Shown: one piece after another, positions 1 to 64,000 of the stretch | How the letters are laid out: each line of letters begins with the position of its first letter | Position numbering within the stretch: position 1 is the first letter of the stretch | Source: Klebsormidium nitens | Lineage: Eukaryota > Plantae > Klebsormidiophyceae | Assembly (NCBI GenBank): GCA_000708835.1 | Contig: DF236983.1 | Location: 1-64,000 of the forward strand | Direction of reading: 5' to 3' | Length of the DNA stretch: 64,000 bases | Made by a program: the position numbers and the translations under genes | Notes under the pieces: model-generated | What the model saw: only the letters and a program-made list of their open reading frames with translations | The model's database searches: none | Told to the model about the DNA's origin: nothing

Positions 1-3000
1 ATCGCTCTGAATTTCCTCGTACGTGTTCGCAAACTTCTCCTCCAATCGGTGCATTGCCTGCCGCAGGATGTTCGTCCCGGGCTCCTTCTCCGTCGAGAAG
101 CTCAGGTAAAAGCCATACTCATGGCAGCACGCCTCGAGCGCCGTGCGGGACTTCCCTGCTCCTGAAGGCCCGATGAGTGCAGTCGCGCGCGTCTGCACCT
201 GGTCCTGCCCATGCCCCGATGCGTGCAGCTGCTTGTTCTCCGCCAGCAAAGTCTGTGCATTCGTTAGACCGGGCTCGTTGCGTTCAGGGAGGTTCGTGAG
301 CAGCAGGCTTGGCGAGTTGCGGAAGTACACAGCGGACACATTTCTCCTCGCGAAGGGATGGCTGGGGGGTGGGGACCTCAGGTCAAGCTTCGGCTGCCCG
401 GTCTGCTCTGGGGAAGCAAATGCACCGTCCAGCACCTTGCGAATCTCTTCGTCGACTCTGTCATCCCAGAGGTCATCATCGCTCCGCCCTGCGTGGACAG
501 AAAGGTACAGGCCTGAGGACTCTGTTTGACAAGGAAGCAAGCAGACCTAAACTGCTAGGGACAAATGAACGAAAAGACCTACGATCTCAGCCACGCCTTG
601 ATATCCATAGTCAAACGAGAAGTGTCTCTAAACACAGTCAAAAGAAAACTTGTGAGACGTGTTTCACCAGCTGAACCGCAAAGGCAACAACAGCAACAGG
701 CAAGAGGCAATCGAAAAACACAGCCATGCTGCAACAGAGCCAGAGGACATGCTCAGCAGAACTCACGCCTGTGATCTCCCTGCAATACGTCCCGCATCAT
801 GACGTCCTCAGACGGGCCCCCATCTTCACCGGTCTGCCCCGTTCCAGCAGCTGCACGCGAAGAGGGAGCAGATCAGGCAGAGTTCCCAATCTCGCTCTCC
901 GTGCTGCTCTCGCCCAACATCTCTCTGCTTCGATATTGTGGAAGCCCCCTAGTGCGAAACAGCGAGGCGGTTATAAAAGCTCAAAAGTGGGTGTTCTGAA
1001 AGCCGGTCCAGAGTTGCGCCACAGGACCAAGGTCCCTGCTCTCACTGCAGACTGAGATGGATGTCTGCAACGCGCAACCCTATTATATATCGACTGATGC
1101 GTAAAGTTGCGACTGGCTCTTGAAAAGGCCCAAAATCCTGCAAAGGGTGCCTCAAGAACCATGGGCAGCACCAGGTCCCAAGAGCTCAGCTCCCCAAGGC
1201 TTATAAGAACGCTTTTAAAACAGCCCAACCAGAAGTAGGATCAGTATACAGTCCAATGATCCAGCTGATGTGGGGGAGGCAAGTCTGTCAGGTGCAAGTC
1301 TGCCAACCCATGAGGAAGCAGTTGGCGTCCTTGAAAGCAGGGGGGAAAGCGATCGGAGACGATTGCCAATCGATGAAAGAAAGGGCGACTTGATGCTTAG
1401 AAGGATACAACTCAGAACCAACACATCCAAGCAGCCGTTTCAGCAACCACACATACCAGCCCTGCATGTTCCAAGACCGACGCCCCAGGCAAGGCACTCA
1501 CATCTCCTGTAGTCAACATCCGGCATTGCCACGTCCCCGGAATGGCCTGCGCCCTCGGTCCCTCCCCCTCGCACAACAGCTGGGACATAGAGAGAGGGGG
1601 TCAGCATAAATATGTTTGGTATCCAAGTTCCCCCACCCCGCGCTATTTGGCAGGGTCTGCGGGCAAGCCAGACCATTGACGACGAGTGGGAGGCAGCCGT
1701 CCAAGCCCAAAAATTCAGAGCACATGAGCGGGGCCTTTCTTATATGCTCAAGAATCACAGACAAACGTCTCAGGCAACTCAGTTTCCTTGAACTGACAGT
1801 GTCGGCTTTGACAATTGACAGCGATAACATGCTCAAACATGCGCTAACTTTTTGGAGACGCAGCTACCACACTGAGAGACTCTTTCTGCCCACTTGTTGC
1901 AGTCATCGGCGTTGCAAGTTTCTACTGCATCATGGGCAAGTAAGCATTAAACTTGCAACTCCCAAAACCATGAAATGATACTGGCACAAAGCCTGCAAAA
2001 AGGTTCAACTGATGACGCTAAGCCTTTCGATCCACCCTGACAATACCTCCATTGTGCGCTCTGTTGCAGATCACTGGGACTGATTAGGAACATGTTGAGC
2101 AATGTCTTGTCCCGAGCAGAGGCTGTGATGAATGCTCCCTGCCAGGCAAACTTTCCAAACTCCCAACTCCCAGCTCCAGAATTATGTGATCTCATCCTGG
2201 CCTGACAATGAACAGATCCGGAAGCAGAGGGACATGCTCCAAACAGGCACCGACACACTGGAGGGTTGGTGTGGATCACTGCGTCTGCCATCAACCACAA
2301 AGCTCCAGCACTCTGCCCGACCACAGGCATGCACGAGAGCTACCGCACAGGTCTGAAATCTGTGAGAGTTTCACTGAATGCTGCTCCATTGCTTCACGCA
2401 ATCTTATGCTACCTTGGCTCCCAGGTACGCAAAGCAAGTGACAGGGACTACCTGTTGGATGAACCCGCTCCTCCCTGTCCCACAGTGGTCGAAACAACTT
2501 GTAATGGTTGAAAGAAAAGGTGGTCCAATACTTTTGGCCCGATTGTTGTGCTGAAGGACTTAAGGCTCAAGGAGGGCAGAGAAAGTTCCTCAGACAACTC
2601 GTGTCATGAGTCGCTAGCGGGGTCCTCCCTTAAGCCAATCTTCTGGAGACAGCGTGAGCATGCTCATGCAATGAAGATGCTCAGAAATCGTCCAGCCCGA
2701 AGGAGACTCCAGATGTGCCTCACCCCGTACTTCCCTGAAGGTGTAGCTGCCAGCGGGCACCTGGCGGCTTGTGTGTATGGAGACCTCGCGCTCCCCCCCT
2801 GTCTTCGTCAGCTTTCCTCTGCCCCAGCCTTCCGTGACGTCAAGGTAATCCAAGACATCCTTGCAGAGGTATGGAGGGTCTTCAAGTGTGCAGGTCTCCT
2901 CTGTGTCGCCTCTCCTGATTGTGATCAGGGAAACCTCGCTGACCTCCATGGTCTGTATGGCAGCGAATCTCACAAGCTGAGCGATGCGGCAAAGTTACAC

Positions 3001-3917
3001 TGTACTAGATGCTGCAGTTGCATGCTGCAAACGCCGAGTACCTTTGTGCTGCAACTCGGCAGCATCCAGCGCTCTCTTACAAAATCCTGGCTAAACGACC
3101 ACCTGCCGCGACATCAGGCGACAACCTCTTCAGGTGCCACGCCGGCACGATCAAGATGGTCGGCCAGTACCAAGGGGCGACCCTTCCACCGTCCCAATCA
3201 GACCACAGTTCTGTGACTTACCGAGGCGCCGGAACCTGCAGCGTCTGCTCCACCTGCCCCTCCAGCGAGGCCGAAGTTCACCACCACATCGAGCTCCTCC
3301 CCAGCGCACGCCTCCCCAAGCTGAGTGGCGCCGCGAAGCAGCTTCCCTCCTGCCACCAGCTTCTGCTCCAAGGTAGGGATTGCGGTGCGGGCAGAGATTG
3401 CCCCCTTCAAGGTCTTCACGTCGGCGCTGCGGGGCATCTGAAGCTGCAGCAAGCGGCCTTGGGGGATCTTCACAGAGCAGCGGACGGTCTGCTGATCTGC
3501 ACCGCCTGCGGCCTTCTTGGACACCCGGGGATTGCGCCTTGAGCAGGCAGGAAGCTTTGGAGTCTTGGGGGCCTCTGCCGGCTGCTTTAACCCCTCCAGG
3601 TGAGCGCGCTCAACTGCAGCGAGTACCCGGTTGTACCCATCCAGCAAGTTCCTATCCTGTTCGTTCACCAGCGACTGCAGGCCAGTCATTGCTGCCGCTA
3701 AGCTACCGTCCCATGCTGCTTGTGTCCAGCACAGGCCTGCGGAACCCAGTTGCTCGTTGACACTCCGGCACACGCTGCCTGCGTGCTTGCGGAAGGCTCG
3801 ATGACCCCTCTTCGAGAACCCCAGGGAGCCCTTCGCAGCAGCAGCCACCCCCAAGCGCATCCTGGAGAGGACTTGCTCTGCAAGAGCGGGCTCTGCTGCC
3901 TGACCATGGCTCGCCAT
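1..3917 (-). CDS. Crinkler/CR-effector-like protein: N-terminal ubiquitin-like domain, small second header module, low-complexity linker, P-loop NTPase; 3' end lies beyond the window start
   Basis: Exons with canonical splice sites and consistent phases: 3917-3222 (Ubl VRCSVKIPQGRLLQLQMP...EQKLVAGGKLL...VVNFGLAGG), 2952-2731, 1579-1502, 850-767, 512-1. The last reads ...NSPSLLLTNLP...TALIGPSGAGKSRTALEACCHEYGFYLSF... with Walker A at 171-148. Further small exons between 2731 and 850 are unresolved. The family call is from remembered similarity to the GxGKTR...LC.H(W/Y)GFY pattern of fungal CRN-like NTPases. Confidence 0.65.
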
Positions 3918-4185
3918 CCTGCTTGGGGGGGGCTCGAGGAGGATGCTCCAGGGCAGTCTGCGGCAAAATGGTGGAATCTTGTGATGGTGAAGATGTATAC
4001 AGATTTCGCTGGGACGGTGGGACCATCATTGGTGGGAGGGAACGGTTTGCAGGAATGCGGTAATGGTAAGTGCTAGACCCTCACAGCAGTCCGGGCGCTT
4101 ATGGCGGATAGCTTATGCGACATGGCGATGCCCGGGGCTGAGTTGGGGGGAAATGCAAGGTCGCGCCAACTGTGACTCAACATCC

Positions 4186-4252
4186 NNNNNNNNNNNNNNN
4201 NNNNNNNNNNNNNNNNNNNNNNNNNNNNNNNNNNNNNNNNNNNNNNNNNNNN
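4186..4252. other. Assembly gap (67 N)
   Basis: Run of N seen directly. Confidence 1.
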
Positions 4253-4300
4253 TGTGTGTACATCCGACCGCGCGGCGGCGCGGCCATCGGCCATTGGTAC

Positions 4301-4966
4301 CTGAACAAGTCTTGAACTTGAAGGAGAGAGAGCTCTCGAAAAAAGCAAGAGCGCAGGAAATGGCAAGACCTGGCAGATTGACGTCATCCTGAACGCCCAA
4401 GAAACTGGCGGGTCACCCTGCCTCCTCCCTGGGCACCATTGGGCCTTGAACCATTGAACGAGCTTGCTACAGGCTACAAGGCGGATTCAGAGAACAGTTG
4501 GCTCGTCATGAACCGTCTGCAGATGCAGGAATGGTTGCTGAATGAGTACCGGAAGGTTGTGGACGAGGAGCTACAGAAGCGCATTGCTTATCAGACTGCT
4601 ACTGATGTCCTTGAGGTTGAGGTGGCGCTTGCATTCAAGAGCAAGGAGACGAACAAGAAACATGATCGGCTAGAGGAACTGCGTAAAGCAGAACGACAAT
4701 TCAATGCCGTTAGGAAAGAGTGGAAAGAGATCTTTGATAGAAGCAGAACTTGCTGAGGAGATGCGAAGAGTTTGGCACTCCGTTCACCGAACAAACCGAT
4801 GCGCCAATTGCTGCGGCAGCAGACGCAATACATCTCAAGGCTCTTTGATGTTACTGGATCAAATGCTGCTGCCTTCGTTCCAGTGAGGCTGGTTCGAAGC
4901 AAAGGTGTCTACATATCTGTATATAATACAGCAATCATTGCTGATCCGCTAATGTCTCTGAACTAG
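4301..4966 (+). pseudogene. Decayed intronless coiled-coil-like ORF next to the gap (possible TE or viral relic)
   Basis: One frame reads protein-like (..RRKWQDLAD*RHPERPRNW..QEWLLNEYRKVVDEELQKRIAYQ..DRLEELRKAERQFNAVRKEWKEIF..) with in-frame TGA at 4313, 4319, 4379 and 4754, ending at TAG 4964-4966. No family recognised. Confidence 0.4.
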
Positions 4967-6094
4967 ACGTTGATCTCATTGGTAGCTTCTCAAACTGCAC
5001 GGAGAGTGGGCCCCAGCTAGCCTCCTCCGTTTGACCATACAATCTGCTCCTGCAAGAGTCTGATCGCTTGTAGGTGGCGTTGGGTGAGAGTACCCCAGCC
5101 AGCCGCTTTCAACGCCGGCGTTATCTACCTCGTCTGTATTACACACATGTATACATGTTCTATAGATGTCGGTACCTTTTCCTCGACTCAAATTGACAAA
5201 ATCCCCTATGCTTTGAAGTACGGGCCAAAAGTCTTATAAAGGCCGACATGATGCGTATCACATGTATACTTGAATCGCTCTGATGCAGTTGTCTTGGTTT
5301 TTATTCTTTTCCGATCTGAGGTCTGGATTCAACAAAGACGAGAACACGACGTCTCATTGAAGCTCTAATTGATTCATTTGCGAGGTTGGAGCCTCGGAGG
5401 CTCGAGGGTAGGAACGTTCCTAAATAACTTTTGGGGTTAGTGCTTGAATTGCTCGTTATAATGCGTCAGCCTCAGCTGCCCGTTTGAAGGACTGACATGG
5501 TCGAGAGTTTAGGGTCGACATCACACCGCGTACGCACAATTGATTATGTAAGCCAGGAGAAGCATATGGCTCAGGTCACTGGCTCAGGCGTTCATTCTAA
5601 AAGAAGGTCATCTTCCTCGTGGCATGACCCCTTGCTTACGCACTGCATATGCATCATGCCGTTTCGATTCGTGCATCTAGAGCTAGCAACAGGCGGCAGC
5701 GCTGCATGTTGCATGTCATCGCGAGTTTACAGATTTCCGCCATTGCATTTGAGAGGCGCTTTACATTGTCCCCAATAGAGCGCGCGCATGCATGCACAGT
5801 GTTGGTGCATGCATACCTGGTCTCTGCAGCTACCCGTGAACCTCGGACATGCTGAATGACTGCACATATTGGTGTTGTTACGGGCAACAGCAACGAGCTG
5901 CATTTCTCCTTGAATTTGAAACCATAGAGGCATACAACATCACGTAAAACTCTTCAACAAGGATTCTCTCATGATGATCGAACCATATTGACACAATCAT
6001 GCAATCGTGGAGACTGGCTTTTTCTCCAAAACAACTTGCACAAGGTATTAAGATGGTTGTTTTATCCAACGAGCCAGCCTCAGTCAAGAGCAAT

Positions 6095-9000
6095 CTACAG
6101 AGCAGACAGTCTCGCTGAACGTCCCTTTACCGAGTTGTACAGCGGCCGTGCCCGCTTGAACGCCGCAATATCTTCGATTCTCACCATCTCTCCGCTTCCC
6201 CCACTCCCAGTATCCACTTCCTTCGCCGGCCCACCATTTGCAACTCCGTTCACAATATCCTTCGACACAGATGTCTCCGAAGGCGAGCCGTTAGGCACGC
6301 ACCCCTCTTCTCCAGATATCTCCGCACCACTTTCTTGTGACTCCAATGACAAGCCGCCCAGTCCATTCTCGAGCGCGGAGCCGTTTGGGGGCGCGCTGAG
6401 TTTTTCCAGCGCCGCAATGTGCGGCCCGCCGAAGATTTGTACGCTCAACTTCCGCCGAGAGGGAGCGCCCGCCCGGATGAACGTTTCGTAAAAGTCCAAC
6501 AGCTCTTGCCGCCGGAGACTAATGAGCGCGGCGACCTGGGGAAGACGAGTGCACCAGTTTGAGTTGCCTGTTCCTGCTGACGTCACGGCTGACGTCAGTT
6601 GTGACGGCAATCCAAAGAGATGAAGCGTGGAGACATTGCCTTTTAAGCGGTTCGCGGCATTCTTCGCCAGTGGTCCTCTGGTCGTAAGGAAACAAAATGG
6701 AGCTAACGACGTGCCCAAACAGCATCGCATACCACACCGAAAGTCCCGTTCTCACGCCTCCAACAACCGTCCCGCTACCCGTCTGAATATGCCGCTCATT
6801 GTTGACTCAAGCTTCGAACGATCGCTGGACTGTGTTCCAGGCGTCCTTGCTGACATCGAACCCTTGTCAGAACAAGCGACCGCTGTCTTGTGCCCCCCAC
6901 CACCAGCGAAGGAGTCACTCGTCCAGGAGAGCGGCAAATGGCAAAATACTGAAACCCAGAACGGCGGAACCTTGCGGGAAGGCGTGAGGTAAGGCTAACC
7001 TCCGTCTTGACTCGGTCAAAGGCGAGCGACCCCTCGTCGATTTCGCGCCAGAAGAAGCTGAACTCCTCGCCCAGGTTCTTGTGCTTCTCCAGCTTCGTGG
7101 CCGCCAGTGTCTCCACGTGGACCTGCAGGCAGAAGACGTCAGTACACATTTGAATGACGTCAGTGGTCATGAAGTGGCGCACTGGGGCAACGATCCAATC
7201 TGAATGCCCTGAAAAGTGCGTATGTGAAACCACTTGCGTATACAGTTTTCTTGAGAAAGTTTTTCTCTATCTTGTAATTTCGGGAACTTACTGGCTCAGT
7301 TTGCACTGGGTTCAGTCCGCTTCATTGGAACAGTAGAACGAGACAACCCAAGTAAACCAGAACAATCAAAATCCAAACCCCGAATCCGGACTCAAATATC
7401 GTCCAACAGTTTAGGTTTTACGTTGCAGCAGGATGGAACCCCAACTTGAGAACAGCCATCATGGGGACGGGTGACGGAAGTGCAGTCCTTAGCAGTTTAG
7501 CGGATGCGGCGCACCTTGAAATCCTCTTCCGTGAGCTCCCCCAGAGTCTTGGAGAAGAGGTTCAAGAAGTTCTCGACGCGCTCGTCCAACTCGGTCGGGT
7601 TCTGCACGACACAGCGCAGAATCTTGGCAACAGCCCGAGAGAACGGACAACAGACATCAACCCAGAGACCTCACAAAACGATTTTGCCAGCTTTGGTCAC
7701 GTGAATCGTACTCTCAGCTCGAAGAGAGGACATCAAGATGCACGCGTGACATAGATGGAACCGACTGCATCAGCTTGTGAATTTCGAGCAAAAATCAACT
7801 TCTTGCTCAACGTTTGCGAAGGCTTGACCAACGCATTGGAAAGAAACCGCAAGAGCAAACAAGATCTTGTTGAATGAAAGGTGCTCGTTTTAGACCTCGA
7901 CGTATTGGAATCAGAGCAGACACTTAAGAGCTCGCTTCGCTTCGTCTTCAGATTCTTCTCACCTTTACGTTCGACTGGATGATGAATTGCGCCCCTCGTA
8001 CAGTGAAGTCGTTCCTGCATGTAAACGAGGAGTCGCATTTGACAAACCCGAATTTTCAACGACTGGATACAACCATCCAGAAACGACCAGCTGACTACGC
8101 TTACCACAGAAGACATGCTAGATCTGAATAATTTCAATTTACCGAAGCGGCACATAAGGCACACGTTCTATATGCAAAGTGAAGTCCGTTGCCCAAGTTG
8201 GAAGACCAAAAAAGGAACGCAGTCAAAGTCAAAAAGGCAATCAGCATCCTTAGCACTAGTAAAGCGCCTGCTTGTTGTAGAAAGCAATAAACGCATCACG
8301 TGTGTATTCCGCTGACTGAGTGAGCTGGTCGGATATCTGGTGCGTTCAGAAAAGGCGGCCAAAGTCGCAATTTTTACAGCCGCCCTGCGCTTCACGTGTC
8401 GCCCCCAGTTTTCTGCGCAGCACTTGCCTTCCCATCAGGAAGACGATGTAGCCCAGCTGTTCGACGGAGCGCAGCTGGTAGAAGACGTCGCGCTTGGCGG
8501 TCTGCAGGAACAGCTCCAGCAGCACGTTCGAGCGGGACTCGTCGGGGCCGACCTGCACGCCAACATCGACGCGGTTGTGAGAACTGGTATGCATCTTCGA
8601 AATAGCCCTCGAGTATTGCATCAAAATGGTGAACTCACCAACGCAAAAACTGGACGCTAGGGAACCTTCCTCGACTTCACAACAAATCGACGATGGCTGA
8701 TTCGGAAGAGAAAAAAACCAAGGGAAAGAAGAGAACGAGTTGAGACCACAGCAAAGACTCCACCAAAGGTGGAATCCCCACAATTCTCCTTGAAAGACTG
8801 TCATAGCAGGACGTGAGACATTGGCCAATAAGATTCGTTCAGTAGCTTGCGTGCAACTCAAGTGGCCGGGTCTACGAATTATAGCAGCGCTCCACTAATT
8901 CCATGCGCAGGGAACACATGCTGCCAGAACCGGAGAAACAACAGACTTCTGACCACGTGGAATGCTGTCAAAAGACCATTCTGACTCCACCAAGAAGTTC

Positions 9001-12000
9001 TGCATCACTTTACCCTCTGCATTCTGAAAGCCAAGACTGACGCACCTGGAAGTAGATATCCACCGCCGAGTTCTCGTCCTTCGGGTTGAGGATCGGCGAC
9101 GCGTGGTAGTGCGGCCTGCGCGCCTCTAGTTGCACCACTCGCCTCTCCACATGCTGCGCCGGGAAGAGCGGCCGCGACCCGACGCCCTGCTGCAGCGTCG
9201 CCTCCATGTGGGCAGTAAAGTCTTTGGCCTCCGTAGCCGTCCAATTACCTGCAAGCAACCCACAATATCAGAGATGGCACTGGACTGAGTTGGACGAGGA
9301 AATGAGCACTCTGGTTTGGTCCAGTGAATCGAATCTTCGTCCAACGCCTGGTTGCAGCGTCGCCTCGGAGACAAGCAGGAAAATTCTTGGCGTCGATTTC
9401 GGTCACCTGGAGGCGTCACACGGTGTGAAACATGGCAATGGAGAACCGATTGTCAGGAGCTGCACTGGTTCGGACGAGGGAGAAAGCAACAAGGAAGAAA
9501 GCAGATCCATTTTCCGTTTTCAATGCCTGGTTGCAGCGTCGTGAGCAGCGGGATCCGTCTGCTCCGCAACCGTCTCCCGTATGAGATACGAGTCAAGACT
9601 TTGGGAGAGCCCTTTAAGCAAAGGTGTAGTAGCTTCCAACATTCCTTTTCCAGATCTCCGATGCCCTGCTGGATCAATGCCGGTTTACCTGCAATGAACG
9701 CCTCCACAAACACGCGGGACAGCAGGCGCGGCACGAAGGCGGCCAAGTCGGCGGCGTGCAGGTGCGGAAGAACGGCCAGGTACTCGTCCATGTGCCATCG
9801 CTTATGCTCAAGTAGCAGCGACGCGTTGTACATCGCCTGCTGGTACGGCTGCTCGTACTTGAAGTTTTGGTAATCCTTCTTCACCTGGGCCTGCGGCGGA
9901 ATGAGGAAGTAATTGCAAGTCAGACGTTGTGCTCTACCAAAATGAAACCAAGTTATACTGCAAGGGTCTCTTAAGCAAAAGATATGTAGAAGTAGTGCAT
10001 CCTACTGGGCCTGGGTCGCAGTAAAATACAGCGATGGTATAAGCAGCAATTGGTGGGCGTTTGTAAGTGCGACTATGTGGGGAAGCGTTTGACTCGTCTT
10101 TGTAGGAGGAGTATTCAACCTTATTTTGGCAGTCCTTCTTCAAGTGGGCCGGAGTCGCGGCGGCAAAAATCCAGTACGACCAGGTACGGTTCGGATCTTC
10201 TGCTGTGTTTTCGGACTGAGATTAGAGTCTACGGCAAATGCGGAGACGATTCTGGGAGTTTCTTCTTTGAAGAACCTCAACATGGGCGCGAGTACTTTCC
10301 GGCATTCGTCGATGCTTCAAGGCCACCCCTAGTGCCTAGACAAGGTTTTAACAATGATTGTTCCTCTCCAAAAACTTGCACCCGATGCTCACCTTGATGA
10401 CTGTGAAGCGCTCCTCCTTGACTTGGAAGGTCACGATCTTGTCCAGGATCTTCTCCCCCAGCGTGGCCAGCTTGTGGTTGTACCCGGAGAGGAACACCTG
10501 GAAGCCGCTCGCCGTGTTGTGGATCGTGTAGTTCAACCCAGCAATCTCCGCGTAGTAAGCTGCAGCGAACAAAGGAACCTTTGGAGAAGCTGGCAGCAGT
10601 GATGGAAGAATGTAAAATTACGTCGACTAAAAAAATGAACTTCTCACGAAACCGGGATGTGGCGCAGAGAGACCGAAACTGGAATGGTCTGCGGAAAGTC
10701 GGCGCCGTCAAGGCAGTCACCCCTCCTCAAGACTCATAATTGCAGTAAAACAAGCTTGCAAAAAGAGGCTTACGAAAAGCGGCGGATGAGACTCAATAAG
10801 GCCGCTTGACACCCCGCTTCTCCAGGTATCATGTTTGCATCACGAAAACGGTTACCATATCTGGCAGACGTTGCTTGCACAAGGCACTTGAGAATCTTCC
10901 GCTCACCGTACTCGTTGAGATAGTCGACGAGCAGCTTGGCGAAGATCCGGGTGAGCACGGCCGTCTCGGGGCTGATGTAAGACTCGGGACAGATGAAGTC
11001 GAGCGCGATGAACGCCTTGGGGATTTGAAACTTGGTGTCCGGCTTGAACCACAGCCGTGACAGGGGCGTCTCGCTCACCAACGCCGGCTGCTCCGTCTGC
11101 GCGACGATGAAAGTTCGATCAGGTTAGGGTCTTGATATAATAATGTTAGAACCGAGGGTATCGAAACTTCAGGCATCTAGCTGTTGAGGTTCCAGGAGTG
11201 GTTTCTAGAATGGTATGGAGTTCACGACTTCCGCAGACAGAGTTCTAGGGCTCAAAGGGAACAAGATTTGAGCTGGAAACAACTGTGCTCTTCCTTTGCC
11301 TGGTGTGCATCGTCGTGTTACGCTTCCATGTGCTGAACGTGGAGCAGCAAGACGAGGGTTTCGGCAGAAAGGGCTGCCTCCAACAGAAAAGCATTGTGAG
11401 TTCAGAACGTCTCAATTGAGTGGGTCTACGCTATGCTCTTTCCCCTTCGCTTGAGCCGCAATGGTGACGATTTTCCCGCAGTTGGAAAGCCGACAGCCGT
11501 CAACCCATCGCGCCAGTTCAAACCTCCCATCCGAGGAAATTACTACCAAAGCATGCAGCGGCCCCGCACCTTTGTCACCGGTGCCTTGAGCGCAAAGTCC
11601 GTGGGGATGAACTCGTTCGGCGCCGGCAGGTGCAGCCGGACGTCCGGAGCGCCACGTGTCCAGGCGTCCGTCCGGTCCGGGCCCAGCTTCTCGACGCTGT
11701 ACTTGGTGCCGTACCAGGGCTCCTTCTCCGACAGCTGGTCCGTGAACTCTTTAGATGTCCAAAAGATCCTGAGGGGGGAGTTACATGGCGTGAGCGCGTG
11801 GGTAGGATCATTTACGTCAGGGCTTGTTGCAGAGTTCATGCTGCGATCGGCAGCCGGCTCCCGAAGTTGTCTGAAATTCGAAAGATGTTGAGGGAGGAGC
11901 AGCATGGCGCGCAGTCAAAGTCGTAAGCGCTCTTCAAAGCCTGCATTGAATGCATCGGCTGGGCCGACACACCTTCTGAACGGCCCAAAGAGTCTAGAGG

Positions 12001-15000
12001 GGAAAATTTGACTTCAGCACTGCATCAAAAAGCTTTGGCCCGGGTTTCACCACTTGTCACAGAACCCTTCTAAACGCCGAGACAGCATGGCGCAAAGGAT
12101 AATGACGTCATTGATACGAGGGAGTTTGACGACGCCTAAGATACAAAAGTCTTCCAACATGAAGGCCATTCGACCACATGATCTCAACGGACGAACGTCG
12201 ATACAGAATCCAAATGACATAGCCCGTAAGTCCCCAGAAACCTCGACTATAAGCCAGACCATGCCGACGTCCCGCACCTGACATTGGCGGGCGTCAGCGC
12301 ATCCAACACTTCGTGGATGGCGGCCGCGTCGAACGTGCGGGGCAGCCGCCGGGCGGCCAGGCAGTCTTCCACGGGGTACAGCTGCGACATGAGCGATTCT
12401 TTGGCTCAGAAAAGGGTCGAGCAAGGAGCAAGTCGGTTCGTCCGACACCGATTGATCTCTGTGAGGCTACAGCGACAAGTTCTTTGGGGACCCTTGAAGC
12501 GAGGCGTACAACTCGATGACCGCGCGGCACAAAGATTAACGAGGAGCTTTTGAAGTTGAGCTTGACGCTGATGGAGGGGTCAAAAGCGGACTGAAACTTG
12601 TTTACCAGAGATCCGTACCCTGCATCTTGCGGCCTGGGGGTTTGCTGGTTTGATCTACAAACAGAACTTTCCAGCAAGCCCTACTCGAGGTTTCTGGTGA
12701 CTGCGCGGAAGCTCTCACCTGAAGGCTTGTCGCGATTCCGGTGACGTACTGGAAGGGCGACGACTTTTCAGCGAAGTGGAACTTGGTCTCGCACACACTT
12801 TGCACCTGAATAAAGATAAGGGCAACACAAATATAAGTACTTCTTCTAAGAAATAGGGATTCGGAAGGAGGAACAAACGATCCGACCACGATCGTCAGGG
12901 CATCATTGAGAACGCAAGCAGAATTTCTTCACCGCCCACGTGCTTTGTATGCCCAGCAGATGACCATTCAATGAGCGAAAACATGTCGACGCCTAGCTTG
13001 AACAACCCGTTCACAGCAAAGTTTCTCCTGCGTGCTGAAGCAACAGCCTTAGTTTCCGACCTCGCAACAAACTTTCAGCCTATCAAGCAGCTCATTCACC
13101 TTGACGCAGCTCACATAGACTCTCCCTCACCTCTTTGAAAATCCAGTCCTGGACCCCCTTCTCCTTCAGCACCGCAATGTACTGGAAGACGAAGGCCGCC
13201 ACTTCCTGCACGTGCTTTTGCCCCTCCTCTGTCAACTCCACATTGACCGCAAAGAATGCGTAGTGGGGGTTGCCGTCGCCCTCACCAGCTGACAGGCTTG
13301 CGGCCCAACCTGATCACGTACAAGAGAAGATACGTTGATGGGAGGTATCGAGTACAGGCATCTGTGACAGATAGCCTGTGAGAAGGGCAAATCAACCTGG
13401 GTCTGCATCTGCGGGTTGACTGGATGGTATATGCTGGTCACCAACCATTTCAGCATCCGCCACACAGTACTATTTCATTATCGTATGTGAATCGCAGCAT
13501 CGTCGCCCACACAAAGAAAGGAACAGAAAGGGCGTTACACCTGCAAACCACACCTTCTCGTGTTGCCAAACACCCCGACTATGGAAGCCCAGGCCGTATC
13601 AGACTTGGCACTCTTCGACCGAAGTTGAGACGCTGGCAGCGAGGCTGGAGCCCCCCGGCAGAACCTGACCCTCAAATGCTGATGAAATCCATTATCTTTG
13701 TAGCAAGACGAGTCATGTTTGAAAACGAGGAGAGATGCTTATCGTCATCAAGGAGAAAGTGTCTGCAGAGCTCTACGAAAAGGCCCCGAATCTCCGACCA
13801 AGTCTATCAAGAACTGCTTCGGAAACCTTGGTAGGACCATTAGTAACCCTGAGTGTCTGAGCCAGTGACAAAAGATCATATTTGCGCCTTTTCTCTGACA
13901 GACAGACACATCGACCACAATCAACGGTTCGAAACGGGAATACCGGAAGTAGCAAGAACCAGACAACACTTAGTCACGTTAGCCACCTCGATACGAGTAA
14001 TTTTCGCACCTTATGAACGGCTTTGGACACAAGAGAAAGCATGCAGCAAAAGCCAGAATTTTTGCAAAGGCAAAGGCGGTCTCCCAGAGCACTGCCTTTG
14101 AAAGAGTGCTCAATGACTCACACTAATGAGCGCCATTGGGCCGCTCTCCCAGATCTCAAGGCAGGATTGGCAGCATCCGAAACCGAGAGGAAAAGCTTTA
14201 AAGCGGCTGCTGACTTGGCTGCAACACCTCGGAGCAGCCGCGGAATTCAACTTGACGGCATCACAGAAAGAATTTCGACGGCATCACAGGAGGAGTTTTG
14301 ACTCTAGAACAATCTCTAGTGCACGCATAAAGGAGCATGTTGGCATCAAGATTACTTGGCAAGGGCTGTCTCTGACCATCAGATGATGCCGTCCCATCTT
14401 TGCCGCTCCTGAGTGCATAACGACTCATATTACATGTTTGAGGGGAAGCGTCAACAAGAGACAATAGAAGGGCTCCCCAACGTGCTCATCTGCAATTTGG
14501 GTGAGAGAGACCCAGGATTGCTCCGTCCTTGCCACGTCAACTGAAGCTTACCATGCGCGAACGAGCCAAAAACGAAAGGCAAGGCTTAATAGCCACAGAA
14601 ATGCGTGCACAGCTTCAGGGTGACTACCTCTGTAAAGAGAAAAGCATCGCAGCTCTTGGAGTATCTTGACGAGGACAAATAAAGAAAACCAAGTGTGTAA
14701 CGGTATTGCTATTATCAAAAACAAAACCCCAGTCAACCGCACTGCTGAAAAAAGAAAGTAGCAGCCTGGGAATTGGGGCAATGAGGTGAGTCAGCATGAT
14801 CTGGGCCAGACATTCTAGCGCAGTCTGTGACAATCAACTTCGTCTGTCCTTGCGGTTAGAGATTCAGAAGCAGACAGCGTAATTCACACGCGTCGTAAGC
14901 GGTATCCGCGTCCTCGCTGTATTGAACCTCAACGGTTGTTCAAACGAGATTGAAGATGGCACGCCATTTGCGTAGCAGCTTCGTCGGCCAGAAAGCCCAT

Positions 15001-18000
15001 GATAATCCTAGTACACAACCTTTGTCATTCTGTGTCAAGCCAAACTGATGTCTTGGGCATCCGCATCAGAGCAGAAGACCGGCAGTTAGAGTCGCCGATC
15101 GATGCAGGCCCGTCAAGGAAGACATAAAGACAAACTCCACCGAGCCGCTGCCGTGACAATTCACCAATATCCCGACTCGTTGCATGAAGAGTTCAAAAAA
15201 AGCCACGGGTCTTCTGGCTCTATGGAGCCGCACAAGAACGGGTCTGGTCCACCGTCCACCAGCCTGTACGACACTGCCTGTCAAAAGCTTATTCCGACTT
15301 GGCAGAGGCTGAACTGGCAGAACAGGGTATCAATACGTTGATTAGGACAGGTCGCACAAAAACAGAGCCGAAAGTTGGTATCATGCGATCGTAACGACAC
15401 TGGTGAACCACGTCAGAGCTAAGTTGAGCGCATTGGCGTCAGCGAAGGAAACGGAACATACTAGGTCCCGAAACCCGATTCTGTGTCGTCCTTGCCAATG
15501 GCAGTCAAAAAGACCTTACAAGAACAGCCACAAAAATGGGCGGTAAGGCAGTTCTGCTGACTCTTAGCCAATCCCATACACCAGGTATGTCGCGCAAGGC
15601 GAGCTTAGAGCTGCAGACCAAGGAGCAGCATTGAAAGGGATGGACAGCTTCAGATGAAGAAAGTCAGTCTTTACAATCAGACAATCTGCTAAACTGAAAA
15701 GGACGGCCGGCTTGATGGCAAGCATTTCCTCTTCTTGTCATTACCTCCGTCGTTTCCGGCTTTTTCAAAAGGCATCTTGAAAACATTTCAAATCGTGCCG
15801 GGCCTCCAAGGTGGAAGTAACGCAAGTGGCATCTCGACCGAGTTGCTCTGTGCGTGTAGCCTGGTACTCACGCTCTAGTGAACGGCAGTGAGATTTTAGG
15901 AAAACTTATGGAACTGGAGAAGACACAGAACTTCCCGAAAGAGCGCTCTTACCAGCTACGCATGCTGGCACAAAGGTCTAAGCAAGCACACGCTCGATGC
16001 CGGATACCGGTCGAAGACAGAACCACCACGTCACATCGATCGTTCGGCGTCAAGTTGAAAGCTTGAGTGAAACTGACCACCTCGTCATCAGTTGGACTGA
16101 TTAATCTTCAAAATGCCAATGCTTGTTTCAACAAACATTTTTCAAAATGACCCGGTGAAACTTTTAGCAGGAGAGTTTTACAAAACAGAGGAAATGAGCG
16201 CATCCGCATCCCAACATGCGAACGACAACCTGGCAGTGCGAGATAATTGTTTCCCAAGTACTTGAAACCTGGCTGCCCACGGCATCACTTGAGGGATCCC
16301 ACAACATTAAGAATAAAAAATATTTTTGCTCAGATACACTTGGCTGAGGCTCTAAAAACAGGCGCAGTCAAATAGGATACAGCGCTGCGCTTCAAAACAG
16401 GATATCGTTTTTGTATATCCGCAGCAACGACTTAGGGATGGACATGGATAATGGCTTTCGGACTCCCTAAATCGGATGAGCCTGGAAGCTCAGAACAACC
16501 TCGTCACGGCCATCGAGAAGAGATTCAAAGCAGCTAAAGTTGCATAAAACAAGGTACAGACTGATTCTATGGATACTCCTCGTTGCCCTTTTCGACAACG
16601 GACCAAAGAATGCGGACAATTGAACACAATAACAATCTCCGAGTTTAAGGTTTCCGACTAGGATTGGCCGTGACGACTCATATCACAGAACGAAGAAACC
16701 CAGCCAAGTCCTTGAATCAAACTCCCCTCATCCGTTTTCCACCCAGCTGGTCAGCAGCGCAAAGGAGCTGCCGTTCCCCTTGACGGCTCACATTGACGGA
16801 ACCCAAGTCAGCCAAACTCTCAGACCAAACTCCCCTGATCCTTCCTCACCCAGCTGTTTCAGAAGCGCAAAGAGGCTGCCGTCTCCCTCGTGCCCCAGTA
16901 AATGACCCAAGTACCGGCTCGCCGCGGCCTTGTACTTCTTCATTTCGGGGGAGATTGGCCACAGAAACTCCACGTTGTGGCCCTCCGTTACGGGCTCCCC
17001 CCGAATTAAAATCTGCATACCAGACAGTGCAACTGGTTGACAGGCAGAGATATCAAGGAGCAAGGAACACAATGAAAGGGTTTCGGTTTGTTGGACGATT
17101 GATGCAGAAACTTCGGCAATGAATCCGACGCTGTGGCCCGCCGTCACGGGCTTCCCCCAACTCAACCAGCGGCAGGCGGATTGGTTGAGGGACGCAAACA
17201 TGAAGGGCAAGAAACATTATGAAAGCCTTTCAAGGCGTTGGACGGATCATTGCAGAGTTTCCGAAGTGATGGAACGCCTGGAAGCCTAGGCCAGGACAAT
17301 TCATTGCCAAGATTTGCAAACAGTCTGTCCGCGTATTAATTGTAGGGTCGTATACTTCTCCCATGGTTGAGTAAGAAGCGTTTGACTGTGGGGAGGATCA
17401 CAACCAAGGTACGAAACCTCGTACCAGCCACCGTCCGAGTCATAGGGAGACAGATTGGAACTGAAAGGAGATACAGTTCACTAAAAAGACTAAAACAATC
17501 GTTGCGAAGAATCTTAGAGCTCCCCCACGCTTTCGAAAGGGTGATGCAAAGGCAGTAAACTTGGATATTGGAATTCTTAGGAATGCTCGAACACTTCGTG
17601 GGCTCGAACTTGAAAGCAGGATTTCACAAAGTTTCGGCTCAGCTCGACCCCGACGAGACTTCAACAAAGGTGCCTGGTAAAAGTCGGTCCTCTCGATCCA
17701 TTTTAGGAAGGTCGTGCGACGGACCTGTAGGTTTGGCGCGTCGAGCGGCATCTCGGAGAACTGCGGGGTGCTCTTGCTGGTGTTCTTGACGGCGCTGAAC
17801 TTGTCCACAACCATGCTCTGAAGCACGTCGAGTGAGTCTGCAAAATTCGACGGCACACAACGGACGTCTGCAACAGCTTCGCCGACGTCTGAATGACATC
17901 ACAAAGAAGCGAGTGGAGCCGCATGATGTAGATCGAGGCTGAAAAGCTTCGACGGAAGGTATTTCGACGGAAGGTGTTCAGGTGGCAGAGGCGTGTTATA

Positions 18001-20712
18001 AAAGCTCCATCCGAGCCTCCGCGAGTTGTCCGGTTCGATCCAAATCAACGAAGAGTTCAACTCAATGAGCAAGGCGAGTGCGTGACAGAGTAGCAAATAT
18101 GCCGCTGCCTACCACCCCCGACAAAAGATTCGCTCTGAAGGTGCGTCGAACAACGCCAACAAGAACTGAATTGGACAACAGAACTGTGGTTCCCTTGTCT
18201 GTAAGTGCATCTAAGGAAAGGACAGAGAGGGGAGCGATTGACTACCTTTGCCGTAGACGACCAGGCGCATCAGGTTTGCGGAGTAATGGGCGGTGTAAAA
18301 CTTGATGAGCTCGTCTCGCGTGTTCTTCCCGCACGCTTTTGGCTGGACATCCAGCGTCTCCAGGCTGCCTGCCATTGAAGGGAAGGTCCAAGATTCTAAC
18401 AAGGGGACCCTAGAAAAACGAGGGCTCGCAGTGTCCAATATCAGCAAAAGCCTCTCTTGTCAAACCGGAATAGACCGACTGATAATGCGGGAAGCAGAGA
18501 CAGGAGCCGCAACGCGAGCGCTCTTAGTGAGTTAAAACGGGTCTGAGGATGGGCGACGCAACCCACCTGTGCCAAACTTGTGGAAGGGGTTGCTCTCCTT
18601 GCTGAGGTGCTTCTGCAGCTGGTTGAAGCGCCATGCGTCGCTCGTCAGGTTCTTGCTGTTCTCTGCAGTAACAAACGGACTGAGGATGAGGGCCAGGCTG
18701 ATGCCAGTCAGCGTCTTAAGCGCTCATCCTTCCAAAAGATTCCAAAAGAGGTAGATAAACCAAGAAGGACTACCAACTGTTATAGTGGAAGTGAAGAGAC
18801 CAGCCGCCTGCTCGCTCGTCCTCCCAAAAGCGAAGAGTTTCTTGCAAGGCATGCCCCAAGTGCAATAGATGCTTTGAAACCAGCATTCCGAAGTGGAGAT
18901 CGGAAATCCGATCGTTAAAGCCCACTTGCTATTCCAGGAACAGCAGTACAATCAACACGAGGGTTTCACGACACGCCAACCAAATCTCGACAGATCTCTT
19001 GCTCACTCATACACAAGGCCAAGGCAAGTGAAGTTGATGATTCGCTGACCTGAGTCCACAGCTTTCATCTCCCGTGAGGTTGCATCCTCTGAGAGCAGCG
19101 GCCCAATGAAGAACTGAGCGAAGCGGTCCAGGGCCTCCTCCAGAAACTCGGCGTTGACGTCGAAGTGGTAGTTGGTGTCCTCTGAGCTGGTGTATGCATT
19201 TGAGCGGCCGCCGTGCTGCACACGGGAAACGGCTTATCAGACAAGTGGTGCAATTTTTTGGGAGAACACGACACCTGAGATGTGTGGCGGAATTGGTGAT
19301 ATATATACACGTCTGAATGGAAATGGACTTTCAGCGACCAACTTAGGCTGCATGCGGACAATGAATTGTCTCCTCTCAATCAACCAATCAAACCGCTTAG
19401 AGGGCCAGCGTTGGACAGTAGCTCCAGCTTATGAAAGCAAGCTGCGGCTTGAGTTCCACACTTATCCGGGCGTTCAGAACATTGATCTGTAAACCCCGCT
19501 TGATAGCATTCAAAATCTAATATCCACCTTACACAAGCTCGGAAAGGACGAGCCCAATGATGATTCTGAAGCAGAGCAAAAGTCAATATTTCAACAGGAC
19601 ATACAGAAGAAAAGTGCACGAGCAGGAGAGAAGGAACAACTGATTCCTGGAAAACCCACTGGCTTGTAAGACCCACTGGCTATGAAGGATCAATAACACA
19701 GGACTGGAGATGTGCTCTAGCGTTATACCCTGCTATCAGAAAAGAGACAGAATATCCAAGATGGGGGCTGACCTCTGTCAAGTACTTGGAGTAGCTGTCT
19801 TCTTCTGGATACTTGGCGCTTGAGTAGAACAACATGTGCTCTGCGGAAGTGAGGCACCAATCAGAATGTTGGAGGCCGCCTACAGATTCCAAACCTCTCA
19901 GTAATTCTGAAATCTGTCAATCCTGCCATCGATGACTTGCACCCACCCTGCGGTTTGCTGTTGAAGAAAGCTTGTGAGTCTCTCTAGCCCAAGCAGTGTT
20001 TATAGATGGATTGACTGCACTTCCTGCAACAATGGAAGCGCCATTGGAAAGCCAGAACACTGAGAATGGATAATTGTGGAAATAGGCTGCCCAATACTTT
20101 GATGAAGAGGTGGTGGTCCATCACTAATCGACTGATCCCCTACTTTTCTATGCCAGACCCCTTACAGTATTGCTAGGATCCTAATCCCATTGACACTTCC
20201 AACTCACCAAGGAAGTGAGCGAGCCCAGAAAGGTCAGGAGGGTCAAGGAAGTAGCCCGCTTTCACGTCCATGGCCGCCGCCGCCTAAGGTGGGAGATGAG
20301 AGCGCCAAAGTCAGAAAGTGGTGGTGCATGTACATTGATTGACAGGAGTTCGTGTCTAGAACAACTGATTGCGCGCTTCCAGGGGTTTCTAACCAACTCC
20401 AACCTGACCAACATTTTAGCCACAAGAGAGTGTTGACCACCACTCCAAACTGACAACCTTGCTCTGCATGGCGTGTAATTTCAATTGCCAACATAATTTA
20501 TTTGGCTCATTCAGGTGACGAATCAAAAGAACTTTAGTTTTCAGAAACTGGTGATTTGCACGAGCGCTCTTGTTTGCCCTCCAGAGTCTCACCTTGTCGG
20601 TTTCTGGGTCGCTGATGAGAAGCGCTTGCAGCTCATTCTCTAGCCGCACCCACCGGTATGCGCGCTTGTCGCTACGGGGCTGGAGGACCACGCCATCCTT
20701 GACCTCAACCAT
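6095..20712 (-). CDS. IDE: Insulin-degrading enzyme / M16A zinc metallopeptidase (21 exons traced)
   Basis: Exons 20712-20593, 20283-20208, 19840-19773, 19215-19049, 18662-18567, 18368-18246, 17837-17725, 17012-16850, 13309-13131, 12805-12719, 12381-12278, 11768-11570, 11096-10907, 10559-10393, 9890-9689, 9248-9046, 8552-8428, 8014-7963, 7601-7515, 7122-7000, 6535-6095. Inverted zinc motif GLAHFL-EH-MLF (HxxEH, split by an intron), [24 protein letters not shown]. Confidence 0.95.
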
Positions 20713-20809
20713 CCTGACAGCAACACAATTTTACAACCACAGCGAAGGGTGACACTGAGAAGAGCAGGCATAAAAGTGCTTGTAATCCGTGCGATAGCGA
20801 GGGTGGTCT

Positions 20810-21324
20810 ACAAATTAATAAAGACCGTATATCGCAGATGTCGGGTGGTCTACAAAATTGGGATCCCCGGGCGGTTGTCACAGGGAAGTACCGGGCACAC
20901 TAAAAACCTAGGATAGAGTGACCGCCACACACCCTAATGTCACTGGGAAGTGCCCGGTTGTCACTCGGTTGCCCGCGAGACCCTAATGTCACAGGGAGGG
21001 CCCGGTTGCTTCCCGGGCGGTACGCGAGACCCTAATGCTAGTGGACTTGCAATGCTGGTTGAACCCGGGGCAAGCCGCCGCGAACCACCACCCCACTCCC
21101 TCCAAAAAGGGGCGCCGCCCTTATGTACTGCAATTGAGACGGTCGCGGCGAGCAACTTTGTGGGTCGACACGGACCCGTTGCGCTATCGGACCGTGCATT
21201 GGATATCGTACGGTGCGCGATGCAACCGCGGTCCAACCCTCTTGTCAAATGTGCCATTTCGCACGGTCTTGACAATTTTGTCGGGAGCATCGACATCTGC
21301 GATATATGGTTTTAATTAATTTGT
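20810..21324. mobile_element. MITE-like non-autonomous element, about 515 bp, 34-bp imperfect TIRs and an internal 49-bp tandem repeat
   Basis: Left 20810-20843 acaaattaataaagaccgtatatcgcagatgtcg versus reverse complement of 21291-21324 acaaattaattaaaaccatatatcgcagatgtcg (31/34 identical). Internal units begin accctaatgtcac at 20931 and 20980, with a partial accctaatg at 21029. No clear TSD. Confidence 0.7.
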
Positions 21325-21920
21325 CCGGTCGTCGATCATCGCATGGAAATAAGCCACTTTTCTTACTCGAGAAGAGAGGAGGGAATTGGAGGCCCTAGCT
21401 AGGCTCTACACAGCAAGAAGCTTGCATACCTACACAGTGACAGACGCTTGCATACATACCGTGCACAGTCAACGGTGGCCTGGTGGCCAGCCAATAATTT
21501 CCGCTTATATCAGCATTTTATACTCCCATATAGCTTTCTTTTATACGTGAATATAAAGCACGACTGCCCTGACAAAAGATGGACATTTCACGTGATCGAC
21601 CTGCAAGTCCCTAAGTCGAAGTGAACTCGAATATTGACCCAGGTTGTGTGTTTCTCGTCATTGTCGTACCAGTAGCTACCGTACTAGCTGGAATTTAAAA
21701 ATCATAGATCTATAACAGTGCAAAGAAGAAATGGGTTGCCTAGACTTGCCTAGCATTCGAGGTTCCTGCCCATCAATGATTCAATGGCATCATTCAAAAG
21801 CAGGAAAGGGAGTTCGCCATCTGCGTGATGGCAGAGGCACTTGGCTGAATAAGTTTGATTCCTTCACATGAGGAGGACTGTTTGGGAGCCAGCAAGCCGT
21901 ATAGCACAGCAACGGGCTCC

Positions 21921-24900
21921 ATGGAGGGACGGCGCTCTTTGCGCATTGCGCTCCTTTGCATTGCCTCCTTGTGTATGCAGTTCTCAATGGCTACCACCAC
22001 TAAACTGTATACAGATACAGAAAGGTGAGCCATTTTTTTTATCAGTGGGCAAAGAGCAGACTGGGGGGCAATGCTGGGGTGTAATGTGTGGGATCTACTG
22101 TTGAGTGTGGTGGCGCCACAAGTTCTGGGCAATCCTTGCGAGACAAGAAGATGTGTCCGCTGTGCAGGTTCTGCAGACGTTACATCGTTTCATGGACCAC
22201 TGAAAACTAATAAACTGTGCTCATATACCTGCTGGAAACATATAAATGTACTGACTACTTTTCTCCCAGTGGTTGCTGGAGATCTTGTTCCTTCTTCCCA
22301 GCGAGGTCTTCTTACATCATTTCCTTTCGGCGCGCAGATGTTTAGCGGGATTAAGACCTTTCCAGTTGTGAACTCCACATCATCTCCTAGAAAAGCACTT
22401 AGTGAGGACAGTTGCTCGAGGTCGTGCGGGGCATGAAGTGGCCCTACTTCTGATAAGCTTGTACTTGGATCCAGGGTGCACTTGTTCGAAACGGCGGAAG
22501 AGTTCAACACTGCAGTCGTAGAGAGCGACGATCGGGTCTGGCTGGTGAGTCTCTTGCCTTCCTCTCATGTCTATATCTGCATTGATTGTCAGTTCATGGT
22601 GGTAATTAGTCTTCTGGGTCACCTTGCCCCTCAATGTGGCCATGTAAACATGCTGCGCGTCCCAGAGGGAGAGTTGACGGCTGGTCAAATGTGTTGCTAG
22701 TGAATTGAAAGCCTCCTGCACGTTCCAAGTCAGGCACAGGGATATATCTCACCCTTGGTGCTATCTGTCCCTTTTGCAAATGTGCGCTGGAGTACTGCTC
22801 TTTCAGGGCTGATAACAATATCCAAGTTACATGACAAATAAAGGAGAAAAGGACTGATGTTGGAGGGTTTTCAACGTACTGAATCTAGTGTATGTGCACA
22901 GGTCAACTTTTTTGCAGACGACTGTGACAATTGTATCCTGGTGAGTCACGCATGCTCTAGCCCACCGGTATGTCCATATGACTCGTACATAACTTCGTCA
23001 TTCCAGCTCCTTATATGTCAGGCGCAATTTGGACAGGGCAGTACTTCGTATGTGCATATACTGACAGACTAAGAATTACCTATGACAAGGTCTGTTTCGA
23101 AGAGAAACCGGCAAGAAGCGGAATATTCGAGAATATTCAGTCAGAGTAATTATTCCTCTACCAGCCCCGGTACAGGCTTCCTTGATCTTGTCAAAGTGAA
23201 GACAGTGATAGACATTGTTTAGTTCTTAACTGAAGCTTTCTCTGGTCGCAGTTGGCCACCCAGGTCCCAAAGATCGCGGAAAAACTGGACGGTTTTGTGG
23301 AGGTGAGTGAGCGTACTCAGATTTTCAAGGTGCTCTCGTCTTGGAGTGACGACAATGCAAAGGTCTCGGAGTCAATGGAGACGGGATGCTCTTGAATTTG
23401 AGCTGAGCGCCTTACCATACGACACCGCTTACTCAATCTGTTGATGCGCTGCAAGTGACATAGACGCCCCAACGAGATATCTGCAAGTTGACCTGTCTAA
23501 GTTGCTTATCTACAGGTCGGGGCAGTCAACTGTACTCAGGTGCCGATCGTATGTGGGGCCACAGGAATCAAGGTACTGGAAGGTCACCCTATAGGGGTCA
23601 AGGTCACCTTCATCACCTGACCTTACACCCAGATATCAAGTGACCTGACTCCTTGCACCAACGACTTTTCCTTTGACTCAGATTACTTTATATGCAGCAG
23701 CTTTGTGAAACTCTGCAACAAGTGCGATGATGCTCCGTTTTCTAAGAGTCATCCGCAATGACTCCTGCTAGTGATTATTCTGCGGTCGAAAATCTTGAAA
23801 TAGAAACTCTTCTACTCTCCTGCAGTTCCTGCCTTCGCTGAAGGTGTTCGACTGGGAAGTCAAAGAGAACCCGTACACAGGGGTGCCTTACAAGGTAGGG
23901 CCATGATCTCACCAACTTCTGAACGACAAGTTCGTCTATGCAGCGCTCAAAATAAGGTTACTCGGAGTCCAGTAGAGATCGATGAGCCTGCCGCCGAGAT
24001 GTGCGTCTCAGAATGGATACTACGAACCAGGTCCACTTTCGGTACATATTCAGACTGGTTTTATTCATTTTTGATGAGACTGCTCCTGATCGCTTGTGCA
24101 GGAGCCTCCAAAAGAAGTGCTCAAAGATGGGGAAGTGGACCCCGCTGCCCTCGTCAAGCAGGTCAAAGGTAGAATAATCGGATTGGTTATGGAAAAAATC
24201 TGGTTTCCTGACTTGGACGTCACGTCAACAATCCTGCTCGTTCGCTTTTGCTTTGGACACATCTAACTCACTTGCCCCGCTTTGAGAACATGTTTGGTGT
24301 TTGTTGAAAAAGGTCTGACTCCAGAGAGTGTGCGAAGCTTGATCTGACGCGGGGCTTGGAAGGCGGTTGGGCTTGAAGGGTCGGCTCTTGGATGAATGCG
24401 CCCCAGTGAGGTGTTGTCAAACTCGTTTGTATATTCGGCACAGGCTTCGTTCCAGACGCCTTTGTTCGACAAGTTGCGAGCGGCTCGGCCGAGGCAGAGC
24501 AGCTCTTTCAGGAGACTGGGATCCCAAAGGTTGGTGGAATAATTTGGACACCTCAAATGGACCATCTTGATCAAACGGAGGATGAGATAGTGCTTGCAGC
24601 ACACCGTATTTGCAGCTTTTGTCTAAGCTTTTCGCAAGGACGTTCAAGAGCGGTGGCTTCTCGGAAGTAGCCGTGTTGCTTCTCAGGTTTCCTGTCGCTG
24701 CGAGGATCGTACGTAAAGTCGTTTTTCCAATCGGCCAATTCGTTTCCTGTCGTTTCGATGCTGCAGGGCAGAATACAGTTGCCGAGGCCCGCCGCTTTTG
24801 GATGCTTACCCCCAGTGCTGCTCCTTCGCAGGTTCTCTTTCTGTCCACGAAGGATAAGCCGTCAGCCCTTCTCAAGGCGCTGTCACTCCGATACCGGTGA

Positions 24901-27900
24901 GCTTACGGCTCGTTATCCGTTAGGCGCTGTCGTCATTTAAATGCTCGCTCCAGACGTGACGGCGGGAGTGCTGAAAGTTTGTTACGGCCTAGTTCGTTGA
25001 TTTTATTGCACCGCATAAGGCCCCAATCAGGTTCGCCTAGGGACGACCTCCTTCCAGATTGTATCCTGGACATTATTTAAGCGGTCTACCAGACTTGTTG
25101 ACGACACTCTTGCGACATACCTCCAGTTCGAAACAGGCTGTTACACCGTAAGTCCGAGGAAAAAGCTTGTTCGTGAAGTCAATGGTTCTACAAGCAGAAA
25201 CGTCGTACTCTGAAAAGGAACAGTCTGCCGTTCGTACTTGCAGAGAGCGTCTCGAGTTTCTCTTTGGATCCTCCACGGACGAGGAGCTACTACAGAAGCT
25301 GCCAGCAGGAAGCGAAGGCCAAGACTCGCTGTTCGTGATCAAGGTAAACTTGTTAGTAGCAGTCCTAGGCCCGCTCGTTTTTCTGCCCAGCTGAAGGTGT
25401 AAAGCTAGAGGGTCTGCCGAAGTTGCAAATTCACCCTTTTAGCAGCTCGCTTGTCTCACCGCCCGGGCTCTTTCCACAGCGCAGAAAGCAGTTCGGAGAC
25501 TCTATCAGGCTCTGTACATTGAAGAGAAACGGATGACGAACCTGGGCCTAAGTCTCCTCTCTTAGAAGATTTTCGAAACCGGTCAGGCCAGGAGTCGACG
25601 GCCTCTCTTTTCTTTCTTACGCTCAGCCCGGAGGCGAGACCCTCCTCCACGACGGCCCGCTCAAGAAGGACGCTCTCACTGAGTTCCTCTCCGCGCACGC
25701 CATCGAGCGCCCACCAAAGGCCCCTCGCGCTGCGCCCGCAAGTGAGGACGACATCGCAATCGACGAAACGCCGTCGCGCACTGGGCACCTCACAGCGCTG
25801 AACGCGTCCGGGTTCGAGCAAGAGGTGTTCAAAGTGGAGGCTGCGTGGGTGGTCGCTTTCTTCCGGGAGCCGTGTGAGGAGCAGTATGAGCAGTGGGGGG
25901 AGGCCAGCCTGCCTCTGTCCGGACAGGTGCCCATCTGCCTGGTCAAGTTTCCTGGCCGTCAATGCTCCTTGCGCTGATGCAACCTTCCTTCTTCTGTTCC
26001 AACGTACGCGCAAGTGTCCACAGGAATTAGCATGTTGATCGCGCTCTGTGCAAGAAGTCAGCCATACTTGTTGAGCGGGAAGACAGCCACCAGAAAACTT
26101 AATCAGACCTTTAAACACTCACAATCTGAGCACTGTATTGATTAAAATCAAGCTCATGAAACGATATTGTTAGAGTTCTGGCAAGCCCAGACGCAGAGTC
26201 CTTGACCCAAGCAGTCACGGGTTTGATTTGTAAATGAGTCTTCATGCCGTGTTCGATGTTTTTTCCTGCGGGCCGTACCGATCATCAACTCTGTCTCGCT
26301 TTGTTCGCAGGTGCGCCTTGGTACCTTCAACCTTTCCGCGCATCCAGAAGGCGAAAAGTAAGCGGTTTTTTACCCGTTCTACTCTGTGACGGTTCCTGCA
26401 CCCGCTCTCTCAAGATGCTAATGTGCTTGTGTGCTTTTCATCCAGCCAGCTGGTTGCTTCGGTTGGCCGCCCTTCTACATCGTTATCCGACTTGTTAGTC
26501 AATGACCGCTTTTCTTATTTCCTTGGTGCACCTTGTTCTTCCGGGAGCGGAAAACTTTGGTCGCTCTTGGATTCGCTTCTTCGAAAGCCTGAAAGTCGTG
26601 TCGCTTTTTCAAGCCCCTCGCATTCGGCCGCAGGTTTTGGGCGGACGCGGCCTCGGGGGCGCATCTGACCGCCAAGGACTGCCTCCGAGTTTTGAGCTAC
26701 CCGTTTGGGGAGGACAAGGAGGAGGGCACTGCCGAAGTGAGCTCCATCTTTTTACTCTGAATACATTGTGTGCTTTGACCCTGGGGCCCAACATCTCAGA
26801 AGCAAACAGATTCGGCTCCCTAGCTTTGGCAACAGGCTCCAGCCATCAGTTGGAGCTGTTCTTGAACGTTAAACACCTTGAAGCCTTTCTCACTCTGCTA
26901 GACAGGATACCAATACTATGTAGCTTTCATCCTATGCCTTGACGGGTTTGATGGCCGTTAAAATCAGCCTCATCCTGGCATTGAACTTGGCTTTTCTGCT
27001 CTAAAAGGATGTCATTTATTGGACCACACGTACTTTAGTTGACACGAGAGCATGAAGAAGTCGAGCCCTAAAGCTACCTTGCGGATCCTGCCGTTCATCC
27101 GCACAAAAGTAGCCGTCACAGGAAAGGGAACCAAGATTGGCCCACTTTTTTGCTGCGCAGCTGTACGAGGGGCCTCTGGAGGGCAAGGCGCTGTACAAGT
27201 TTGGGCTGGACAGCGTGCCCGATTTTGTGACGCCACTGGAGTCCAACGAGGCCCTGGACGTGTTCTTGTCGCGGGAGCAGTGGAAACCAAAGGTGCGCCC
27301 TGCAGTTAGGATTGAGAACGTCCGTTCGCAGGATGATGAACGGCTGAATTCGTGCAGACTCACGTATCTCTTTCTTTCTTATCGAAAATAAGTCGACTGT
27401 GTGCGCAACAATGTCCCCTCCAGAGCACGGCATACACAACTGACGGAACCATGGGGCGTCGCAGATGTTGCTCTTCACTGCCAAGAAGGAGACCCCGGAC
27501 ATGTGGCGAGCGCTCGCTGCGCGTTTCCGAAACGCGATAGGCTTCGCTTTGGTAAGTTGCGGAACGGTTGCCGGCGTTGCATGACAGGGTTTCATAAGAG
27601 GGAGATTGTCAAGCAACGACGATCACGTTAGGCCCGTTCTCAAGCGGGTTGCCGGACGTGGTTCTCGCAAGTGCAAAACAGAAGAAAACCGACAGTGGCT
27701 TGTCTCAGTAGCGAGTGCTCTTGAACACGGAAGAGTCTCAGCAGCTCGAAAGCGGCGTTTGAAACAGTAGCCTAATAACGCCATTTGGATTCTGCTGAAC
27801 GCATTCAAGGATTGGCCAGCTCGTTCAGGCAGATTCATCCTGACGGTCCACCTTTCTGGGCGCCCTTGCAGGTCCATGAAGATGACTCTGAACTCTTGGA

Positions 27901-30900
27901 GCGGCTGCGCATCACCAAGGTTCCGAAGGTGGGGTCCAAGCTCAGGCTGTCCGGTTTCCTCCGTTTTCTCGTTCCGCAACCTCCCGCGATTGCTTCTTCA
28001 AACAAGAGAGAGGAAGGATCTTTTCAGTTTATTACCGAAGCCGAGCTTTCGATATGACCACCTTTTAAGCGGCGTCGCAAGCAGCGTTGGTCGCGCAGCG
28101 GCCCATCTGAAATTTTGTCGAAGACGCCGTCAGCTCCTACGAGGAACGATTGGCGAGCACCAAGACGTTCAGGCCCTTCACTTCCAGAAGCGGAATGAAC
28201 GAAGATTGGCCATGTCTGATCCTTCATCTCAGATTACACTGGAATTAGAGAGCAGAGATTGCACCACCTTCACTCACGTTTCCTTCCCATTCCGGTTCAG
28301 GTGTTGACCATCTTCGCCCAGCCGAGCGAAGAGTCAGGCGAGCTTGGACTCTCCATCCAGCCCTTTCCCCGGGCTCTTAAGCACAGCAACCTAGCTATGT
28401 GGTGCCACCAGGTCAGTCGTTTGAATCAGAATGCTGAGCCCTAAACAGATACCCGTGGGGTTGCAGCTTCTGCTTCTTTCGTGATGGTCTCAGTCCTGCT
28501 TGACTGTGGCACCGCTTCTGCCCTCCTTGTCTCATGTGAACAAGTTCCTAGATAGCGAGTCTCTCATACTGAATTCGAATCCTATATCTTTTAAATGCAA
28601 CAGATGTTCGTATGTTCTTGATAAGATTGTTTGCGGAGCGTGATTGGGTATCTTTACTTTAAATCATCCTTGCCACTTCCTTTTGACATTCTCTCTCCTC
28701 CTGTCAATTCGCAAGGAGCGTCGCTGGTTGACCATACGAGTTGTTGCCTTAGAGAAGAAGCCGAGTGGGGGCAAGAAGAAAGGGCGACTGAATGAAAAGC
28801 TTATTCGACATCACCAAACGTGGAGTCTGCCTTGTGCTGCAGATCTCAGCTACTCTGGAGGCGACGAGAAGAAAGGGCGGTGCCGGCGCGCTTTCTGTAC
28901 GTCAATTGACGAGCGACGAGGATTTCCAGCAGCAATGCGTGGACAAGGGGTAAGAAGTGGGAACCTTAAGGTTCCTGCCATCCATCAGATGAGTTACGGA
29001 ACTGACTGTTATGCGAAGAGCGAAAAATAGAAGGACATTTTCTGATCCTTCTTGTCCTAGCTACTAATCGGGAGTGTCAAACATAGAAGCATGTGTTTAG
29101 GCTGGGGCTTGTGTGCTGCACGAATTCAATCTGTAAAGTTGACCAGCTGTGGTGGTCGCAATCTGCTGCAAAGCCTAGGCTGTGCGTTCGACGTGCTCAA
29201 AGGAAAGCACAATATCGTCATAAGAATCTGCAGAACCCAGGTGCAAGGCAGTTGGGCTGCTTGAAGTCGGCCTCTCAAAAAGGAAAAGCTCTTGACGTTT
29301 GTGCGTTTACCTTTCAGCCTTCACTTTGGGATTATCTGCTCTCAGCTCGGCACGGAACGCGGCAACTGTTTACGTTGAAGCGCCTGAACGCTTTATGAAC
29401 GTGCACCGCTCTTGTCGAATTACTACTGTTGTGACGTTGATCAGACTCGGCTTAACAACATATGACCTTTTACTATGAACCTGACGGTATGGACCAGCGA
29501 AGTTCCGCATATTTACAATTTCACGACTCTCCCGGTATCATACTTCTTCCAACCTTGCCACGAGAAACGCTAGATCAATCTCGTCCCTCTTTGGCAGCAT
29601 CTGCATCGTCGGTCTGTTGGACGGCTCCCAGGGGGATCCCTCCGGCCAAGTCGACACGCTCAAACAAGTTGCGCAGCTCAACCCGCTGGGGCCCGTCAGC
29701 TACGCCTGGGTTGACGTCACCTCCGCGCCCGGGTTCGCATACCAGTTGGGACTGTCGCGGTCAGACGCGCCGACGGTGGTGCTCCTGAACGCGAAAAAGA
29801 TGCGGTACGCGCGGCTGGAGGGGGCGTTCAACGTGCGGACGCTGACAGCGTTTGCGGACGGCGTGGTGTCCGGGAAGATTGGGGTGTCCAAGCTCGACGT
29901 GAGTGCGCGCTCTCCATCTTTTATACGCTGAGCGTCTGGCGGGCAAATATTGAGGGCGATGTTCTATGGGCTTAGGGTTTCTGCTTACGTGGTATTTAGG
30001 AGCTTAGACCCTTTGGGTACCGTTGGTGTCTGGCTGTCGCGCTGCAACAGTTACCTTGGCTCGCACGGCACGTCTGGTTTAGATTAGGAAGGCAGGTATC
30101 CTTTATGAAGCTGATGCTTTCCTTGCAGCTTGACGAGCTAGGGCAAGTCCGTCATTGTTTTCTGTTTCTTTCGGTTCGGATTTACAAAGCCTTGCCCTCT
30201 GCGGTTGCCGTTAAATCCGTCATAATGGTGTTGCAATCGACCTTAATCAGTAGCCAAGGTAATTGCTAAATGCGTCGTGGATCTTTCAGATCCGTTGTCC
30301 AGATTGCTCACCTAGAAATTCCTGGTCACGCAATCTGCTCCTTCGCAGGCGCTGCCGACGTTTGCTGCTGCGCCCCCTGAGGACGAAGACGTCTCTGTCG
30401 AAGAGGTGGAGGAGGTAAGACTCCCATTACCGGCTACAGTCGAACGACGAGTGTCCTTTGCGTCACTTATTAGATGCAAATTTCAGAACAGTCTGCCGCT
30501 TCTGCGGTTCATAATTTATTAGAGATCAACAGCACAGCGTTACGCTAGTAGCTGGCCTGTCTAGACAGTTTGGTACAATAGTTTCTGGCTACCACAGACC
30601 CGGACAAAGTTGGTCAGAGCTCTCACTAACTTGAGTGCCAAGCACGTTGTCGGGAGAAAGCCGTAGAGCAAGCCTCAAAGTTCGTCAGAAAAGCACTCTA
30701 CCTCTGAATCTGACGGTCAATGTGGGACCCAAACGACTAGATTTGTCTTACTTCATGCTGGACCCGTGTATCAGTCTGTCGGACTTGTTGATGGTTGATT
30801 CTTACTTCAGTCTACTGCGAAGTCCGCTTCAGAGATCTATATGCGGCAAAACGCACAGTGCTCTACTTTGACGCCAGTACCTTTTGCATCAAGACGGTCA

Positions 30901-31443
30901 GAACGAACTACTTTGGTACAAAATCCAGGGCGTTCGTTGGTGACAGATAGCTTCTATTCCTCCAGGAATTCAATCTGGAAGAAATCATGAAGGAGGAGGT
31001 GGACGCCGGCGATGCGAAATCGCGTCAGGAAAAGCTTGCCGAGGTGAGGCAGCCGTCACTTTCATTTTGGCAGTTTCGTTTGGGGTTAGTTGGAGGCTTC
31101 TATGTTATGATTCCCGACTCATTTTGTACCTTTGTTTCAAAGTGCCTGAACGACGGAAGATGCTTTTGGTATTGGCCTGGGGTAGATGTTCCTAAATGTA
31201 CTTTCCGTAGTCGCTTTTTTGGCGAAAAGGAGTCAGGTGAGGGTCAAAATAACGTCACGGCGCCAAGGAGCTTGATGAAGTGGTTGCTCCGGGGTGCAGC
31301 TCGAGAAGCAATTGAAGGACGAAGCAGCGGCTCTTCTTCTGGAGAAGGAGAAGGCCGCAAAGACCGGCACGACAGGACCCTCAAAAAAGAAGAAGAAAAA
31401 GAAGAAGGCAGCTAGTAAAGGGCAAAATCGAGCGGAGCTTTGA
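21921..31443 (+). CDS. Multi-thioredoxin-fold PDI-like ER protein (signal peptide, CxxC a-type domain, several redox-inactive Trx-like domains, P5-like C-terminal b domain, C-terminal RAEL)
   Basis: Exons include 21921-22024 (MEGRRSLRIALLCIASLCMQFSMA signal peptide), 22475-22544, 22902-22940 (VNFFADDCDNCIL), 23252-23302, about 25629-25927 (AWVVAFFREPC), about 27466-27550 (MLLFTAKKETPDMWRALAARF), about 29598-29899 (VLLNAKKMRYARLEGAF) and a last exon ending KKKKKKKKAASKGQNRAEL-TGA at 31443. Not all internal exons were resolved. Confidence 0.8.
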
Positions 31444-33523
31444 AACTGTAAGAGGACGGCATGCACCCGCAAGCCTCCTTTGCGAACAGATTGAATGGGA
31501 GTGCGTTAAGTATGGTCAAGAGAGAATCAGTACTTCAAGTCGTCCAAGTCGTTCCATCGGGTTGGTAGGCTCGTTTGCATGTCTTGAAAATTTAAGCACA
31601 TTCATCAACTCAAGATTGGCATTGTGGCGCACATGCTGCTGGATGTTGTATGCCAACTTCAGGTTTTTCGAAACAGAAGGGGCGATAGGACAATTCTGGC
31701 ACGAGGAGCAAAGCACGCGCCTTTGTATCCTCTCAATTCGTGATCCTTCTTTGTCATGAATCCTTGCATTGCTTTTTTGGATCTCTGTTTGCACGCATGT
31801 TCCGATCACGCCTCCTCAACTCAATGACATCGTGCACACGCTTACACTGTACACGGTGTAAGTAGGTTATGATGCCGCAAGCCTGCCGCGCAGAATTATT
31901 CTCAGCCCATCGAACGTCATCAATGTAAACGGCAACGAGATCTAAGTGCAAGTGCCATCATGCAATATCATGATTGGCTCGATGCGGTCCTTAATTTGCG
32001 GGTGAAGGAGCTCAATTTTCGAAGCCGGCAATCGCGGCATGCAAGATCATTGGTCGATTGAGTACAATAAACTACGATGAACCAACGGCACGAGTATAAG
32101 AAGAAGATCGCAAGTGACCGCTCAAGTCCTGAGGAGCGACTCAGTACCTAGGCTAGCGGGAGTTCGTTGCCTGACCTCGGCGCGGCGCTGAGTGGCCCGC
32201 GGCCGCGCGCCAGCCGGATCGCGGCGGCCAGCCTGAGATCTTATCCAGATCCTCATCTGGATCCGTCGATGTCACCCAAAGCAGGAAGGTTCTAAACGCT
32301 GACCTGGACGCAGGTCGGTACCACGTTGGATTTTCGGGACGGTAACTCTACCCTAACAGATTTGTGCCTTAAGTAAGACTGGCGCCCGGGGTAATGGTGT
32401 GGTTAAATTGTTGGTTAGGTTGAGTCGGGCTGCGAACCGCAGATATTCTTGGGTTATGAAAGATCGGGTTGTTACATTGTTTCTTTGCTCGGGCTCTACG
32501 TCACTGCTCACAAAAGTTAACAAAACGTTACCAGTATCCACTCCGACGCACACCGTACCGCTACTGGTAACTTGCGTGCTCATGATTACGGGGTGGGGCA
32601 GCGGGCCCGGGCCCTCGACCCGGGCGCCAGACAATCAGGACTTACCGGCTGGTACCTGATCAACCGGGCTGCTTCCGAGACGGGCTTATGGGTGACGCGG
32701 AGGATCCTGGCACCTGCTCATGGGATTCTTGGCCAATCTGAGCCCCGAGTTATCAACCAATCAGAATCTGACTCTTGTCAGGATGCGTTTATGCTGATGA
32801 ATGGATAGATATGAGCTTGCATCTTCTTTGTATTCAACCTCGTAATCCTGAATCAGCCGGCTGAGTACTTGACATAATATGTTTCCCAGGCATCCACTAG
32901 CGTCTACATGGACGCTTGTGCCAAACAACCTTCCATAAAATGCGTCCCACGAAAAAGACATATCCGAAGGATTGTGGTCGTAAGTCCTTGCGCGTGACTG
33001 ATTCGAGAGGGCAGACGAGCTGACGTCACTGTCAGGGAAAGCTTTGATCCAGAGTCCAGACTCCAGACATCTCTGCCATCTCTCTATCCTACCACACTGG
33101 TTCCATGGCTCCGTGTTTCATGATGGTGTAGGTAGCCTGAAGGGCTTGCGACAGTTGCTAGAAGAGCCAACACATGGTGCATTCGAAGGCGTTCGCAAGC
33201 ATGGGCCATGCTTTGGAGCGATAGGATAATAAAGTGCGCTTTTTGAGATGCAAATCGGAGAGCTCGTGGCCAGCTGCGGGCTACCAGAATCCGTTCCAGG
33301 CATCCAGGATTCATTGTTGAAAGGCCGCCGGCCCAGCAGCTGTCTGAGCTTTGCCTGTTCTTGACGGCACCTCAACAGTCCAAATCAAGGCTGGTTGTCT
33401 GGAAAGTCGGTGCCAGAGAGTGCAAACAGACACTGGTCGGTTGGGCCATGCACTGTTCTGGCCCGCTCTTTGCTGCGGCAGAAACCTCAGACTTTGGGAG
33501 GAGTTTCTAAAGAGTCAGGCACC

Positions 33524-36500
33524 ATGTTGAACTTGAAGGCCTTGGCACCTGGGCCGTCCCCAACCCGGACAGCTTTGCAGGAGCGCTTGGCATCGTCCAG
33601 TTTGTGCGAGACAACGGGCAGTGTCCGAAAAACTGGCTTCACATCGTTGGAGGCACATCTGAAGCCTAGAGTGCCCTGTGAACCGGGGACAGCCTGTCGG
33701 TGCAGTAGGTTTGTACAGCAGGTCATACAGAGTGAAACAGCAGAGAGGGGGGGGAGGATGAGCAGCGGGACTCCTCCCCCATACAGGATTAGGGCAAAGA
33801 GCAGGGGAGTGTACCATGAGGAGAAGTTGTCGAACAACACAATACATTTTTCGCCCTTGCCGGGCTCAGGGCCGCAGGTTTTGAGTAGAGAACCACTTGT
33901 ACAAAATGTGAGCCCCTGAGTTCCTGATCGTATCTCTTTACGCCAGCGTCTCAATTTTGAACTTGACCTGTGGTAGCCTCAAACGAGGTTTGGCTCCCAA
34001 GGTTTTTGATTTCTATTCTATCATAGTTGTCCTTCAGATTGAGGGCCCGTCCAGCCTTGACAATGAAGGAATGCAGCTTATATGGTGTAGCAGTGGAGTA
34101 AATATGCACTACATGGAGACAATTGAGGGTTTCTACAGATAGCGTTTCTTGAGTCCTCGGTCTTGCCAATGCAAGGCAAGTCGGATGTAGCCAGCCTCTG
34201 ATTACTTGTGAGCAGCTTGGATTCACCGCGCAATGCCTGCAAATAGAGGCGAGTGTGTGATCTGGCAGGAAGAGGAGACAGTTTCCGAAGCTAATCTATT
34301 CACCGGTTCTGTCTGAAGGTTGAGCTTCTGAGAGGGTAGGCTTCTGAGAGGGTCTTGAATTGGACATTGTCCTTTATTTGAAGGGGAGAGCATCTGGAAA
34401 ACCTGGCAGAATCAACGTCTGCGCCGTGTCATCTCAAGTGGCAGAGTGTATGGTACCACAGTGAATTGGGTATCAGCTTTATCTCGAACGACCTGTGTAG
34501 ATATTGCAATGGTCATGCACTCCGGCTGTGTAACTTGATCTGTTCAACTTGATCCGTTCATCGTGGCAGCAAGTAAAACCAGACTCTATGGTGGTTTTCC
34601 ATTCAAGTTCTCACACTGATCTTTCTTTTCTGCAGCATGTTCCAATATACGTCATGCTACCTCTTGACACCGTCACTATTGTGAACACACTCAATCATGT
34701 GAAGGCCCTCAATGCGGGACTGCGTGCTTTGAAAAGCATTGGGGTTGCCGGCGTTATGGTCGATGTCTGGGTAAGCCTTCTGTTTTCTTTTCTATTCGCC
34801 CTTTTCTTTTGCTGGCGTCACTGTTCGAATTGCTCCTTATCTGCTCTTAGCTGCATTAGAAGCAGACTCATTTCCTGGCAGCATTCGATTTGGACTTGGA
34901 GCACATTTCTGGCAGTTCATCTTGGTGGCATGCAAATGTGAGGAGAAATCCTCAGCTGATCATTATAAGCCACGCAGTGCTCCAGATTGTTTGGCCCTTT
35001 GCAAAGAATATCCTCATCGTGCGTGCATACAAGAAGTATTGATTTCGCTCTTCAAATTTGGAGATGTTTGCAATGTTCTGGTTTGGCAATGCTGGTCCAT
35101 TGTGGCGGACTGGTAGTGAAAGTTGGATCACTAGGGTTTGTCTGATCCCCTGGGTTCTGCTCTTCTCCCTGCTCAGCTGGATAGTGTATGCTTGGATATC
35201 ACTCAACTCAAAGGGCATGGCGTTGAGCGGAACCGGTACTTGTTGTCATCAAGGAAAGTGGTTGCCCCCCGGCAGATCCTACTAACGCTAATCACCTTGT
35301 GGCAGCGCTAGTACATCCTTGTCCTTGTTCACATGTCCATCTTCATTGTTCGTCTAGACCAGTTAACAAGTCAGTCATTGTCTGGAGCTACCTTTACTTT
35401 GGGAGCACTTGCAGAAGGCGATATATCTCCCAGGCAGCCCCCTGCAGAGCCTTCCTCTCCCTTTTCAGAGACAAGTCTGCCAGGATGGCCTCTCTACCAA
35501 TCAAGTCACTTATGTGATTGGTGAAGTGACCATCGTGCAGGACACAGAAGTCATGTGCACTGCAGCCTTTGCAGGACACTCTCAAGCCAAGATTAGCCCA
35601 GTCTCTCACACCAAATCTGGTTCCTTAACATTGTTGGCATTGTGCTTTCTGCAGTGGGGCATCGTGGAGGCGGACGGACCACGGCAGTACGACTGGTCAG
35701 CGTACATGGCGCTCATCAAGATGGTCCATTCCATGGGGCTCAAGGTCCAGGCAGTGATGTCATTCCACGCATGCGGCGGGAATGTTGGGGACTCGTGTCT
35801 AGTTAGCCTGCCCTACTGGGTGCTCCAGGTACAGCAAATCTCTCCTTTTGCTGAGCAGCCTGATTACTTATTCAGATTTATATCTAGATGCATTGCTGAA
35901 GATGAATTGCTCGAGACAAGAGAAACAGCCACCGAGGCCCTTCTGTTGCACATGACTCACGTCATGGTGTTGTGCTGCCTTCCATTGTTACCACTACGTT
36001 GGTTACTTTTGGCATGATTGAACAGTGCCTTAATTTCCAACTTTGCATTTTGCAGCAGATCAATCTACTGCACACTGCTTCTCGTAATAGGGGCCTCATT
36101 GTCATATCCACGTAAAGGAAAATGCTGCCAATCGGTTGAGGATCTCACATGGAGCTTCAGCCTCTGGGCAAAGCGCAACCTGACACCTTCTGGTTGACTG
36201 CATTTTATCAAGATCTTGACAGTGGCGCGTTATGCATGCACCGTTAGCTTCTTGGCATCTTTGTGTCCACAAAAGTGGACCTACTCTGATTCCTTCGTCT
36301 TTCTTCCTTTTGCAGGAGGCAGAGAAAAATCCAGAGGTTTTGTACACTGACCAGAATGGGAACCGCAACGGGGAGTACCTGTCGCTCGGGGTGGACTGCC
36401 TGCCGCTGTTTGAGGGGCGCAGCCCGGTTCAGATCTACCACGACTTCATGGAGAGCTTTCGGGACACCTTCCACCAGTACCTTGGGGACTGCATCGTGGT

Positions 36501-38116
36501 ACGGTTCTATCTGCCAGGTCTCTGTATGGTCCATGTGTGCCTTGTTGTGTTTCCAAGTGGGAGTGGAACAAAGAATGTCCACTCTGCGGCCCTGCGTTTA
36601 AGCTCTTGGCCCCCAAACCTGGAATTGCAATCGTCCTCCCGTACTTCTAATCCCAGTGTGCAGTCTTCTGCCCTCTGCCTACTCTGGATCATGTATCAGG
36701 TCTGTTTCCGAGTCTCAGGCTGTTCCTAATTCAGGTTCACGATTTTCGTCCATCTTATGGTCCATCAGTGCAAAGCAGAGCGATCATCTCAAGTCGCCGT
36801 AGGACATCTGTGAGGTTGAGACGAAGCTTGCATTTGAATCGCCTGGTGTTTATGGACCGCGGCAGGGGTTCTATCCTATGCCATCTATCTGTTCAACAGC
36901 CCTCTGTCCTGGCCTTCAAGCATTTTGCTTCAGAAGCAAGACGCTGACACTCCAAGCTCGTGCGGCCCCGTATCAGGTCATTTCAGTCGTATGTTTTCCA
37001 AGTTTGCAAGATAGGCAGGGGACTGCGATCGATTCATCTACCATTTGAATAAACAGAAGCACCAGTTTGATCCACTTCTCCTTTTGAGTGAGTCAGACAG
37101 CGAAAGACCGCCCCATGTTATTACAGACTCAGTAAAAGCTACTGCATATGAGACCTGAGTTGACCTCGTTTTCTTCCACTCAAAAACAGGAAGTTGCCGT
37201 GGGCATGGGGCCCGCGGGCGAGCTGCGCTACCCGTCGTACCCGGAAGGCGACGGCCGGTGGCGCTTCCCCGGCATCGGCGAATTCCAGTGCTACGACAAG
37301 TACATGATGGCCAATCTGCGGGCGTGCGCGGCAGCAGTCGGGCGGCCCGAGTGGGGCCTGCGGGGCCCGCACAACTCCGGGAACTACAACAACTGGCCGG
37401 ACGAGACGGGGTTCTTCAACCAGCACAGCGGGGCGTATATGAACGAGTACGGGGACTTTTTCCTGTCGTGGTACGCAGAGAATCTTGCGGCGCACGGGGA
37501 TAGGGTTTTGGGGGCGGCCGCGGCGGTGTTTCAGGGGACGGGGGTCGTTTTGGCGGGGAAATTGGCGGGGGTGCATTGGTGGAACCGGCACCCGTCGCAT
37601 GCGGCAGAGCTCACGGCGGGGTACTACAGCTGTCGGGGGAAGAACCTGGTCCGGAAGGAGGGGTACGAGCGGATCGTGCGCGTGTTCGCGAAGCACGAGG
37701 CGGTGCTCAACTTCACTTGCGTCGAGATGGCCGACAACGAGCAGCCGCCCGAGGCGATGTGCAGCCCCGAGCGGCTTCTGCTGAAGGTGCGGCAAACGGC
37801 GGCGCGGTACGGGGTTCCGGTTTCGGGGGAGAACGCGTTGCCGCGGTACGACTTGTCGGCGCACCGGATGATCAAGCACAACGTGCACAGGAAGGATATG
37901 CGGAACCTGCCGCGGATGGTTGCGTTTACGTTCTTGCGAATGGGGGAGAGCTTGTTCCAGACGGATCATTGGCGGCTGTTTGTCGAGTTTGTGCGAAACA
38001 TGGACAAGAGGGAGTTGTTGGAAGACCCGAAAAAGCCCCGAAAGGAGGGGCAGCATGGGGTGCCGCACAGTGTGGACGTTCGCAAGAATACCCAAGTGCT
38101 GCAAATGCAATTGTAG
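33524..38116 (+). CDS. BAM: Beta-amylase (GH14) with a long N-terminal extension
   Basis: Core exons 34636-34770 ([18 protein letters not shown]), 35655-35828 ([17 protein letters not shown]), 36316-36498, 37190-38116 ([25 protein letters not shown]; both catalytic Glu motifs present). The 5' exons 33524-33907 and 34384-34452 are inferred from phase-0 splice sites and are less certain. Confidence 0.92.
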
Positions 38117-39580
38117 GTTTTGTAGTTGCGGCCAGCACATTGTTAGAAGGCTGACTCTCGGGTTACCCGAGGTATGTAGAACAGTAGAGTTTCGCGCTGA
38201 AGTTCCTTGCTTAGCAAGTTCGGGGATGGAGGCAAGTGCGCTGCATTAGCATTGAACTGGAAAGTGTTTTGCAAGAAGCCAGAGTAGCTCTGGATGAATC
38301 TAGATTGGGCCAGTGTTTATACTGTAAGCTTCAGTGGAATCAAAGTGATGGAGCAGCCAATTTGAATTTAGGTTAGAAGAAGGGGTTTGCAGAACAGGAC
38401 TGGGAAAGGTACATGTAGCACAGGAAGCTTGAAAGTCGGTCGGAGATCACAGTTCATTCAGTGCATACAATCATTGGTTAAGTGACAAATAAACGATTTA
38501 AGAAATGCCGTGACCAGGTTTCGTATCAGGCTTGTCAAGGAACAGCATCAAAGATCATATATACTGCATGAAAGAATTCAGCTGTGGACTCATGAAGGCG
38601 TTATGTGCAATGCGTCTCAGCTCATGGTCCCGGCGCGGTTTGAAGTTGGTGAGACGATCCTCGTATTGGATCTGGCCACAGTGCAATGACAGTAGTTAAT
38701 TCGAGTCTATCAGGATAACTTGTTCGAATGAAGAAGACATATCATATATGTTGAGCACCATGCATGGCATGCATATGGGCCCGGCCCTCCATCCTTTTGC
38801 ATGCGCGTATGCTTAATTAATACATGGTATGCATGATTAGTATGTGCTCGATCGATTGTGCTTGTATAATTGCACAGAAAGCTGTTAATGGATACGTATC
38901 TGCCAGGCTTGAGGCTCGCGGTGAATTAGTGCTCGCATGCAAATCGTATTTGCAGGATGCATGGGATCCGGTGATATGCATTTTTTGTCGTCGGACCAAT
39001 CCAGGTTAAATGACGATACTCTCCTTCTCGCAACCCGAATCATTCAGTCTGCATTCTTTTCTACGGGGAATGCATTTTGCGATCAACGGCGGCCCAGAAT
39101 TTTGCATTTAGCAGCCGTCCTTCAGAAGCGGATGTACATGCTGCATGTCAGACTGTTCTTCTCGGTTTCGGAGCCCGGCTGCTACTATTCTGCGCTAAAA
39201 ATGGCATGCGAGGATCGCTGCATGGCGTTGTCGGATGCAGTACTTCAATATTTGAACAACAACGCGAGCAACGACATACCTTGACGACTGACGGCCTGTC
39301 AGTACGCTCACTTTCCCACTTGTGCGCACATCTTGACGGCCGGGCAAATTGCAAACACTTTCCAGAAGCACTGAGGCCCTGCTACTGAGCAAGTAGTCCG
39401 GGAGAAGTAGTCCGGGACATTGAACTTTATTCTCGTCGTTGCAGCCTGCACTAATCGATGCCAAGTCCCAGAGCAGCGTCGTCAACACACATGAGCAAGA
39501 CCTCGTCTTGCCGGCTCTTCCTTCCAATCTCCATGCACTAGCGTATAAGAATAGTTGGAGCGGCAAGTGCAGCGAATAAA

Positions 39581-44148
<4,568 letters not shown>

Positions 44149-44673
44149 AATTTTTTCCGCTCCAACACTTTCCGCCGTGAATACGGCCCTCTGAACAGTG
44201 TCCGCTACAGAAAAGTGGTCGTTAGTGCAATGGAGGCGCTTTTGCCAAGGACCATTACCGTCAGGGTGAATCGCGGTTCGCCTCAGAACAATGTGCGAGC
44301 CCGCCGAACAACTCAGAGACGGTGCTTGAGCAGTCCTCTTTGCAATGCAGGCTGTAGATCTCAGGACGGCAGAGAAAGCAGAGTTGCTGAGGCTCAGGGC
44401 TGTCATTCCATTGCACCAACCAAACAGGCACTCGAGATCCCGCACGACACTTGAATCAAAACAAGAGCTCAAGGGTCATGGGAGCACTCCCAAGGTCCAG
44501 GATATTGCAGCTCGTTCCTCCCTTGAAGGCCGTCTTCCTTCACTTTCCGATTTTCTAGCCTGCTGATCAGCTCAAAGCCTTTGGCTAGCTGACCCCTGAT
44601 CTTTGAAGTCAAACTGCCTAGCCTAGGACTAGCTACCTAGAGCCACAGCCTTTATAAGCTAGGTCGCCAGCTA

Positions 44674-44941
44674 CCGTAGTGGCACGGACAATTCGCGCCA
44701 GGCTCTTACGAAAATTATTTTATTTCAGTTCCTGGTTTCGCACCAGGGTTTTGAGGAATATTAAATTTTCGCAGTAGCCAAGATTAACAGTGTTTTAGGC
44801 CCTTTTTTGCGTGTTTTTAGGCTTCATTTGATTTATTTTGGTTCCGCACTTTCGCACCAATCTTAAAATAATTTCCGAAAATTTTCGCACGAAGGCCTGA
44901 CGATTATTTTTGGTGCGACTTTATTGTCCGTGCCACTACGG
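44674..44941. mobile_element. Tc1/mariner(pogo/Tc2)-type MITE, 268 bp, TA target-site duplication
   Basis: Perfect 22-bp inverted repeat ctaccgtagtggcacggacaat (44671-44692) / attgtccgtgccactacggtag (44923-44944), i.e. TA|CCGTAG...CTACGG|TA. AT-rich non-coding interior with repeated tttcgca motifs. Confidence 0.85.
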
Positions 44942-45328
44942 TAGGTATGGCGCCAGCATGATGGCTGGCCGCCGATCTGCAGCTTCACACGTGGGACGCG
45001 ATTCTCGGGATCTTCAGATCTGCCAAATACGCAATCAAAAAAGGCTCTGATTGGTTGGGTTCTCAAAGAAGATCGCTTCTTTCAGGGTGCAAGCTAGCGG
45101 ATGCCAGCAAGGAAGAAGATCCAAGTCATGCAGCATCCGACTCGTGCCAGCTTCTCTTTGTCACGACTCCATCGTGCGCACCTAACCTTATCCGATCTCG
45201 CAGGAAGGAAAGTAGGTACCCAGTATAACGGTAGTTCAGTTCGAAGCACAATCTGTGAAGCCTTTCGTCTTGCTCGCGATCCCTCCCCTCTGTCCGGATT
45301 GAAATTTGCGCTGCTTCTCAATCTCAAA

Positions 45329-46999
45329 ATGGCGCCCCTCAAGGTTGGCGATAAGCTCCCCGATGGCACCGTCAAGGGCCTGGACATGAAGGATATCTCC
45401 ATCAAGGAGCTGACCAGCGGCAAGAAGGTCATTATCTTTGGGGTCCCTGGTAAGCACATGCATGTCTCTTTGAGGACCTATCCTCCATGCAGACCTACAA
45501 TTGTGGCAGCATGCTCAGCTATGAGGTGTGAGGTTGGGCAGCAACTGGTCTTTTCTAGCGCCACAGCGAGCATGGATTGGCTGTTCTTGATCTGTCTCAT
45601 CAATCTGGCGTGTCCGCTCTTGCACCAATTGAGATTGATGCTATGAAGATTGTTTAGGACAGCATATGTCAGCTTGTGTGTTGAATGCATTGGAACCTAT
45701 TGAGGAAACATGAGGGGTCATATGGTGGAAATGAGCTGCGGACATGACTCCCTGAGATTCTTGCTAGGAGTGGATTAGTACGGTCTTTGCGGTTTTGCAT
45801 TGCTGAAAGAGACTCTGGGGTGCAAATGGTATGTAAGCATTTCAATCTGCAATTGTCATCGGGCTTTCAACCCGTGCAGCTGAAATACAGTATGTTTGGA
45901 GAGCTTAAAACAACTTTCTGAACGTTGATATTTTCCAGGGCTGACATGTAGTATGCCTAAATTGAGTCGGCGGTGTTGATTTTTCTCAGAGTAAGTTGTT
46001 CAATTTGTTTGGCTGCTTTTAGGGAAACTCCAATTTTCTGCCTTTAAGTGAACCATGCTTCTCCTTGCATGGAAATGGATCATGTTTGTGCTGGAGTAAG
46101 GCAAAGGACTGTCAGAATATGATGGAAGAGTGGTTCTCGATCAGGCTCCTCCGGCCTGCCATGTACCTCTTGAAACTCTACCCCTTCTCGCCAATTTCAG
46201 GTTCGCTCGAGGACCTCGTGAGAATTCTGTTCTTGGAGCTGGAGTTTCTCCAATCTCTTGTTGCAATTTGATAGGGCGCAATTCACATCGGGTTTCTGGT
46301 CACCGGTGGTGCGTTGGAAGCAGTTATATGTTTCTGTCTTCAGGGAATCTTACCAACCTCTATTCAAACAAACCTTGTCAACCTCTATCCAAGTAAACCT
46401 TGCCCTTGTGCATGAAACGGACCTGCGTAGAACCCTTGAAATTGAGTTATAAAATTGACAGTTGTGGGTTTCGCACCGCCAGACCTACCGTGCGTGTCTC
46501 GAAATCTGCTGGCCCCCTCCATCAGTCTGAAGTCTGTTTGAGGACCTTTTGAAAAGCCGCCGTTGTGTCCTAACCTACTGGAGGTGGGTGAGAAGTGGCT
46601 ACAACTGTCACGACCATATGCGCAGGTGCGTTCACTCCGGTCTGCTCGAGTCAGCACCTGCCGGGATACATCAAGAAGCACGACGAGATCAAGTCCAAGG
46701 GCGTTGACACGATTGCAATTCTGGCCCCCAACGACCCCTTTGTGATGAAGGCTTGGGCTGAGCAGTACCCAGACTCCGAGGGCAAAATCCTGTACCTGGC
46801 TGACGGCACCATGGACTACACAAAGAAGCTGGGTTTTGAGGTGGACCTTTCAGGCCATGGTCTGGGTGTTAGGCTGCGTAGGTTCTCGTTGCTCGCGGAA
46901 GATGGGGTTGTCAAGGAGCTGAACTTGGAGGAGAGCGGAGGCCTCACCACCAGCGGCGCCGACGAGATGTGCACGATGTTGCCAATGGCGGGCCAGTAG
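45329..46999 (+). CDS. PRXII: Type II peroxiredoxin (PRX5-like)
   Basis: Exons 45329-45449 and 46626-46999: MAPLKVGDKLPDG..KKVIIFGVPG|AFTPVCSSQHLPGY..NDPFVMKAW..LADG..GLGVRLRRFSLLAEDGVVK. Peroxidatic Cys in FTPVCS. Confidence 0.93.
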
Positions 47000-48132
47000 A
47001 ATCTGGGTCGTTTGAGTCTTGTTCTGATCACTGCTGCAGAAAAAACACGTACTGTTTGACAGCGACTTCTGTATTTTAGCGTCAAAGATTTTTTAGTTTG
47101 TGCTGAAACACTGGTAGGCAAGACTTGCATCCACTTCCAGCGATTTGTGTCTGTGACGATGGTCTGCTCAAGTGTTCATACGATCAGTGATTGCATAACC
47201 TTGGCAACTCATAACACATAAACTGATTTGCGTGTTAGTTGCTGATGATGGTGCCGCCGATTGTTGCATGGGCATCCAAGGTTATCAATCAAATCGTACC
47301 GGCATGCAAGCATGGCCCAAGCCCCTCAGGCTTCGGGTCATTGAACTTGCCTGGTTATTGCACGGAATGTGGATGTTGAACCGTGTTTGAGCTGCCTGCC
47401 ATGGAGTCCAATATGGCTAGCATGCGAGCTGTGCGCACTAGGCAATCATATAGTTCTGATCGAACCAATCTGTAGCTAGTGAATGTACGTAGAAGAAACG
47501 TACCAGGATTACAATGCTTACATATGTTGCTCAATGACGCCAGCACATGTAGGAATATACATGCAAACCGCCGATTAGACCTAGGCCCGGGTGCAGCAAT
47601 TAATGGGCAGCTGCGCATGAGCCAATTAGACAAGTTGCGTCTCTCATGATCATGCGGATCGATTCGCTTAGTTGCACATGTCACTGAGTCAATGCATGGG
47701 CCAATTCACAACCTTCAGATCTATATGCTGATCATATCGAGGCATGCTAGGCAAACTGTACAGTATGGCTTGAAACTCCGATAAAGTTGGATCGAGTTTG
47801 GTCATGAAACTCATTTGCAAGTAATTGACTTGGCCAGCATTTGAGGCCACCAGCTGCACAAGCACTGAGCTAGCATGCTCTGTTTGCTCGAGATACATAT
47901 TGCGCTCGATCGATTGGTGACTTGCAAGTGTCCTATCAGAAATGCATCTTGTTTGCATGGATGCACCACACATGACAAACGCTCCAACGAAAAGTGCACA
48001 CGCAGCTGGGCGGGCAATGCTTGTGGTGTGCTTGTCTGATGTTTTTCGATGTGGCAAGGATTCTCCAATGACTCCTCGAAGGTCCTCGAAGGTGCAAAGT
48101 AGCTTTTGCGCGTCGAGCATGATAGAAGTGAG

Positions 48133-51100
48133 TCACGACACTCGGGTTCCAATAAGAAAAAGTGTGCTTAGATACACATAGTGCAGCGCCATATGCTGCA
48201 AGGAGTAGTTGTCTGACAAACCAAACTCTTCGAAGAGGGGATCCACGACCACAAACTTTCCCAGCAAAGACTTGCTCTTGAGCGACTCGTCCCAAACGGC
48301 GAAAAATTCCGTGAGCATCGGAACCGCCTGCGCAGATGATTGCGTGGGCAAGTACTCGACCTGCACGGAACGACAAACCTCTTATGAGAGGTGATAGAGG
48401 TGAAGGAGTTCCTTCCCTTAATCCAATAGAAGCTCATTGCGTCTGGTTGTGATCTTTGGCTTGAAGATCCCCAATCAAGAATCAGAGCGCCGTCAATGCA
48501 GACGCGCCCAAACATACGATGGTATTGATGCTTACAACCCAAAAAGAGGGCCCACACAGCGGACACAAAAAGCTTCTTATTGCAAGATGATGTTGCGCGA
48601 CAGGCAGTAACAAGGTCCTCAACGTGTGCCTCTTTCATGGAACAGCCGCTTATCTCACCTCCAGAGTAATTCCGCGAAGCTGTTCATTGATAGAGAAGAC
48701 CGCTCGCCCCAGCCGCAACCGGAAGTCGCCCATCTCATAAACTCGGCCCTGTATTGAAGAGTGAGGAAAGGGTTTCAAACACAATCGCACTCTTCCGAGC
48801 AGAGTGAGCGCACCCGCTCATTCCTTCGAAACGGACAACGTCAATTCATTTCGAAACGGCTTCGCTGAAAGACGGGTTCGACGGTGAATACAAAATATCT
48901 TTATGCCCCCAACCACTTTTTCCTTGCTGTTCCTTCCTTGCCTTTACCCTGTGAAATAATTCGGCAACACCTTGAGAGACTGTGCCCCCAAACCTGTTTC
49001 CCTACTGTTCCTTCCTTGCCTTCAACCTGTGAAATAATTCCACAGCACCTTGAACGCCTTCTCATTCTCGAAAATTCTCGAAACATCTAAAGCATCACCG
49101 TTCCTCACCTCGAAGGTCACTGCCGTCCGTTGCTTGTACAGCTGCACCTTGTCCAGGATTGCTAGCAGCGACGCGTCCGCTACTAGCACCTGCTTCTCCT
49201 GCACATCAACCGTCGGCTTTCAAACACCAGCGGCAAAATTTACAGCACGGTTGCCGTAAGGTTGTTGTAGTAGATGGCGACTCTCACGCCCATGAGCAGC
49301 GGGGGGTGGGCAAGCTCAACAGGGACGGCCCCTGTGAGGAGGTTGTCGCTCGTGGTTTACATGATCACGCTTGAAACTTCTCCCCAGTTCAGGGGGGATG
49401 GGGCCAGTCCGCGAGTTGCGGGCCAGGTGGAGCTCCTGGGTTTCCGAGCTCTGTGAAAATGGCCCCCGTGAGGGAGCAGCCATACCGACCGAGAATCGCG
49501 AGTTTTTAAAGTGCTCTCTGATCCGACACGTGTGTAGAGACCTCATCTTCGTGCAGATCACAAGTCGATGTCCAATAGTCACTCTCGCCTCGTGAAATTC
49601 TTTGACAGGGTTCTCCAGAGGTGCTTGAGCGGTTCTTGAGGGCTAAGACGGGTTGGCTTGTGTCGAGGAAGAACGTACTCATACCGACAACCAGAGATGT
49701 GCTCCGGTCGACATCCTTGTGTTAAACTGAAAGTCGTCCTATAATGAATGATGAGATGCAGGCCTCATGGGACTTATTACGTGTGACTCTCAGAAACTTC
49801 TATTGAGCCGAAGCCTTTTGGTCATGAAACTCTCTAGGGAAAGCGTCTTCCTATGCAGAAACAAGATCACCCAAAGTCAGACGCTGTTCCGTGTTCAAGC
49901 AGGCGCACGCACAGCTAGACAACTGTCAGCCGAAGCCTGCTGAAATCCGTGATTTCTCAAAGCATCATGCTCTGGGTCGGGCATGGAATCTAGGAATGGA
50001 AGAACATTGGTTTGGAGAAGGTCTGGGTTAGCTCGATTGAAAGTTGCCTGCTCAAATCAAGTGAATCACACTCGAACTACAGGGCATAAGTGAGTGTAGT
50101 CAAGAAAGAAAGCCGTGCTTACCTGCCTAACCACCAGCCACAGTTTCTCGGGATGCTCCGTCCCTGTTATCATGAAGAGATCTCGCACAGCGGCTGGCTC
50201 CCCACCTTTGGCCTCTGCAATATAACTCATGAATGTGACCCAAACGTGATGGGGAGAACTTCACTGTGACACACGCAGAAGTGAACTGGAGTAGGAGTAG
50301 GCAATCTGAGAATAACATACTTGACAGAGGCAAGCAGGGGGAGATCCTGTGAGCAGGTCCACCAAGCCTCGACGCGCGCCACGTTTTGCACAATTCCTTT
50401 TCGGGGAAAGTTATATCGCAAACATCGCATAGGCGCCACCGAAATTCATGTTTTCAAGGGTGATAAGCAAGGAGCCTAGCGAAGTCATCAATCAGCAGTC
50501 CTGGTCTGCCCTTGTGACAGTTTCGACTTGACAAAAATACACAGGCGATGAGGATTGCATTGTCGGGGCTCATCAGCAGTGCTTGATTCGATGAGATTCT
50601 AGTATCTCGATGGTTTCAAGAGCGTCAAACACGTCCTCGCACTTCATGTTTCCTGATATTCAGACATACAATCTACACTTTCCATGTCGTCCATGTTGTC
50701 CACTCCACCTGGAAAGCTTGAAATGTTTACAACAGGCCGCAGTTGATGCCGGGAAGTTTGACAAAACGGTGTGTGCCTCATCCCGGTGCCTCATCCATCC
50801 TCCTACTGAGTGGAAACTTGAAGATCGTCACTTCACCTCGCACAATTGGCCGGTAGAGTGTACTCGTCAGCTGCCACCGGCCGCCCTGCTGCGCCCCAAT
50901 TGCCTCTGCGTTTGCCAGAATCTCCTCAAACATGGGCGTGGTCAGTGGGAGGCTCGTCGGGGGTTGCCATCGTAGGAGCCTGCCAGAAAGAGTGCAAAAG
51001 CATGTGTGCATATTGGGTCCGCACGACTGGAGACTTTTAAATTGATTCAGTTCAATCTGTTCATGTTCTATACATTAAAATTGTGTCGTGTGACAGTCCT

Positions 51101-51427
51101 AGCTTTAGAACCACGTGGCGTGCGATGGTGTTCCTTTCCTTCTCCGCCTTCACCACTGCCATAACTTAGGAAAGGAGCACTCTTCAAAAACATACAAAAC
51201 TCCGGTTTGGGCAAACAGATCAGTTTAATCACAAGCTGTACTTTTGTAGTGCCCGTCCGACTGAAAATTTCCAGATTCTTGATTTTAATTGGACTTGAGC
51301 CCGTACCGCACATCCAACGTCCGTTCAACCCCTCGTTGCGAACGAAGCTGCCTGCAAAGTGAAATCCAATTTTCGATACGCGACAGCTGAAAAGCCAGAG
51401 TTGACTGACTCACCACTTCACCCCCAT
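48133..51427 (-). CDS. MED20: Mediator of RNA polymerase II transcription subunit 20
   Basis: Exons 51427-51414 (MGVKW), 50979-50837 (LLRWQP..GRWQLTSTLYRPIVR), about 49198-49109 (EKQVLVADASLLAILDKVQLYKQRTAVTFE), 48748-48659 (GRVYEMGDFRLRLGR..LRGITLE), 48360-48133 (VEYLP..GKFVVVDPLFEEFGLSDNYSLQHMA). One middle exon (about 49250-50450) is unresolved. Confidence 0.88.
48904..49052. repeat. Intronic tandem duplication, period 79 bp
   Basis: tgcccccaa..ctgttccttccttgcctt..cctgtgaaataattc..caccttga at 48904 and again at 48983, in a MED20 intron. Confidence 0.8.
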
Positions 51428-51984
51428 CTTCGAACCCACTTGAGGAAGCTCGAGAAGGCTCAAGCCGAGAGTGCACCAAGACACCTTTGCAGTATGCTCA
51501 CTTTTTAAGTGACGAAGGTAAGCATAGCTCTTTAGCGTCCTTTATTGCGCCACTGCAGTGAACAAACAGCGATGCATCCAGCTCCCTGTTGGCGGTCAGC
51601 CGTTCCATCAACTAAAAGGAGTGGCACAGCTTCAATGGATCTTCAGAGCCCATCGGAACTGCACATCGTGGCAGGTTCAAATTGCTCCTCACGCAAGCTT
51701 GACGTACAAACTTCCTGGACCTCATAGTTCACTGAGGATGCTGGACTGTGGACAATGCGAGCCTGATGCTGGAAAATGCCACCATGTTGGCATTGGTCAT
51801 GCAGGGCTCGTGTGTGTGGGTGAGTGTGCGCGCGTGCAACAGAAGTGATCGGCGCCGGCCTTTCCTGCATTAACTTGTGCCCTCGTTCTAGTTTGCAGTG
51901 AAAGTGCTATGCGCAACTGATGACCTCAGCATACCGGCCGGTACTCACCGTTGGTATCCAGAATCCCGGCGCAGATTGTCAAAA

Positions 51985-52020
51985 GACCAAACCCTAATGT
52001 GACCGTGACGTCACAGGAGG
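51985..52020. promoter_or_regulatory. Telo-box-like AAACCCTAA next to palindromic GTGACGTCAC in the MED20/ABCG divergent interval
   Basis: Sequence ccaaaccctaatgtgaccgtgacgtcacag seen directly. Both are known plant promoter motif types; function here is untested. Confidence 0.3.
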
Positions 52021-52327
52021 CTCAGCTTTCAGTGCCAGTTGGCTGAGGGCTCTCGCGAGCAGCCCAATGCGAGCAGGACCTGAGCAGGAAAGCAGGAGGA
52101 AAGCGCCTTTTCTGTCTATTGTTTATGTATCATTATGTTAAATGCTTGCCTCCTTTCATCAGGCGTTGGCGCACTCTTTAAGTAGGTAGATACATCTGCA
52201 ACCTTCACATTCGTTGCATTCCGCAAGCTTATGCCATGACTGCTGAGGTGATCGGTTCTAAGGCGCGCTGATCCGCCCTTCTTGAAAGCTTGCCAACCAG
52301 GCGACTGCTAAGCCAAGCAAGCCTGAA

Positions 52328-55300
52328 ATGGCTGCACAACTCCCAGGGTCGGTGGACTCCCCAACATCCAGCTCCCAAACGCAGCCCCTGGAAAGAGAAT
52401 ACCTGACGACGCTGCAAGAAGCGAGCCGGGCCCTATTCTCCCAGGCCCCGCAGGCAAGCGGGCTGCGCAACCAGGCAAAACTCTCACTGACATCATCGAC
52501 GCTCGGGTCTGATGGCCGCCCGAGCCCCCTCACAGCGTTGCAGCAGCAGCAGCAGAATGAGGCGTTTCCAGAACAGTACTTGGCGCCCGTCCAGGGCAGG
52601 GGTTTGGACTTGTCAAGGAGCACGCTCGGGGTGAGTGCCGCAGAAGCTTTTCACAGATCAACATCCGAACCACCTGTCAAAGTTTGTGATGTATGAGTTG
52701 ATAGTGAGTTGGGGCAACTGATCTGGGAATGTGGAGTTGTTTCAGGCACTGTTGCTAAGAAGCTCCACCTGAAAAAGGCGCCTGGATTGTGCGCTCTTTG
52801 TCAGACATCTACATGATGACTTTGTGTGAATACGCCTCACTCAGCAACGGTGAAGGTAGTGGTTTGTTGACAGAGCAGGCTTGAAGTTTACCAATATGCC
52901 TCAAAGCGCCCACAGATGGGAAGGCCTCCTGCTGCACAGTAGAGATTTTGGCTATCAGCAAGCATTTGAAGGAAGGTGCATATTAACTCCAAGATTGATT
53001 CCTTCCATTGCACACAGCTACCACTCAAGTGTTTTCAGCTACCACTCAAGTGTTTGGCATCATCAGAGTCTTCAAAGAGACACTTGACACTTTGCTACTA
53101 GGATCAGGGGATGTCAGTTCTTGACACCGTTGACAACAGCTCAACCTATTTTTCTTTCTGGGAAGATCATATACTGCTGGGGCCATCTCAGTTGTATAAG
53201 CAGCCTGTAGACAATCAAGGACACAGATGTCATATTGCCCTGCTTAAGAAAAGCTCACCACAGCTTCCTCCTGTCCTAAAAGCAACACTTTCGGATGCCC
53301 TCTGGATCTTTCTCGATGTTCCCTGACTCTTTCACATGAATGGCATGCACCTCAACGCCCGCTTTCTGATGAGTGCTCCCTCGTTGTCACAGCAAACGGA
53401 GAGAGACGCTCTCGTTGACGCCGTTTTGAAGTACCAGGAGCTGTTGGTGCGCCTGGGCCACGCACAGGAAGCGCAGGCCATCTCGTCATCCCTTGTGGCT
53501 GCCAGGCGCGCGCAGCGCAGGCTGAGGTACTGTCTTGTATAAATGTTTGCCAAAGCGCGTCACTTTGTACCAGATTTGCTCAGCCTTGATCTTGTGCTTT
53601 CCAAGGTACTGACATGCAAAGAGTATCTGCATTGAACATAGTAGTTGTTTAAGGTGTTGGCTTGTGTATGTCGGTGTTCCCATCAGAACCTCATAGGGCT
53701 TACCAAAGAGGAAGTCATCATAACATCAAGACGTTGGGCGTCGTTCAGCCCTTTCATTCCCAACAAAACTGAACTCGTGTCTTATGCATCTTGAGCTCCT
53801 TCTGGGGTGCCAAAGACGACCTCTAAATTGCAGGTACTTTTGTAGACCCTGCTCGCTGTCACGTCACAAACTTCTTCAAGACAACCACTCTCAATATGTG
53901 CAGTTTTCGCCCCAGTTCCCTGGTTGCTCCGTTGGACGACTCTGCGACCGGGCTCGACATCCTCCTCAAGGACGGTTTCCTTGCGTTCCTGCAACGGCTC
54001 ACACCGCACCTGCCACCCGTGCCACAGCAGGTGCGGCATCACCTGAAAGTTGTGCGGTCTGAGATCCTTCAGATTCCGGTCTCGAAGTTTGGCTTTCTTC
54101 CATGGAAGTCGTAGTTCTGTGTACTGGTCCTCGAGGGGGCATTTAAAAAGCAAAAATGTCCACGAAGACACCATGTCGTGAGTCGGATTGATTTGTGTCA
54201 ACCGTAAGTTGGTCAGGGTGCTATGTATGGAGACGCACTTTCAGTTTGGGAAGTTTGTACTCACGGTTGAGAAGGTTGTCTACAAGCCATAATGGTTCTG
54301 ATTTGCAAGACTGAAACTTTCGAGAGCCTTGGTCGAAGTGGTCGAAGTGGTCCATTCCCCTGCATCACGAACGTGCTGACTTTTTCCTCTCGTTTTTGTG
54401 TCATCCAAGCACAGCCTATGAGCGTTGCTTTCTTATCCAACTTTACCTCGGTTGACGCTCAATTGTTTTCGGAGACGTTTGCAACACTTCTTCGTCGCCG
54501 AAAATCTGCCACTACGTGGATTCGGCAGACTGAAAAGCGTCGCTGACTGAGTCTTTCTTCTTTACTTGACAACCCTGAGGCCCTGTTTTTTGGCAGGTGG
54601 TCAAGTTCAAGAACGTGAGCTACACGTCTCAGATCCGGCGCACCACCAAAGGCTACGCCACAGTCGGCAGCAAGCTGGTGGACTGCTTCGCGCCCTGCAT
54701 GAAGGAGAAGGCGCCCATTGAGATGTTCCACATACTGGTGAGTCAATTTTTTTGGGTTATCCTCGACGTTCTACGTACCGGTCAGGCAGCTTTCGAGATA
54801 ACCCACACATGTCACGTACTCGGCAGGCGGCTTTTGAGATAACCCTGACGTTCCGCATACTGGTGAGGCGGCTCTACTGCGAACCAGATCATTGAAAGAC
54901 GGATCGTCTTTTCGCCTGGCTCCTGTCGTCTCCCGAGCTGGTCCGCGTTGGTCGGTTTGCAGGGAGTGTCAATCTGCTGGCTAGATTATGAAACGTATGC
55001 TTTCTTTCCATTTCTCGAAAATCAGATCCTTTGGGTTTCGAAACGGCTTATCTTGCAGGCCAAAGCTCAGGCGCTGCGCCGTGGAAGCAGACTGTGAAAG
55101 ACGTCAAGCCCCCCGGTCCTTCCGACCTGCAAAAACTCCAAATCTCGATTTGCTTCCCGAAGACGTCAACCCTTCTTTCCGGATCATGTGCAGGACGACT
55201 GCACGGGCTACCTGATGCCTGGCACGCTGACGCTGGTGCTGGGGCCCCCGGGGTGCGGCAAGTCCAGCTTCCATCAGGTGAGGACGCGATACAATACTCG

Positions 55301-58300
55301 TGGTTCTACATTCTGGCACTGGCCGTCTTAAGCGAGCCTCGGAGCGTGTTTGGAGAGCTTCTGCAGCGTGAGCTAAAACCGTCGGAACTTCCCAAATGTC
55401 GCAATTGTGAGGCTCCCCACCGGAAAGAGTCGAGTGCGACTGAGCGTCGAAGATTCTTTTTGGCACATGCAGATGCTTTTAGACGGACACTGTCAATGAT
55501 CATGACCCTGTTATCGAACGTCCCGTGATGCCTGTCTCCTAATAGTGAGCAGGTCTCCTACTTAGACATTCGTCTGGCTAAAATTCACACTTAGAACCTT
55601 GCAAAGACGTGCCGAAAAGCAGTAGACAAACCAAAAAAAACTTGCAACGCTTTTCGCAGGTCTTGGCCGGGCGAGCTTGGACGGACAAGACGACAAAGCT
55701 GACGGGAGAGGTGACGTATAACCACCAGCCGGTCGCGGAGACGCAATACCGACGGCTAGCCACGTACATCGGCCAGGTGGGTCTAGTCAAACCTGCATAG
55801 CCGCGATTCCTCTTTCTTCGTTCCTTTCGGTGGCTTGACAAGTATCTTTCCGACAGGTTTTGGTCTCATTTCATTAGGTCTTTGGCACCCAAATCCGAAC
55901 GATTGAGATTGCTGAAACCCTGCCTGCTCGCCAAGATCATTTGCTCAAAGAACTGCCCCGAGGGTGATACTCTTGTTTCGATCTCCTTTTTGGAGTTTCC
56001 AGACTAACCTTCGCAAATAAACGTAGCGAGGACCGCTCCTGGACCGCTCCCAAGCTTGCTGCTATTTCGTCTAATATAGTCAGTGCAAATCGTCGAGATT
56101 CCCTGGATGTTTAGATCTAGAAAGACTCTTAAGGGAAAGCATACCTTTCTTCCAACCTTATAAACCCGAGACCTTGGACGTACGTTCTTGGAAAGAACTA
56201 AACCCAATTCTTTCTCGGCAGACGGACAAGCACCTGCCGACGCTGACGGTGCGCGAGACGTGCGACTTTGCGCGCGACTGCACGACGGACACGCTGGTGA
56301 CGGACGAGAGCCACCGGCAGTACCTTTTCCAAGTTGGCGGGGCCGTGGGGGAAGCACTTGAAAACCGAGGTGAGTGCACACATTATGGGCTTAGTTACGT
56401 TCTGTTTCGTACGAATTAGCTCACTGAGGACCTATTCCGCACGAAGATGGAGAAAGATATAGATAGCGGACACCAGACTGATGAGATCGTTCGTAGCGCT
56501 GCGGCTGCGTTTGGAACAGTTGCTCAATTTTCTGAGACGCATGGCTTCTGGAACATTTGCATTGTAACTCTGGGATGCATTCCTACATTGCATGGGTAGC
56601 GGACCACTTCCTAACTTGCTTGTTATCGCATGTGGCTAGCTCTTTCAATACAGAAGGGGAGCGTACAAACCTATGCTCCTTTCCTCCAACGCTTCTATAC
56701 CGTGACGACGTCACACTTTTAGTTCCTATCCCGCAAACCTAGGGTTCCGCTTGCTGAAAAGACTCCCATTTTTTGAGCAGGTTATCCTTAACCTGATGGG
56801 CCTGGGTCGCGCCGGCGACACCCCGATCGGCGACCGCGTCCGGCGGGGCGTGAGCGGCGGGGAGCGCCACCGCGTGACGACTGCCGAGATGCTGTGCGGG
56901 ACATACGTCGTCTTCCTCTTCGATGAGATCAGCACGGGGCTCGACAGCTCGGCCACGTAAGCGCGCCGCGTTTCCTGGATAGCATCTTCTTTTGCAAAAG
57001 GACTCGGCTTTTGGCTTTGCAATTGCTGCAGCCTAGCACCGCAGGTGGTGAGCTAAACAGCGGCTCTGGACTCGTTGGGTTTGGGCCTGTAATTGCCATG
57101 CGCCCACTTGCAGACACGACCAACCATTAGTTTGCCAACATTTGCCAGAGATTCAGGTCACCACTCTGCCCCGTTTTCGGATGGTCCGGGCGAAGAGTGG
57201 CCATTCCGCAGAGTCTGCATTCTAGACTTGCCCCGAATCTTGCTCGGAATTGAGTCAGCCGACGGCACAATCTTCCTCTTCTCTACTCACTTCCAGCTTC
57301 CAGCGCCTTCGGGTTTTGATTCTTGGGTTTCTGCCCACTCCCCCCTTTTCAACGAGTTCCGCCCATTCCTGCGAGTTCCGCCCTTTTCCGCACAATCCGC
57401 CCATAACTTCGCCAGCTCTTCTGGTACAGGTACGACATCGTGTCGGCGATCCGCACGCTCGCGCGCACGTCCCAGACGACCAACCTGTTCTCGCTGCTGC
57501 AGCCGTCCCCCGAGGTGTTCGACCTCTTCGACCGCCTCGTGCTCCTCGACGAGGGGCGGATTGTCTACCAGGGGCCGCGCGAGGACGTCCTGCCCTACTT
57601 CGCAAAGCTGGGGTGAGCCGCCCCGTTCAATTTCTTTGCGTGGCAGGGACTTCATATGTATGGTTCTGTCCTCAAAGCTTGGGCATTCTTAGTTGTAAAG
57701 AAGCGGACTATAGGCAGGTGGCTCGAACGATCTGTCCCATCCGGAGCTCGGGTATCGCCAGCTCTTTGGCACGGTGGTTTAATTATGTCGGGGCTTGTGT
57801 GGCTACCCGGTCTTCTCAAGTTGCACCTTTGTGGCAGACTTCAAGGTCATAGTATTCGAGCTTATAACCAGAGGCTCTGGCTTTAGAAGCCTTTGATATC
57901 GGTCCCGGTGAAGGCTTGTGGGCTTTCAGGTTCCTCGACTCTCAGGCTTCGTAGTCAAGAGCCTGAGCCTAAGTACGTTGTAAAGCAGAATAGTGCCAAT
58001 CACCAGCCTACTCAGAATACTTTTCATGGTCACTAGCCGTTCTGACCTCTTCTTCATAGCTGCTTCAAGCCCAATGTCCAAGAGTCCTCTTCTGAACGTT
58101 ACAACTTGCAGTTTTTCCTATACTGTTGATGACGTGCCCTGTGCCTTGCAGTTACTTCAAGCCAAAGCACGTCGATGTCGCCGACTTCCTCCAAGAAGTG
58201 ACCACCGAGGCGGGGCGCATCTTTTTGCGCTCCGGTTTCCGAGCGCTCGACAGCCTCGGCTTTGCGGCGGCCTACAAGGCCAGCGAGCCGTTCGCAGAGG

Positions 58301-61300
58301 TGCAGCGGGTGGTGGAGAGCCCCGAGCTGAACCGCGAGATCGGGCTGTTTGGAGCCAAGCCGCTGGGGCTGCTCCTCGAGGACGGGAAAGTGCCCGGTGA
58401 GTGCATAAGCCCCTGCGATCTTTGCGCGCATCAAAGAGATGCGTGTTATGCGAGTGCCAAGCGGAAGTGACGGCCATTGAGCTGTTGAGGTGGCACCAAA
58501 AAGAAACAGAGACGCCAAGTGGTCTTCACTCGGTTGAATCTTTGACGGCTCACAAAAGGAAACTTTACTTGATTCGGATGGTGCTTTTAGAGTTTTCCCG
58601 CCGATTCATCTCTTCGACGTTGGACTGTTCAAACAGTTTCTGCTCTTTTGAATGCGGATTGCCCTGCTTCACGTGTATTCCGGCTTGGCGCTCAAGTGTG
58701 CCGCTCAAATGCCTCGGAATTGCTTCAACCTCTCTTTCTAGGACCAGGCGCAACTTGAAGATCATCCGGCCCTTCACTTGCTCTGCTTCTCAATCATTCA
58801 AGATTCGCGTGGCCATGTGGGTATGCCAGTCCTGATTCTTAGAGCAGAGCGTGCTGCCATCTGATCGGCAACCCCGATCTTACTCTAGATCCTCAGAATT
58901 GAATTCAAGGCAAAGTCTTTGCATGAATAAACAACCATTCAAACAGGAAGAAGAACCTGTCTCATTTCTTCGCCCAGCTGCTCTTCCCGTCATCGCCTCC
59001 TTGGACCCCTCCGGCAGCCTGGCCGCCGCTTCTGTCGTCAGCACGGACAAGGCCCAGCCCGGGGACGCCGTGACCGCCGTCTCCGGACCGTCCGGCAGCC
59101 TGGAGTATCTGGCGCTCAAAGACTCGGACGTCCGGACTGCGTCCGCAGTGGAGGGGCTCCTCGAGGCGTCGATGGACCCCGTGCGGCTGCAGGTGCAGCG
59201 GCCGGTCAATAAGGTAAGCGTGCAATGACGTCACCATCAACCTCAGTGGTGATTGTCGTTACGAGCTCAACGACGCTAAACAACCAAGCACAATATGACC
59301 TGCTCCGCACCTCAACCCATGCTAACACCCCTACTAAGCGGACCCGTCCTTGGCAAGTTCGATAAACCGACTGGTGGCTCGCTTGGTCCAGCTTCGTCCA
59401 AGCCTCGCTGACTCCCCTCTAATAGGACGCCAAACAGTCTAGATTCTGGAATTCTCGACTGGGCCGAATCCCTGTTTTCTGAACGAAAAACAAGAGACAC
59501 GTAACTGAGTAACTTTGAGCGACTCAAAATTCTCTCGTCCGCCGGAACCATACACCGTGAATCAAGCCTTCCAATCGGAACGTCTCAATGGGAGCCCGTT
59601 AATGAGTCTGCAATTCCAATTTTCTGACTGCTCCATATGTGCCTTTCCGTGTCCAGGAGGTGGGCTCCGAGTGGGCGACCTTCCTGTCCCGGGAGTTCGT
59701 GCAGCCAGTCTGGGAGAACACCAAGACCGTCTTCCGCCGCCAGTTCAAGGTCGCCATTCGCAACACCGTCTTCCTCTACGCCAGGCTCTTCCAGGTACGG
59801 GCACCGAAGCGTTGGCTGCGGAATTTGGGTCATATAGAGGAAGATAAGAAACTGAGAGAAGAAACTGATCAGGGGAATATGTTGAGAGGCTCAAACATTT
59901 TCGGACGGGGCCACCATGTGACGCTTTCAGTCGTGTTGTTGTGCGAAATTCGCCGAGATTGTCTGCTCTTGTCCGCATCGATAATATGTGATAGGAGCAC
60001 TTTACTGTTGTAGTGACTTCTCTAGACAAGCGACAAGGGAGGATAAAGCCATTCATCGTCAAGCACTCCAACAATCCCCCTCGTCATTCTGCCATCTTGG
60101 TGGTAACCTTCTATTACTGGACGTCTTCCAAGCAGATTGATATCCTCACCTTCCCCCTCATCAAGCCTTATATCAACACGTTTCTAAAAGCACTACTGTC
60201 TGCCATTGCCCCGTCAAACCCGCTAGGCTTCCCCCGCAGGTGTTGGTGCTGGGCACGTTCACGGGCACGGTGTTTTACCAGATCTCCAAGAATCCGACGC
60301 AGACGGACATGGACCTGCGCAAGTCGATCTCTTTCATCGCCGTGCTGGCAATGGCGCTCGGCGCTATGGCGCAGATCCCCAGCCAGATTGACGAGCGAGT
60401 GGTGAGCTGGGAACGGAAGGGAACGGAACGGTCTGGTGCTGAACGGAAGAAAGTGAAATGGACTTGTGCTCAACGCATCCATCCTTTCAAGATGGCGGAG
60501 AGTCGGGACACGACCAGCCTGTCTGGGCTCCGACTTTTGTATCCCGCTACACAATACAAAGCGCTCGGAAACTTTGTTCCACTGCCCTTTGGAACAAGTC
60601 CATGATGACAAACGGCCTTGAACGTTGAGCAGACTGCGTCTCTGGCGAAAGCAAAAGATAGCCCTGGTATCCACCGGTATTATCTTCATTGCCACGGCAT
60701 ACTAAATCTGAGGTTTCGCAGGTGTTCTACAAGCACCACGACGCCCGCTTCTTCCGAGCCAAGGCATACGCTATGGCGCTCGTGATTGCGGGCATCCCGT
60801 TCAGCTTCATGGAGGTGAGGCGTCCAAACTATTGTCTTGAGTCAGCCAAGGAAGGACGTGGCTTCAAGTCAACCGGATGACCTCCTTGGTTCTTGCTGCT
60901 TTCGGCTTCGATGATCGGTTGGATAGCGTTCTTGTGAGCCTTTGTGAAATCCTATTTAGCTGGGGGACGTGACAGTCAGCTCGTGCCTGTTTGTTGGAGG
61001 AGTTTATGGATGAGGGCTCACCAGCAGCAGCACGTCCCCTGCAGAACAGTATCACTACACCAGGGCGAATCAACGTAACCTCAAAAGTCAGCAAGTCTCA
61101 CATATTTGGAGCATGCCCCGTTATCTGACCACGCTTCGACAGCCCTCACCGCATCATCAGGCAGAAGAAGTGCCACTAACGCTTTGACAATGCCGGTCCA
61201 CTTTGGCGACTCTGAATACTTAGAAGTCCGAAATCTTGACGCTCTACAACCCTCCAGAAATTGGACATACTTTGAATGTTTTGCAGATTATCGTGTACTG

Positions 61301-64000
61301 CCCGTTGCTGTACTTCTTGACTGGCCTGAGCCTGGAGACGAATGGCGCGCACTTCTTCATCTTCCTGCTCATCGTGTTCGTGGCCGCGCTCTTCGGCTCC
61401 GCGCTCGTGCGCCTTCTCGCCGCCATCTCGCCGTCCAGAGAAGCCGCGGGCGGCCTCGCAGGTGGGCGTCCGAACAGCTTCTCACGTAGCTCTGTGCGTC
61501 CGAACACGATCTTGTGTGTGTTTGAACGGTGCATTTCTGCCTCGCAGAGCTGATTGTGGATTTCAGGGGCAATGTGCTGCATCGGACGGTGACCTTGTGC
61601 TCGAACGAGGATAATGCGCGTCAGTGTCTTTGTTTGCGAGCGGTAACTTGTGCGTCTTAACGGTGGCATTCTGATTCTGATCGGATGTGTTCTACCGCGT
61701 CGAGATAGTCGTCCATGCGTCTAAAGGGGATCCTGATCGCGTTGAATTGCATAGATTCGCGTCTCGACGGCCATACGCAGTGCGTTTAGAAGGTCACATG
61801 GGATGCCCGTCAGCGTATGCAGAGCCAGCGCTTGCGTATGAGCAGGGTCATGGGCTCATCTAACGGCCAGAAATTGTCCGCCAGGCCCTAGCCGGAACTC
61901 CGTCGGGAGCGGAATCAACCCTTTGACACGTCTCGTTCAATCTTCTAGCGTAAGGATTCAGCTATAAGTCCGACACTGTAGACTGTCAAGTTGAAGTCGT
62001 AGAATCTCCAGCCTATCTTGTGTTTGAACTCCTAGTCCGGTTGCATCCGGTACAACTCAGAACTTTTAAGTCCCTTGCCGTGTCGGGGTCCTTTTTCGTC
62101 TTTTTACAATTCCTTTTCTTTGATTGTGCTCAGGTCTGTTCGTCATCCTGCTCTTGCTCTTCTCGGGCTTCCTCATCGTAAAGAACAAGATCCCCCCATG
62201 GTGGTGAGTCCCAGCTCGTTTCTTTCTGTTTTTGTTTTTCCTTTCTTTTCTCCTTTACTTTCTTCCTTTCGTTTTTCTTTTTGATTCTCCCGCTTCCCTC
62301 CTGATCAAAACGCGTTGAATGCCCTAACAATGAGCAGTCACGAAGTTTTTGGACTATTCAACACGCGAAAGAGGGAAGATGCCATGGTGCCTGCATTGCT
62401 AATCCAGATTGTTTCAGCTGCCTGTCTTTCAGACACTGGCTTGCCTGACTGCACCCCAGTACCGCAGGAACCCGCGGAGCTGACGTCGCTGCTGACGTCT
62501 TTTTCTCCATCGTATTTCCCACCCCCAGGATCTGGTTCTACTACATCAACCCGCTGCAGTACGCCTACACGTCGATCGTCCTCAACGAATTTCTCTCGGG
62601 TACCTACGACTACCCCTGCAGCGATCCACGTGTCGACCTGGCAACCGCTTCTTTCTGCCGCGGCAAGCCGGACACGAGTGTTGCGGAAGCGTACTTGGCA
62701 ATCTACAAGTTCCCCAAAGGTTTCGGCCAAGTCTGGCTGGGCATCGGCGTGCTGTTCGCGTTCTACGTCTTCTTCACGATCCTCACCTTCATTGCCATGG
62801 AGAAAGTCAGGTGGGCTCATTGTGCTCGAGGGTTTGGCAGGGCTTTGACGCTCGACGTTCAAATACTCCGACGTTTTAACGCTAGCAGCAATTCAAGGGC
62901 CCTTTCGAAGAGAATAGCGCACAATCTCAAACCTTCGGAGATTGATACAGGCGCTTCTGCTTTGCACCACCCAACTGAAGCCGCTTGGAAGTACTACTAG
63001 CCGCTATGGTAGCTCATGCGAAGGCACGAGAAGGCTTCTGCTCTGTCCAGCTTTACTTCCTTATCGCAGGCGGACCTAGTTTTTAGCAGATTGAGGAAAT
63101 AGAGCGAGCGGCATCGTACGTCAACTGATTCAACTCTCCGCGTAAATTCTCGTTTGCAGGTTCCCCGACCAGAAGAACCCCCCCGCGCTCGCACCCTCCC
63201 GGCAAAAGAAGATGGTGATGCAAACGAGGCCGCCCCCGAAGCCATCGAAGCCGCCCCGACTGCTTCGACAGTGCACTCTGGCAATGGCGCCAACGGCGCT
63301 ACAAACGGTCGGGAGATCGAAGTGAGCAACGGCGGTGATGTGGAGCTGGGCGAACTGCCTGCCGGGGCCAAGTCCCCGGTGAAGTCCTCCGGGCTGGCGT
63401 TCCTGCCCATTACGCTCTCCTTCCACGACATCGTGTACGAGGTAACTCTCCGACCCTTGGCTGCAAATTCTGACAAATTCTTGACAAATCTTGGCCAGGT
63501 AACCAAAGATGGAGGCGCGGCGGAGAAGAGAAAACTCGTAAACAGCACAAAGGTATCGGTGGCTCTGTGCTCGACTGTGAACCCCTCCAAACGTAAGGAG
63601 GCAGCAAGTGCGACCAGCCTCATCCCTGGATCTTGGGGGGTGCCCGCGAGTTTGAGGAGTTGTCTATCATTGATGAGCGTTTTCGTACTTAGGCTCCCCC
63701 TGTCCATTGAATCCACTCCAACGCTCCCCTCGGCCGAAGGCTTTGACGGCTGTCTGCAGACTGCATCGAGGCGGCCAGGTTTGACATACTCTGCGATTCT
63801 CCTTCAAGCCAACGGCTCTCGCACTGATCTCTTCGCCCCGGTTGTCCAGATCGACGTCCCGGGCGCGTCCGAGCCTCGCGTGCTGCTTAACTACGTGTCT
63901 GGTTACGCAAAACCGGGCACCATGACGGCGCTCATGGGCAGCTCGGGGGCGGGCAAGACGACTCTGCTGGACGTGCTGGCCGGGCGGAAGACAACCGGGC
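52328..64000 (+). CDS. ABCG: Full-size ABCG (PDR-type) transporter, NBD1-(PDZ-like insert)-TMD1-NBD2..., incomplete at the window end
   Basis: NBD1: [13 protein letters not shown] (exon 55194-55277), [54 protein letters not shown]1: [61 protein letters not shown]2 start: [49 protein letters not shown]. The start codon at 52328 is inferred. Confidence 0.93.
54722..54872 (+). repeat. About 41-43 bp tandem repeat (about 3.5 copies) spanning an ABCG exon end and 5' splice site
   Basis: Units start at 54722 (gatgttccacatactg|gtgag), 54765, about 54806 and 54847 (gacgttccgcatactggtgag). Confidence 0.65.

Follow-up and report, generated by a model that had tools for sequence, protein, structure and literature searches.

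The window, a 64,000-nucleotide stretch of Klebsormidium nitens contig DF236983.1, encodes a full-size ABCG transporter, and our analyses of sequence and predicted structure support the presence in it of a PDZ-fold module of approximately 95 residues, a cis fusion placed after NBD1 and before TMD1. We consider this core PDZ reading supported because four independent lines of evidence agree, namely a profile match to solved PDZ domains, the predicted fold of a homologue (P0008), a GLGF-type loop and language-model features, and in this respect the original prediction made from this DNA is upheld, the support for the window's own sequence coming by way of homology only. PDZ domains and ABCG/PDR pumps are both familiar; their fusion was not found described. 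The original prediction had known of no described example, and the literature that we searched likewise yielded no paper describing a PDZ-ABCG fusion.

The features of the gene that surround and compose the insert are collected in Table 1. We found the domain order of a full-size ABCG/PDR transporter on the plus strand, with NBD1 at 55188-57612, TMD1 at 60240-62838 and the start of NBD2 at 63859-63996, the remainder of the gene lying beyond the window, these parts being placed by Pfam and tblastn matches. Taken exon by exon, the flanking sequence matches the Pfam families ABC_tran, ABC2_membrane_7, ABC2_membrane (35.6 bits) and PDR_CDR, and the open reading frames of the window contain both a Walker A motif and an ABC signature. 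A second Walker A region is present at the far end, and NBD2 therefore starts inside the window. Complete members are available in the locus L002 and in two homologues, P0021 and P0025; further full-length members include Physcomitrium XP_024367765.1 and Mesotaenium ME000174S02102.

Table 1. Features of the insert-bearing ABCG gene in the 64,000-nucleotide window.
Feature	Position	Strand	Evidence
NBD1 exon part with Walker A (GPPGCGKSS)	55188..55280	+	ORF; Pfam ABC_tran/AAA; tblastn with P0021, 71% identity
NBD1 exon with ABC signature (VSGGERHRV) and Walker B	56781..56957	+	Pfam ABC_tran, E 5.6e-4; tblastn
Exon, end of NBD1	57430..57612	+	RNA contigs, joint 57612/58152; PF19055 match
Exon part with DFLQEV motif and helical post-NBD1 segment common to other ABCGs	58152..58332	+	Translation; 43% identity to P0008 residues 49-108
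PDZ-like domain part 1: strand 1, carboxylate-binding loop KPLGL, strand 2	58333..58396	+	Matches strands E14-20 and E26-31 of the P0008 model
Phase 1 intron of 581 nt with GT..AG borders, separating PDZ strands 2 and 3	58397..58977	+	Joint in 4 runs
PDZ-like domain part 2 (ALPVIAS...): strand 3, long loop replacing helix 1, strands 4-5, helix 2, strand 6	58978..59213	+	Joints; homologues; dN/dS 0.15-0.19
Phase 0 intron of 443 nt with GT..AG borders, at the insert's C-terminal edge	59214..59656	+	Joint; sequence
Exon, pre-TMD1 connecting segment (EVGSEW...)	59657..59794	+	Joints; aligns after the insert in all ABCGs
First TMD1 exon	60240..60422	+	Joint 59794/60240; ABC2_membrane; tblastn
End of TMD1 with PDR_CDR / PDR_assoc region	62530..62838	+	Pfam PDR_CDR, 23.7 bits (cut-off 20.5); tblastn
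NBD2 start (second Walker A); gene continues past the window end	63859..63996	+	tblastn to P0025 residues 1130-1179, 58% identity

Transcript contigs from four runs belonging to four studies (X1, X5, X6 and X7) contain all of the joints 57612/58152, 58396/58978, 59213/59657 and 59794/60240, each with GT..AG borders. Of the two junctions originally proposed for the insert, 58396/58978 is thus borne out by RNA, whereas 59213/59658 has to be corrected because the downstream exon, whose translation starts EVGSEW, begins at 59657. Translation of 58153-58395 and 58980-59213, joined through the split codon G|CT for alanine, reproduced exactly the peptide that had been deduced from in-phase splicing of exons 58152-58396 and 58978-59213. 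The original prediction had also raised the possibility that the latter exon is skipped in transcripts. This exon was present in every transcript contig seen, and no skipping form was found in the contigs of the four runs, which drop rare variants; moreover, skipping would break the reading frame because the exon is 236 nt long. We rejected the idea of an alternative exon on these two grounds. The intron 57613-58151, ahead of the insert, also occurs in retained form. Comparison with two relatives gave dN/dS values of 0.15 and 0.19 for the same exon, indicating purifying selection, and the relative locus L001, in which this region is a single ORF, has no counterpart of the intron that divides the insert.

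Profile searches gave different answers depending on the profile. Pfam, run on the window exons one by one, returned no PDZ match even at an E-value of 10, and no member of the family reached a Pfam PDZ gathering score; nothing was matched on P0008 or P0021, and the best score, 25.0 bits for PDZ_6 on P0005 (cut-off 27), is owed to two copies in the P0005 model, a single copy reaching 17 bits. By contrast, the family profile matched the PDZ domains of PDLIM2 in the PDB with E-values of 0.0016-0.007 and in the correct register (GD-x-V-x-A ... RLQL-x-R), so that identification by profile, which the original prediction had put forward as a check, failed with Pfam on the window exons and succeeded with the family profile. 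HtrA rows in the same PDB search are weak (E about 0.3) and lie in the protease part (residues 79-121), not in a PDZ domain. The sole row of a phmmer search of the second insert exon (exon 2) against the PDB, a BMC shell-protein at an E-value of 1, was dismissed as chance. Among the language-model neighbours of exon 2, all those assigned to a Pfam family belong to PDZ families.

Fold prediction was carried out on residues 96-216 of P0008, a contiguous database homologue 43% identical to the window, and not on the window's own joined sequence; the exon pieces of the window align collinearly to P0008 residues 49-128 and 130-202. The resulting AlphaFold2 model (pLDDT 73, pTM 0.68), the only confident one among five (the others had pLDDT 37-57) and derived from an alignment of only eight sequences, contains the elements E14-20, E26-31, E34-40, E64-69, E75-77, H87-96 and E101-107. 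Where helix 1 would be expected, the model has a long loop that is predicted poorly. The predicted topology is that of a canonical, non-permuted PDZ domain, with strands 1-2-3, this loop and strands 4-5 preceding helix 2 and, last, strand 6. The top 50 Foldseek matches to this model are all PDZ domains, and VIA-align superimposed it on Scribble PDZ1 with a Z of 11.9 and an rmsd of 1.4 Å over 82 residues. An unbiased search against 48,161 chains again returned PDZ domains throughout the top 50, at Z 9.9-11.8, where the typical best Z for unmatched models is 7-8. When exon 2 of the window was folded alone (pLDDT 62, pTM 0.45), strands 4 and 5, helix 2 and strand 6 appeared in the right order; the top Foldseek rows for this model were PDZ domains as well, but at E-values of 2.5 or worse. 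Such a poor fold is expected because strands 1 and 2 lie in the previous exon. AlphaFold prediction, which had originally been proposed for the full protein, thus came out in favor of a PDZ fold on residues 96-216 of the homologue, and exon 2 of the window by itself gave no significant structural match.

These results also bear on whether the insert is a true PDZ homologue at all, since a lineage-specific expansion of a beta-rich linker could resemble a PDZ domain by convergence or through an artefact of prediction from a shallow alignment. We consider this very improbable: although all Pfam matches are absent or below the gathering score, confidence is low for four of the five AlphaFold models and the PDB profile E-values are only about 0.002, the sequence profile, the fold search, the loop motif and the language-model features, which are independent of one another, point to PDZ alone, and a Z of 11.8 with nothing other than PDZ domains in the top 50 is well above what unmatched models usually attain.

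The order of PDZ motifs first noticed in the window is real, and it is kept in 13 homologous sequences from other organisms, far above chance expectation. Of 11 sequences, 10 retain the loop P-[LHP]-G-[LVI]-x-[FL]. This carboxylate-binding loop of x-Φ-G-Φ type reads KPLGLLL in the window, KPLGLGF in the moss, PPLGVEF in ferns and QPLGLAF or QPHGIRF in Mesotaenium; in one relative, P0008, arginine replaces the glycine (KPLRLTL). The core motifs GD-x-VVA and VRLQLERP are nearly invariant, and the residues of helix 2, the element that sets ligand specificity in PDZ domains, vary across the family. Because these residues are not conserved and a loop stands in for helix 1, the groove may not bind one common ligand. 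The C-termini of the transporters themselves are short and basic, ending in K, R, T or H, and we rejected the transporter's own tail as an unlikely PDZ ligand.

We infer that the domain probably functions in partner binding or regulation, and our best explanation, to which we assign an even chance of being correct as a whole, is that a cytosolic PDZ-fold domain on the NBD1-TMD1 connector is a hallmark of an old streptophyte ABCG clade and that its groove binds a partner peptide, thereby recruiting or tuning the transporter. The domain, about 95 residues long, would be a permanent part of the segment that joins NBD1 to the first membrane domain. The groove that strand 2 forms with helix 2 would still accept a short peptide, presumably a partner protein's C-terminal tail or internal hairpin and not the tail of the transporter. 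Since the domain sits beneath the membrane on the element that couples NBD1 to TMD1, peptide binding could recruit or position the transporter, or tune the coupling of ATPase activity to transport. Animal ABC transporters, CFTR for example, work with a PDZ adaptor in trans; here its equivalent would be fused in cis.

Several of the same observations would also be compatible with a PDZ fold that binds no ligand in trans and instead acts as an intramolecular regulatory or structural module, packing on NBD1, NBD2 or the inter-half linker and modulating the transport cycle in the manner of a Pdr5-type linker domain or a regulatory insertion. The location of the domain directly on the NBD1-TMD1 connector, the combination of a variable helix 2 with nearly invariant structural core motifs, the loss of the loop glycine in one relative and the lack of a canonical PDZ-binding tail on the transporter all speak for such a module. 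Preservation of the x-Φ-G-Φ loop from algae to ferns is nonetheless hard to explain with an unused groove, even if a segment of the transporter's own chain could fill it, and we regard this reading as somewhat unlikely. A further candidate role is that of a membrane or lipid sensor that binds phosphoinositides or the inner leaflet and couples the activity or placement of the transporter to lipid composition. Some animal PDZ domains, such as those of syntenin and PICK1, bind lipid, and lipids and hydrophobic compounds are frequent substrates of ABCG transporters; in addition, the domain must adjoin the inner leaflet because the pre-TM1 connecting segment follows immediately. The PDZ domains of syntenin and PICK1 are among the structural matches, as are all other PDZ domains, but we identified no basic patch or lipid-binding motif, and those regions of the window domain that were seen range from acidic to neutral, which makes lipid sensing a poor candidate in our judgment.

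Using hmmsearch with the family profile, we detected the insert in ABCGs of Mesotaenium, Spirogloea, Physcomitrium, Adiantum, Diphasiastrum, Pteridium and Ceratopteris (E 1e-12 to 1e-30) and did not find it with the same profile in the ABCGs P0022, P0023 and P0031. The boundaries of the insertion are clear. A search of 1.84 billion representative proteins returned relatives of the exon that all occupy this same place in an ABCG gene. A word-index search with the P0005 insert alone returned only P0005, and inclusion of the flanks added a neighboring Mesotaenium paralogue and one PDZ-less ABCG. Two bacterial proteins, P0003 and P0006, match only query residues 4-53 and were discarded as repeat-protein false positives. 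One metagenomic fragment of the insert family is named CtpA/Prc by IMG. The clade that bears the insert includes Klebsormidium-like algae and Zygnematophyceae and, among land plants, a moss, a lycophyte and ferns. It follows that the Klebsormidium gene is not the sole carrier, and the statement of the original prediction that plant PDR transporters have only a short linker at this position was too broad.

Early-diverged full-size ABCGs of Viridiplantae designated 'V1-type' are reported in Chara, Klebsormidium, mosses, Selaginella and Amborella and are missing from other angiosperms (Cho et al., Physiol Plant 2020, PMC8359288). Their taxon range agrees with that of the PDZ-bearing clade, suggesting that the two are probably the same; the words 'insertion', 'linker' and 'additional domain' are absent from the text of Cho et al. 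(PMC8359288). We more tentatively entertain the possibility that this ancient streptophyte clade possesses a working peptide-binding PDZ domain in cis, situated on its NBD1-TMD1 coupling element, through which the tail of a partner switches or positions the pump, and that the arrangement was kept from Klebsormidium to ferns and lost toward most flowering plants. If true, no ABC transporter before it would have had a PDZ gate built in, and the domain would be among a very small number of functional PDZ modules of canonical type in the plant lineage.

The PDZ domain escapes standard domain annotation because it scores below the Pfam threshold on every member, and as a result the moss, fern and lycophyte entries in RefSeq and UniProt are named only ABCG31/51-like or uncharacterised, the former being the RefSeq name of the insert-bearing Physcomitrium protein. 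Recognition of the domain provides a molecular hallmark for an early-diverged and functionally unstudied ABCG clade of the plant lineage, together with handles for its study: the groove can be mutated, the domain can serve as bait in screens for partners, and there is an orthologue in a genetically tractable moss.

Compared with canonical PDZ domains (PF00595 / PF17820; Scribble PDZ1, PDLIM2, NHERF1 PDZ1 and PSD-95), the insert has the same predicted fold and strand order (Z 11.7-11.9, rmsd 1.4-2.9 Å, 82-86 residues) and shares three motifs with them: x-Φ-G-Φ in the loop that leads into strand 2, GD-x-[IV]-x-A in strand 4 and [RL]LQ[LV]-x-R in strand 6. It differs from them in its low sequence identity of only 17-25%, below Pfam gathering scores, in the long loop that stands for helix 1, and in lying inside a membrane transporter where the canonical domains belong to soluble scaffolds. 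With transporters of the Pdr5 and plant ABCG36/PDR8 type, the gene has in common the reverse NBD-TMD-NBD-TMD order, the Walker A motif, the ABC signature, ABC2_membrane and the PDR_CDR region. However, in usual full-size ABCGs such as P0031 the post-NBD1 helices lead almost directly into the pre-TM1 segment, whereas members of the insert family have 95-125 additional residues with a predicted PDZ fold. PDZ domains are likewise fused to catalytic machines, as gates or sensors, in membrane proteins such as the site-2 protease RseP, HtrA/DegP and CtpA/Prc, but these are proteases, and most of their PDZ domains follow the circularly permuted bacterial pattern, unlike the topology predicted for the insert. 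In animals, PDZ adaptors act on ABC transporters in trans, as NHERF1 and PDZK1 do with CFTR, MRP2 and ABCC6 and as PDZK1 does in ABCG2 expression, and they influence placement, stability and regulation. There the transporter carries a C-terminal ligand and the PDZ domain belongs to another protein; in the ABCG family described here, the predicted PDZ domain lies inside the transporter and the transporter's own tail is non-canonical. The arrangement thus reverses the animal one, in which the tail of the transporter binds the PDZ adaptor, and it bears on how transporters may be positioned and regulated in streptophyte algae and early land plants.

Exon-by-exon Pfam matches, the order of parts in tblastn with full-length relatives, in which all ABCG parts of the window gene were collinear, and a second Walker A region together identify the gene as a full-size ABCG transporter, with NBD1, the insert, TMD1 and the start of NBD2 inside the window and the rest past its end. 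Upstream exons (53336-54075) encode an N-terminal extension, from which stretches of 24 and 17 residues were read; the proteins of Mesotaenium, Spirogloea and moss have it as well, Pfam matches nothing in it, and it is possibly another element specific to the clade.

Features of the insert-bearing ABCG gene in the window
Feature	Position	Strand	Basis or content
ABC_tran, Walker A	55188-55280	+	Pfam
ABC_tran, signature/Walker B exon	56781-56957	+	Pfam
ABC2_membrane_7, start	57440-57613	+	Pfam
Exon frame	58153-58395	+	translates; segments of 16 and 21 residues read out
Split Ala codon	G 58396 (exon end) + CT 58978-58979 (next exon start)	+	
Exon frame	58980-59213	+	translates to 78 residues
Exon frame	59657-59794	+	translates to 46 residues
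ABC2_membrane	60240-61550	+	Pfam
PDR_CDR/PDR_assoc	62695-62997	+	Pfam
Second Walker A region	63859-63996	+	tblastn with full-length relatives

Around 58-60 kb the plus strand carries GC-rich short exons with introns of 440-580 nt between them, and translation of their frames reproduced the insert peptide of the original prediction letter for letter. At 58300-58395 the first codon is GTG and the true residue is V. For transcript evidence, Logan contigs from four runs, each belonging to a separate study and with two organism labels among them, were aligned to 57300-60400. In each run, one long contig carried the joints 57612/58152, 58396/58978, 59213/59657 and 59794/60240, all of them GT..AG with 0 mismatches. 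The predicted junction 58396/58978 was therefore present in all four runs, and splicing at the predicted 59213/59658 was likewise seen in all four, but its acceptor was misplaced, as the exon after the insert begins at 59657. No joint skipping the 236-nt exon 58978-59213 (exon 2) occurred among the contigs of these runs, although such contigs may conceal rare isoforms and a minor skipped form may exist; loss of this exon would break the reading frame. Low-depth contigs (about 4, versus 20-56 for spliced ones) cover intron 57613-58151 wholly or partly in all four runs (for example the second record of RNA run X1, 57592-58180), which could reflect intron retention, pre-mRNA or DNA carried over into the RNA runs.

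Searches were run with individual window exons or with contiguous homologues from databases. Pfam gave no PDZ match on the window exons, on P0008, a relative with the insert in one exon, or on P0021, a Mesotaenium ABCG. On a second Mesotaenium ABCG, P0005 (ME000174S02104), PDZ_6 reached 25 bits (cut-off 27) with the PDZ-like block present twice and 17 bits with a single copy, and this doubling is the sole reason for the protein's precomputed PDZ_6 label. The two blocks with their flanks (residues 407-491 and 537-618) are identical letter for letter, which would be explained by recent tandem duplication of the exon or by an artefact of assembly or annotation. Set against the missing Pfam match, family profiles matched solved PDLIM2 PDZ domains (E 0.0016-0.007), aligning GD-x-V-x-A at strand 4 and RLQL-x-R at strand 6. 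AlphaFold2 modelling of P0008:96-216 with an 8-sequence alignment yielded a best model of pLDDT 73 and pTM 0.68 (other four, pLDDT 37-57), with strands at 14-20, 26-31, 34-40, 64-69 and 75-77, followed by a helix (87-96) and a last strand (101-107). The best 50 Foldseek matches to this model were all PDZ domains, and VIA-align superposed it on Scribble PDZ1 with Z 11.9 and an rmsd of 1.4 Å over 82 residues. An independent alignment to 48,161 representative chains also placed only PDZ domains among its best 50 (Z 9.9-11.8), whereas models without a true match typically reach a best Z of 7-8 by the tool's own note. Of 11 sequences, 10 have P-[LHP]-G-[LVI]-x-[FL] as the loop before strand 2; the window has KPLGLLL and moss has KPLGLGF, the classical GLGF carboxylate-binding loop. 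Folded alone, without strands 1-2, exon 2 was modelled at low confidence (pLDDT 62); strands 4 and 5, helix 2 and strand 6 followed one another correctly, and a search with this model put PDZ rows on top at non-significant scores; as a lead only, the protein-language-model neighbours of exon 2 with any Pfam family all belonged to PDZ families (scores 0.83-0.90). On this evidence the insert is a divergent PDZ domain of canonical order with a long loop replacing helix 1, as predicted for the window through 43% identity to the folded homologue. The PDZ reading thus stands by homologue fold, family profiles and loop, though not by a Pfam match on the window exons, and a non-homologous PDZ look-alike is less likely.

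Among 1.84 billion representative proteins, phmmer matched exon 2 to only eight. Two were set aside as bacterial repeat proteins in which only part of the query aligned, and six have the same insert: P0001 (91% identity to exon 2), P0002 (72%), P0004 (60%), P0008 (44%), P0007 (41%) and P0005 (35%), the last a 1213-aa Mesotaenium endlicherianum model. On the contigs encoding these six, ABCG exons flank the insert in the same order throughout. At the P0008 locus (L001:732-1433), the post-NBD1 segment with DFLQEV and the entire PDZ-like domain form one uninterrupted exon, a natural contiguous counterpart of the insert that the window splits by an intron, and the window exon pieces align collinearly with P0008 residues 49-128 and 130-202. 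It follows that the phase-1 intron 58397-58977 is not common to all members. SRR23617307 is the source sample of both L001 and the 91%-identical relative, L006. A complete eukaryotic PDZ-bearing full-size ABCG gene (L002:4274-17686; insert 41% identical) lies on ERZ24794433, an ENA metagenome contig of 18.5 kb, and IMG names one fragment of its cluster 'C-terminal processing protease CtpA/Prc', presumably for its PDZ likeness. The dN/dS of exon 2 was 0.15 and 0.19 against its two closest relatives, similar to that of the preceding exon; the insert exon is therefore under purifying selection.

The claim that plant PDR transporters have only a short linker at this position proved too broad. A word search with P0021, a full-length paralogue of 1534 aa with the insert at about 440-540, led to ABCGs of Spirogloea muscicola (three copies), Physcomitrium patens (RefSeq XP_024367765.1, named 'ABC transporter G family member 31 / 51-like'), Adiantum, Diphasiastrum, Pteridium and Ceratopteris, and hmmsearch with small family profiles found the insert in all of these moss, lycophyte, fern and algal proteins (E 1e-12 to 1e-30). 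The same profiles found none in the ABCGs P0022, P0023 and P0031. Full-length alignment showed a clean 95-125-residue insertion between '...RVVESPEL' and '...Y-x-R-x-YV...W-x-E', and exon 2 is 41% identical to the moss protein in pairwise comparison (E 3e-13). In Mesotaenium, P0021 and P0005 are S02102 and S02104 on scaffold ME000174, near-consecutive numbers that suggest tandem duplication; the gene model of a third relative, P0023 (ME000082S09965), is without the insert.

Collectively, these data show an expressed, conserved PDZ-fold module on the cytosolic connector from NBD1 to the pre-TM1 segment. Its carboxylate-binding loop has persisted in members ranging from algae to ferns, which makes continued use of the groove probable. 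The transporter's own C-terminus is an unlikely ligand, since the tails are short and basic (…LKHNK, …RHYRKT, …MKYDRR) and, having no terminal hydrophobic residue, would bind a canonical PDZ groove poorly; the putative ligand would more likely be a partner protein's tail or internal hairpin. Possible effects of binding at the NBD1-TMD1 connector are anchoring or sorting of the pump, or an influence on NBD-TMD coupling. The main rival to a groove that binds a partner is an intramolecular regulatory module without a trans ligand, with which the variable helix 2 agrees; a lipid sensor is less likely.

The original prediction knew of no described PDZ-ABCG fusion, and our full-text literature search likewise found no paper linking an ABCG/PDR transporter to a PDZ domain in cis, although a silent structure-based InterPro annotation may exist. 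The PDZ-ABC transporter literature retrieved in this way concerns only trans interactions, in animals, and the insert-bearing sequences are public, annotated as ordinary ABCGs. Early-diverged full-size ABCGs have been described as 'V1-type' (Cho et al., PMC8359288), in a paper from which the terms 'insertion', 'linker' and 'additional domain' are absent. The insert-bearing ABCGs have the same taxon range as the V1-type proteins, and from this range we infer that the two are probably the same clade.
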